A stretch of 63,617 bases of DNA, counting the filler, from Rhabdomonas costata (Eukaryota), in NCBI GenBank assembly GCA_019059605.1. It is 21 parts of 21 records of this genome, joined end to end, with 100 filler letters (N's around TTAATTAATTAA, not from the genome) between each part and the next. Parts side by side here need not be neighbours in the genome. Positions count along the whole stretch, not along the records: positions 24,330 to 27,260 come from JAHMHO010001707.1; 20 more parts are not named here. One strand, written 5' to 3'. Shown piece after piece: positions 1-63,617 of the stretch; position 1 is the stretch's first letter; every line of letters begins with the position of its first letter. Under the pieces are notes generated by a model that ran no database searches, had not been told where the DNA came from, and saw only the letters and a program-made list of their open reading frames with translations. Made by a program: the position numbers and the translations under genes.

Positions 1-1555
1 GGTGTTGTGACGGTTTCCGCGACAGCGCCAGTACACCGTTGGCTCCCTCCTGTCTGTATGAGCAACGTTTTCAGCCAGTTGTCAAATCCATCTTGTTACG
101 CAAAAGCCCGAAACCTGCGTTTCAGCAACTCCGCAACATTGACTGCATCTTTTGGCTGCTGCGCGCGTTCAAAGTGCCAAGCACGAGCCGCTGATCCCTG
201 ACGGCCGCGACCAGTCAAATGCCCTGCTGGCTTCCAGGAGTTGCATTTGCGTAACACGTCAGCCTGGCGCAACCTCAAAATGCAGGTCGGCGTCTTCGTT
301 TGCGGGTAAGCGCGGATCAACTCGTGGGTGTGCGCGAAAGCCCCGGGATCAGTGTGGGATCCTGGAGTCGCAAGTGGGACTTGTTGTGCGGCCAGCTATT
401 GTCGCAACTCCGCATGGCAAGCGCGCGCCAGTTGGCTGGATAAATTGCTGCACTGCAGCGTACAGCTGCGCAGCAGTTTGCGAAATATCAGATTGCGCGG
501 CGGTATGTTCCGCCGTGGGCTGCACATGCTGACCGACGTTCGGCGGAAGCTGTTCAACCACGTGTTGCTGTGGGTTCCAGTGCCTGCAATAGCTGAAAAG
601 TTCATGATGAGCTTGCGCGCGTCTCAATCTGTCTCACTCTTGCAAATGCTCCAAACCAGAAGCGTGCTCGCGAGGGCCTTTCCGAGCTTTCCTGCCCCCG
701 ATATGCTAATTCCAGGCGTCACACCTGTGGTCATCAGTGATATGCTATGGAAATGTTGGCGGATTATCCCGTCTATCGTCATGTAGATGGTTAAACCCAT
801 CACATGAAAGCGCGGCTGATGCAGACGGGGGTCTTGGCGCGGATGGCGATACGGGGAATATGTCTCATCTCGTTATCCCCGTGACGGGGTATGAGAAAGA
901 CCCCTCGGTAGCGTTTCACCGCCCTGGCATCGAGATGCCCGTGCCAATCCCCGTGAGCGTGTCTCGGTTTATCCCAGCGAAGCCACCAGCAACGAGGCGC
1001 GCCGTCGCGCAACGGTACTCACAGTAGAGACTTTATATAAATTCAGATCATGAGGATAAATCAGAGGAAAAGCATTTTAGGGTGGTGTTGCATTTCACGT
1101 GTTTTGCTCCTAGAAGCTCCTGGCGTGATTCACAGCGTTTGTCATACTATGTCATGACCATGTGACCCCAGTCCTCGGAAATACGCGGCGTTCATTTCGG
1201 CCGACGATAGCAAAGAGACTTTGAGTGTTGGGGCGCGACCTTGTTGCGCAAAGCAACCACAAGCGTAGACAACCCCGGACCAGCGCCACAGGTCCGCTCC
1301 ACCACAGCCGCGGAGAGAAGCCGGAATCATATCCGAGAGCTCACCACACGCCAGCGCGCAGGCTACCGGGTATTCGTCCGCATCCGTCCGCGTGGACATT
1401 AAGCTTCACACACAGATCAAAAGCACGCAAGACAATTTCTTAAAACTTCGTTAATATCCCTGCCGTCTCTCTCGCCGTTGTTTTTTTTTCAGCATGCAGA
1501 GAAATTTGCTTCGCAGTCCCCGTTTTTAAACATTTTTTTCTGGACAAGCGCAAAC

Positions 1556-2908
1556 ATGCCCTTTTCCCGCTCTCCATCGCCTGTTCGGCGAAGGGGGCGC
1601 TCCGGAAGCCGCGGAAGGCCTCCCCCACAGCGCAATACTTCCCCCCGGCAACCCTTCGGCCGCAGGTTCTGGGGCTGTGGGTGGGAGGGGAGAGGGAGAG
1701 TTTTCACTTGCAATCACACCCCTTACCGTCTTGGATTCCCCATATCCAACTTCGCTATGGTCTCATTCTTTCGGGCGTTTCGGGCGGGAAAAGCCTCAAC
1801 TCTGCTATATTCCAAAAGGGGGCCCCCCGCTCCCCTCTTCCCAACTTGGGCTCGCGCCCTCCGATGCTGCTCCTGTTCAATCAGCTCTGAGCGAACTATC
1901 CCAACAAACGACAAAAAGTGATTATGACCCGAGTTTCTCGGACTTCAGCCTCGCGACGAGACCTCTCTATCAAATGCCCAAGTCTTGGCCTTTTGGCTGA
2001 CTTCATTACGCCCCCAGCTTCATTTGAGTCGTCTTACGAGTTGCTGACTGCTGAAGCCCCCCAGAGATTATCGATCCCAGCTTTAGGACACTGCCTCTTG
2101 GGCGGATTTCAATGAGGATTCAGCAAAAATAAAAATTACGAGATTCCGTTATGGAGGTGCGCTGCATTTTTTTTATGCTTCAGACTCAGCGATTTTCTTG
2201 TGCTTTGACCTTTCCGTATACGTCACCTTTCCATCCAGAAGGAAACACCATTTCACACATTCACACCACAACCACGCTCGCAAAGTAAATTGTCAAAAGC
2301 TTGTATCTCCCTTTGCATGAAACTGTTGTCACTTAGCGAAAAGCGAGATGTCTTTTAGGTCTGCTTGGCTCGGTCATCTCCGCGTCTTAGCATGAAGTGG
2401 ATCACCGCCTTCTCCTTAACTGTGAGTCTCATCTCCCTCTGCGCTCCGGGTTTTTTTTTGCCTTGGGACTTAGTGGTTTTTGTGTAAAGCTGAATTCCAT
2501 TGGCCACACAACGGAATTTGCTTGCATATCGAGTGACATTCCTCCGGAAGCGTTTCTTTAAGCGTCCTGATAGTATTGTGTATTGTTTGTCTTCTTGCTC
2601 ATGAAAGGATGTTTTGTGATTTTGCTAGGCGTCCACCAATGAAGCCGGGTTAGGGTTTCCAGATCTAAATCCAAAGTTTGGGGCTACCAACTTGCCAAAC
2701 TAGTATAAACTTTTGGCCCCTCTCGTTCTGGGAGTGTATCTCTCTTTACTTCGCACCTTTAACTTTCAGGCTGCCCTCACCTCCGCTTCCCCCCGGCCTG
2801 GACCTGCCCCGCAGCCCGCGCACCCCGGAGACCTTCACATTCAATGACGAGCTGGTGCTCCCCCCGCGGGATTCCCGCTCCGAGGATTTCCACTGCTACA
2901 GCGAGGCC
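1556..2908 (+). CDS. 5' part of an Arg/Ser/Pro-rich protein of unknown function (exons 1556-1665 and 2770 to about 2908)
   Basis: ATG preceded by a polypyrimidine/AG tract; MPFSRSPSPVRRRGRSGSRGRPPPQ. The phase-2 donor AG|gttct matches acceptor tttcag|G, giving RLPSPPLPPGLDLPRSPRTPETFTFNDELVLPP. Intermediate exons are possible. Confidence 0.55.
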
Positions 2909-2935
2909 CACCCAACACCCAAACACACCCACCAC

Positions 2936-3035
2936 NNNNNNNNNNNNNNNNNNNNNNNNNNNNNNNNNNNNNNNNNNNNTTAATTAATTAANNNNNNNNN
3001 NNNNNNNNNNNNNNNNNNNNNNNNNNNNNNNNNNN
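2936..3035. other. Artificial contig spacer (first of 20; the others start at 5971, 9016, 12047, 15025, 18055, 21199, 24230, 27261, 30292, 33323, 36354, 39385, 42421, 45451, 48477, 51506, 54535, 57563, 60589)
   Basis: Identical 44N-TTAATTAATTAA-44N block, giving stops in all six frames, recurring about every 3 kb. Typical of a pseudo-molecule of unplaced contigs. Confidence 0.99.
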
Positions 3036-3666
3036 AAATCGTTTCCTTTACGGGACGACGTCAAAAAGAAGCAGTCCACAGGTACCACTCCACTCCAGTT
3101 GCAGGATGCCAGTTGCATTTTCAAAATCGTTAACAAACAGACACAACTGTCCCTAAGTCAAAGATCAAAACAGTTGTATAGCATGGGCTCCAACTCTGCC
3201 GTGATGAATTTTGGGAATACCGCTTTACGACTTCAGTCGACACAACCATTTGGGTGACGTGAGGGACTTTGGCCTTTCGAGTTTGGGAAGTGGTCTTTCT
3301 CCTTTATTCCGAGACATCGAGGGGTTTGAAGTTTGGCCCCAAAAAAATAAACAGAGAAAATGCGGAGAATGCATAGAAAAATCCGGCCTTGGTATCTCAG
3401 TTTCTGGCTCCCCTCGGAGCTGATCCCGCAGAAGCCAATTCCGAAGAAACTGCAATATGATTGGGTCATTTTTCGGTGCTGGGACTTTTTCTTGCTGAGG
3501 GGCTTCTGATTTCTGACCTGTGGAATTTGTGCATCCTATTTTGTGGTCTATGCTGTGTCGTGGCAGGTTGTTGGTGTTTCGGAAAAGTGGAAGTTATCAC
3601 TTTCCTTTACTTGCAATATCCCGGCCGTCCTGAACTTTCCCTGAACTAACTCCCATGGCCCCTTAG

Positions 3667-4465
3667 ATTTCGCTGAAGGTGCAGTTCAAAGGCTCCACGG
3701 AATTTCGCCGAATAAGCGTCCTGGAGGGTTCCTCCTACAACGAGCTCTTGGCGATTCTGAAAGCGGAGTTCGGAGATTTTGCTGGTTTTGCATACATCGA
3801 TCAGGTTGGCTGCCGGACGCAGAATACAGAAGTTTCCCTTCCATCTTTCCATGTGGGTGTTAATTTTGAACCCGTGGCAGCGTTCCAGTCCGACTCGACC
3901 AGGTCCAGTCCTCCAAAACGCTTCAACCCACCGGTTCTCAGAAAGTGTCATTCAACTCAAGTGATGCAGGAGGGAGGGAGGGTGGTAACTTTTTCCATAT
4001 CCTTGTCTTCAGCGGTTATTTTTACCAATGGTGGGGTAAAGGAGGAAAAGGAGTTGGGTTGAGCGAAGTTGAGCATGTACGAAACATCCGTTTTCTTTTT
4101 GCTTGAAATGGGTTAGACCGAACGAAGGCCATTCCGGCGCTTTCATACGTGATGGTTGGTAAAATTGCTACCGGTGGTAACTGGCACCCTCACCCCTTCA
4201 TTCATTTGTTGGAGCAAATGGGGGGACGCTTTCTTTGAACGCAACGTTTGCGACTACGTGAATGAGCGAGAGTAGTGCAACCACCGCAGAAAGGAATGAG
4301 AGGCGTTCTCCGCGCAGTGTTGTATGCATCACTTTCGCCCCCCCCCTCCCCTTTCAGGAAGACGACCGCATCTCTGTTGTTAACGATGGGGACCTCAAGG
4401 AGGCCTTTGCGTCTTACCGGACCCGCCTCCTGCCTCGTGGGCACGCGCTTCGGCTCACTTTACAA
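3667..4465 (+). CDS. PB1-domain protein, partial (exons 3667-3804, 4358-4465)
   Basis: Spliced: ISLKVQFKGSTEFRRISV...YNELLAILKAEFGDFAGFAYIDQ|EDDRISVVNDGDLKEAF. Has the N-terminal Lys and the acidic OPCA motif (YxDxEDDxI...D-L-EAF); GT-AG phase-0 intron. Confidence 0.8.
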
Positions 4466-4660
4466 GTTCGGACAGTTTGCGGAGCGTTTCTCTTCATGCT
4501 TGGTTGGGGTGGGGGGTAGTTGGTTTGGCTGGTTTCTCGGCTGCCTTTGAGAGTTTTTCGAGCCTCGGAGGGGGGAGGCTGGGATTCTCGTGTGAAGCTA
4601 AGCGAAGCAAACGTGTCCATCACTTTCACAGAAAACTGCCTTCATCCCATGACCGGAAGT

Positions 4661-4710
4661 TGTGGGGACCCCACACACATATGTGGGGACCCCACACACA
4701 TATGTGGGGT
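4661..4710. repeat. 21-bp tandem repeat (about 2.4 copies) with hairpin potential
   Basis: tgtggggaccccacacacata twice, then tgtggggtc. Confidence 0.9.
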
Positions 4711-6930
4711 CGCTGTGTGTCGCAATCCCTTTTGCCAGGACTGGAATCGAGGGCTAGATGGGGTCCACTGTACCCCCTCCCCCGGGTGGTACCCCTATAC
4801 CAGGAACCCTTCCGTGGCCCAGCTATAGCCCTACAAGTGCCAGTGGGGGCGGGCTGTCCAATGGTGCTAGCCTGGGGCTGTGGAAGCTAGGGCAAAGCCA
4901 GATAAGGTCACTTCAAGGTCCCCCTTTGCGGTTATGGCTGGCCTATAAACCTGCTGTACCATACTATACCAGGGTACCCAATAGCTGAAACCCCTCAAGG
5001 CCCCAAGGCCCAGCAATAGGTGGGTGACCCCCACACAAGCGGTAGTGGACTGTACAATGTACAATGGTGCAGGTGTAGGGGTCTCCCTGCCTGTGGCCAT
5101 GCTTTGTGGGCGCAGATAGCGGTGTACTATGCCCGGGGTATCTGGTGGTGTAGCGAAGCCTGGGCGAGTGTGGTGGTGTTCCAATTGGCATGAATTTCTC
5201 TTTTTGCCAGGCCAGCAATGCACAAAGTCCCCCCAAAGGCCTGTTAGGCAGCCGCGAACACATCTCGGCCCACTTCCATGCCGGAATTGTACGCTCAGGT
5301 ATTCTAAGCAGGCCCAGCCCTCCGCACCCCCCTTAGGTATGATAGGCTGTTTGAAGTCTTGCTAATATCCACAAAAACGAAGAGACCTCCGCAGCACGCG
5401 CGAAAATGGCACGAGCGCCAGCCATAGACCCCGTTGCAGCACTGATTCACTCCTTTTCTGCGCCACTTTACCGGCATTCTTTTTGTTTTGCATTATTCGG
5501 GGGCAGCATTTCGCAATACATTGCGACTGCATTGAGTTCGGTTTCCCTTTTGTAACGACTTCGGGCACTGCTTTACTTAGCGCACCCTACCAGTATACTT
5601 TTGTATATAGGTAGAAGTTAGAAGACTTTAATGGTTTTGGAGGGCAATGCAAGTGTCCACTGGTGTGTGTGTGTGTGCGTGTCTGGACAGTATCTTTATT
5701 TAGGCGCGTTCTGCCCCCTCCATAACTTGAGTTGAACTTACTTAAGTCTGCGGTGATTGAGAGCTGGTAGTGCGACCTAAAGCTATTTTTTAAAATAGCC
5801 AAAAAGTGGCAGATCATTGCAAAGAATGACCTGCATAGCAGTATTAATTTTAAGAAGTTTTTATGGCTCGTCGGCTGCACATATCGCATCTAAATCGGCT
5901 GGGATTCGAATGCAGATTGCAAACAAACACCCACCATCACTTATACTTAGCGGTAGATGCACCACCACCCNNNNNNNNNNNNNNNNNNNNNNNNNNNNNN
6001 NNNNNNNNNNNNNNTTAATTAATTAANNNNNNNNNNNNNNNNNNNNNNNNNNNNNNNNNNNNNNNNNNNNGTGGTGGGTGTGTTTGGGTGGTTTGGGGGA
6101 TGGGACATGATGGAGGCCTTGGCTCTGTGCGTATGGTTGGTTGGGAGCCTCAGATGTTGGTCCCATCTAAATTCGCGTCAAATTTCCGCGTGGTTTTTAA
6201 GACTTTTTCTTTTGGTTGGTTCTTTCTCTTGCATTTTGGGGTTCTGGCTATCTTTTATCCCGTATTGGCATCTTGGCATCTTGGTCTCTTCTTCAGTTGT
6301 GTTTCTTGGTTCAGGTGGTTGGAATCTTGGTGCAGGTATTGGGATCTTGGATGGATGTTGGTGTGGATGGATGTTTGGGCGTTGGCAACTTTGCAGCGCG
6401 GGGGTTCTTGCGCACACGTCTCTCGATATGTGCTTTGGTATGTAGGTATGTGCTGATGTAGGTATATGATATATAATGAGGTATGTATCGGCATCTTGGC
6501 ATCGGGGTTAGAATCTTGGCGTCGGTTCTTGGGTGGTATTGTTGGCATGTAGGAGGGTTGGACATGTAAGGTAGCTATGACAAGGTGGGCATTTCTTGCG
6601 TCTTGGGTTTGGAAGTTGGGTTCGGGGTTTGGTTGTGCGGGTATTTTGGGAAAGTGGGTGTAAAGGGGCTATGCATGGGTAGGATGGGGTATCAGTGTCT
6701 AGGGTTCGTGGGTTTTGTGTGGGTTTTGTGTGAGTTTTGGATGTTGGTGGGTTGGTGTGCCGGTTATCGGGCGTTGTAGATGCTTGTAGTGGTGATTGGT
6801 GGTGCGTAGTTGGTTTAGTTGTTGGTTGTGCGGTTGGTAGCCGTGATGGTAGGTATGGAGTGTGTTGGTAGCTATGGGTGACTGGGTTGAGTTTTGGGGT
6901 TCATGGTTCGTGTGTGTTGGTGAGCGTGGT

Positions 6931-8540
6931 CACCTCTAACTCCTTCTGGAAATGTACCACAATCTTCCCCATCTCCCAAAGTCTACAATGGTGCCACTTT
7001 GTAGTGTCCTACAACTCTGCAGTGGTCAAGTTGAAATACCTCTTCCTCACTACTGGGTCAAGCCAGTAGTCGGCCAACCAATCCTCTGGATCACCTGCTG
7101 CTGCAACCCTTAAAGATGCACAGAGCTGTCCATCGAACCTCAACGTCGCCAAACTCAACAAACACTCCATCTCTGCAAATCCCAGATTCGCCTCGTCCAC
7201 TGGGTGCCTAGACAAGGCATCGGCAGCGACATTTTGCCTTCCAGGAATGTGGGCGAACTGCAAAGTATACATCTCTAATGTATCCAACCACCGCACTTGC
7301 ATTGGCGAATGCCTGGGGTTCTTATGCAAATATCTTAACGCTGAGTTGTCCGTGTGACCTTTGACATCTGAACCCATCAAGTAATGCCTCCCTTCTTCCA
7401 ACGTGTATACCAACGTTAGCATCTTCTTCTCATGCACTGGGTAGTTTTTCTATGCAGTGGAGAGCTTTCTGGAACGACACGCCACCAATTTAATCTTTCC
7501 ATCTTCACCTTGCTGCGAAAGCGTTGCTCCAATCCACACCTCTGAAGCATCCATGTGAAGCACCATTGGCTTCTTAAAATATGGCACAACCAAAACTGGA
7601 GATTTCAACAGTCTGGCTTTCAACCTCTGAAACGCAGTCTCCTGCGCTTCACTCCAAACCCACTTCTTCTTCTTCTTCATTATGTCTGTCAGTCGGGATG
7701 CCACTGTGGCGTAATATTCCACGAATATCTGGTAAAAACCACACAACGCAAGAAAACTCTTCACATCTGTAGGGTTCCGCAACTGCGGCCATTTATATAC
7801 TGCCATCAGTTTCCTAGGCTGGGGTCTAATACCATTTCTCCCACAATAAATCCACAATACTCGAATTCTGGCTGTGCAAACATACACTTCTCTGGATTTG
7901 CAAGAAACTTCTCGTTATCCAACCTCTGGTACAACACCCGCAAAGCTTCTAGATGGGCTTCCAAGGTCTCTGTATGGACGAGAATGTCGTCCTCGTACGC
8001 ACCTGTAATCTCTCGCAGATCCTCAAGAACGAAGTCCACGGTTCTCTGAAACGTGGCTGGAGCATTACACAACACAAGTGGCATTACTTTGAATTGGAAC
8101 AAACCGTACTTTGTCTTGAATGCCGTCATCTCCACATGCTCTGGATGAATGCGGATCTGATGAAATCCCGCATGCAAATCTAGTTTGGAAAACCACTGCG
8201 CCTTTCCCGCGTGATCAATCATCTCGTAAATTCGAGGTAAATGGTATACATCTGTAACATTGATTGCATTCAAAGGTCTGTAATTCACGCACAGCCGCAA
8301 CTTACCGTTGGCCTTTGGAACGAACAGCACCACTGCGCCATAAGGCGAGGTTGCTGGCTCTGTAAAACCAAGCTCCTGGAGACTCTTCAGTTGCTTCCGC
8401 AATTCTTCATCTTCCGCCGTGGACATTCGGTACAGCCTCTGGGATGGTACCTTACTTTCAGGCTTTAAATCAATCCTGTGGTCCGTCCTCATCAAATGGG
8501 GTAACCCTCCGGGAACTGAAGCTGGAAAGATGTGCACAAA
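6931..8540 (-). mobile_element. Decayed Ty3/Gypsy LTR-retrotransposon pol fragment (RT + RNase H)
   Basis: SPYGAVVLFVPKANGKLRLCVNYRPLN, FSKLDLHAGFHQIRI, TAFKTKYGLFQFKVMPLVLCNAPATFQR, YEDDILV; RNase H DAS...GATLSQ, TDNSAL, IPGRQNVAADALSR. Broken by a frameshift (about 7860-7890) and a stop (7450). No LTRs seen. Confidence 0.95.
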
Positions 8541-9467
8541 TTATTGGTTAACTTCTCGATCTCTGGAGGTGTTGGTAACACCGCACAAGGGGGGCCACAA
8601 ATGCTGTGGTCCACCTCCTTAATTAACTTCTCTACTTCCTTCCTGGGCAAATCTCGCAACTTTCTTTTGACCTTCCACTTAGGCTCCTGAACCCTAGCTA
8701 TGGCTCTCTGGTCCTACTCAGTCGGAGTGACCTCTTCCACATCAATTGTGGAAACAGCACCCTCTGAAATCAACTCTGGAAGACTCCGCACCCTGTGGAA
8801 CTGTCCACGCCAATGGATAGCTTCCTCGTATCTTTCACCTAAAGCTCTTCTTCCTCTGAAAAACTCCGAAAAAATACCGCTGAATCACTGCAGTCTGGTC
8901 GTGTGGACGAATTTCCCTTCCATCCGGCCTCCCTCCCGTTGACTGGCTCTCTTTTTCACCCGGGGTATTCCCCCACTGTCACTCTATCGGCCATCCGTCT
9001 CTCACCAACCCACCCNNNNNNNNNNNNNNNNNNNNNNNNNNNNNNNNNNNNNNNNNNNNTTAATTAATTAANNNNNNNNNNNNNNNNNNNNNNNNNNNNN
9101 NNNNNNNNNNNNNNNGGTGGGTGGGGAGGGGAGCATTTGCTCTGTGGGCAGGTTGATGGTGGGAATTTGTTTGTTTGTTGTGAAATGGGGGCTGGGAGGT
9201 TGGGCGATGCAGAAACAGAAAAAAGCGTGATGGTAGGATGAGAAGCGTGAGTGTCAGGATCGCAGGCGAGACTGAGGAGAGGAAAGGTAAGCAGTTTTGG
9301 CGCGATGAAAAGGATAATAAAAAAGAATACACAGCAAAGGAAACGCATTTAAGATGAACGACGGACAAACTGAAGCAGCGATGCAGCAGAAGGCTTCACC
9401 CAAGCACAAGCAAACATTGTCAGTGTTCAGTGAGCAGCCATCGCCAGGGGGGGGGGGAACAACCCAC

Positions 9468-11883
9468 CTGAGCGGCAGAGGACAGGCTGGAGTATTCGGC
9501 AAAGGCAAAGCCCCTCTTCAGGTCCAACGTTGCCAAGTTTCCAAAGCCCGTGAAAAGCTGCGAAAAAAAAAATTATGAAAACCCAACCCGCCAGGGAACA
9601 ACAGGACCGAGCCAATCAGTCGACCAAAAGCAAAAGTGAAGTACAGGGAGACCCGGAGAAAAGATGTGACCAGTTATCCCTCTCTTTTATCATTCAGTAA
9701 GTTGAAAAGCTCACAGAGCCCTGTGGATTTGCAATGACAGATTTCGGAGTTCCTTGTCAACACACATCAAACAGTTCTGTTCGGCCGAGCGGGCAACAAC
9801 ACAGAAGGTGCTGACCACCACAGCGGTGAGGCAGCAAGATGTATTCAGGTAAAATGTACTCTTGGGACCACGCTCCACCTTCCCACATCGAGTGCAGGTC
9901 ATTTTACATTTTCTCCTGCGCACCCTCCGCCGACTCCTTACTTATGACCGAAATGCAAATGTCGAAAGCCGGACCCCCTCCGCTGCCCTGCTGTGATGCC
10001 GTGAAAGCTGTTCCTGCTCCTTCCCGCGAGATGGAAGCCTCCGACAGGAAATATACCTTTCGAAGCTCCGTCGAGCTGACTTGAGGGTGAACGCCCCCAA
10101 TAAACACCGAGTAGGTCCCAGTGGACAGCTTTTGGGGCGCAGGGTCTTCCCTTGCCAGGATAGGGAGGCTGTCCCTGAACGGCCGCTTGCTCAGGGGCTC
10201 CTCCAGGAGAGCGGGGGGTTCCAGGGCGGGGGGTTCGGAGAGGATGGCCCTGCGCTTATCCTTGGGAGGATTCAGGCGCACCCCGAGCTTTCGGCCGCCC
10301 CATATGTCGTAATTGTCCAGGGCGCAGGAAGCAAGGGCGGCGGAGGGATCCGAGAACTCGATAAACGCGTACCCCTGTGAAGGGGAGTGGGTTTAGGAGG
10401 CCGTTGGTGAGGAGGGTAAGCCATGCCGTAAAAAGTAAGCAAACACGACACACAATTCAAACAGCAAGCAGCAAACAGCCATCTTCAGACAGAAACCACA
10501 CAGGAATGGCAGAATCACAACATCAAAACAGTTTTATCATGGAATAATGAAGACTACAAAAACCACAAATCAAGAGAACATGACACAAGAATTCACATCG
10601 GCTGTTAAAGACAGCATAAGTGACCGAAAAACCGACCCAGAAGTATGCTCAGTCTTCCGAGAGTGCCATTAATGCGTGCTGGTCGGTTGTGTGTGTGGGG
10701 GGGGGGCAGCGGCATGAGAATCCACCAAAATCAAAATGCTTTTGCGGGATTGAACTTCATCTGCGAAAAGCAGTCCAGCCGCGGCAAGGTGTAGTAGGAA
10801 GAAAAGAGAGGGTCTTGAGAACAGCGAGAAAATGAATTAAAACAGAGAGCTGAGAGAGCCGCGCTTCATTTTCAGTTTCGCTGAAGCAGGCAGAGACGCA
10901 ATCATCAGAAGCCAGAAGGTGAGGTCCAAATTCACACGAGAAGCGGGGGAAGTTAACCTTTTTAACATCCATCTTGGTGAGAGGGCCATACACAGCGAAC
11001 AGGGCTCGAAGCTCATCGGAGGACAGCTCGGCGGGGATCCCCCCACAAAACACCGAGCAGCAGCCGTCCAGGGCAGCGGAGTCAGCAGCAACAGCGGAAG
11101 ATGGGCCAAAGGCAGACGCACCCAGGAAAGCAGCAGCAGAAGCCACAGCAGCTGTGCCCCAGGGGCAGGGAGCAGGCAACCCCAACATTGCAGGTAACCC
11201 CAACATCCGGTCCCCACCATCCAGTTCCGGTCCCATTTATTCACTAAAAAGTAAAGACTAAAACGTAAAGAGGTCAACAGCGAGTGAGATTTCAGCGACA
11301 AGAAATTGGATTGCCAGCCAGAAAAACCTAGTATGTGCACCCTATGAATACCTAACTTCAGCAGAAAGAACACCAGCAGGCAGGAAGACCCACACGAGGC
11401 GCCCTTGATACATGCGGAAAAGGGGGCTATCTCAAGGAAAGAAAGGTTGGGGGCGCATTTGAAGAATAGCCCCAGTGTGCCCCCATTATTCATATCTCAT
11501 AAAGAATTCACAGAAATCAGAAATCCTCAAAGCACGGCCCCCAGGCCGCCAGCAAGAGCAGAGTCTATCCCAGCTGGTCGGGGTACATCTCCGCTTACTG
11601 CGAGCAATTCTAGGTTTTTGGCAATGGCCAGCCAGAACTCCCCAGTTCCCGAGGAAGTTCACTAAAGGCTTTACCCCCGCAGGGATAGAGATAAAGGGAA
11701 GGCGCGCGGAGAGGCACCCGATTCTTCCCCTCTCTTCCTCTTCTTGTTCTCCTCCGTGTTCACCCGCACTGCTAGGGGCCGGGAGCTGCCCTCAAGCACA
11801 ACCCCGTTCATCACGGCCGCTGCAGTATGCGCCGAGTCAGCCGAGAGGTAATCTATGAAGGCAAAGCTGCCCTTGTTGTCCAC
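9468..11883 (-). CDS. Multi-RRM RNA-binding protein, partial, at least 3 RRMs (exons 11883-11718, about 11152-10958, about 10374-10057, 9557-9468)
   Basis: RNP1 motifs KGSFAFIDY, KKGYAFIEF, KRGFAFAEY and RNP2 motifs VFCGGIP, VFIGGVH; phase-compatible GT-AG introns. Confidence 0.9.
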
Positions 11884-12502
11884 CTGCGACCCAACCACAC
11901 AATCGTCTAACGTGCGCCATTTTGCTATTTTGCTGTCAACCAGCGCGCAGCTGGCTTTTGCCTCGCGATTGAGTGAGATGAAAGAGCAGCCACCACAATA
12001 TGTAAAAACGCGTTTAAAGCGGTAGAAACCACCCAACGACACAAAANNNNNNNNNNNNNNNNNNNNNNNNNNNNNNNNNNNNNNNNNNNNTTAATTAATT
12101 AANNNNNNNNNNNNNNNNNNNNNNNNNNNNNNNNNNNNNNNNNNNNTGGACTGGAGATTTCGTCTACTCATAATCAAGCCAATCGAATTCAGAACAAAAC
12201 AGGCCAAGCCCGCACAAATGGGGTGCCAAAGGTTCGCTTGAGTGGGCCAAACGTCCACCAGGACATCGCCCCCCATCTTCGCAGAAATGGTAGTGGTGAA
12301 AAAATCAACTGCGCAACCTCAGCAATAATGAGCGCCGAAATACGATACATAGCCTGCGTTTGGCCTAGGAAAGGGTAATGGGGAAGCAGCAGGGTTACGA
12401 TAAAATCTTTCCTGCTTTTTTTTTGTTGCAGGTTTATCCAGGTTTTACATCATTTTCAGACTTTTTACACCCCCCCCCCCCTCCCAATACACCAGACCGC
12501 CT

Positions 12503-15004
12503 TCACAAACCCTCTGGGGTGGCTTTGGAGAGGTCCGCGCCGTGCCGCAGTAGCAGCGAGAGGTGCTCTGGGTTGCCGTACATGATGGCGTGCATCGCCG
12601 CGGTGACGCCCTCCCCAGTGGCGGCGTTGGGGTTGGCCCGGACAAGGGCGGCGGTGTGGGGCTTTTCCGGGTGGGCCCGGCGCCGGTATGACGCCAGGGC
12701 GGCGGAGATGGCGCGGTAGCGCTCGCCCTCGGGGCGGCCCACGGTAAGCAGGGGCTCCACCTCAGCCACGGAGCGGTAGCAGCACCCGTCAAGCAGCCGC
12801 CAATCCACCTCCGCCTGCAACTCCATCTGAACTTCGTCGTTGCCGTAGTCCAGCGCGGTCATCCCGTGCGCGTCCAGAGCGGCTGACGAAAGAACGCAAA
12901 ATCAAAAATCAAAGAGAGGGGCTGGGGAAGAACCTCTCACACACCTCCTCCGTCGAATTGTGTATCATGAGCCCGCAACACCTTGTGCCATTCAATTGCA
13001 CTGGAGTCTCAATCATATGACTGCGTGCGCAGAAAAGCATACCAGAGCGAAAACGGGACCTTCAGCGACGCGTAAACTCTGCCCACGGCAAGTGCCGAGG
13101 CGAGCGTGTTTGTTAGAGTGCCAACCAATGCTGGTTGGTGCAGGAGCCCTGCAAGTAGCCTCCCTCAAAAGGATCCTCCACCCGTACAGTGTCACGGGGG
13201 CAGCCAACCAATCATTCCAGCTGAGAGGTGCGATTGGTGAGAGGTGTGGTTGGTTTGAACGTTGGGAACGGGGGGTTGCACCGGCAAATGTATTTTTCTG
13301 AGGTCGTAGGAACAAGAACTGGACAAGAAGCATATCTGGCAAATCAGAAAATCACAGGGCGAAATTGAGACCGAAGGGAGAGCCGGGGGTTTACCATGAA
13401 AGAGTGCGGTAAGCGGGGGCGGAGCGGAAATGGGAAACATGCTCACCGTGTGCTTGGGCATATCGAAAAATAGGACCAGACCTCACGCAACAACACCACA
13501 CACAGGTGCAAAGGCTGAATACATACAGACACCAACAAAGTACACAATGACCTGGGTGGGAATGGTAAACAACGGCACGCATAATGAAACCGACTCGAGC
13601 CCATATCACGGTCTAACACGCTGGTCTCGATTAAGCGCTTTGCTGAAGGGAATTCTGGCCCCACTCCAACCAGGACGTCCCCCTGTGAAACAAGGGGGCC
13701 AGCAGGTGTCTGGTTGGGGACATAAGTTGCCTGACCAGAGTCTCGAGCAGTCACGAGAGTTACGATGATGGCTGAGAAAGGTGTGGTTGGGGACATAAGT
13801 TGCCTGACCAGAGTCTCGAGCAGTCACGAGAGTTACGATGATGGCTGAGAAAGGTGTGGTTGGGGACATAAGTTGCCTGACCAGAGTCTCGAGCAGTCAC
13901 GAGAGTTACGATGATGGCTGAGAAAGGTGTGTCACACACATAACTAACACAGACACATACCCAGATTGACGCGGCCGTTGCTGCGCCTTCTCACCCAGCG
14001 CACGACATGGGGCCGCAGCATCTGCGCCGCAGTGTGGAGTACAGTTCGGCCCTGGGAGTCGGCGGCGTTGGGGTCGGCGCCGCACTTCAGGAGCAGAAGC
14101 AGGGCCACGATCTGGTTGGTCTCGGCCGCGCCATGCAGCGCCACCGCCCCATCGGAGTCGCGCCCGTCAATGTTCGCACCTGCGTAATGCGAGCAACAGC
14201 GCCATTTGAGCATTCTCAACTCAAATGGGAAGGGAAGCACACAGAAGCACACACACATACAACACACACACAAATACACCATGTGCATAGGGCGTTGCTT
14301 TCTTGCTTTGATGGAGGTTTTTAGGCCCCTTGCGGGCTTTCAAATGTTCTCCCGCTTGCCTTTCCACCGCACAAAGGAAAACATGAATATTCACATTTAC
14401 TACAGTGTGGTATACATAAATCGTGTGTCTCCTGCTCAGAATATTGCCCATCGCTTCTTCAGTAATGAGCCATCACCCCATTGCACACCCACCAAAGCGC
14501 CAGCTCACGGACTCTGGGTGTAAAGCACAAAGACTGGTTCTTGTGCAGTTCGGACGAGTAAATGAGCCCCTTTTTCTTCACTCAAAGCTCAACTACCCAA
14601 CATCTCAATCCCACTGCTGCAGGGTACGACACAACACGATTTGAAGCGGCGAGGTGGAAAGAATGGAATGCGGCTGGGGAATGCGGCTGGGATGAGGGCT
14701 GTCCCCTGACCCATAGATTGAGCATGCACGAGGAAGAAATGGGAAAAGCCAGCAACCGGTGAAAAGGGAGGCTGCAACAGAAAAATCCTCACAACTCCAT
14801 ATATGTGCGCAACTTACTGCATGAAAGTCCCCCCCAAAAAAAGTGATAACGAAGGAAAGGGTGCAGGTCAGCCCATCAATGCCAACCCCATTCCAGAACA
14901 CAGACCAGCGCGGATCAGCAGCTCGCAGACCCCTGTGTGGCCCTTGTTCGCGGCGTTCCACAGCGGAAGGCCGCCTCCGCAGCCGGGGAGGTTGGGATCA
15001 GCAC
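12503..15004 (-). CDS. Ankyrin-repeat protein, partial (exons 15004-14906, 14179-13995, 12882 to about 12511; one small exon not located)
   Basis: GADPNLPGCGGGLPLWNAANKGHTGVCELLIRAG, GANIDGRDSDGAVALHGAA, GADPNAADSQGRTVLHTAA, GVTAAMHAIMYGNPEHLSLLLRHGAD. Confidence 0.9.
13711..13929. repeat. Three identical tandem copies of a 73-bp unit, intronic
   Basis: tggttggggacataagttgcctgaccagagtctcgagcagtcacgagagttacgatgatggctgagaaaggtg starting at 13711, 13784 and 13857. Confidence 0.97.
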
Positions 15005-16863
15005 CTACCCCCCCCCCCCCCCCCNNNNNNNNNNNNNNNNNNNNNNNNNNNNNNNNNNNNNNNNNNNNTTAATTAATTAANNNNNNNNNNNNNNNNNNNN
15101 NNNNNNNNNNNNNNNNNNNNNNNNGAAGACGATGCCGTTGTGCGAGTTGGTAGAGGGGAGTCAGAAAAATTGCTAACTCGGATGCAGGACGGGAGAGCCG
15201 CTGGAGGGAACCGAGAACACGAAAGAGTCGGCGGTGGGAAAAGTGAGCTGAGTGCGGTAAAAAGTGCAGAGAGCGTAGAGGGTGGATTGGAAATGAGGGA
15301 GACGGGAGAAGGGAAGGGAAGGGAAGAGAAGAGAAGGGGAAGGCCCGACGGGGAGAGCAGAGAGCATGAACATACGGGCCCATGCCGAAACACAAAGGTG
15401 GGCGGAGGAGGGACGAGGGGGAGAAGCCAGGGAGAGAAGGTAGCTTTCAAAGGCACATGCATGAGAGTGCGGGTTGCGCCCGGAACCAAGCTGTGAAGTA
15501 ACCGTAACCCATCTGACGCCTTTACGCTGCTCGAGTGGAGGGGGTAAGCGAGAGATGTGCTCCCTGTGGGCAGGATACGAGATCGGCATTTGTCGGGAGA
15601 AGCTCGGGGCAGAAGAGGAAGCGAGGGGGACTGTGATCATCGGGGTGGATACTGGAGTCGGGTTAAACAGTGAGGAGGAGATTGGGGCGTACCACTCCAA
15701 GGGGAGAGTGGTGAAGGCCGGCCCCACGGCGGGGGCTCCGAACGAGGACTACAGAGAGAGGGGTGGGGAGAAGGTTACGACAAACAAAGGACACAACAAC
15801 AACCAGACGTGACCCCATACACGGCCCATATACGGTCGCGTGCGGTTAACGACAATGATCGATCGATGCTTCGATTTGGGCGTTTTTCTTCCAGATTCGT
15901 GCAGTAGACGGGTAATATACCTGCTGACACCCACGCAACCTGCATAACGAGGAAGAAATATCAAAAAGGTGCGTCAACCACATGGCACCAATTGTTCGCA
16001 TCAGCACAAGCCGATAGTGTCGTATGGGATAGATCAGCAAGGACTCCGAAAAACATCTTTGCTCGGGGTTCAAACAGCTATGCAGTGGGCGAAGGGAGTC
16101 TCACTACAACAGAGTCCAAGTCACACAGTAACAAGGAACCGCCGATTGGTTTGAGCTGAACAATGCAACTGCTGAACATCTGGGCTTCAGCAGAGTTTAC
16201 AACCCAAACTTAACCACGGGGACGACCACATTGACACACCCATGGGAAGCAGGGCACCACCGTGGCGGACTGCTGCAACGGGAGCATCGGGAAGGAAAGC
16301 ATTTGCAAGAGTGCAGGAACGATCAGGAACCCGGAGGCAGGCAAAAACCTGTCCAGGGAACTGCACCACTCCCACAGATATTACCCAGCAAGTTGCAAGG
16401 AGGGGCCCAAAAGTAGGTGCGATCCGAAGAAAAGAGAGAAGAGACTGCCGCGGAGAAAGGAAGGAAAGAAAGCTCACTGTGCCCCCTCAACCAATTGCCC
16501 CATGGTCTTCTTTTCCCAATCTCTGAATCCATAGGCTGGTGCTCTCTCTCACTTCTCTCACCTTTGTCCTCTTGCCAGAATCTTGTGGCGGCTCTCCTCA
16601 CGACAAGAGTCCAAATCATCGCTGCGATACGACGGCACAACATGTGTTTTGGTTTAATCTTGTCTTGAACGTTGCAACCGAGGAAAGCACATACCCGAGC
16701 ACGCACAGAACGATACAGTGAGCATGACTCTCTCGTTGGGTTACTTTATGGTTTGCATGCGATCAAAAATTACAGATCAGCAATCGCTCCCGACGTGGCA
16801 CCACGCAGGAGAGAAGGAAAAGCAGTGAAACAATTTGAATGTCAAAAAAAGTTGAAAGAACAG

Positions 16864-16959
16864 ACCTACTACTGGACCACGCAGGGGTACCTCAACAACG
16901 TCGCCGTGCCGCCCCGTCACCCCCGCAAGGTGTGCCAGGCTCTGCACTGGGTCTGGTAA
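16864..16959 (+). CDS. Putative exon of an unknown plus-strand gene
   Basis: cag|TYYWTTQGYLNNVAVPPRHPRKVCQALHWVW-TAA (or donor TG|gtaaga). Nearly all third positions are G/C, as in the verified exons. Confidence 0.45.
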   Translation, partial: TYYWTTQGYLNNVAVPPRHPRKVCQALHWVW

Positions 16960-17069
16960 GACCCGATGATCTCTCCTCCCTGGCCCGGCTCACCCCTTGT
17001 TTCGACTGTGCCCTTGGGGTTCGGGGTGAAGCCAGCGCCTTCCCCCTCCGGCTTCGGGGGTGGGCAGGC

Positions 17070-17744
17070 CGTGCTGGTGCGTCAGCTGGATCGGGATGAA
17101 GTCGCTGTAGTCGTGACCTTCGCAGTATTTCAAGTCGAGTCAGAGTTCCGCATGCGTGTGTTGTGGGAGAGTGTGGGCCATTCGAACGACTGCTGTGCTC
17201 TCCTGGAGCTGCTGGCAATAACGATAAACCTCAAACCACACACATTATGCAACGGGAATAAACAAATCAAAAGAACGCCATGAAAATGGAGGATTAGGCA
17301 CACTTAGACACTGAGAACGTCCAGAAACTAACGAGAAAACATGCTCCAAAGAATCAAGAGAAAACATAAGACGGGAACATACCCTCTGGCCTCCCATAAT
17401 GTCCCTCCAAAAAAATCAATTTGAGGAGCACACAAGTTTTCGGAGAAGCCTCCCTTCAAGACCTTCGACTTTTCCCTTGTGAGAAGAGCAAATGGTTGTG
17501 GTGACGTGGGCGTTTTCAAAACACCAGTGTGACTTTCGCCAAAGAACATGAACGACCCCAGAAGACCAAATGGACGAAGGGAGTAGGTGGGAGAGAGGGG
17601 TGGTTGCCCCTCTGAACCTCCCAGCAGCATCAGCTTTTTGGTGCGGCAGGGTCCCGCTTGCAGCCCTCCCTCCCGAACGGCCATGTCAACTACGTCCTCG
17701 GCCATCTGCCGGTACGTCGTCCACTTGCCCCCACTGATGGTAAT
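17070..17744 (-). CDS. GPD2: FAD-dependent (mitochondrial-type) glycerol-3-phosphate dehydrogenase, internal exons 17744-17618 and 17117 to about 17070
   Basis: ITISGGKWTTYRQMAEDVVD signature, CRTKKLMLLG, then a phase-1 splice to GHDYSDFIPIQLTHQHG, which matches the next segment of the family. Confidence 0.9.
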
Positions 17745-18471
17745 CTAACAGGAGTTTGGAAGCGATTGTAGGTACTTGGCTACTAGCAAGCGGCGGGCTA
17801 GCAAAGATCGGGGAGTCCTCGAAGACAGATCATCACATGGCTTGATCAGGTAGCGAAAAAGAAAAGCTGGAAATCAGAAATGCACATGACCTCTCCTGCC
17901 TTGTGTCTGGTTGTTCGAGAGGCACGTTTCCCGGAAGCAGAAGGCAGCAGAAAATGAAAAGGAAAAAAACACCTTCAGATTCCAACGTAATAAAGCGGTT
18001 CAGAAAAAGAAAAGCGACATCCACAAGCAACCTCTTTGGGTGACATTGGAGAGTNNNNNNNNNNNNNNNNNNNNNNNNNNNNNNNNNNNNNNNNNNNNTT
18101 AATTAATTAANNNNNNNNNNNNNNNNNNNNNNNNNNNNNNNNNNNNNNNNNNNNGGGGGTGGTGTGACCTCAGCTTCGAGCTTGAGTGGCTCATATTTGG
18201 CGGTGTGGTGTTGAGATTAGTTTGTTGGCCGCTTCTGGGCGTCAGACTCCTTTCCATGCCGAATTATGACCTCCCCCCTCCCGTCCTTCAAGGTCACACT
18301 TAGCTCTTTTTGAAGGTGTGAATGGTGTCACTTAGATTTTGCGGTGGTTGCGGATCGAGCCTGATACAAGGTCTCCACACAAGCACAGAGCGCAGGCCCC
18401 GCACAAAGAAACTTCACTGAGAACAAACCTGCACAGGAAGCAAATGTAGCAACAAGTGACACAACAGATAC

Positions 18472-20726
18472 CCTTGGCGATCATTTTTTGCAGTGCGCCG
18501 AGGTCCCCCTTGAAGGCTGCCGCGCAGAGCTCCTCACGCCAGTTGTCCTGATGCAAAAAGAAATGAAAAAGAGAGCGCGCAATCCCCCCTTCCCTCTCCG
18601 CCGCAAACTCTAAATTCGCTTCTCGCCGAGAGGAAAAGGTCTGGTCTAGCAAGGAGGTGATAAGACAAAATCAAATGTTGCATTTTCTCCAACAGCTTTT
18701 TCAAGCGGCCTTTTATTTTACCTCACACGCGTCTCCAACAGCTTTTTCAAGCGGCCTTTTATTTTACCTCACACGCGTTTTCTGGCTCAAAGGGGTGATA
18801 AGAAGTGACTGAAAACCAAACGCCACCCCAACGTCAAGAGCGGCATGAGTGCCGAACGTTCATTTGCTTTCCAGTAGCAAAGAAGGGAGCAGTTCTGAGC
18901 CGCCGAGTACATGTCCCGGCATAAAAGGAATGAACAGCCTGGGAGAGGAGGAATTAACCGAGAACAGGTTATTGAATGAGAGGCGGACCTGCTTCTGCCG
19001 AGCAGCAGCCTCGGTTGGGGACTCGGCAAGCAGCTGCAAGACCTCACTGTTTCCAAGCTCAGAGGCAATGCTGATTGTTTCCTCCAAGTTGGCACCTTGA
19101 GAAAGCAACCATACACAATGGTCAAAAGGGTAAACACCAGCCTCAAACCAACCACCTGCAACCGCCTCTTCCCACAACCAGAACATTAATGTAATCGGAA
19201 GTCGGACAAAAACACCCACAGCAGCAAATGTGGAAGAATACGTGCCCACAAAAAACACAAAATGACAGCCCCCCCCCCGAAATAAATGAACTTTCCAACT
19301 TGGACCCTTCACTACAACCTCAACCATTCATCTATTCCACTGTAAAAGAGAAGTGACAAACAGGCAGGCTTATCGACATCATCGACGCGGCTTGCCGTTG
19401 CCTTTATTCCGCAGCTTGAGTCCTTCCATCCGTGTGATGTAGTCATGGCCCATCGCCCCCGCCCATCGCCCCCGCCGCTGATTATATCCTAAAAAGGAAT
19501 CGGCCTCTGTTCCCGCATGAGTTGAGGTGTGCCCACCGTTTTGTACGAGGAGGGCAGTGAGTTCTCGGTTTCCCCTCGACGCCGCAGTGAACAGGGCGCT
19601 CACACGGCCGGGCATGGATAAGTTCACGTCAGCTCCTGTACGGAAGCGCACCCACACTTCCGCATCAAGTGAAAAAAGGGCATTATCGGGGAGACGGGAA
19701 CGAGGTCCAAGGCGCTCGTAAAAACAAGGACAGCTGATCCAAAAAAATAAAAGATATGCGGAAGCGAGGTTAACGGAATGAAAAGGGGGAAAACCGATGC
19801 GTATGTGTGAGTGTTGGTGACCGTTATGGAATGACGGCCGCACCTGCTGGCCACGGGGCTCGCGATTAGAACCTTTGGAGCGATCGTGGAGTACTGTCTT
19901 CGCGGGTATCACATGCGGTACTCTCCCTTGGGCCCACTGGTCCCGACCCTTTTCAATTGGCTACATGTGCTACTCCATTGCTGCTCGGTCTCTGAAGCTC
20001 AGCTCTCCTTTATGATGGGGCTGGGGCATTCTGGTTTGGAAACGCACAATTGAGCATTTTCCTTCGGATGTGTGACCGGGGCCGCAACGGTAGCTGGAGG
20101 CGCTGCCGTGCCAGCGCATCGCGCTTCTAAAGTTGCGCTACCGCCTCTTCTTGCCCTCTCCGCTGCATCTCTCCATTGGGCCGTCTGAGTGGCTCTTCGG
20201 GAGTTCACTTTCTGCCTTAAGGTGAAACCGCTCTACGCCTCACCTTTTGTACACCCTCAGTGCAAAGTCCTCCCTTTTCTGAAGGCAGTGGTGCGGAACT
20301 TCAGTGCCACGGGCTTCTGCTGTCCCGTTTGGCTCTCACTTGTCTCTCTGTTGCTCGCCTATGCTAACTTCTCTCTATGTTTGTGTGTGGGTGCGGGTGT
20401 GTGAGCGCGCAAAAGTTTAGCAGGTGAGAGTTGAGGGTGCAGGGATAAGTCGAACAGCTGTGGGCAGGCAGGGAAGGACACATCCGAGGCACACGCTTGC
20501 CGCTCTCTGCATTCCTCTTTCCTCTTTCGGCTGCAAGGGTTTCTGATAAAAAGCTCGACATAGTATTGAGAGCCGTCATCACGCCGCAAAGGAGAACCAA
20601 AACTCAGCTCAAACAACATACTATGCTCCAGAAGTAACGTGGCGAGCTCCCGGTGACCTCTCTCCACCGCAATAAAGAGAGGGCTGGACGCCCCATGGTT
20701 TGTCATGTTCAGGTTCACATCAGCGC
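18472..20726 (-). CDS. Ankyrin-repeat protein, partial (exons 20726-20622, 19635-19537, 19095-18989, 18547-18472)
   Basis: GADVN...SPLFIAVERGHRELATLLLEH, ADVN...SALFTAASRGNRELTALLVQNG, LCAAAFKGDLGALQKMIAKG; all phases compatible with GT-AG introns. Confidence 0.9.
18686..18778. repeat. 46-bp perfect tandem duplication, intronic
   Basis: tctccaacagctttttcaagcggccttttattttacctcacacgcg at 18686 and 18732. Confidence 0.95.
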
Positions 20727-21123
20727 CTGGAAAAAAAAGAGGCTCCCTCTTGAGTGCGGTATTTGCACTCGTCACCTCAGACGATTTCGAGGCAAGTCAT
20801 GATAGTATAGAAGCGGAACCAGTACCTGCGTACAATAGGCATGCCCACACCCAAAAGAACCCAAACCAACCCAGCGTTTAAGAACTTGCAACGAACTTTA
20901 TATCCAAGGAATGGTTCGCTTCTTGGTGCCCTCTTGTTCAAGTGAAAAAAATAACTTTCTGCTGAACTCCGTTTGCATCTCTCCCTCCATTTTAATAGCG
21001 TCCCAGTTACCACACAGCTTCCCACAATCACCGTGGCCCGATTTAGTTCTTCGATGTGGATCTCAAATGAATAAAGCCAACCGCACACAAGTGGAGAAAG
21101 TGCCAGAATTTCCTTCCCAGCTC

Positions 21124-21188
<65 letters not shown>
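21124..21188. repeat. (ACA)n microsatellite at contig end
   Basis: About 21 perfect ACA units. Confidence 0.97.
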
Positions 21189-21189
<1 letters not shown>

Positions 21190-24100
21190 CCAACACCCNN
21201 NNNNNNNNNNNNNNNNNNNNNNNNNNNNNNNNNNNNNNNNNNTTAATTAATTAANNNNNNNNNNNNNNNNNNNNNNNNNNNNNNNNNNNNNNNNNNNNGG
21301 GGGGGGTGGGGCAAAGGCCACTAAGATGAGCGGTTCAGGAAAGTACCTGCAAGGCACAAGGCCTCTTTTGCAGTACTTCCGTGACACACAGATCGGTGTA
21401 GGGACCATGTGCAACGACCCCCTTTCCAAACCGCCTTTTCCATCCCACTACTTCAAGCGAAGAGTGGCAAAAATGGAAGGAAGAACATCCATCATCCGCA
21501 CTGGGCGAAACGCCCCCTTCGAAACCAACGTCACCCAGACGAGACCAGACCGATCAGAGAAATCAGATCAATTTGATGCATCTGAAGTTTCATGGGTTTC
21601 ATTTGTTGTAATTGTATCATGTTGTTTGATGTTTTGTATATCATGATGTTTTTTGATATTTAATGGGCTCAGTTGAGAAGCGTCAGGTGGCGCAGCAGGG
21701 AGCTGCCGCGCAAGAACGATGCGGGGGCGCACAATCCGAGGCCTGGGATTGTACTGCGAAAATAATCCCACCGGAAACTGGGTACCAAACGCGGAAGAAG
21801 ATAAAGCATCGGAAGCGTCGCTGCTTCTTAATCCAAAACTATATACATTCAGCAGCACCACTCTCCGACCGATGCCAGCGTACTTTCCTTTATTAAAAGG
21901 CCGCTCAGCGCAAGGGCGGACATAACTGCTTCAAGAGAGTAGTGAAATTAGTTGGAAAGGGGCATGCCTCTCCCCAGAGCGGTCCCCCATCTCTCCGATG
22001 AGAGCGATGTATTGCAGTGCACGACATACCGATCTATCGCATAAGGAACCTCGGCGTTGCTTCACATTAACATCAATGAAAGTAAAAACACATGACGCAG
22101 CGAAGAAAAATAGCCGCAGAAGCGATCAACTTTTTGGTCCTCTGTTTCGCTGCTCGTCCAAAATGCTCTTTTAGCTGAGAATTCTTCGTTTCAAACTACC
22201 CATTCACGGTCGTTTGCATGCGTGCTTGTGTGGGTGGGTGTGAATTTGGGGCACACTTCGCCGCGAAACGAGTTGATCGTCTCCACCCACAATCGCTCCG
22301 CTTCCGCCATGCTCACCGAGGTGCTCTGAGAGCCGTCCGGCATCCTTCAAGTGAATTGAAAGGCGGGTGCTCACAAGGGAAGGAGTGGATTAAATCTGAA
22401 GCAAAAGAAGAGAACGATGCACCAGCACATGGTTACTCATTGAGAACAGGTTATAGGGGTGAAGAAAACACAGGAAACACGGGCGCGCTGGTCCTTGCAC
22501 CCCAGGCCAGTCAGTGCTATTTCTGGCGGCTCATGTATATTGTAGATGCACAATCTTGTGCCGCTTCTTGCCGGCTGCGGCGGGAGGGTTTGACGGGGGC
22601 CGTGGCTACCCACCTGCTAATGTCGGTGGGACACATCGGGTTATGCCCGCCCACCCTCTCAGGCAAATGTGCCTTCGGCGCGGGGGCGGTAAATTGAGGG
22701 CGATTTTCCCAGACACCCATGCCCGTGTGAAAACCTGAGTTTCGGGTCTACCGTCAACAAAACGTGGATTGTCAAAGCATCCCCCATTAACGCACGTTTT
22801 GGTGAAGCGACTTACGAAAGAAGGGGGGGGGGAGGCGGAGAGCAGGAGCCCGGTGATCTTGAATCCTAAGCCCAGCAAGCCCAGCAGTCTGACAAGATCT
22901 CGTGACCCAGATGGTGATGATTGTTAGGCTTCTCCTGGTGCTGACATACTTGACAAATTTGTTGTGGTCTCGCGCATAGTGGTAATGGTTGTCGAAAAGG
23001 TCCTTGGGCCTCTGATCTTCTTTGCATTTCCGTTCACTTTCGCCTGTGTTCCACTGCTCAGTTTCCCCGCTGCATGCTTTTCACAAGGGCGCTGTGGAGG
23101 ATGGGGTTCGGTTCTCAGTCATCCTTCTCTGTTGGCCGAACCCACATAAACTGTCACCGCCATCTCTTTTCCGTCAAAGTCGGCCATGCAGAGTATGAGA
23201 GCTGGAGTTTTCACAAAGGGTCTCCCATTTTGGGGTGACAGCTGACGGTAGAACCTCTGTACCCTGATTGCGACGGCACTCCGGACAGCAGGCCCCGCAC
23301 CGATGCTCCAACAGTTTGAAAGCAACTTCAGAAGGTGGCTCATTACCAGGCCGAATGGTTATTTTCTCCTGAACTGCAGAAAATGCATTGAAGGGTTACG
23401 GCCATCTGCCCACCCTTTCAACCAACGCGATGATTGCTTGATGATTGCTTGGCCATCCTGTTGGCATCTCCAGGTCATCGAGCAAGGAGTTTTGGTTGGC
23501 AAAGAAAGGCTTGCTTTCCTCGGGGGTGGGGCGTATACCTAGTGCAGACCATTTGTGCATGTTGTTTTCTACGAACAATGGCAGTGACACCTGCCATTAC
23601 ACCAGTCGACGCCCTGCCCCGCGCTCAGGACCTGGTTTTCCATCCAAAAATAGGCACTACCCAGAAGGCACAGCTAGCTGTACAGAGTGTCGGGCAAGGA
23701 TTGTGGCGCAGCAGTGCAGTGAAAAGCCACCGCTCGCTCGAAGGGATGCTGCACACACTGCGGGAAGAATAAATGCATTTGACAGAGGGGGGGGCCCTAA
23801 ATGCACCAGCGCCACGTTCGCCTTTCTTAATTCAAAGACATACTCAATGTCTAGCTTTGAAAAAAAAATACAAACCACGGCATGAGGGGACAGATAATGC
23901 TCCCCCTTGCGACACTGCAGCCCACGCAATCACTTATTTTGCTTTTGGCACTTGTTTTGGTGAGGATGGGGGTTCATAATTAGGTTAATTAATGCTGTCT
24001 AAGCTTTCGTCCGAAGAATTTCTTTTGGCGCCAGCATCCTGCAGTTCCGCGGTCTGCGCCATGCACAGCATTGTGTAGGGTCGAACGACGGGACGAGCTC

Positions 24101-24329
24101 TGGATATGTGACCATTCCGCCCAGCCACGAAGGGGACCCAGATGGAAACTTTGAACGGTTTGTAAGGGCACATCGACGCGCGAAAGAAAAGGTACATTGG
24201 AGCTTCCGAGCTTGTTCAGAAAATCCACGNNNNNNNNNNNNNNNNNNNNNNNNNNNNNNNNNNNNNNNNNNNNTTAATTAATTAANNNNNNNNNNNNNNN
24301 NNNNNNNNNNNNNNNNNNNNNNNNNNNNN

Positions 24330-25119
24330 GAGGCCCTCCACCCGGGCCCTGAGCTCCAGCATCTCCTCCTCAGCCTGGGCAAGCCCTGTCGCACATTTGC
24401 AAAGAGCGACAGGAGCTTGGCGAAGGGCCTCCCAAAAACCTGGCCCGACAGAATTTTACGCTTTCACGGTTTCCAGCTTTTTGGCATTTTCTCGGTACAA
24501 TATCTTATGCATGACCTCGGGTAAAATTATGGATCTCCAAGCAAGTTGTAATTGTATCGATGCCACAGAATGCTTATATCATGTGTGCACATCCGCGCAA
24601 AAACTGCGAACCGTCATGAACCCTTCGACTCCGTAGTCAAACCCACCTTACCGGAGGCCCAAAGTCGATTTCAACCATCATGTTTGCGAATGAACTTTTT
24701 GTAAGTCGAAAGGCAGATTTTTTTTGCTGCGGTAGTGAGGACTTTGTCCATTCCATTTTACGAACCGCTTGGAGGCTCTGAGCGCTGAATGCGGACCAGT
24801 GTGAGTGAGAGATATCCTAGGCAGCAACAGCAATGCTCTGCTTATGCACCCCGGCCACAGCATGCGACAATGCCACCATCAATGCGAATACCTGCACAAA
24901 GACTTCCGTTCGGGTCTCTCTACAAAAGAAGCCACCAACTACCGGTGTTTGGTTGCGCATTTCCCTCGTGCATGGGGCCTGTGAGCGCACGTTCCTTGCT
25001 TGCGAGCCAGCAGATGGATCTGGGTGCGCGCCATTTCTTCCTCCAGCAGTTGCACCTCAGCCACCAGCACCGCGTGCTGCTCCTTAGAAGTGGTCATCGG
25101 AAACAGCTTTGAGGCGGAC
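24330..25119 (-). CDS. Coiled-coil protein, partial (exons about 25119-25004 and 24385-24330)
   Basis: MTTSKEQHAVLVAEVQLLEEEMARTQIHLLA and LAQAEEEMLELRARVEGL; heptad pattern and GC3-rich codons. A direct join needs a GC donor (C|gcaagc). Confidence 0.55.
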
Positions 25120-25699
25120 CTTCATAAAAAGGACTTACGTGAGTACATGCCAAAGCCAGCCGAGAGCAGCCGCCTTCGCATATGGCAGTGCTCAGCCAGA
25201 GAAACAAAAGAATAGGAAGGCCCAACAACGCAGCACAGGGTGTGCCACCTGGATAAAAGCAAGGAAAAAGGGTGGCGGTCAACCGTGTCGGGTTTGTTTT
25301 GATTCTCGATCGCTTTACAAGCCAATGCTCGGCACAACAAAGCCCCGAATATCGAACGGAACCAATTGCCTCCAGTGTATTCACACACAATGAGCACACA
25401 GGGCAAGAGGCACCGACATTTGGGGAGGCCAGTATGAGGAACAACAGGGATTATGGTTTACGATGTGGAAGAAAATTCCAGAAAATCGATACTAGCCAAG
25501 CCTCAAATGTCAAGGGAGAGGTCGATTTTGGGGACTTAGGCGCGATCAACAAGCACGAGGCGCGATCAACAAGCACGAGAACAACATATTCGCATTCCTC
25601 AAACATTAGCTAATACTTAGCCTACATTCCTGACACAAACGCGGCTGGCAGACGCGGTCGCAAATCACACTCCTTCACAATTGTTCCCGCCGACAACCG

Positions 25700-27253
25700 T
25701 TACAGTGACAGAGCGCAGGCAGGGCCGGGGGTGGGGCGCTGTAGCCTGCGGGAAGAGACTCCGCAATGCGGCAGTGGCTTGTCCGCCTCCAGGAGGGTCT
25801 CATCGCTCTCCGCCCCAAAAGGCAACTCAAACAGCATGGCAGTGTCCTTGTAGCGGAATATGGAGAAGGTGGCTTGGTTTCCCCAAAGATCATCCTCCCG
25901 TGACACCAATGCATCGGGCTTCAGCCATGACCAAAGCAGGCGGAGGCTGCTGCCCCAGATCACCCCCTTGAAGGGCCACGGCTTCCAGGAAAGGTCCCCG
26001 TCGAACTCAGTGTATGGGAAGTGATCCCAGTACAGAAAGTCCGCGTCGCTGTCATCGGAGTCGTGGTCGTTGGATGGTCTTCTAAATAGAAACGGGTCTC
26101 GGGCAAGGGGGTGTGCGGGGTCCACCTCGCGGGATTCCTCGGCGCCGGGGGCCAGCGGCTCCACGTGGAGGGCAACGTAAGCTGAGTGGGCTTCTTCGAA
26201 ATCAGGCTGCCGGTTGACTGCGGTCCGACTCTTCTGAAAACACTCAAAGAGCACATCTACGGTTCGGAAGATGGGTACCACCCCAAATGCGTCTCTGACG
26301 GCCTGGTACAAAACTGCGTCCCTGCCCCGCAGAAGAGTTGCGGACGGGGACTCCTCACCATCCGTGCTGTACTGGTGCTGAAGAAGAAAGCCGCCATACG
26401 TGGCCCCAGCATACTGCGCAACCCTACACAGGCGAAGGGCACGGTCCCTAAGAAAGCAAGCTAGCCGCTTCGTGTCGCCCTCCCCGAACAAGATGTCCCG
26501 GAACAGGCGGCAGGACACGGAGGCCGCGATTGCGTCCTTGAAAGGGAGGAATGCTGCCGCGAGGCCGAGGCAGTCAACTGGAACCCGAGATAGCAGCCGC
26601 GACTGGTGCTGCCGCAGGGGATTCAGGTCCACGATCGGCAAATGAAGCACCTCGCCGGTGAGGTACAAGTTGTAGGTGGCCGCCAGCCGAGTCCCAGAGC
26701 GCATCTTTGGAACAAAGTGGAGCTGCGAGCAGAACCAGGCCGCCCACTGCCCAGCCTCGCCACAGGCCCACGTGCGAAGCTCATCCTTGTCCTTGGTGTT
26801 CTCCCCGCGAACCACGAACCCGACCTGGGCATCCTGCCCTGTGCACTGAATGGTCAGGCTTATGGTCATGATGTGCCCCTCCCGCTTCATCGAATCCTTG
26901 TGGGTTTTGAAAAAACTGGAGCGGCCGTACAGCAGCAGGTCATGCAATTCTGCACGAAGCCTGCGGCCAGGCGTTGCCGCAACCGCAACCGCATCGACAA
27001 CGGATTCCAGCGCAGGCCAGACAACGTCCAACTGGGCCTCCTCGATGTTGACCTTCCAGACTTTTCGGACGGAGAGATCCACCACCGTCTCGGCACCCAT
27101 CCCACAGGCGGCGGGCTTCGCAAACCGCCTCAAGTAAGTCAGCGACACGGGTTCACCACTTGTCCGTTGAATGACCTTGGGCAACGCCAGGGCTGCGGTG
27201 CGGCCGGCAAAGAAAGGGTAGTCGTGCACCGCCATCAAAGCGCCGTAGACCAC
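25700..27253 (-). CDS. 2OG-Fe(II) oxygenase-family protein with an internal F-box; intronless, possibly 5'-truncated at the contig edge
   Basis: Uninterrupted 517-aa ORF. LHDLLLYGRSSFFKTHKD (HxD), WAAWFCSQLHFVPKMRSGTRLAATYNLY (distal His, Arg), then F-box-like LLSRVPVDCLGLAAAFLPFKDAIAASVSCRLFRDIL. Confidence 0.85.
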   Translation of the reverse strand: MVYGALMAVHDYPFFAGRTAALALPKVIQRTSGEPVSLTYLRRFAKPAACGMGAETVVDLSVRKVWKVNIEEAQLDVVWPALESVVDAVAVAATPGRRLRAELHDLLLYGRSSFFKTHKDSMKREGHIMTISLTIQCTGQDAQVGFVVRGENTKDKDELRTWACGEAGQWAAWFCSQLHFVPKMRSGTRLAATYNLYLTGEVLHLPIVDLNPLRQHQSRLLSRVPVDCLGLAAAFLPFKDAIAASVSCRLFRDILFGEGDTKRLACFLRDRALRLCRVAQYAGATYGGFLLQHQYSTDGEESPSATLLRGRDAVLYQAVRDAFGVVPIFRTVDVLFECFQKSRTAVNRQPDFEEAHSAYVALHVEPLAPGAEESREVDPAHPLARDPFLFRRPSNDHDSDDSDADFLYWDHFPYTEFDGDLSWKPWPFKGVIWGSSLRLLWSWLKPDALVSREDDLWGNQATFSIFRYKDTAMLFELPFGAESDETLLEADKPLPHCGVSSRRLQRPTPGPACALSL

Positions 27254-27926
27254 CCCCCCCNNNNNNNNNNNNNNNNNNNNNNNNNNNNNNNNNNNNNNNN
27301 NNNNTTAATTAATTAANNNNNNNNNNNNNNNNNNNNNNNNNNNNNNNNNNNNNNNNNNNNGGGAGGAGAAGTTGGAGGAAAAGGACAACATGCGTGTGAG
27401 AGGAGGGAAAAGGCACGTAAATGTGGCAATGGGGTGGAACCAGTCGGCAGGAATGGAATCTGTGAAGAAAGCAAACAGGCGAATGTGGGAATCGGGACAC
27501 GTAGGTGGTAGTGAAGGATCGAAGGAAAGAAGTCAAAGAAGAAACCCAAAACAGAGATCGACAAGACACTGTACATCTACGTCTAAACGGGTGGGCACGA
27601 GGGAGGGAAGGTTGGCGGGGCCAGATAAGGCTGTCGGGGACCACCCCGCAACCCAGTTGCCCCAATTGTTGGCTACCACAGGTCCGAGTACAATTTTTTG
27701 TTTTTAAATTTTACAACGATAACAAAAAAGTTGGACTCTAGACAGACCGAGCTGAGTCAGCAGCGCAAAAACTTAAACAATGGTGGAAACTTTTTAAGGT
27801 GACGGAGAAGAAACACAGAAACAGGCGCAGAAAATTCAGGTGTCCCTGAGTCAACCCTAATCCCAAAACGCAGGCCAGTTGCGTGTTCACAGCTGTTTTC
27901 TTTCTTTCTGGCAGGTTTTCTTCACG

Positions 27927-28942
27927 ATGAAGTTCGTTTCATTTTGTCTCCACCTTCTCATCCTGATTTCTTCGTCTGCTGCCGTCACGTATGTTTCCTC
28001 ACCGCATTTCCCTTGGACTCTCCAGCTTTTCCCCCTAATCTCAATCAGCGGTGCTGCTAAAACCCATTTTCTCAGTCCTGCAACTCGTGTTTTAACTGTG
28101 TTTGTTGTTCTTGCTTTTCTGCTCAGTTTACCTGCGAGCGTTGACTTGCTGCACTCGCTTGATGGTGGTCTTTCTTGGCTCAGAAAGGGAACTGTATGCG
28201 CTCATTTCGCTTCAGCCGCATTGCAAGGCAGTGAACCAAAGCGGCTTCATTTTTCGTTGTTTGCCAATTTTCAGCTTCAGCTTGGAATGGGCCATCCTGT
28301 TGACGTAACGTTTGAGCCCTCATTTTCCACGTGGACTGAGCAAAACGTTGAGTCCCTAATTGTATGCCTGCGTCCTTGCTTGCTGCGTGGTTTGAAGTGC
28401 TTGAATGGTAATGTTTGCAGTTGAATTTTCAACGCTGCACCCCGCAAGCCTTGGCCATGGAAAGACAACGAGCTAGCTCTACCCTCCACCTCCACCTCAA
28501 AATAATGTCAACCCATTATTTGCTCATTCGTTGTTTGCCAGTTTGACGGGTTGACCGTCCGTTCTGGAATGACACCATTTTGCCTTTCAGGAACTCAGCA
28601 AGTCAGGTGGCCTCTACTATCTTGCGCTTCCTCGGTTTCTGGTCCAAGACTTTCCAGCTGCGGAGGAACATGTGCTTGACGGTGGACATGCTGGTGAGCT
28701 TCCTGGCGACTACATCCGCCTGGCAGTTGCCCCGGTTGTGTGCTCTGGCCGTGCGCAGCTTATGAAGCAATGTTAATAATTTATTTTTGGGTTGTCCCTG
28801 GCGCTGTCGAAGAATTGGTGGGCCTTCATGGCGCATGTGTTCTTCCTTTTCTCTCCACAGTGTGTGATCTTCAACGGCAACTTTCAGGAAAAGTATTCCA
28901 TTTACCTTTCATCCACGGCCGCTTCAGTGACTGCCATCATCG
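27927..28942 (+). CDS. EMC10-like ER membrane complex subunit, 5' part (exons 27927-27988, 28127-28193, 28275-28361, 28591-28734, 28861-28942)
   Basis: Signal peptide MKFVSFCLHLLILISSSAA; LLHSLDGGLSWLRKGTLQL; ELSKSGGLYYLALP; VAPCVIFNGNFQEKYSIYL. Motif order recalls the EMC10 lumenal domain. Four phase-compatible GT-AG introns. The gene structure is more certain than the name. Confidence 0.6.
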
Positions 28943-30645
28943 GTGTGTTCCTCAATTAAACCAAAGTGCACCGAACCGTCCCTTGGCACACTGCGCGAAT
29001 TTGGAGGAAGGTTTAAAGCGCATGGGCCGCTAGTTCCGTCCAGATTTTGCAGACGGCACTAGTTGGCGTTGGTAGCTGGCCCTGGATGGCGTTTCGGAAG
29101 CTGGAATTTGGAGTTTAAGCAGAAAATGTCTTGTTCAAGGGGGCACTATCTGGTGTTTTGGCAGACCCAAAGTTTACCATAACCCTTACCTTCTGAAAAT
29201 TTCATTTATCCGTTGAAGGAACCTGGAAACGCTCCCGACGAATGTGTGTTTTCCTTACTTTTTAATGCCAGCTTTTACATACCAGGGTAAATTTACCAGG
29301 ATGCAATAAATTATCAGAATGCATTTTACCATGTCCTTTTTTTTGGAAAGTGAAATGCTTCTGTGAGAATGATAATATATGTATAATTACCCTTACTGTT
29401 AAGATGTTCCAGACACCATTCACCAAAGAGGAAGATGTTGTTTACTGGAATGTTTACGGGTATCTTACATTGCATTATTTTTTGCGCGGTTGGATCCCCC
29501 CGCACTGTTGTGACAGAGGTCTCACACATGCCACATACCTGACTGTTCCAACACAGCCCCTGACTTTGTTGACACCTTGCGGTCCACACAGGTCATCCGA
29601 GTCCGCTTTTTCCAAGACTAAACTAAATGGCCTTTTTAAGACGCGTTTCAGTTTCTGATGCGTTGGGGTCTTTAATCAAGTTTCTTTTGACTTTTTTTAT
29701 GGAGTCATGAGTGAGTACCCTCAAAAGTTTCAAAAGTAGGATTTTGAGGGTACTCTCCAGGGTACGTTGGGCGTTTTCCAACAACGTTGGGCGTTTTCCA
29801 ACAATTGAAGACATCTGTAAGTAGTTTTTGGGGTCCAAATTTTTCTTCCACCACCCTGGCATTGAACAACACCAAAGCACTAAAGCACAAAATCACAGCG
29901 GAAAACGGGAAACAACTGAACGAAATTTGCAGGAATTCAATACAACGCGAACTCCAGGAGAGTGGAAGCCCAGAAGAGAAGTGGTTCCTTTACGGTGGTC
30001 CAGTAATGAGGTTGAGTCACCAGCCCTCCTTTCTTCGAGCCTGTGGCGGTGCTCACAACACGGCCGCCCTTTGCTAGGCGTGCCCCGTCCCCCGGCCCAA
30101 GGCAGCAGCCATTCCGCCGTGCGACAGCGGAAACCACACCACTGCCCACCCAAGCTGACGCCCAACCGCCAAACCTGCGGAAATGCGGCCCAGAGGAGCA
30201 AGGCGTCCGCTAGCGACTGTGGTTCTCCTCTGGGAAAGACTCCACCTGTTTCAAACTTTGGAAGTCCCACATACCAAACTCACTCAACACANNNNNNNNN
30301 NNNNNNNNNNNNNNNNNNNNNNNNNNNNNNNNNNNTTAATTAATTAANNNNNNNNNNNNNNNNNNNNNNNNNNNNNNNNNNNNNNNNNNNNGGTGTGGGT
30401 GGCGATCGCTGAGAGAGGCTGAGGGAGGGCGGGCGGCGTATAATGTTTCTCGTACGAGAATACCTGGATACCTGATCTAAAGGTAAGGGACCTTGACATG
30501 GTAACAACAACGGACCCGCCTCATGATGGCGGTCCATATGCTTACAGTTGACATGACCAATGATGGGGCTGGACATATTTTTTCTGGGTTGCATTGAGTT
30601 TTGTTGAGCTGCGCACCCTTCGCTTTCTCCTTACTCCACCCGCAG

Positions 30646-32289
30646 AGTGTCGGACCTGCTGCCCAGCCTCTCCGCGCTGCTGCTACACGAGCACCCCGAC
30701 ATCGCCTCGGAGTGTGCGAAGGCCCTGGCGAACTTCTGCCGGGCCTCGTCGGTCCGGACTTGGATCGTCGCGAACCGAGTGGACGAGGCGCTGGTGTTCA
30801 TGTCTCCCCCCTTCTCACGGCGTTTTCCGCCGCCTTCACGGTGCTGGTTACTGCTTTTAATGGCCGTTTCTGTAATCCTTGTAGACAGCGTCCTGGCTCC
30901 GTGATGCTTGTTTGCTTCAGCAGAATGGCACAGCACCATTTATTCATGCTCCCTCTCCTTGAATTTTGGCGTTCTCCTCTGTGCGAATCCGAATTTCGTT
31001 CCGTTGCTTATGGATTTAGCATTTAGTATGGTGACGAATTGGAGGAGGAGGGGGGGGGGCGTCTGAAACTCGTATGTTGACACTCGTCTTACAATGAAAC
31101 CGTCACGACCGCTCCCAGGCACAATATATACCTCTCCTCACTCTATGGTTTTCTCGCCACAGGGAGTGCTGGTGGGGCACCCCGAGGACTCCGTGGTGAA
31201 CGCCGTGGCCGGGGCGCTGATCAACCTCAGCGGGGACTCAGAGGTGGCCTCCAGGCTGCTCGCGCTCAACCTGCCCTCCGCTCTGCTGGAGTGGTCTCTC
31301 CCTCCCTCACCGCTCCTTTTCTGTTCATATTCATTGCCTCTGTGTCCTTTGGATGCGGTGTCCGATATGTGGCTCTTCCAAGTCCCCCTCCTCCGCTCGC
31401 TTTCTGGCGTTTATGGCGTGTAAGCTCCTCCAATGGCGCCGCAACGTTTTGCTGTTTTGCTCGTCTTCGCATTAATTCTTAAAGTAAGCTTTTTCTTTTG
31501 GATGGGCGAAATTCATTTGCAACCTGTTTGGGTGGCGTAAAAGGTGCTTTCGAAAGGAATGCTCCTGAACTGGAGAATAGGTTGGCTATGGTAAATGAAA
31601 AGAGGGTGAATGAAGGGAGAGAACGCCAACGCTTTGGAAGGAGACAGCCCAGTTTTGCATCCAGATGGATGCCATCTGCTGTCTTGTGCGGGAAAAAAAC
31701 AGGCTGTCAGACTTCAGCGAGAGCGCGTCGGCTGAACAGCTGGACACTCTGAGGCGGGTGCTGAAGGTAGTGGTCAACCTTTTGGGGGCCTCCTCGCTGT
31801 CCGAGGAGGGCGACACCGATCCCAAGGCATGGCATTTTTGGATCTGAGTTTGCTTATGTTCATGTGCGGTTTGATGTTTTGGGGCATAACGAACGTGTGA
31901 TGCGGGGATGCATCGTGAAAGCCATACTGCATTCTTGCTTTTCTCGCATTCACTGAGGGGGTCCTTTTTCGTGTACAAAAACATCGACGCGACCCCATCA
32001 TGAACAGTGAAGAGCAATCTTTTCACTCACTCACCCTCTCTCTCTCCAGGACAGCTTCTCCATGATCGCCGAAGTGGTGTCCAGCATTCAGCGCAGTCTT
32101 GTCCAGGCTCTAGCGGCCCAGGCCGGCGCCACGGAGGGGGAGGAGCAACCCCCTCAGGCCCTGCCCCACGCTGAGGAGACCTCGGACCTGCTGCAGCATG
32201 TTCTGCGCAGCCTTCTGGCGCGGTGGCCGGAGCTCCGCATAGGCAGCGACTCCGACGACTCCTCCAACGCTGTTTTCGAAGAGCTCTAA
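30646..32289 (+). CDS. Armadillo-repeat protein, ARMC2-like, 3' part (exons 30646-30793, 31162 to about 31290, 31703 to about 31826, 32050-32289)
   Basis: LLLHEHPDIASECAKALANFCR...VDEAL|GVLVGHPEDSVVNAVAGALINLSGD ARM repeats; ends at TAA 32287-32289. Confidence 0.75.
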
Positions 32290-33628
32290 CGGGGAGGAAG
32301 GGAATCAATTCGTTGGTAAGGTTGGCCCTTGGTTTATCTGCGTGGAAGCGCGGGCTGTTGGGACGGCAGTGGTGATTTTTGCTTGACGCCTCCGCCGCCG
32401 CCATCTCTCACCCTCCTTCTCCAAAAGTTGCATGTGTGAAGACACGTCTTTTTATGTCTGTGTTGAGCAGTGCATAGCGTGGAGTACTCCACCTGCGCAC
32501 ACTCCCGCCCATCCTTCCTTCTGATCCCTTGTACATTTCTTGAATGTCTTTTTGTCTTGACCCCCCCCTTTGAGGTGCATGCTGTGAACCTCCCTGCACT
32601 TTTGCATTCGTGATGACCCCACTTCCCTTGAAAGCGGTTATTCCTGTCACCAATAAATGACTGCCTGTGTATTTGCGTTGGTGGGCGCGAACAATTCAAT
32701 GAATATGATTAGTGGCAGCGTAAGTTGTGTTCTTCACAATGGGTGTCAAAACGGATCCCACTTCATCGAATTCCACCGAAACCTCTGTGCTACCTTACAA
32801 AATTGCTGTCCTTGCTAAGTTCACTCTCACTGAGATAATATGTTTTGATTGTTTTGATCTTCTTGTCCTTTCTCCCGAGAATGTCGTATCCTTTCATTAC
32901 CACAGAACGATGCGATTCCATCCGATTGAATTGCTGTGATTTATGCATGGATGGGGGGGGGGGGCAGGTGACACTAATCATTTGACCAGCTGTCAGCTGT
33001 CTGTGTCGGGATTGGTGGTCTGGTCACTTCACTATTCCCCTTGTTTGCGTTTGTTTGAACCCCTATTATAAGAACACAAGTTCATCGGGCGTGGGTTTTT
33101 CCAGGCACCGGAATTTCTATGGAAATACTCGCCAGATGATTCAGCAATTGCCTGCCGCACTTTTCCGCAGTGGCCTATTTTGCGGGCTGCTATTTTTCCG
33201 GCACCCGTGTTTTCGCTTAGAGTCTTGGGATTTTCTCCCCTTTCCTTTTTTCCCCTTTCCTTCTGCAGACGCTCATTGAATCGGGTTGTTCTTTCTTGGG
33301 AAGTGCCTGACCACCAACCCACNNNNNNNNNNNNNNNNNNNNNNNNNNNNNNNNNNNNNNNNNNNNTTAATTAATTAANNNNNNNNNNNNNNNNNNNNNN
33401 NNNNNNNNNNNNNNNNNNNNNNTGTGTGTGTGTGTGTGGTTGGGACAAGCAATGATTTCGTTTTTTGTGCCACATGTTGAGCCTCATTATGAGGGATTGG
33501 GATTTCCGTCTCCGCACTGGACCGTCTCCTGTTGCACACTGTTGCAATTCGATAAATGTGATATTTTGGTGAGATTCTGTGAGCAGAACGAATCACTTTT
33601 GTACCTGAGCCCACCTGTTTTTGCGCAG

Positions 33629-36111
33629 GGCCTTGAAGCCCTGAAGGATTTGCGAACTCTGTATCTTCACCAAAACTGCATCTCCAAGGTGGAGAATCTG
33701 GAGTGCTGCCCGCTTCTGAACACGCTCAACCTGAGCAACAACTGGATTGTTCAAATTGAGGTTTTTTGGCGTAAGCGACTTTGGCGTGTTCCGGAATTTG
33801 GGTGGTGAGTTCCAGCGGAGTTTGTAGAATAAAGTTCCAGCGAAGTTTGTAGAAATAAGTTTGCACCCCTAGCTCGCCCCCCCTCCCAACCAATGTGGAT
33901 GAACTGTCTTCTTTGGGCTTGGGGATTGCTTGAGGTCCGATTAGGGCTTGTGGAGGTGTTGGTGGCGTTGGTGAGTGTTGGCTTCCGCTCAAATCCCTGC
34001 TGCGACAAGCAGCGAAATGCGCGTTTGCAAGAAGGAAAAAGTTGAACTGGTGGTCGAGAGGAGGTAAGCTTTATTTGTCAGAGAAGGGGGAGCTGAGACC
34101 CCCGCCAAGGTGGCCGACATTGTTTTCGTACGTGGTCGGTAAAGAAGTTGAGGGGAGGTCACCCCGGAAATGGGGAGGGGTTTGGACCACTTGCGTGGGC
34201 TGAAATCTTCAATCTGTCTGCTGGGTGACTTCCGACATGGGTTCTTTGGACCGGAGCCGGAGTGCCTGGCATGGGCCCATACTTGGGGCTTGGTGGGTTC
34301 GTAGTACTCCTGAGTTGAATTTACTTGCAGCTTCTTAACCTCTGGCTGCAATGTGGTGTAACAAGAGGCGCTGCTTCTAACCCCTTCCCACCTGTGCACC
34401 CCCCACCCCACATGCACATAAAGACACGAGCGAACGAAAACCAATATTTTCTGCCTTGTTTCGGGTGTTTGTAAATTCTCCAATGGCTTTGTAATTCAAT
34501 TTGAGTAGTTTTGTTTTGTTTTGTTTTGCGCAGAACCTCTCGGGACTCACTCACTTGGAGACGTTGACTCTGAGTCACTGCCGCTTGGGCAGCATGGCGA
34601 GCCTTCAGCACCTCGGGGAAATACCGTCGCTTCAAGTCGTGGACATCTCCCACAATAAAATTGATGTCAAGGTTGCCATTGTTGGTTTCTGCGTCTATTT
34701 TTTGGGGGGTTATTTTTGTGAAAAATCACCCTACCTGCATTGTTTCAACAGGATGACGAGGACCCAGAGGTTTTTGTTGACTTTTGGAAAGCCCTACCCA
34801 ACTTGGCTGTCTTGTATGCACAAGGTCTGTCTGCGCGCATCCTTTTTGTGCATGCCACTTCAAACCTAGCCTAGTTTATTCAGAGCGTTTTCGTTGCTGT
34901 CGGTGGATTTGTTGGAAGGCAACGAAGTCGTTGGGAAGATCCGCCACTACCGAAAGAAGATGATCAGCCGTGTTCCGCAGCTGACCTTTTTGGACGACCG
35001 CCCGATCTTTGACGAAGAGAAGCGCTTGACCCTGGTTTGCTCGTAATCGCTTTGACAAAGTTCAGAAGTTTTCGCCTTCAGTGGGGCCGCAGGAAAGATA
35101 GATGATATTGTCAAATTTATTCTCTCACTGTTTGTTTGCTAAACATGAAAATATCATCCTGCCTTTGATTCAATCATCCCTTGCTTTGGTTTGATGTCAT
35201 TTTCATGGTTTCTCGGATATTTCATGTATGCTTGTGATAGCAAAGCTTCCACGTTGCTGCCTTACAGGCGTGGGCTGCTGGAGGGCACCAAGCCGAGTCT
35301 CAGGAGAGGGCTTTGATTGCAGAAGAGAAGGCTGCTGAGCTGAAGCGGGATCTTCAGCGGTGGAAGGACCTACAGGAGAAGGTAGTACCCCATTGAACGG
35401 TTGAAACCGTGATTCGCGAAAAGTGAGCAAACAAGTTTCTTGTACTGACGTAAACTTCTGGGACGGTGTGTGTGTGGGGGGGCAATCAACGTTTACGCCC
35501 CCATCCCACAATACGCAAGAGCCAAATTTAATTGTGTGTTGCAAATTGTTCACAATCCGATCATTCAGACTATTCCGTTTTTTTAAGAGCGAAACAGACC
35601 TTTTTTGCTGGCTTATTTAACCGTCCTCTTTTGATCCACTCCAATAGACAAGAACGAGTCCGTTGTGATGCCAACTATGAACCTGGAGCCAAGCCAACTT
35701 ATTCGTGGTTTGAACGCGGTTTGAAGCAAATCACTCAAGTATCTGTTGGGACCCGTTTGGGGCTGCAGGAAGGAGAAATTGCAACTGTGCAGGGAGGTGA
35801 GTCACTCTGCCCGTTCGGCCACTGCACTCTTGCAGATTGATGGGTTTTCATGCAGTGATGAACGATGTCGTACAAGCAGCTTCTGCATTTGAAATTCGGC
35901 TCGCAACTGCCAGCAGTCGCTCCTTATCCAACTTTTCAGTTTGGGGCTTCTTGAACATGCAAAAAGCTAACGACAGTTGTTCGTCTGATGCGACGGTGCC
36001 ACACGATGCGTTCAGGGTAGAGAGATCAAGGAAGCCCGCGAGAAGGAGTGGCAGGAGCAGCTTTCCCGGAAGATGGAGATTGACGAAGAGATTCGCCGGG
36101 AGCGGAGAAAT
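33629..36111 (+). CDS. DNAAF1: Dynein assembly factor DNAAF1/ODA7/LRRC50-like LRR protein, internal exons (33629-33760, 34534-34671, 34752-34824, 34919-35034, 35268-35381, 36016-36111)
   Basis: SDS22-type LRRs (LRTLYLHQNCISKVENL, LNTLNLSNNWI), LRRcap GNEVVGKIRHYRKKMISRVPQLTFLDDRPIFDEEKR, then AWAAGG..AE..ER and a coiled coil. All introns are GT-AG and in phase. Confidence 0.9.
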
Positions 36112-37294
36112 GTGCGTGAGCCTGTGCTTGCATCATTGAGAGCATCACGAATGTGTCTAGTGTGGAAATGGGTTCTGGTATTTTTTTATAACGGTGGAGG
36201 AGGGCAAAAGAAGCAGACCTGGGGTCGTTTTTTATGTACTGCGGGCCCGAAACGCTGCGTGGCCGATATCTCTTGGTAGCCCCTTGGCAGCTCTTTCTTA
36301 AATTTTTTTTTAATCTTGTGCCGCTTCTTTCCCCAGCGCAGTGGAGGGTGATCNNNNNNNNNNNNNNNNNNNNNNNNNNNNNNNNNNNNNNNNNNNNTTA
36401 ATTAATTAANNNNNNNNNNNNNNNNNNNNNNNNNNNNNNNNNNNNNNNNNNNNTTTGTTTTAACAAGAGACTTTCTTGAAAAAAGATAAAATTATAGCAC
36501 TTCAAAGACCTGGTGGTGCTGCACTTACAACTGACACAGTTGCAAGCGCACAGAGCGCAAAGCTGAGAAGCATGGTAATCGTATTTTCGCAATGACGCAA
36601 GGAGTGGTCCTTTTCGAAAACTCAGTAACAGCAGGTCATGCCCACAGATGGTATCAATATGCGCAAACGTCTAGAACAGGGGGTGAAGTGTCCCTTACAC
36701 TTTTGGATTTGTGCACACAATACTAATGCTGACTATATTTTCGGTCCATTGCACGAAATGCTCCACTGGTTTCCAGCGTTCTGTTCACCGCTATGGATGA
36801 AGGAACCAGGTCAGAAACACCAAGAAGTTTTTGCTATGATGTCCAATTCCTGGGTAAGCTTCGTCAGGCTACCAAACGAGCACGGTGAAAACACAGGAAG
36901 GTCACAAAGGGAGTTCGTCACCATCAGAGAACACGCGAACGTCGCTAAAAAGCGGGGGCCGCAACCGGTGCTCCGGTAGGGTATGGGTTGTTGCACCTTT
37001 GCACTGATAAACGCGGTTCTGTGTGTTACTGTGGAACCGCCATCTGCCGCATTTTGCTGGGCGGTGTCATCTACAAAATTCGGGCGCTTTTTTTTTTGGC
37101 AAATGGGGTGTATCTAAAAGGAAAGGCCAAAATACGGGGGTGACCACGGGCAGACAACCAGCAAACACGTGCACAGAAGTTCGGTCAAACGTCCGGAACA
37201 ACAAAATTATGGTGGAGGGGAAGGGAAAAAACATCTTTCACTTTGACTGCGGCACTTTCGGAAAAGGTTTTCTCTTGCTCTCTCACCACCAACA

Positions 37295-39150
37295 ATGCCA
37301 GCCGCCCTTTTGTGGACTGCAGTGAGGAGAGTGCTGGCTTCAGGGCTGATCGTTGTGGTGTTGCTTTTAACATTGCTCCCCACCGCCGAAGGTGCCCTCT
37401 GCACAGTCCCGCTCTGTGACTTTTGCGACTTTCATTCTTCTCGAAGAAAGTGTGGTTAATGGATCGGGCGAACTATTGAACGAGCACGGCTTGAAAGCAC
37501 CCTTACTCTCCTGAAGAGATACACTTTTTCTTTTTCCTTTTCCTTTTTTTACGGCTTGCGTTTGGTTTTCCGTGGTGGGCTTTGCCTTACCCTTTTACTG
37601 AAGAAGCTCGACATTAAAGGTGTCACGATTTTCGTCTTTCAGTTTGTTCCAGTTTAGTACTGCGTCACCACAATCCAGTGAACAGTGCTCCAGCAAGCAC
37701 CAAGCAGCCACGTGGTGCTGAAGAGGAGTTAGCACTCGGGACGCGCAGAACGTATCTATTTCCGCACATAATCACAACAAAATAGGCGTGTGCGGCGGAA
37801 AGGAACGGAGACCACAAATCACAGAACCGGTAAGTGAGAGTAAGAAACGAACAGAAGAAAAAGCAGGGAGGCTAGAAAGGGGGTGTTTGGAACGACAGGG
37901 AAGTGGTGGCACGGTTGCATTTATGTGGGTTGTGTGTATAACGAGTGTGTGGTGGGCGCATTGCGCGCTGGCTGTTGCCTGGTTGTGTGTGGTAAGCATT
38001 CTTGTGTACTCGCTTTTCAGTTCAAAACTCCCATAACCGCGCCAATGCAATTTCGAAGAAGGTTCAGTTCCAGTTTTAGGCATGGGCTCCGGTAAAGGGC
38101 GCGAGAAAGTTGCTCACGGACCACATCTTTCAGGTCTGCTCACCTGTGGGACCGCCCACTTCGTCTGCCCAAATGGCTATCCCCCAAAGCGAAAAACGAC
38201 GTCCTGCTCTACTTCCAACTGCAGCGTCGCGGAGTGTTGCACTGGTATGTCAATGTTGCGAATCAGTTGCGAATCAGCGTGAAAGAATCATGACACAAAA
38301 TTCTTCACTTGTGTGCTGAGATTTCGCTTCGGAAAACTTCCCTCCTTCGTCGTATCTCATTTCCCAGGACCCCATCGATATCTCGGTTGTTTCAACGACT
38401 GGACGCGCCCTGATCCTGGGTGCGTGCCTGGCTGCGGTTCCGATAACCGTGACCTGTATTACCGAGCCAGATATTATTCCGACCCTACCTATGGAGGGAT
38501 CCCGGCGGAGTGCATTGCCCTTTGCCGGGGTGAAGGCAGCCGCTATGCTGGGCTGCAGCACGGGGAGTGGTGTTTCTGTGGCAGCCGCTACGGAAGGTTC
38601 GGGCCTGCCAACAACTGTAACATGCGGTGCCAGGCCGATTCCTCTCAGTTGTGTGGGGGAAGTCAGTCCAACTCCATTTACCTAGGTGTTCGTTTTGTAT
38701 CCTTGCTTCAACACGTGAGAGCTCTTGTGAAATCGCAAGCCTCACGCAAGATACGCCTGTTAGGATGGGCCCCTCAAGGTTGGAGAAAAGTAAGTTCGGG
38801 ATGGTCTCAGATCTTTGGCTGCACTTAAAAAAACGACGACAAGCAGGGCCTCTTGCTCAGTTTTGCACGCGCTGGACATGCCGTTAACTGTTGTGTTCCT
38901 GAAGGGATTCCAGTCGATCTACAGCATTACGTGTTCACGAAGGGGACATCGTCGAACTCACGAGGAGCTGAAGCCGCCAGCATGATTCAGCAAAGGTGGA
39001 ATATTTTCATGGTGGTGTTTTGGTAATTTTTGCTCTCAGTCAAGGCCAACTCAACCTGTGGAGATCTCAGAGTAACATGCCCCGAGGGCGACGTTCCTAA
39101 GGACGACAGCACGGTGTGCAACACCTGCAACACCTCCGAGTGCTGCAGCG
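37295..39150 (+). CDS. Secreted/surface WSC-domain protein with flanking six-Cys modules, 5' part (exons 37295-37391, 38134-38244, 38368-38685, 39040-39150)
   Basis: Signal-peptide exon; WSC motifs YLGCFND, CIALC...YAGLQHGEWCFCG, CNMRCQADSSQLCGG..NSIY; two related TC-x5-CPxG-x3-K-x4-C-x2/4-C-x3-ECC modules. Confidence 0.9.
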
Positions 39151-39484
39151 GTGTGGCGCCTTCCTGCGCGCATGCGTTTGGTTTTCTATTGCTGAAACGG
39201 GACCGATTGCTCATTGGGAATGCTGACCCAAAGTTAGCATTCGCCAAGAGTGCCCGGCCAAGAATTGCTGCCTTCATTGTAGCTGGGGTTTTGCGGTTTT
39301 GCTGGAATTTGTGGTCTTCTTTTATTGCATTCTGTCCTGCATTTCATTTGTGAACAGTTGAACCAGCTTGTGTGTGTGCCCTCCNNNNNNNNNNNNNNNN
39401 NNNNNNNNNNNNNNNNNNNNNNNNNNNNTTAATTAATTAANNNNNNNNNNNNNNNNNNNNNNNNNNNNNNNNNNNNNNNNNNNN

Positions 39485-41353
39485 GGGGTGTGGTCGCCGC
39501 CACCGCCACCTCGCTTGCCGCGGGGGACGGTGCTGTTCGCTCCCACAATCGCTGTGCGGTTGAGATGGAAGAAAGGGTGACGCTGTTTGTGTATGTGGGG
39601 GGGGGGGTGCCATGAGCAGGGGAAGCTTGGGACACTATGGCATTCTTTTCAGGACAGCAGGAAACACTAACTGGCTTCCGCGTACGCGTCCTCTACTGCA
39701 TGGTGTTGGTATAGAATCAAATCACACCTGCATATTTTCACGACTCCTTGAAAAGTAACTAAGGAACTTAAAGTATGGTGGTGAGGGAAGGGATTAGCTA
39801 ATGTTTGGGGGGGGGGATTGTTCGCCTCATTGTGGCCGCAGTCTCTCATCCCAGCAAAAACTGTAAAATGATATTCGGACTAGAGAGGCCTGCACAAGGC
39901 CCAAGGCAGACAGCGTGGGCTAACACCAGACCCGCGAATGCCGCCAAGGCATACGGCACTTTCCAGCAAGCTGCAAACGCAAACGTGACAGCAAACAGGA
40001 AGTAAAGGAAGAAGGCGGACGGGGTGGATGGTGGGATCCCACGAACGTGGCAAATGTGTGGGTGTGTCGAGGATTGGTCCGGTCTATTTTTTTTTGGAGG
40101 GGGGGCGGGGAGCGTTAAACGGTATAACGCCGTTCTACGGTCATGGGACGATTTTTCTGGCCATTCCGTTGTCTTTCACGTTGGTCAGTATTGTTGGTAA
40201 GAACTCATTCCTTGCTGGGCTTTAGCTAACAAAAGGGATTCGATTAGTTTAGGGACGGAGGCCACCCCGGCGCGGCCGGAGCGGGCGGCTGAGGCGGGGA
40301 CGTTCCCTGGGGGTAGATTTCAATAGTTCGTGGTGATACACCTCAAAGCCAAGCATGTCCACTAGTGTCTAGGTGGGCCGGGGCCCCGGGATTTAAATTC
40401 GTTCCTCGTCGTAAAACACCGTTATACCGTATAATGACAGTATGCCATATAACGGCGTTTGTCGTTTAACGCCCCCCCCCCCAATAGACCGGACCCGTCG
40501 CGGATGGGAACCCGAAACATCCAAAGTGGAGAATCCAAATCCCAGAAAGCTCACAACTACAGCGTGTAAACGGGGCAAAGCAAAAACCTTGGAAGAGCTC
40601 AACCGTGACGATGTTCTCACGGGCGCTAGTCTCCAAAGCCCAAAGGCCAGGTACCTCAGACTGGCACCCAGGTCGTTTCAGGCCCCAAGGTTTCCTGTGA
40701 GGTAGGATCACCCCCCANNNNNNNNNNNNNNNNNNNNNNNNNNNNNNNNNNNNNNNNNNNNNNNNNNNNNNNNNNNNNNNNNNNNNNNNNNNNNNNNNNN
40801 NNNNNNNNNNNNNNNNNNNNNNNNNNNNNNNNNNNNNNNNNNNNNNCACACACACACGCACACGCAGAAACACACATCCTTGAGAGTATATACCGTTTCC
40901 CAAAAGGGATCCGAAAGGAGACAGGGAGGACCAGGCAACATACTCGAAAGCGTCGTCCTGGTCGAGGGAAAGCGTTGCCGTTCTTCCGCCGTTGAAGATC
41001 AGGGTGAGGGTCCAGGGCGACCCATAGGCCCATCGGTTGTTCTCCATCTGTCGGCACTCCTTCTGCCCAGAAGGGATCTTCAGGCCGAGAAAGTTGTGGT
41101 CCGGCCGTCTATCCAAGTTGTCCCAGTCGTAGTTGTCTTTCACGACCGCGGTGGTGTCAACGATGTCCAGCCCGGCGACCCGGTTGTGCAGGCAGAACAT
41201 GGACCGGACGCTAGAACCCAGCCGTGGGATGGGCGGGGTGCTCGCGGAGGGAGAATCTTCCTTCAGCGCCCCCCAAGCCCCCCAAGTGAGGCACAGCCAA
41301 ACCAACAGAACAAAAGCCGCCCGCAGGGGCCTGCTCGCCGTCACCATCGCCAT
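39485..41353 (-). CDS. Secreted protein of unknown function, 5' part (exon 41353-40944; probable exons 40694-40655 and 39582 to contig edge)
   Basis: ATG plus hydrophobic signal (AAFVLLVWLCLTWGAWG); GC3-rich exon with KDNYDWDNLDRRPDHNFLG; phase-compatible downstream exons. Confidence 0.75.
40075..40496. mobile_element. Non-autonomous TIR element (MITE), Mutator-like
   Basis: Imperfect TIRs of about 55-70 bp (ggtccggtctatt...gcgttaaacg...aacgccgtt versus aacggcgtt...cgtttaacgc...aatagaccggacc), flanked by 9-bp direct repeats gtcgaggat (40066-40074) and gtcgcggat (40497-40505). Confidence 0.75.
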
Positions 41354-43002
41354 TGTGGATGCGACTGAAAAACAAAGCTGCCCCTGCGCGGGAAATGCAG
41401 AATCAAAAGTTAACGCAGTATCTTAAAGGGTGGTGACTATCGGTGATGGTGAAGATGAGGTTGCTTTTACCTGGGGCACGAAGGCGCTTAACTCAGAAAA
41501 ACAACTGAATTGAGAAAAGTGCAGGAAACCGAAAGTTTAGCGCATACCATTTAGTGGGGTAGCACGGTTTCGAGGTAACCTTCGCACAGGCGGACGCAAG
41601 CCCTGGCAGGCAGCGCCAACTGTTCGTTGAGATTTGAGGTTTGGGCGGCAAAAAAAACAGTGCAAATGCTAGCGGACATTAATGCATTGCCCAAACAAGG
41701 GTGTTTCACATATCCATCGTTCAGCAATCGAATGCACGAAAGGTGCGCACACCACGTGGAGCTCGGAAATGCCTGTGCAGGGCTCTTCCACCGAAACGTC
41801 GAGGGGCACACAAGCCATCGCATCCAGGCAAACCACCGACACACACTAACATGGGAGACGTAACATTCGGCACCAGCGAACCCTTAGAAGCATCTGATGA
41901 AGGAGACAACAGAAACTCCTTCGAACGGCTAAAAAAAAACCGTTAAGCACAAAAACAGAGAAAGCCCCTGGGTCGGGGCTAAGTCTCAGGCAAACGTATT
42001 GTACAGGCAGCGAAAGAACAGCGGAAACAACACACGGCAATGGCAATGCTCTCTGAGCTGTCGTTTCACAAGCCCTTGGAAGCAAAACAAAACCGCAGAG
42101 ATGGAACACTGCCAGCGGCCATGGAGGCGAAGCAAAAGGCTGCAGGCATTCACAAAGCCGTGGTTGCTGCTCTGCCTTGTCAGGGTCAGTTCGAAACCTA
42201 AGGAGGAAAAAAGCCAGCGAGCGAATCAGAGCTGCTCACAGGGTGCACCCAAAAGGACCAGTCGCCAACCGCCAACCAACCTTCTGCCGCGTCTTTGTCC
42301 CTCCTCCCCTGCCATTCACCACGGTGTCTCCATATCGGGCTCCATTGCAGGCCACTTCGGGGCAAACGCACTCAAATGTTCCTTCTTTTGCTGCCCTAAT
42401 TCCATGAGGGGCTCCACCCCNNNNNNNNNNNNNNNNNNNNNNNNNNNNNNNNNNNNNNNNNNNNTTAATTAATTAANNNNNNNNNNNNNNNNNNNNNNNN
42501 NNNNNNNNNNNNNNNNNNNNGTGTGTTGTTACAGCAACGTGCACCCCGGAAGTTACCTTAGACGTCTGCAAACGGCTGGACATTCCGGCGCCCCAGTCCG
42601 AAATCTTCCAAGCTGCAGCGAGTGGTCAGCCGCAGCCGAAGAATGTCTTCGAGGTTCTGCCCGTTTTTTTTTCATCGTATGGTGGAGCGGCTTGTGTAAT
42701 AAGCCCGTGCATACACCTGTAAGACGTCATCCTAGAGTGTTGACACAGTCACGCATAAGTACGGCGGCCGATCGTCTCCTGTACTGTTTGAAATTGCAAT
42801 AACTGGGGCTTACGAAGGATATCTATGCTTGACCTCAGCCCTGGCAGGAAGTCGGGTTTTTTGATGTACGGGCTGCAGCGATCTGACACAGTACAAATGA
42901 TTTTTGTGGAGGTTGAACCTGCCTCAAATGAACGTCTTTGTGATGCTCGTCCATCCTTTTGTGAATTTTTTCCATCTTGTTTTTTTTTTTGCATTTCGGC
43001 AG

Positions 43003-45064
43003 GTTTCGGTGTCCTGCAGCGGGGGTGTCGTATTATGCTCCCACCCCCGGGCTAACTTGAAGCTGCGCATCCACAAACTCTCTCCCTCGAAGGATGGCAG
43101 ACAGAGCCATTTGGACAGGTTCTTCTCCAGATACTCTCCGCTTTTCACCTCTACCACGTAAGCAAGGTTTCACAAAGGTCCAGTTGGTTGGGAAATGCGT
43201 GGTCCTGTCACATACTCCTACACTCGCCTAGGACCGACCAAAGCGAAAATGTGCTTTGGGCTGACTGGCGCCCTGCATGAAGTAGGGAATGCGCTTGGTT
43301 TCTGCCCCAAATCAAAACTGAGCTGAAACTTCCTCCTTTCTGCAACAAAGCGTTCTCACAAAGAGCGGTGGTCGTGTTGCTATTGGCTCCGAATTTGTTT
43401 TCATTCCTCACGTGCTTACCCATGAACCGACTCCCTAGTGTCTTCTCTTCCACTTAGGTTGGATCAGCTTGCCCAAATCTTCCGCACTCCTCCGGTTGCA
43501 GACTGCGACTCTGTGATTGTGTACACTGCCTTTCAGGTGGCCGTGCGGGACACCTTTCTTTATTGAGTTGTCGCTCCATTCGGCAAGAGTTTTTCCCTCA
43601 CCTTTTTGGGGCCGCTTATATCCATGCTGATATTTCCATTCGTAGTTCGGCCTCGAAGTATCTTGGGGACTGTTCCCATTAAGATATGTGTAGGCCGATT
43701 TTTTTCTCCCCGACGGCGTTCTCAGCAACCTGTTCCATGCTCGCTTTGGGTTGTTTGCTCAGAAACAGTCCGAGGAGGTGGCAGAGTTTCTCCGGATGAA
43801 GGTGACCTTGGAGTGCGCCAGCTACCATGGAGTGCGTCGCGCCATTTTCGCCTATTCTACCTCCGCTGTTTTTGACTCAGAGCCCCGTCCTGTCATCGAA
43901 TTATGCTGGGAAACTTCCTTCCATCTTCGCTTAAGGATCTTTGTTCAACATTGGCACAGCTGAGATTGTCTCTGAAGGCTTCGCGAGCTTTCAACATTTC
44001 AGCTCACCGGTGCCCATTTTTGTAAGTGTTGATAAGGTCTGTCGGACGTTTTCCAGCAGCAGTAGCCATCCTTTTTAACCCTTCCAAGGGAATGAGCAAT
44101 GAGGAGCGCCTCCGGGTGCAGCGGAGGTTCATGACGGGAAAGCTTCGCGTAATCGTTGCCACGGTGGCGTTTGGGATGGGCCTGGACAAGCCTGACGTGC
44201 GGGCTGTGATTCACTTCAGTTTTCCCACCTCCCTCGAGCAATACGTTCAGGTTCGCAGTGCCATTTTTTTGCCACTAGCCTTGGAAACTGACTGCACCAT
44301 TAATGAGAGACATGCATCGCGAGCGTGAAGACGCGTTTTTGTGTCTTTAGGGCGTGTTATTTTCTCCCTCATACCCGAGCACTTCGAGAGAGCTTGCCCG
44401 CTTGAGCATTGCAATTGAAAACGCAATCGAATTCGATAATGAGCAGCGGGGGGTTCAACGGCGTGCACAATTTTGTTTTGAGATTCGGGCCTCCCCTCAG
44501 GAGCTGGGCCGCGCAGGGCGGGATGGACAGCCCGCCTTCTGTGAGCTTCTATTGGACCCTGGGGACTTTCACTCGCACCTCAGCAGGGCATATGACAATG
44601 ACTTGGACCGGGACACGGTGGTGTCTCTGTGCGAAAGGGCCTTCGGCTGCGACAGCTATGCGTCCAATGAGAAAGCCATCGGTGTGGCTGGGCAACCTTC
44701 TGGTCTTAGCCTTCTACTACCTAGACCCCCTAACATTTTTGTGTTAAGAGACAACTTTGGTGTCTGGTGTCTGTCCCAGGCTTGTTTGCAGCTGCACTGT
44801 TTGGGATGAAAGGAGATGCAACCCATCTCACGTTGGTTTTCCATTGCACACGAAAGAATAGGCAAAACAAATGTGAACCTACCGCAGTCAATGTATTTCC
44901 TTTCCTTTCCTTTCCTCCGCATGCAGCTCAGGGCAGGCCCGTGCATGTGGGGGTCCCCATTCGCGCCACGGCTTTCCAGCTGGACCTCCGCGAGGAGGTG
45001 GTGCAGACCCTGCTCAGCTTGCTGGTGCTGCACTGCCCTACTCACCTCCAAGGGCTTCCCGCTG
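43003..45064 (+). CDS. RecQ-family DNA helicase, RECQL4-like, six internal exons
   Basis: [77 protein letters not shown]. The downstream [17 protein letters not shown] recalls the RECQL4 C-terminal region. Confidence 0.93.
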
Positions 45065-46591
45065 GTATGTGTGTAGGTAGGTGCCGGTGGATACGTGTGT
45101 GTGGTGTGTGTGCGTACGTGTTTTTTTATCCGTTTTGCACGCCCTCTGTTTTTGCTTTTTTCGAACCCGTTCTCTCTTTCTCCTGAACATGTTTTAAAGC
45201 CGAAGCCCAGAACTCTGACAATGACAGAACATGGCAATGAGCTCATGGCGGAGTTGGGAACTTTCTCGGATGCTCCCTTTCAGCTCCCGTGGTCAGAAGG
45301 GCAGCGCGCAAAATCGGCCGCACGTGACGTTTTGTTACATTGCTGTCATGTGCACGTTTGTTTCACTTATGGCGTTCCCTTTTGATCCTTTTTTCTCGCC
45401 TCGCGTGCACGCTTGAGTGAGATGAAAGATCAATTACCACACAAAAAGATNNNNNNNNNNNNNNNNNNNNNNNNNNNNNNNNNNNNNNNNNNNNTTAATT
45501 AATTAANNNNNNNNNNNNNNNNNNNNNNNNNNNNNNNNNNNNNNNNNNNNTTGTTTGGTGGGGGGGTTCAGGAAGTTTTCAGGCTTTTTAGGAGACAGAA
45601 ACTACTCCTCTATTCTCAATTTTCCTTTTGACTTTGTCCTTTATTCTCAATTTTGACACGCCCGCCCACCGCCCACCCTCTCTCCAAATGGCAAAAGAAT
45701 AGCGCCGGGCAATAGGAAAACAAAACAGATCCCCAGACGATGGAACGCCACATCATCGGTCAGGTGACAAGTGACACTTGACAGTGGTGTACAGGAGGTG
45801 TACAGTTGTGACCGTCATCCGGGAGTGTTATCTCACCCAACTATCAAGAGGAGGATGAGACACTTCGTTGACTGGGCCGGCCAACCAAAGGTGAAGGAGA
45901 AACGTCTCACCACTCTGACAGACTTCGCGCAAAGCACACAGATACACACACGCAGGTGCCCCCTCGGGCCCCTTTCTGGGCCCCCCATCCCAAGCGTGTT
46001 CTGAGGGCGCGGCCCAACCGTAGTGGGGGTCCGTTCTCGGCTGCCATGGGGTGGCCCGGCCATGGCGCTCGCCGGCCGCTGGTGCCTGCGCGGCCGGACA
46101 ACGTTCGTGTGGTGTACGGGGGTACGGAGGGCCAAATCCCGCAACCACCGGCTGCCCCTTTGGGGCAAAACACCTGACCCCACTGCTTGTGGCGACTCCT
46201 CGCAGGCCATTGTTTCTTGATTTTTTCGAAGAACATTCGCGTTCGCACTGACCCGATTTGCCTTCGAAGTTGTTAATAGTGCGGAACACTGTGCCATGCT
46301 ACGTGCTGCGATGTGTGCTTGATTTCAGATGCCAAAGCTGGAATGAGCGAAGAGGTGTTGAAGCCCATTTGCATTTATTTTTTGCACGGGGGTGATTTAC
46401 GTTATGATGCAATTGCGAACCAGTTTCTCCTTCTTCCCTGGAGTGGCTGTGGCTGTGAAGATTTGGTCTGGCACCGTTCTTTCCCCTAAAGCACCGAATT
46501 TCATACTTTGGCTTGTTCTTTAGTTCAAAGCTCGTGTTCGTTTTGCTGTGCTGCCAACTCGTGCGTGCTTGAGTGGGTTCCGAGGTGAGAA

Positions 46592-48318
46592 ATGGACTCC
46601 GATGGGCTGAGCCGGGCCCTGCTCACGGTGTCGGAGAAGAACTCCCTCCCCGTGGTGACCGACCTGTGTGAGGTGGTACTCAAGCTCCTCGCTAACCTTC
46701 TGGAGGAGCCCTCCAACCCGAAGTTCCGCACTCTTCGCGGGCGCAATCCTGCCCTGCAGGTTCTTTCGTCGTGTCGTCCCGCAAGGCTTCTCTTTTGAGC
46801 GAGTCTTTCTTCTCGTGTGTCACACCTTTGGACCGCTTTTGTGCATGTTTTTTAGTCGCTGTGGTTTTTTGCGACGTAGACGTTTGCTGCTTAAGTGTTT
46901 TTGCGGCTGAGTTGACACGAGTTTCATCGCATAGTGCGCTGAGTCACTTTAGGTCCCACCCCACATTAATGGAGGTGTGGTAGAGGTTTTTTCCCAGAGT
47001 GTGTAATCGTGGTCCTTATATTGTGGATGCTGCTTTTTTTAGTATTGTTTTGTCTTGTTTTACAAAAGCACCTTTTCGAACATATTAGCGAAAATAAAAG
47101 GCACATAAAAACGCACTTGGCTGTTGGTTCCTTCTGCGTGACGGTGGCATTTTCTACGGGGCATCTCTTTTATTTTGGTGTCAGAACTCCCCCCCCCCTT
47201 TTTTTGAATGAAGCGCACCATATGTAGAAAGATGCCCGTTGGCATAAAATTGGGTCAGGTTTATCAGTCAGGAGGTGGTAACTAGCAGAGTGCTGTACGG
47301 TTCACCCCCTCTTAAGACAAAATGTGCATGTGGGTGAGCCCTACCTAACGTCCTGTCCGACACGCAGCCAGCAGCTTGGCTGGCCCGCTGGCTATGCGTC
47401 CAGATGATCACCAAATTTCCTTTTTCCAGGCCAAGCTCTGGGGGGTGCGCGGGGGGCCGGAGTTGATGCGCAGCCTCGGTTGGGTCACGAAAGTGCGGGA
47501 TATGGAGGAGCTGTGGGAATTCTTTCCTGGCCAGGACACTTCAAAGGAGCAGCAGGAGGTGCTCCGTAAGGCCGTGGGGAAGCTGCAGAAGCTGGTTCGT
47601 GCTAGGGGTGACGGGGCAGAGGGTGCTCATATGGACCTATGTGGAAAAGAGGGACTTTTAGAACCGGAGTAGTATGGCCAATAGTGCTGCAGTGGGAGGT
47701 TTGCAACGTTTTGCAAAGTGTTTTTTGATGCTGTGTGTTGCGAAACAGGTGGTACGACGCTACTTGAGGGCAATCTTCAAGTTTTATTTTGTGGTGTCAA
47801 AGTTTCTGATGGGCACTCAGACGTGAGCAAACGTATTTTTTCACCGCCGATTTCTTTTCGTGCTCGTTGTTGTGCTATCGTCCTTTGAAAACCTTCTCGC
47901 CCGTAGGGCTAACAGCTAGGGGTGGCTGGCGGTCCTGGTTTTCTTGTTTCAAAAGTTGCAAGCAGATGCGAACCACTGTCGGCGTTTTGACGGGCCATTC
48001 GCCGTCAATCGCTCCTGCGGAAAGCCCTGCCCGCGTTCCTCGTCCTCACACCCCATGGTCACTCCCGTCCTTTCGCGACTCTGTCTTTTTTTTTTCGTGT
48101 GAATCAACTCGACTTGAGAAGCGACACCCTGTCTCCGTTCGTTCAGCTGGAGGTCTCACAGGGCAAGGCCCGTGCCCTGGCCAAGCCTGCGGGACAGTCC
48201 TCGGGGCAGCGCGAGGAGATCCTCCGTGCGATTCAGGACGACCGCGAGGCTCGCGCCGCGAAGGCCGCGCGTGCTTCTGTGGCCTCTTCCACTGCGACGC
48301 TGGGACAGAGTAGTGCAG
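46592..48318 (+). CDS. PUB (PUG)-domain protein (exons 46592-46759, 47430-47594, 48147 to about 48318)
   Basis: VVLKLLANLLEEPSNPKFRTLRGRNPALQ|AKLWGVRGGPELMRSLGW matches the PUB consensus; followed by helical REEILRAIQDDREAR. Confidence 0.88.
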
Positions 48319-48369
48319 GTTCTTTCCGGACAATCTCCAAACCCGTGGCACCTGCTCATCCTGAGGGCC

Positions 48370-48473
48370 TTGTTGTCCTGCCCGAGGCACCGGGCCCAAG
48401 CGAGCCCAAGCCAATGGCAGGCCTGCCGTACGCGAGGGCTCGCTTGGGCCCGGTGCCTCGGGCAGGACAACAA
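48370..48473. repeat. Perfect 38-bp inverted repeat with 28-nt spacer
   Basis: ttgttgtcctgcccgaggcaccgggcccaagcgagccc (48370-48407) and its exact reverse complement (48436-48473). Confidence 0.95.
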
Positions 48474-48772
48474 CACNNNNNNNNNNNNNNNNNNNNNNNN
48501 NNNNNNNNNNNNNNNNNNNNTTAATTAATTAANNNNNNNNNNNNNNNNNNNNNNNNNNNNNNNNNNNNNNNNNNNNTCGACGATAAAGCTCACGCATGGA
48601 TCCGCGTTTGAATCCCGTTTTCGATGAGAAATGGACAATCGCAACGTGGCCAGGTAACTCATGTTGCGTACCGGTTTTGGCATGATGCCCGAATCGCTTC
48701 TTGCTTCTCAGTTTGTTGTGATTGACGTCTGGACGGCTGCAGCTTGCGAGCTGTCTGTTTTTGTGACACAAG

Positions 48773-51469
48773 ATGAGCGGTGCCCACTCGCTTCCCTTGC
48801 GCCTTCTCGTTGTGGTAATCCTCGCGCTCTGCTGTGCGCTGGCCTTCGCGGTTCGGCTGTTCTCTGTGTTGAAGTACGAGGCAGTGATCCATGAGTTTGA
48901 CCCCTACTTCAACTACCGTAGCACCCAGGCGGCGCTGCGGATGGGTTTGCAGGAGTTCTACAACTGGTTTGATGACATGGTGTGTTCAATGCTCCACGAC
49001 TCTTGTGCTTCTCTTTACTGCAGACGCTACGGAGCGACGGCTTGTTTTGGGAACTTTCCCGACCTCCCATCTGCCTTGACAAGTTCACGGGTTTCTGGAA
49101 GCTGCTGTATTTCGGAGGACAGTAGGAAAATCAGGGGTGCGCAGGCATTATGGGGACCCACACACACACTATTAAGTGCACTTTGCCCCCCCCCCCCGTC
49201 AACGGTGCATTTTACGAACGAAAGTTTGATTGCATTTAGGGTGTGTTGCTTGGGGGGGGGGGCTCTGTGATGGAGCCAGTCATGATCTAATGCCTTCCGG
49301 CTTCGTTTTCTCCGTTTTCGGTGCATTTGATGGAAAGGTGTGGTATCCTCTGGGGCGGCATGTGGGGCACACGGTGTACCCCGGGCTGATGATCACTGCG
49401 GCAGCCGCGGATGCTGCGCTGCGGGCGCTTCACTTTGTCGTGGAGCCCCGGCTGATCTGCGTGCTGATGGGGCCCATGTTTGCCGCGCTGACCTCCCTGG
49501 TGACATACTTCCTTGGCAAAGAGGTGTTTTGTTGTTTTCCCGTTATTCTCCGTGCTTGGAGTGCATAACTTCGTTCTTTTTATGAGGTGAAATAATCTCA
49601 GAGTTCCGGCAGGAGCTGACAACATCCACTTTTTAATATGTATGTCTCCTCGGAACACTTTCCCCCGCGTCCTTATTATTAAGGAGGGGGGTGTTCTTGG
49701 CTATCTGTTCCTTTTGATCTCATTTCTGTCGATTTCTCTTGCGCATTATCTTTGTGGGCGCCACACTTTCACCTGCGCTTGCCCCACGATTATTTGTGCA
49801 GCTTTGGAGTCCCGGTGCAGGTCTGTTCTCGGCGGCGCTCATCGCCGTGGCTCCCGGGTACATCTCCCGCTCCACAGCCGGAGGGTACGCAGGGATTCCT
49901 CTCTTCCTTCTCCCTTTCGTGGGTTCTTTTGAAGCGTTTTGAATTTTCTGTAACATTTGGAATCGCCGTTGGGCTATTGTAAGCGCTGAGGTCAGTGCAC
50001 GGCGCGGCCGGACGTTGGATGATGAGATGATGCGATGTCCTCCTCATCCAATTTCTCGCTCTTAATTTTGTGTTGGTGGTGATTGTGGTTGTGGTGAACC
50101 TGTTCAGGTACGACAACGAGTGTGTTGCGATCTTTGCGATGCTGGTTGTTCTGCTGGGCTTTGTGAAGGCGGTCAATTCTGGCTCGTTGTTGTGGAGCAT
50201 GGTGGGGTCCCTGGGCTATTTTTACATGGTCACCGCGTGGGGCGGGTACATCTACGTCGTGAATCTTCTGCCGGCCTACACCTACGCTCTGGTTCTTCAG
50301 CTCCTTTCTGTGTAAAGTCTGGCCCTTCTCTCCGAGTCCCTGAATGCTCCCGTCTTGTCACGTGGCAGTTCTCAGAGCGTTTCTTTCGTTTTCTCTATTT
50401 AGTGTATGCCCACTGATGCCAATTACTGTTCAGTTGGCTCCTGCGTAGAGCAATGTCGGGCATTCCTTCCTCCCCAGCTTCCCTCAATTGACGCCCTGTC
50501 CTGGCTTCTAGTACTCAACAGACTACCCCCCCCCCTGTGAGCTTTGAGGTTTACCCATCGCTCCATCGAGAAACGACATCGGATTATAGAGAAGAGAGAG
50601 CGTCAGAAAGTCGGGTTAGAGAGAACGGCGTTCTGTGTGTTTGGCCTAATTTGACCTAAATTCCAGGTGGCTCTCGGCCGGTACTCTCACCGCTTGTACG
50701 TCGCCTACAGCACGTTTTACGTCTTTGGAGTCGTGCTGGCGATGCAGGTGCCCTTTGTGGGGTTTCAGGCGGTGCACGGCGCCGCGCACTTTTCCAGCCA
50801 TGCCGTCTTCGCCTTGCTTCAGCTCACGGCCCTGGTGAAGTTCGTGAAAGGGTGTGCTTCTTCTCCGCTCCTTTCCCTCTGGAAGATTCCGCACGGTTCT
50901 GGATGTCACTTTGTAAATCCCACGAAATGGTGGCACGCTTTTTGAATAGCTAACACTTATTCATTTTGTGGGAGTGCAGTTCCATGCTTCTCCGCTGGAG
51001 CCTTGGCGTGTGTAGCGTTGTTACGGTGATCTGGGCTTCAGCCTGAATTCCGGCACGGCACGAAGCCCACCCTTCTTCCCGCCTTTTGGTGTTTGTTCAG
51101 ACACTGATTGAGCATCGGCAAATGCACGAGGACCCAAATCCCGTTCTCCAGGTGGGAGAGAAAGACTGCCATCTCCGCGCCGAACCAGACTATTGGTGGC
51201 ATGTCTTCTCCAGATTGCTGTCAAGGAGTTTCATAGGCTGCAATTGAATCCCTAACTGTATTTCTTCTCAGGCTGCTTTCCCCAAAGTCCTACCGACACT
51301 TGCTTTTCGTGGCTGGAACTTTCGGAGGGATTACCGTGGCCGTGGCAGCGGCGGCTGTGCTCTCCTTCGGATACATCGCCCCTCAGTCGGCGTCCCGCTT
51401 CCGCACGCTGCTCACCCCCCACGCGGACACGATTCCGATCATCTCCTCTGTGAGCGAGCACCACGCCAC
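48773..51469 (+). CDS. STT3: Oligosaccharyltransferase catalytic subunit STT3, 5' half (exons 48773-48979, 49338-49523, 49802-49884, 50108-50291, 50667-50851, 51272-51469)
   Basis: [67 protein letters not shown]; five in-phase GT-AG introns. Confidence 0.97.
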
Positions 51470-51605
51470 GTATGCCACCCCACACCACCAAACGAACCCA
51501 AAACANNNNNNNNNNNNNNNNNNNNNNNNNNNNNNNNNNNNNNNNNNNNTTAATTAATTAANNNNNNNNNNNNNNNNNNNNNNNNNNNNNNNNNNNNNNN
51601 NNNNN

Positions 51606-54506
51606 GTTGGGTGGGTGAAGAGCTGCAACCGGGCGCAATACCGAACTGGCTGAATTGGGCTCCAGAGGGACGGGCATAGGTGGGCGCTGAGGGCCATCCC
51701 CGAGATCGAACGGGAATGGGCCCAGCGCGGGTTCCAGCGACAGGCTCAGAAGGATCGCCTTCGGCGGGTTCTCCAGGCAGAACCGGATGAAGTAAGCCGT
51801 CACCGTGCCAAAGCCCTTCGCCACCGTGGTGTGGGGCTTGTCGAAGACAAAGCAGTTGTCGCGGTGCCTAGAGATGGCCTGGAACACGGACTCCGAGATC
51901 TGCACCACGGAAGGCCTCGAGGTGCTCTGTGTTTGGTGGACGATGATTTGCAAGACGGCACGGACATCTACCTTCATAGAATGAACCGATCCCATCGTTT
52001 CAGCTTAGCCATATGATGCACCAACATTGACAATCTCTTGATGTTGCCCCTGGAAAGACTAAAGTTGAAGAAGTCAAATGGAACCCGAAACATACCAATG
52101 GACACCATCAGCCCACAAAAGGAGAAGAAGCATTAAAGACAAACTAAACTATACATATACAATCTCTCAGTCACCCAAATCAAATCTCGGAGCATCACTG
52201 CCACCTGCGGAATTCAACCTAGATAGCCGCACCCACGTATTCGCACACACAAGCCACCTCCATTCGGGAGGCCAGGTTCACGGTCTGGCCCCACACGTCG
52301 AAGGCAGGGCACTTCCCAGGAAGAACCCCAGCCGTCACAGGGCCACTGGCGATGCCGTAGCGCATCGAACTCTGCCCTTTTTTGTCAGAAGAGCCCATCG
52401 CGGAAGACGCCACGGACTGCAGAGCCGAAGATGCCATGGAGCCCGCACTGGTTCTCTTCTTTGCTCGGGCATTGCGCTCCTGCTTCAGCAGCGCCGAGGT
52501 CGCCGCAATGGCGCTCAGGCACTGCCCCGCGTCCGGGTGCAGGTAGCGCCCAGAAAAGATCTGCGCCACCATGCACGCGAACAGAGTCATCCTCAGGCTG
52601 TGGCCCCCAGGGTCCTCACTTGCCGAGGGCCCCAGCCCAGGAAGACCACTAAAAGTCAATAAGAGAGGCAGAATGGAAACAAATTGAAATGCAACTCTAT
52701 CTTCCCAGAACCATCCACTCTGGCCCCTAGAGCGGTACCCGCCCACATTCAGGGCTGAAGAAGGTCTCTCCCAGCCTGGTCTCCTGAATCCATCTATGAC
52801 GTCCAAAGCAGAAGTTGGGAAGCAGAATTTGCGCTTAGCACTGGTATCACTATATATACCAAAAAGGGGTTTACAGGGCGACGCACCAGTTCCGGGGACT
52901 TCAGCGGGAGCATACGGAGGAGGCTAGGAGGAGATGGAGATAACCAGAGACATGGGCTGTGGGGAGTAGGAGGCTTCTAAACAGGGCGGGTAAGTATGGC
53001 TCGTGGGGTGGAGGTGCTAAAGGGGACATTGAGAAAAATCGCTATTTCCATACTCCCATTGAACTATAGCAAGTTTTCTAAATCCCAAAGGGGCCAAGTT
53101 TAACTATGCGTGAGAGCATCACAGTTCCACGCGCATGCACGCGTGATGTCTGGGCTAAAGGTTCAGAAGGATTAGGTACGGCTAAACAAAAGGAAAAGGT
53201 GTGCTGGTCCCGCCTACCGCAGCCCGGGACACCGTCCCAGAAATGGCGTCAAGGATCCTTTACATCGAATAGTCACACCAATAGACCGATGAGGCAGGCA
53301 GAAATAGAGCAAGAACCACACATGTATACCGTGTGCAACATGCACATGAAGGGCTCTAACCCCTACACCAATTGCGTTGGACTCGTGGGAAGATGCACCG
53401 CACCCCGCACCCCCACCAAACCTTCTACCGGACAGGGAAGTGGAGCACACAAAATTCGTAAATGCCGAGCACCAGGTCAACGTTCTCGCCTGGCTCCAAG
53501 CGAACAGTGGAAAGCAAACAAGAAGATAGAGGTGGCCAAAAACACTCCGCTCAACCTGATCGCAAAGTAGGCATCTCCAATCGTTTTGATTTTGTGGATT
53601 TGGTAGTAGTCCGCCACGTGGTCCATAACATAGAAGACGTAGCCAATCCAACTGAGCATCTCTGCCGCCGTGAGACGGTTGGAGATGGTGCTGAAGTTGC
53701 ACATATCCGAGAAGAAAACCGTGGCCTGTGAGAATGGTGGTGGTGGCGGTCAAAAAAGATGTGTCTGCGTGTACGACTAAATAGAAACTACAGGCAAAGA
53801 ATTTCATGCAACAAAATGGTAGGGAATATAATAATAACAGGAAAAGCATAACAGCATCTCAGTGCATCAGGATCCATATAAAAGGCAGCTGTGCGAATTT
53901 TTCTAAAACAAATGCATATGGATGCAAGCTTGTGAGGACGGGCTGATCCTATGACTTTCCGGGCATGAAACTGCCTGGAATGCCTGGAACGAGGCGATAG
54001 CCCAGCAGAGGGGATAAAACAACAACAAACCGCTAATAGCAAGTAAGCCAAGCAAAGAGACCTCCGAAAGCCCCACCTCTTTGGCATCGCTCAGCATTGT
54101 GTTCAGCGCTGTCTGCGTGTTCAGGTGGTAACCCATCTCGTCGATGACATCCACCAGTAGAGCCGCGGTGGCCTTGTTCCTTTCCGTCTGCGGGAAACAA
54201 AGCCGTGGAGGGGGGTGCTCCATTTTTCAACTAAGATATGTGATTTTCAAACCTTACCGCCACCGCAGGCACACACACACACAGACACATAGACACCGTC
54301 ATTCGTTGGGACTGGGTCACCGAGAACGTCTCCACCGCATCCATCACCAGCCGAAGCTCATCCAGGAGGTTGTCGTTCTCTTTGGCCAGCACGGAGGTCC
54401 AGTTCAGCCCAATCGCCAGACCCGCCACCGTGGAGGCGATCAGCAGCGCCATCACCACAATCACCAGCAGCAGCCGAGTGGTGGGCTTCAGGCGACCCCC
54501 AACGTT
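51606..54506 (-). CDS. Membrane-anchored class III nucleotide (adenylate) cyclase, five internal exons
   Basis: TM helix, then ATVFFSDMCNFS, KIKTIGDAYFA, MRYGIASGPVTAGVLPGKCPAFDVWGQTVNLASRME|STS, KGFG. The Lys and Asp specificity residues indicate ATP as substrate. Confidence 0.93.
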
Positions 54507-54634
54507 CTACAACATATGACATGGGAAGCTGTTGNNNNNNNNNNNNNNNNNNNNNNNNNNNNNNNNNNNNNNNNNNNNTTAATTAATTAANNNNNNNNNN
54601 NNNNNNNNNNNNNNNNNNNNNNNNNNNNNNNNNN

Positions 54635-57090
54635 CGCTCCTCACCACACGGATCCCGCGGCCTCCACCCCCGCGAACCGCCTTCAGCAGCAGAGGATAGC
54701 CCATCCGGGGCGTGCACGAGGACAGGAACTGCTGCAGCTGGGCAACATCCTGAAACCCGCCCGTGCTGCCCGCCGCAGTGGGCACACCACAGCTGCGAGA
54801 AGGAAAAGATGAAACAGAAGAACAACTTTGCAAGCTGTCGCCTACTGGTAGCACATCTGTGTGTAACAATGAGTTATGTGACCAGCCTTCCGAAAAATGA
54901 GCTGAGTCTTTGGGCAGCCCAATTCTTGAATGCTTCGAACACAGGTTGTTTGACAGTCATGTTGTGGCAAGTATCCGCTTCGCCGTCTGGCGGTGACGAC
55001 AGTTCATGGGTTTCCTTTGCTTCTGTTGGTTCTAGTGCCCTATGCTGGAGTGCTCTAAACCCACTTGGTCCCATCTGGCCATCACAGCGTTCATTTCAAA
55101 TTACACCCCCCCCCCTCCCGAATACCTCTGCATTCTCCGAGCCCGATCTTTCCCAGCTCGGCAGGTGTTTTTCACTTGCGCGTACTCTGGTAGTTTGGAC
55201 GATGAGTTGGAATCTCAAATAAAGCACCCAGGGTTTCTCTGAACAGCGGAATGCTCGGGGTTGGGGAAACTACTGCGTTAGCTTGCTTGCCTCAGTTATG
55301 AGCCTTTGCACGGAACAAAGACGCGACGTTTGAAGTTTGACGGACCGTTACCACTGTGACCCTTTACCATTTTACCGTCCCGTCAAGACAACCGCTGTGT
55401 TTTTTGTATGTGTATGTGTGCGCGCGCCCATGCACTGAAAACGAGAGGAGAGAACCTCCCTGGGGGGTGAAGGGAGGGGCGGGGGTACGGGCCTATGAGC
55501 CAGCTGGCGAGTCTGGGTCTTGTCCCCGCACAGTGTGAGCACGGCGGGTGAGGGCCCGACAAACGTCAGCCCTGCCGCCTCGCATGCCCGCGCAAACTCC
55601 GCGCTCTCGCTCAGGAAGCCGTACCCTGGGTGCACCGCATCTGCCGCAAGCAAAACAATAAATGGAATGGGCAAAGCCGACGCTGCCAACTACTACAACT
55701 ACTAATTTGAGATTAACAAGACCCCGTGTCAATAATGAGAACAATGAGGTGGGACCCCACACACACACACACACACGCTCATACGAGCAACGGATACCCA
55801 GTCACCTTAACCCTAACACCTGAAGTGGTCACATCATTACAGCTCTAGGGCTACCACCATTCTACGTCTTTGCATCGAATAAATGGTTTTTGCACTTGAT
55901 TTTTTTTTTGCATCTTGGGGTGAGGTGGGCCCCGCGTGCACCCGTGTGGCCGGCCTTACTGAGCTAACCACCTTCTCCACATCTTTTGATTTGGGTGTGT
56001 GCCAATAAGAATCAATATACCATCGCAAGCAAACATTCGCCTCACCGCTTTCCTCTCCACTTCCATTCACAACTTAAAATGCGCTATCTCACTCATGTGA
56101 CCTGCTTTGCAGGCCAGGGCCACCTCGACGATCCGGTGAACCTCCAAGTAAGGCGAGCGCCCGGGCTGCGTGGGCTGCAGCGCGAAGGCCTCGTCCGAGG
56201 CACGCACATGCATCGCCTGAGCATCGTCCGGCGCAAACACCGTGGCTGTCCCAAGGCCTGTGGGTTAGCCACAGAGAGAGACAGTAAACTGAATGATAAA
56301 CCTGATAAACGCCGAGCACTGTGTACAAAACTACCAGAGCACCCCAAGGGGTTTTTAGGGCAATGGTGTACACTGGAGAAAGTTGTTCGGGCGGCGTCGT
56401 TCGCCCTTTCCTTTCTGAAGTATGTAATTGTTTTCGAGTTACCACACACGCAAGCGCTCACGAAGACAAGAAAACAATGGGGGACTTCGTCAGCGAAACA
56501 AACATGCACATGACAGCAACAAGAAAGAGCGTGAGGCGCAGTTGGTTTCAGTCGGTTTCTGTGCCGGTCCATGCACAAGAACCATACAAAATAAGGTCAC
56601 CCCTTTTCCCCGCCCGACCTCCTCACTGAATCCTACTCATGTCCACCCCCTCAGGCGAGAGTTCTTCACTGTGCCGCCTCATCACAGCTGCCTCACAGCT
56701 CTGCCCGCTGGACCCAAACCCTTTCTTGATAATCTAGTTGTCCTGCTCCTTCCATGGGCCAACTTTTTCCGATTTTTTTTTTAAATAAGATGGTTATTTA
56801 ATGCACCAACCCAGCAACCGAGTTCCCAAAACATTTAAGGGGGTGTTCAGGACATGTATCGCCTTGTCGATCAAGATGACGATCAGTCATTTAAAAAACA
56901 ATTGGCTTGATTAATTTTGTATCCCCCGTTCCAAGTGCTCATCAAAGACCCTCGATAATGGAATGAGGTTGAAACTTGGGGGGGGGGGCATACCCAGCTC
57001 GCGGGCGGCACGGAGAACCCGCACGGCGATCTCCCCGCGGTCCGCCGCCAGCAGCTTGGAAATCAGCCACCGCCGTGAGGCTCGCAGCAT
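54635..57090 (-). CDS. Biotin carboxylase domain protein (pyruvate or acyl-CoA carboxylase), mitochondrial, 5' part, four exons
   Basis: MLRASRRWLISKLLAADRGEIAVRVLRAARELG, MHVRASDEAF, DAVHPGYGFLSE, FVGPS, GDK, GYPLLLKAVRGGGGRGIRVV. Confidence 0.95.
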
Positions 57091-57890
57091 TGTTTTGTGG
57101 CGGTGGGGTGTGACCCCAAGAAAACCCCAATTCCCTCCGCCCTCCCTCGCAAGCTGCCTTATTCAAAAACGCTTCACCCCTCCGATGCAGACCGAAATTT
57201 CCTTTACCCTGTCCCAAAAGCACTGCAGGAAGCCTTCCGAAAGGGAGGTCCTCACTACTTCCCAACAACACGGACACGCACGCAATTGGAACCACTCACC
57301 ATGTCTGCCACGTCTCGCCACGACTGCAACTGTGGCAGCATTAATAAGGAGTGGCTGATTCACCTGCTTCACCTGCACACATTCGTGCACGCACAGCTCT
57401 TCAAGTTATTTTTCTTAAATCAAGCACGTGATTCACCACCAAAGTGCTGAAAACGGACTCGATACCTGTGTTCCTCGTCGCCCGGGATTCTTTGATATGA
57501 GATCACCCCTCACAACGTAAACCATCACAGGTTCATACTGTGCTGATGCGATCAAACCCACANNNNNNNNNNNNNNNNNNNNNNNNNNNNNNNNNNNNNN
57601 NNNNNNTTAATTAATTAANNNNNNNNNNNNNNNNNNNNNNNNNNNNNNNNNNNNNNNNNNNNGGGGTGGGGGAAGGAAACCGCTCCAAACACACAAAGAT
57701 GCACATGGACGGGGTGCATCGGGTGCAAATTTTTGGTTGGCTCTGAAACAAACGGAAGGCGGAGCGGCAAATCTGGTCAACGTCACAGAGACGGGTATTT
57801 GGCTGTCTTGACTAGTTAGAAAATTCATGGGGCAGGCTGCGTAATTTCCCAGTGGGTCAGCTGTCAATGGCCGTTAGGATTCGAAATGAG

Positions 57891-59171
57891 TCACTGGACG
57901 CAGTTGGACATCACCATCACCGGGCCGCGCAGTGCGACGGAGTTCTGGCGCAGAACAAAGCGAAGCGAGAGAAGGAGAGAGTGACAGTAAGAGAGTGAGA
58001 GAGTGAGAGACCTCCGATAGGAACTCTCGCGGTCCAGCACGGGGGCCTTGGGGGCTCCCTGGATGGGCGGCAGGCGGGTAGGTGGCGCCATTGGGAAGGT
58101 CGACGGCAGGAACCCTCGCGTGGGCTGCGCAGGAGAAAGACCACACCATAGACACAGACATATAAAAACCAGATAAAAAAAGACAACGGGGGGAGGGGGA
58201 AATCCAGCCTTTTTCTTTTTGTTTCGGAAAGTGTTAAATTTGCTTTTGGTGACCCCGGCCGCAATGAAGCTCAGAGGCAATTTCCCGCCCCACGCACCCC
58301 CACCATCACCACCTGGGCCGCGGAGGCGGCTGGCTTTTGCACCTAAGAGAATACAATCCCTTTTGCATTGTTCTCTAATGGAAAATGTTCAGCCTCGCAC
58401 CGAGAAAACGAAAGGAAGAAGAGGAGGGAAACAGTAGAAGACGCATACGTTTCCCTGTAACCCGATGCAAACCCCTTGGACATTATTTCTTCTAATGCAA
58501 ACTACATTGGGTGGGTGGGGGGTCAATTAACAGACGGAACCTGGGAAGTGCGCAACGTTACTCCTTTCTTCCTTTCTTCGTTTCCATTTTCGCATTACCA
58601 GCCCTCAAGTCAGCTGCTTTCAGATTTTCAATTCAATGGTTTTTTGAGGCTTTCCGCCATCTTTTGCCTTCCCTTCCCGCCATCTTTTGCCTTCCCTTCC
58701 TTTGCCCTTTCTGGTCGCTTAACACCCCGCCACGCCATCTGTCCGAGCCATCAGTCGCTTGCGGGGCGCTGGAATCCTTTCCCTCACCACACCGTCCTTC
58801 ACACTCCGTGTACCGCTTTTTTTCGCATTCCATAATCTCACCTCTGCCTCGCTTGATCATCAGACTTGTGTAATTTGGAACTATACTGTCCTCTTGCATT
58901 CCCTGTTCGTATGCCGTCCATTTGCCTTGAGCGGCATCCCCTCAGGGGGTGAAACTCACAGTGGGGAATTGAGAAAGAGGTGAGGAGAGGGAGAAAAAGA
59001 ATAATGACAAAAAACCAAAAACCAAAGAGAGAGAGAGAGAGGTAAAACTACCGACTCCAGCAGAGGCGCGCGCTGCTGCGGGGTCAGCTGTGAGCTGCTG
59101 ACCTGGGAGGTGTTTCGCCCCCCTGCGATGGAGGGCAGGAACGGCGCCGGGGCGGCCGGCCCATCCCCATG
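57891..59171 (-). CDS. Putative 3' exons of a Pro/Ala-rich unknown protein (59171-59052, 58124-58012, 57944 to about 57891); reading frame ambiguous
   Basis: Three GC-rich islands, each bounded by polypyrimidine-AG and GT; more than one frame is open. Confidence 0.45.
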
Positions 59172-61520
59172 CTGCACACACACATACACAGCTATGCGAG
59201 AGGAGTACAGAAAAGAGGCGCCGTTGTCTACCCCGAGAAGACTCCTCAGGTCAGAATGGTGCTTGCCATGGGGAATTTCGGTGCCTTTCTGGCATCAGCA
59301 CAAACCGTGCTACGGTTCAACATTTCAGTGAACCAGCACATCACCACATCACAACAAGTGTGGGTGGGTGGGGGGTGCAGAATTTGGAAGCATTTGCTGT
59401 CGTGTATCCCTTCAGCACAATGATGGCCTTATGCAAAGGCTTCCAATGTGGAACGGTATCCGACACTTTTACCAAGGGAACCAGATCAAGGGAACCAAAA
59501 ATTTTCACCGCGGCACTATACAGGTCGATTTCTACATCTTTTACAATCACAATTTTTTACCTCGTTTTCAAAAGTTTTTCGGGAGCCCTCGATTTTACGT
59601 TTTTTTTACGTTTCTTTCAAACGTCTTTTTTGCGATCGTAAAAAAGAGACAAGGAAGCGGTGGGGGGGCACCACCTGCTGAGCCAGCAATGCCGTCAGCC
59701 CCTCCTTGCTGCGAAGCCCAACTTCGAAGGCATCCTGGGTCACCCCCCAAAGCTAAAGAAAATGCAACTGCGGGATGTGCAAAACATACTACAGGATGCA
59801 GTCTTGTGCGTTCATTCTGGCTTGCATGGAATCAGCACTTCACACTCCCGCACTTTTAACACCAAAAGAGAAACCAGAAGTCCAATTCGCTTCCCATTGC
59901 CCCCCTTTGGCGCTTGGCTTCGCAATACCGACAATAACACACTCAGCCATTCACAGGACTACGGCACTTAAGGGCGCAGGCGCCCACGGTCTCATTCGCA
60001 ACCTCCTATGCCAGCATGGTTTCAGAAAAGGAACCGCCGTTCATTTCATCTTGACCACACCGCCTCCCTTTTGAGGGTGGAAAAGTTGAACGCAACCGCA
60101 CCGTTTCCTGATCCTCCGAGTCATCCATGAGATCAGACTTGTGCTCCTTGTTCTTCTGAGAAATAGAAAAAAACAAGTGGCCAAGGGTAAAGCACGCCCT
60201 GGGCCTTTTTTAAACTGCAGGCCCAGAACCCTTTGGTGGCCGGTCCTTTAACCTCATCCCAGTGTTCCCCTCTCTGCCCTTTTTCTCTCATTTTTTTCCA
60301 ATGGCACTCACAACGCAGAGCGAATGTACCGACCCGAAAATTACTGGGAGACAAAAAGGGCGAGACGAAAACCGACTTCATGTGACGGAGAAAAACTGGC
60401 TGGGAAAACTGGCTTTACCGTGTGTATTCCTTTATTTATCAGAAGAAACTCAGTTTCTGTCACGTGATTTCTCGGGTGCATTCAAGAATGTTACACGTTC
60501 TTACATGGGCTGGTGGAAGAGTTGCGTTGCCAACACCTACATGCTCACAGTCCCAGTCACCCAAACGAAACAACAGTCCCAAACCCCCNNNNNNNNNNNN
60601 NNNNNNNNNNNNNNNNNNNNNNNNNNNNNNNNTTAATTAATTAANNNNNNNNNNNNNNNNNNNNNNNNNNNNNNNNNNNNNNNNNNNNTGTTTTGGGGGT
60701 TTGGTTTGTTTGCTTGCTCGTAGTTTGCTTGTTTATTTGTTCCACGTGTTCGCATCTTTGCCGTTTCACCGCAGTCCATACCCATTCACTCCCGTATTCT
60801 TTGTTTCTTGTGAGTCCGGTATTAGCGAGCGGAATTAGAGACCGCCGATGACATTTACCAAGTTCGCAGTGATTAATGGCCGGGGGTGCGACCCAAAGCG
60901 AGCTTTCAAAAGAAAAAACAAGCCCCCACTAAAAATATGCCCTTGTCTTTTTTCGTGATTTTCTTTCTTCCCTTCGTTTGTTGCGTTACTGGTGAGAATT
61001 CGGGAGTTTAAATTCGCTGCCGAATCAGACCAGAATTCAAGGAATATAATTTTGGAAACACCTTTGTTAAACCAAAATCAGTGCGGAGTGGAATTTAGGG
61101 TGTGGATACAATCAAATGCAAGTGAGTGTAATCATTTTTTCGATAAGGCTTTTGACAAATTTGTCTTTCCTTCTTCTTCACGAATGAAGGGAAGGAAGCG
61201 AAAGCCAGCTCAAAGTGGTGTGTGAAGGGTAGGGTGTGGAAGCTTTTCTGGTTATTCTGGAAGTTCCCATTATGGCGATGGAGGGCGCGGGACAAGTACT
61301 GCAAGACAACCAAGCGCACAAGTAGCTTTGGAGGGGTTCGTGATCCCCGAAAGAGGGGTTCTATTGTACAACGACCTCCAGAAACTGACACACGTCCCCA
61401 AAGCCCGCGCCACACCGTACCATACTCCAAACACCACCCGCGCGCGCACACACACACACAACCACATTTTCTGGAGATGCTCAAGAACAGCGCTCCAGCG
61501 CTGGGGCCTGTTCGTCGCTC

Positions 61521-62861
61521 TTACGCCTTCGGCGCTGGCTTCTCTTTCTCAGACTCCGTCCCGACGTAGTATGCCTTAGAAAAGAGGAAAGATCAGGTTA
61601 CGGTTTGCCAAGCAAATCCAACGCTCACGTCAAAACCCATGAAACGTCCACGTCCCATCAGATCAAGAGGAAATCATTAGCTTGCTGCACAAACGTTTCG
61701 CAGATGAAATTCACAAAACTCTTCACGTGACCAGTGACCCCCTGACCCGGAACGCAGGGAATGAGAGATATAAATGTGTGAATGTGGTGGAAAAGGAAAG
61801 TGCGAAACGTGCGGAACAGTTATTGTAGATTCAGAATCGTCTCTACCCCGGATGCGCATCCAATGCTGGGCAAACTTGACCCAAAAACGGCACAGCCGAC
61901 CCAGGAAGGACCTGCGCGTTACGGAGCCCACTGTGGTCCTTGAGGGAGGTTTTGTTGTTCTTGTACTCGATCAGTGTGGAGGGACCAAGGTGTAGGATGT
62001 GCTTGAGCTTCTCCCTTCAAAAACACCAGTATTGGGGGACCAATGCCTTCCTCAAATAAAAGGGAAAACTGAAGAAATCACAGCATGGTTTTTCTGGGGG
62101 ATTGAAATCCGTGCAAACTCGCGTGAGTTGTCCGACATGGAACAACAGAAATGAAAACGTAGGGCAAGACAACAGGCAGGAGGTTTCAACTAAAAGAAGA
62201 GCGTGCAATACTCAAACCCGACACGGAACTTGGGGGCCTTGTCCGCAAGCCAAACGGAAAGCACGTCCTCCTGGCGCACGAAAGCGAAAACAAATTCAAA
62301 AAGAAGTGAAAGGCGAAGGGCCCAAATAACCAGGACGCAAACCAGCCGGAAACCGTCGGGGCCACAGAGTTGCAACTTTGCGTCTTTTGGGATGCTACCT
62401 TGATCGTAATTAAAACATTTCCATGAAAATCTTGGCAGCTACTCACCAGAGAGGAGACTATATTCGAAATGATTTGAATATTGGATCAGCACTCATTTTG
62501 GATTTCTGGAGCAAAAATCCTTTGATTCGAAAGTAGTCCCATCCAAATAATACAATCCGAAAATATAGTGCACTTCTGTATCCCAGCATACCAAGAATGC
62601 TGTAGTTGAATGATGAATGTTTGACACTTCTTCAGTGTCCCAGTGAACCCTTCTTCTTGAGGCTCCTTATTGTGCTCATGTTGACACTTTATGTCCTGGA
62701 CCTCCGCAGAGATGAAACAAAGCTCCGAGAGTGGCTAAAGGGATTTGGGGCTCTGCGAGCATGAAAACAGCCTTTGGAGCTTTGATCAGAGTATTCTGAT
62801 CCTCAAACGCCCCGATTTTTTTTTGGCGGAATTTGGGATTTTTGAGCTCCGTCAGGTCCAC
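61521..62861 (-). CDS. Putative multi-exon gene of unknown function; exon set and frame uncertain
   Basis: AG/GT-bounded segments such as VDLTELKNPKFRQKKIGAFEDQNTLIKAPK (from 62861) and a possible terminal exon AYYVGTESEKEKPAPKA-TAA; no recognised motif. Confidence 0.3.
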
Positions 62862-63617
62862 CTACATTGGTCCTAAAAGCTGTCACCGAATGAACGAAGG
62901 CTCCGCTTGGAGCATTCTCAACTCCCCGCAGGGGGATACGTGGACGGGGACGTAGCCTAGGGACATATGTTCGATATTAGGAGAAGAGGCGCCCTTGGGC
63001 GAAGCCTTCGGTTTGGTTTGGTTTACAGGTTTGGGGTTTCGATAAAATCAACCCTCGCTGGCGTTGTTCGGTGACCTGGCACCATTGGCCGAAAACCTTG
63101 GGGTCTTGGGCCGGGGAGCGCAGCGGCCAAGATCCCAGCTGCTACGACAGAGTGGGTGGGTCATATTTCTCAAGGAGGTAGGCTGTGCTTTGATGCCCAG
63201 AAAATGTCAAAATATAGGAGCGCCCATTTGGGTATACGAGAAAAAAGACGACAGCGAGCACTATCGACTGAGACGGAGAAGTGTAATAAACACTATCGAC
63301 ATTTTTGCGTTACTGTCGGCAGATACCCTGATGCAAAATGGTCGATGGTGTTTACTATCGTCCAATAAAACACGACAGTAAACACTATGGTAATGGTTTG
63401 GACCTCACAGCACCAGCGAGGGGGGGGGGGGCAGACCAAGCCCAGAGCGACAGTAGTAGGAAAGGACGCTGTTGAAAGAGGACCCAAGCTGGCTGATTCA
63501 GATGAAGTCCAAATCAAAAAATCCCGATCCACTTCAATGGGGCACTGACACAGTACAGGGGGCACGCACTGCGCACCTTGTTCCGGATCTGAATGACGAT
63601 ACCCACAACACCCCCAC

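Follow-up and report, generated by a model that had tools for sequence, protein, structure and literature searches.

The window analysed here, a 63,617-nucleotide stretch of the Rhabdomonas costata assembly GCA_019059605.1, consists mostly of ~2.9-kb contigs chained through N-linkers, so genes past a linker are not neighbours of the gene of interest, whose own contig spans positions 24330-27260 only (G000:C1707). On its minus strand this contig carries the 3' part of a gene for a predicted 2-oxoglutarate (2OG)-Fe(II) oxygenase with a putative internal F-box, together with part of a spliced host gene (Table 1). The oxygenase frame is open over 519 codons (25700-27259(-)), in agreement with the long uninterrupted frame of the initial annotation, and re-reading the sequence placed HKD, H, R and the F-box where that annotation had put them and located its GFLLQHQY, LRGRDAVLY and WGNQAT motifs (Table 1).

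Table 1. Features of the oxygenase contig and of the contig that carries the 5' part of the gene (positions in the window unless a contig is named).
Feature	Position	Strand	Description
Oxygenase/F-box gene, 3' part	25700..27251	-	516 codons + stop, intronless; whole gene ~663 codons
Oxygenase/F-box gene, 5' part	L005 = G000:C46870:212-652		147 codons, own-genome contig
2OG-Fe(II) oxygenase domain	26651..27226	-	window protein (P0001) aa ~12-203; predicted double-stranded beta-helix, top-ranking matches PHD/PPHD/PhyA prolyl hydroxylases
HKD, iron ligands 1 and 2 (H120, D122)	26894..26902	-	nearly invariant in alignment A2
H181, iron ligand 3	26717..26719	-	alignment A2
R191, predicted 2-oxoglutarate-binding Arg	26687..26689	-	alignment A2
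Internal F-box (putative)	26486..26593	-	aa 223-258; moderately degenerate, with three predicted helices; Pfam span 26492-26593
C-terminal alpha/beta module	25814..26404	-	aa ~286-482; GFLLxHxY, LRGRD, PFxGVxW, LWGNxAxF motifs
GFLLQHQY	26369-26392	-	C-terminal module
LRGRDAVLY	26306-26332	-	C-terminal module
WGNQAT	25868-25885	-	C-terminal module
G-run, contig end	27252..27260	-	different letters in other contigs; probably assembly artefact
N/TTAATTAATTAA linker	27261..27360	.	joins unrelated contigs
Neighbour host gene	24330..25249	-	exon 24994-25249 behind AG acceptor; 609-nt intron 24385-24993; next exon to contig end

The GTG at 27253 that had been taken as the start lies inside the G-run at the contig end, which severs the 5' end of the gene; the frame extends by 147 further codons to an ATG at position 212 of a second contig of the same genome (L005), where it is preceded by a pyrimidine tract and AG. 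L005 and the window contig overlap with 188 of 189 bases identical. Beyond 27251, contigs from three of four runs (one sample) carry loose letters that correspond to L005 622-651; one X1 contig covers 487 letters of the window and continues for another 161. The G-run is therefore probably an artefact. Summed from the two pieces, each of which was analysed separately, the whole protein comprises ~663 residues. Contig pieces of runs X3 and X4 cover parts of the oxygenase frame with no internal joint listed, a hint from one sample that the transcript is unspliced. We infer that these two runs are RNA-derived since their contigs skip the 609-nt intron of the neighbour gene, which lacks GT-AG ends; the same contigs stop at 25250, at an AG, and trail a few loose letters there, which we take to resemble a euglenid spliced leader. 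The neighbour has an ATG at 25097 and a predicted coiled-coil-like product. Elsewhere in the window, overlapping broken frames at 7009-8540(-) resemble, by eye, the reverse transcriptase and RNase H of an LTR retrotransposon, and exon-like frames at 48767-50215 resemble an STT3 oligosaccharyltransferase subunit. Contamination of the assembly as a source of the gene was rejected in view of the spliced gene on the same contig, the paralogs in the same genome and a diplonemid best match, which supports the host origin assumed at the outset.

Architecture of the window protein

A full HMMER search gave 1,964 matches, of which the best 150 were used; the two nearest homologs are 39-41% identical to the window protein. 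Alignment A2 comprises 47 rows, namely the query and 46 picks, mostly top matches. The oxygenase carries the full metal and 2OG ligand set that had been read from its sequence, with H120, D122, H181 and R191 all intact, and the HxD...H...R set is complete in 44 of the 47 subfamily rows and in all 38 outer rows. In P0034 and P0037, members of the subfamily whose F-box scores are clear, H-x-A replaces H-x-D, and the two are possibly inactive or halogenase-like. Pfam assigns 2OG-FeII_Oxy_3 (PF13640) to 43 of the 47 members, and the match of the window protein (E=0.011, 17.1 bits) lies below the curated cut-off of 27; a JmjC Pfam match at E<=0.1 was found in none of the 47. An AlphaFold model (pLDDT 79.9, pTM 0.82) was built from A2 and, sharing its alignment with the sequence-based evidence, is no independent line of support. 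Its best Foldseek match was 4iw3 (E=5.2e-8), and structure comparison (VIA) identified a Trichoplax PHD (6f0w with a Z score of 14.2 and rmsd 3.9 over 180 aligned residues) and Pseudomonas PPHD (4iw3, Z 14.0, rmsd 4.0, 176 aligned), followed by PiuC, a Burkholderia enzyme, Dictyostelium PhyA (6t8m, Z 12.6) and Tpa1 (Z 12.0). These matches have rmsd values of 3.5-4.2 and 11-15% identity. ALKBH7 (Z 10.9) and AlkB-family and small-molecule enzymes (Z 10-11) rank within 2-4 Z units, and with these other 2OG oxygenases so close behind, the class of substrate cannot be read from the fold. The enzyme is likely to be active, and a protein substrate is favoured.

The initial annotation had likened the protein to a family of fungi, protists and bacteria that normally lacks an F-box. 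This resemblance holds: PF13640 'Fe2OG dioxygenase' proteins such as Pleurotus KAJ8522123.1 and that of a Mobilicoccus MAG share a homologous core followed by LxHxY...L(K/R)GxD, whereas they have a short linker, no F-box and, in many cases, long extra C-terminal regions. The linker, defined as the stretch from the oxygenase core to the GxxLxHxY motif, was measurable in 84 of 151 proteins, query included, and its lengths are bimodal, with 37 rows of at least 75 residues (median 85), 47 rows of at most 66 (median 39) and none between. The difference between ~39 residues in the fungal and bacterial relatives and ~85 here amounts to about one F-box, and a bacterial-type relative aligns over both flanks and is gapped at the F-box (hhalign probability 99.7). 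The insert is absent in 8 of the 47 subfamily rows. Since linkers are bimodal and F-box-less relatives keep both the oxygenase core and the C-terminal module, the F-box is, as judged from these alignments, an insertion between the two, as originally proposed.

The F-box itself is sub-threshold for Pfam in the window protein (PF00646, E=0.0046, 17.3 bits against a cut-off of 20.5), yet 18 of the 47 A2 rows match an F-box family at E<=0.1, at positions that, where shown, lie just after the oxygenase; such a match is absent in 29 rows. The cut-off is passed by the homologs P0008 (27.5 bits) and P0009 (21.2 bits). Against an F-box profile made from 17 other rows the window protein scores 24.7 bits, while some long-linker proteins score low (P0005 2.3, P0007 0.1 and P0024 1.4 bits), and among six named long-linker homologs a Pfam F-box hint was seen only in Leptophrys (E=0.012) and Prymnesium (E=0.028). 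When the A2 profile was searched against the PDB at E<=10, three of the five sequences returned were F-box proteins (5k35, E=0.0054; FBXW7, 0.19; FBXO31, 1.6). Helices are predicted at residues 228-235, 240-249 and 251-258 with pLDDT 80-90. For the model of residues 218-482, the top eight of 48,161 solved chains were all F-box proteins (FBXO3, FBXO42, FBXL17, FBXW7, AnkB, FBH1, beta-TrCP and FBXL5), with rmsd 2.6-5.8 over 41-62 residues and Z scores of 4.0-4.5, a range that common helical arrangements reach, so that specificity lies in the ranking only; the F-box chain of KDM2B (6bva) was also among the matches. Identity was 29% to FBH1 and 24% to FBXW7. The spacing relative to FBXW7 is gap-free over ~32 residues, although the window protein has Ala in place of three bulkier residues of FBXW7 (Y, V and L). 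These alignments and profiles leave the F-box apparently well supported at the level of the family and weak in the window protein alone.

F-box-less relatives also carry the opening motifs of the C-terminal module. Residues 218-482 gave no Foldseek match at E<=0.001, and the search of solved chains, its matches covering mainly model residues 1-68, yielded no fold for the module. An actin family match was found in none of the 47 members, and the matches listed for the tail include no actin fold. At the opposite end, the L005-encoded part contains a Cys/His region overlooked in the initial annotation, in which a pattern search found three C-C-C-H motifs and a CxxC...CSxxC motif. All three C-C-C-H motifs are retained in the paralog L003 and are absent from the paralog L002. 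Comparison of this region with Pfam and the PDB gave nothing significant (Nab2 fingers, E 1.0-1.1; zf-CCCH_3, E=6). A comparable motif precedes the oxygenase in only one of the 46 other subfamily proteins, many of which are short or N-terminally cut; because of this count and of the lack of the motifs in L002, the fingers appear to be a lineage-level addition.

Distribution, paralogs and origin

The long linker occurs in 36 proteins besides the query among the 84 measurable rows, spread over distant eukaryotic groups. This spread rests on nine homologs with organism names among 28 looked up: the linker is long in the diplonemids Sulcionema and Lacrimia, Leptophrys (Rhizaria), Prymnesium (Haptophyta), a dinoflagellate and Symbiodinium microadriaticum, and short in another Symbiodinium, a Scyphosphaera cluster and Pleurotus. 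Such a spread does not support a recent or private event. Two quick, unrooted trees of the oxygenase domain were made from 85 rows, one measurable row with repeated domains being left out and two truncated insert-bearing rows added. In both, a starred branch (support 95 and 99) splits off 38 short-linker rows, including Pleurotus, from 39 long and 8 short rows. The simplest reading would be one gain of the insert and several losses; because the trees are unrooted the direction of change is only inferred. The query groups with Sulcionema and P0006, with support of 95 and 93 in the two trees, a placement that fits inheritance within Euglenozoa and sits poorly with a recent arrival.

A search of the Rhabdomonas genome gave seven matches on six contigs, including the gene itself and L005. 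Two of the paralogs are N-terminal fragments with an open frame (52% and 64%). L004 (G000:C39633; 51-58%) is a C-terminal fragment that changes frame near query residues 344-354, and L006 (G000:C55781) has decayed and contains two stops. Against three paralogs pS is 0.66-0.82, and dN/dS, computable in three of five comparisons, is 0.06-0.22, an approximate range since dS approaches saturation. The duplications are accordingly old, and purifying selection has acted on the frame.

The recent retroposition or horizontal acquisition that the lack of introns had suggested is not supported, given the spread of the long linker over distant eukaryotes, paralogs at or near synonymous saturation and a domain phylogeny that places the query beside a diplonemid. 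Recent retroposition was rejected, as no poly-A was seen after the stop and no leader-like remnant on L005, and as the diverged paralogs are also open over the stretches available. Recent transfer from a giant virus was likewise rejected: the highest-ranking entries of a viral fold search are giant-virus proteins of 390-660 residues (E to 4e-11), yet the best viral folds are 12-15% identical, whereas the two nearest homologs reach 39-41%. The intronless family in this genome may go back to an old retroposition or transfer, and viruses may have had an old role in the spread of the subfamily. The subfamily also includes long, low-complexity members, P0061 and P0135, whose style presumably recalls pandoravirus proteins; P0061 has an F-box-like match at E=0.0078.

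Word-index protein searches with P0001 and A2 gave nothing, against 1,964 matches by full HMMER, and are therefore of low sensitivity. A PDB sequence search with P0001 gave no matches, and NCBIfam, PADLOC and PHROGs contained nothing for the window protein. The PADLOC Cas-associated 2OG model matches seven of 11 proteins, all of the outer family, which we take to be a generic oxygenase match. Neither a scan of viral contigs with P0001, P0061 and P0135 nor a metagenome scan with P0008, each of which reaches close relatives only, found any relatives, and the ESM Atlas yielded only leads below 0.9. In bacteria, six of 151 genomes match P0059 at E<=1e-30, and the flanking frames, read by eye, show no shared neighbour.

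Known systems and proposed function

Proteins that join a 2OG oxygenase to an F-box are known: animal KDM2A/B (FBXL11/10) and the F-box-JmjC proteins of plants do so, but their oxygenase is of the JmjC class and their domain order and partner domains differ from those of the present protein. The initial annotation pointed to this KDM2/JmjC precedent and missed a closer one, JcdI/FBXO13. Dictyostelium JcdI, for which Skp1 binding has been demonstrated experimentally, combines an N-terminal F-box with a JmjC domain of the JmjD6-like kind; its O2 effect required catalysis and not the F-box, which, its authors suggest, may set the level of the protein, and they note that other O2-sensing mechanisms must exist (PMC9485057). 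Toxoplasma FBXO13 similarly comprises an F-box and a JmjC dioxygenase (PMC11570480). JcdI/JcdH and FBXO13 share with the present subfamily the union of F-box and non-heme O2/2OG dioxygenase in one chain and the spread among protists. They differ in that the fold here is PHD/P4H-like, in that the F-box is internal and C-terminal to the catalytic core rather than N-terminal, and in that Skp1 binding by JcdI is experimental whereas the Rhabdomonas protein is known from sequence and predicted structure. The latter thus lacks two defining features of JcdI/FBXO13, domain class and order, and by analogy may nevertheless work alike. PHD/EGLN, Pseudomonas PPHD and the PhyA enzymes of Dictyostelium and Toxoplasma are the top-ranking solved folds (Z 11.6-14.2) and share HxD...H...R, although at 9-15% identity and rmsd ~4, and they lack both F-box and C-terminal module. 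No published description of an F-box-bearing PHD-like subfamily was found in a search outside of which most subscription journals lie, and the supplement text of PMC9485057, in the portion available, has no mention of oxygenase terms, while F-box candidate tables may lie in its other files. The subfamily of PHD-like oxygenases with internal F-box is widespread among protists and apparently undescribed.

We give an even chance to the reading that the Rhabdomonas protein is an old, host-encoded euglenozoan member of this protist dioxygenase subfamily, which gained an F-box and, in the manner of JcdI, is regulated through SCF docking. With Fe(II), O2 and 2-oxoglutarate the enzyme would hydroxylate a macromolecule, most probably at a residue of a protein, and the C-terminal module and N-terminal Cys/His fingers may help to hold the substrate. 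The F-box would dock on Skp1 and tie the oxygenase to an SCF ligase, and docking would mainly control the level or assembly of the enzyme itself, as an add-on dispensable for catalysis. Docking is taken as regulatory because close F-box-less relatives keep the catalytic residues and because the C-terminal module pre-dates the F-box. The studied O2-sensing route in protists without HIF, through PhyA, Skp1 and F-box proteins, gives only a partial picture, and the subfamily would represent a second, unrelated way to join an O2-consuming enzyme, here with a PHD-like core, with the SCF machinery. Close relatives with and without the F-box are natural controls, so its role is directly testable, and the subfamily offers a handle on a large set of uncharacterised fungal and bacterial oxygenases.

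In animals hydroxylation and recognition are divided between PHD and VHL, and the two might be combined here in a single chain: an SCF substrate receptor would hydroxylate a client and keep it bound for ubiquitylation, so that client turnover would depend directly on O2 and 2-oxoglutarate. The PHD-like fold, the conservation of the C-terminal module motifs across the subfamily and the position of the F-box directly N-terminal to that module speak for such a receptor, the substrate-binding domain of F-box proteins usually being C-terminal to the F-box. However, bacterial-type and fungal relatives without an F-box already have the opening motifs of the module. These are thus older than the F-box, and the module more probably belongs to the enzyme; the insert is also missing in the eight subfamily rows mentioned above. 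We consider this reading unlikely. We are just as doubtful of its broadest form, in which pan-protist single-chain, O2/2-oxoglutarate-gated SCF receptors would be a one-protein analogue of PHD-VHL without HIF, directed in Rhabdomonas by CCCH-like fingers to an RNA-bound client; were it true, oxygen would be linked to post-transcriptional control. It is improbable that the F-box is vestigial in the Rhabdomonas copy, an inherited spacer that has lost Skp1 binding, as its sub-threshold Pfam score, the small residues at hydrophobic positions and relatives with decayed or missing inserts might indicate; the gap-free FBXW7 spacing, the three confidently predicted helices and the identity to the FBH1 and FBXW7 F-boxes argue against decay. 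If it were vestigial, the value of the finding would shrink to a note on domain evolution.

An RNA or ribonucleoprotein substrate, with CCCH-like fingers recruiting the enzyme, a base or RNA-bound protein being modified and SCF acting as regulator, seems quite improbable. The three C-C-C-H motifs, all kept in L003, their non-significant likeness to Nab2 fingers and zf-CCCH_3, and the presence of Tpa1/OGFOD1 and AlkB-family folds (Z 10-12) among the matches are consistent with it, but the fingers have no significant family match, the motif is confined as described to one other subfamily protein and is missing from L002, and PHD-type folds outrank AlkB-type ones. Very improbable in our estimate is that the tethered oxygenase hydroxylates Skp1 itself in place of PhyA. 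Dictyostelium PhyA is among the top folds, and two host Skp1 last exons encode an F-T-P-E-E-E proline, which we take to be the equivalent of Pro143 of Dictyostelium Skp1. Yet identity to PhyA is only 13%, and the oxygenase family is intact in bacteria and fungi, in which we know of no PhyA-type Skp1 pathway. The C-terminal part of Skp1, in which this proline lies, wraps an F-box, so that its hydroxylation in cis looks sterically unlikely. Pro143 is placed within the C-terminal 40 residues of Skp1, which are disordered in free Skp1 (PMC7864055).

The reading that we prefer, docking of the oxygenase on an SCF ligase, involves a host Skp1, for which the genome contains several divergent loci (L008, L009, L010, L011 and L014-L016, G000); the best full-length matches of one Skp1 exon include Heteronema and Anisonema proteins, which, like the unconventional intron of the neighbour gene, would fit a euglenid or near relative as host. 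A further Skp1 with one short intron (L007, G000:C76671) is unlike the other copies and, to our eye, looks fungal, so the assembly may contain contigs of a foreign eukaryote. On L015 a second Skp1 begins, with its first exon, ~1 kb downstream of the last exon of one copy, an arrangement that suggests a Skp1 tandem array.
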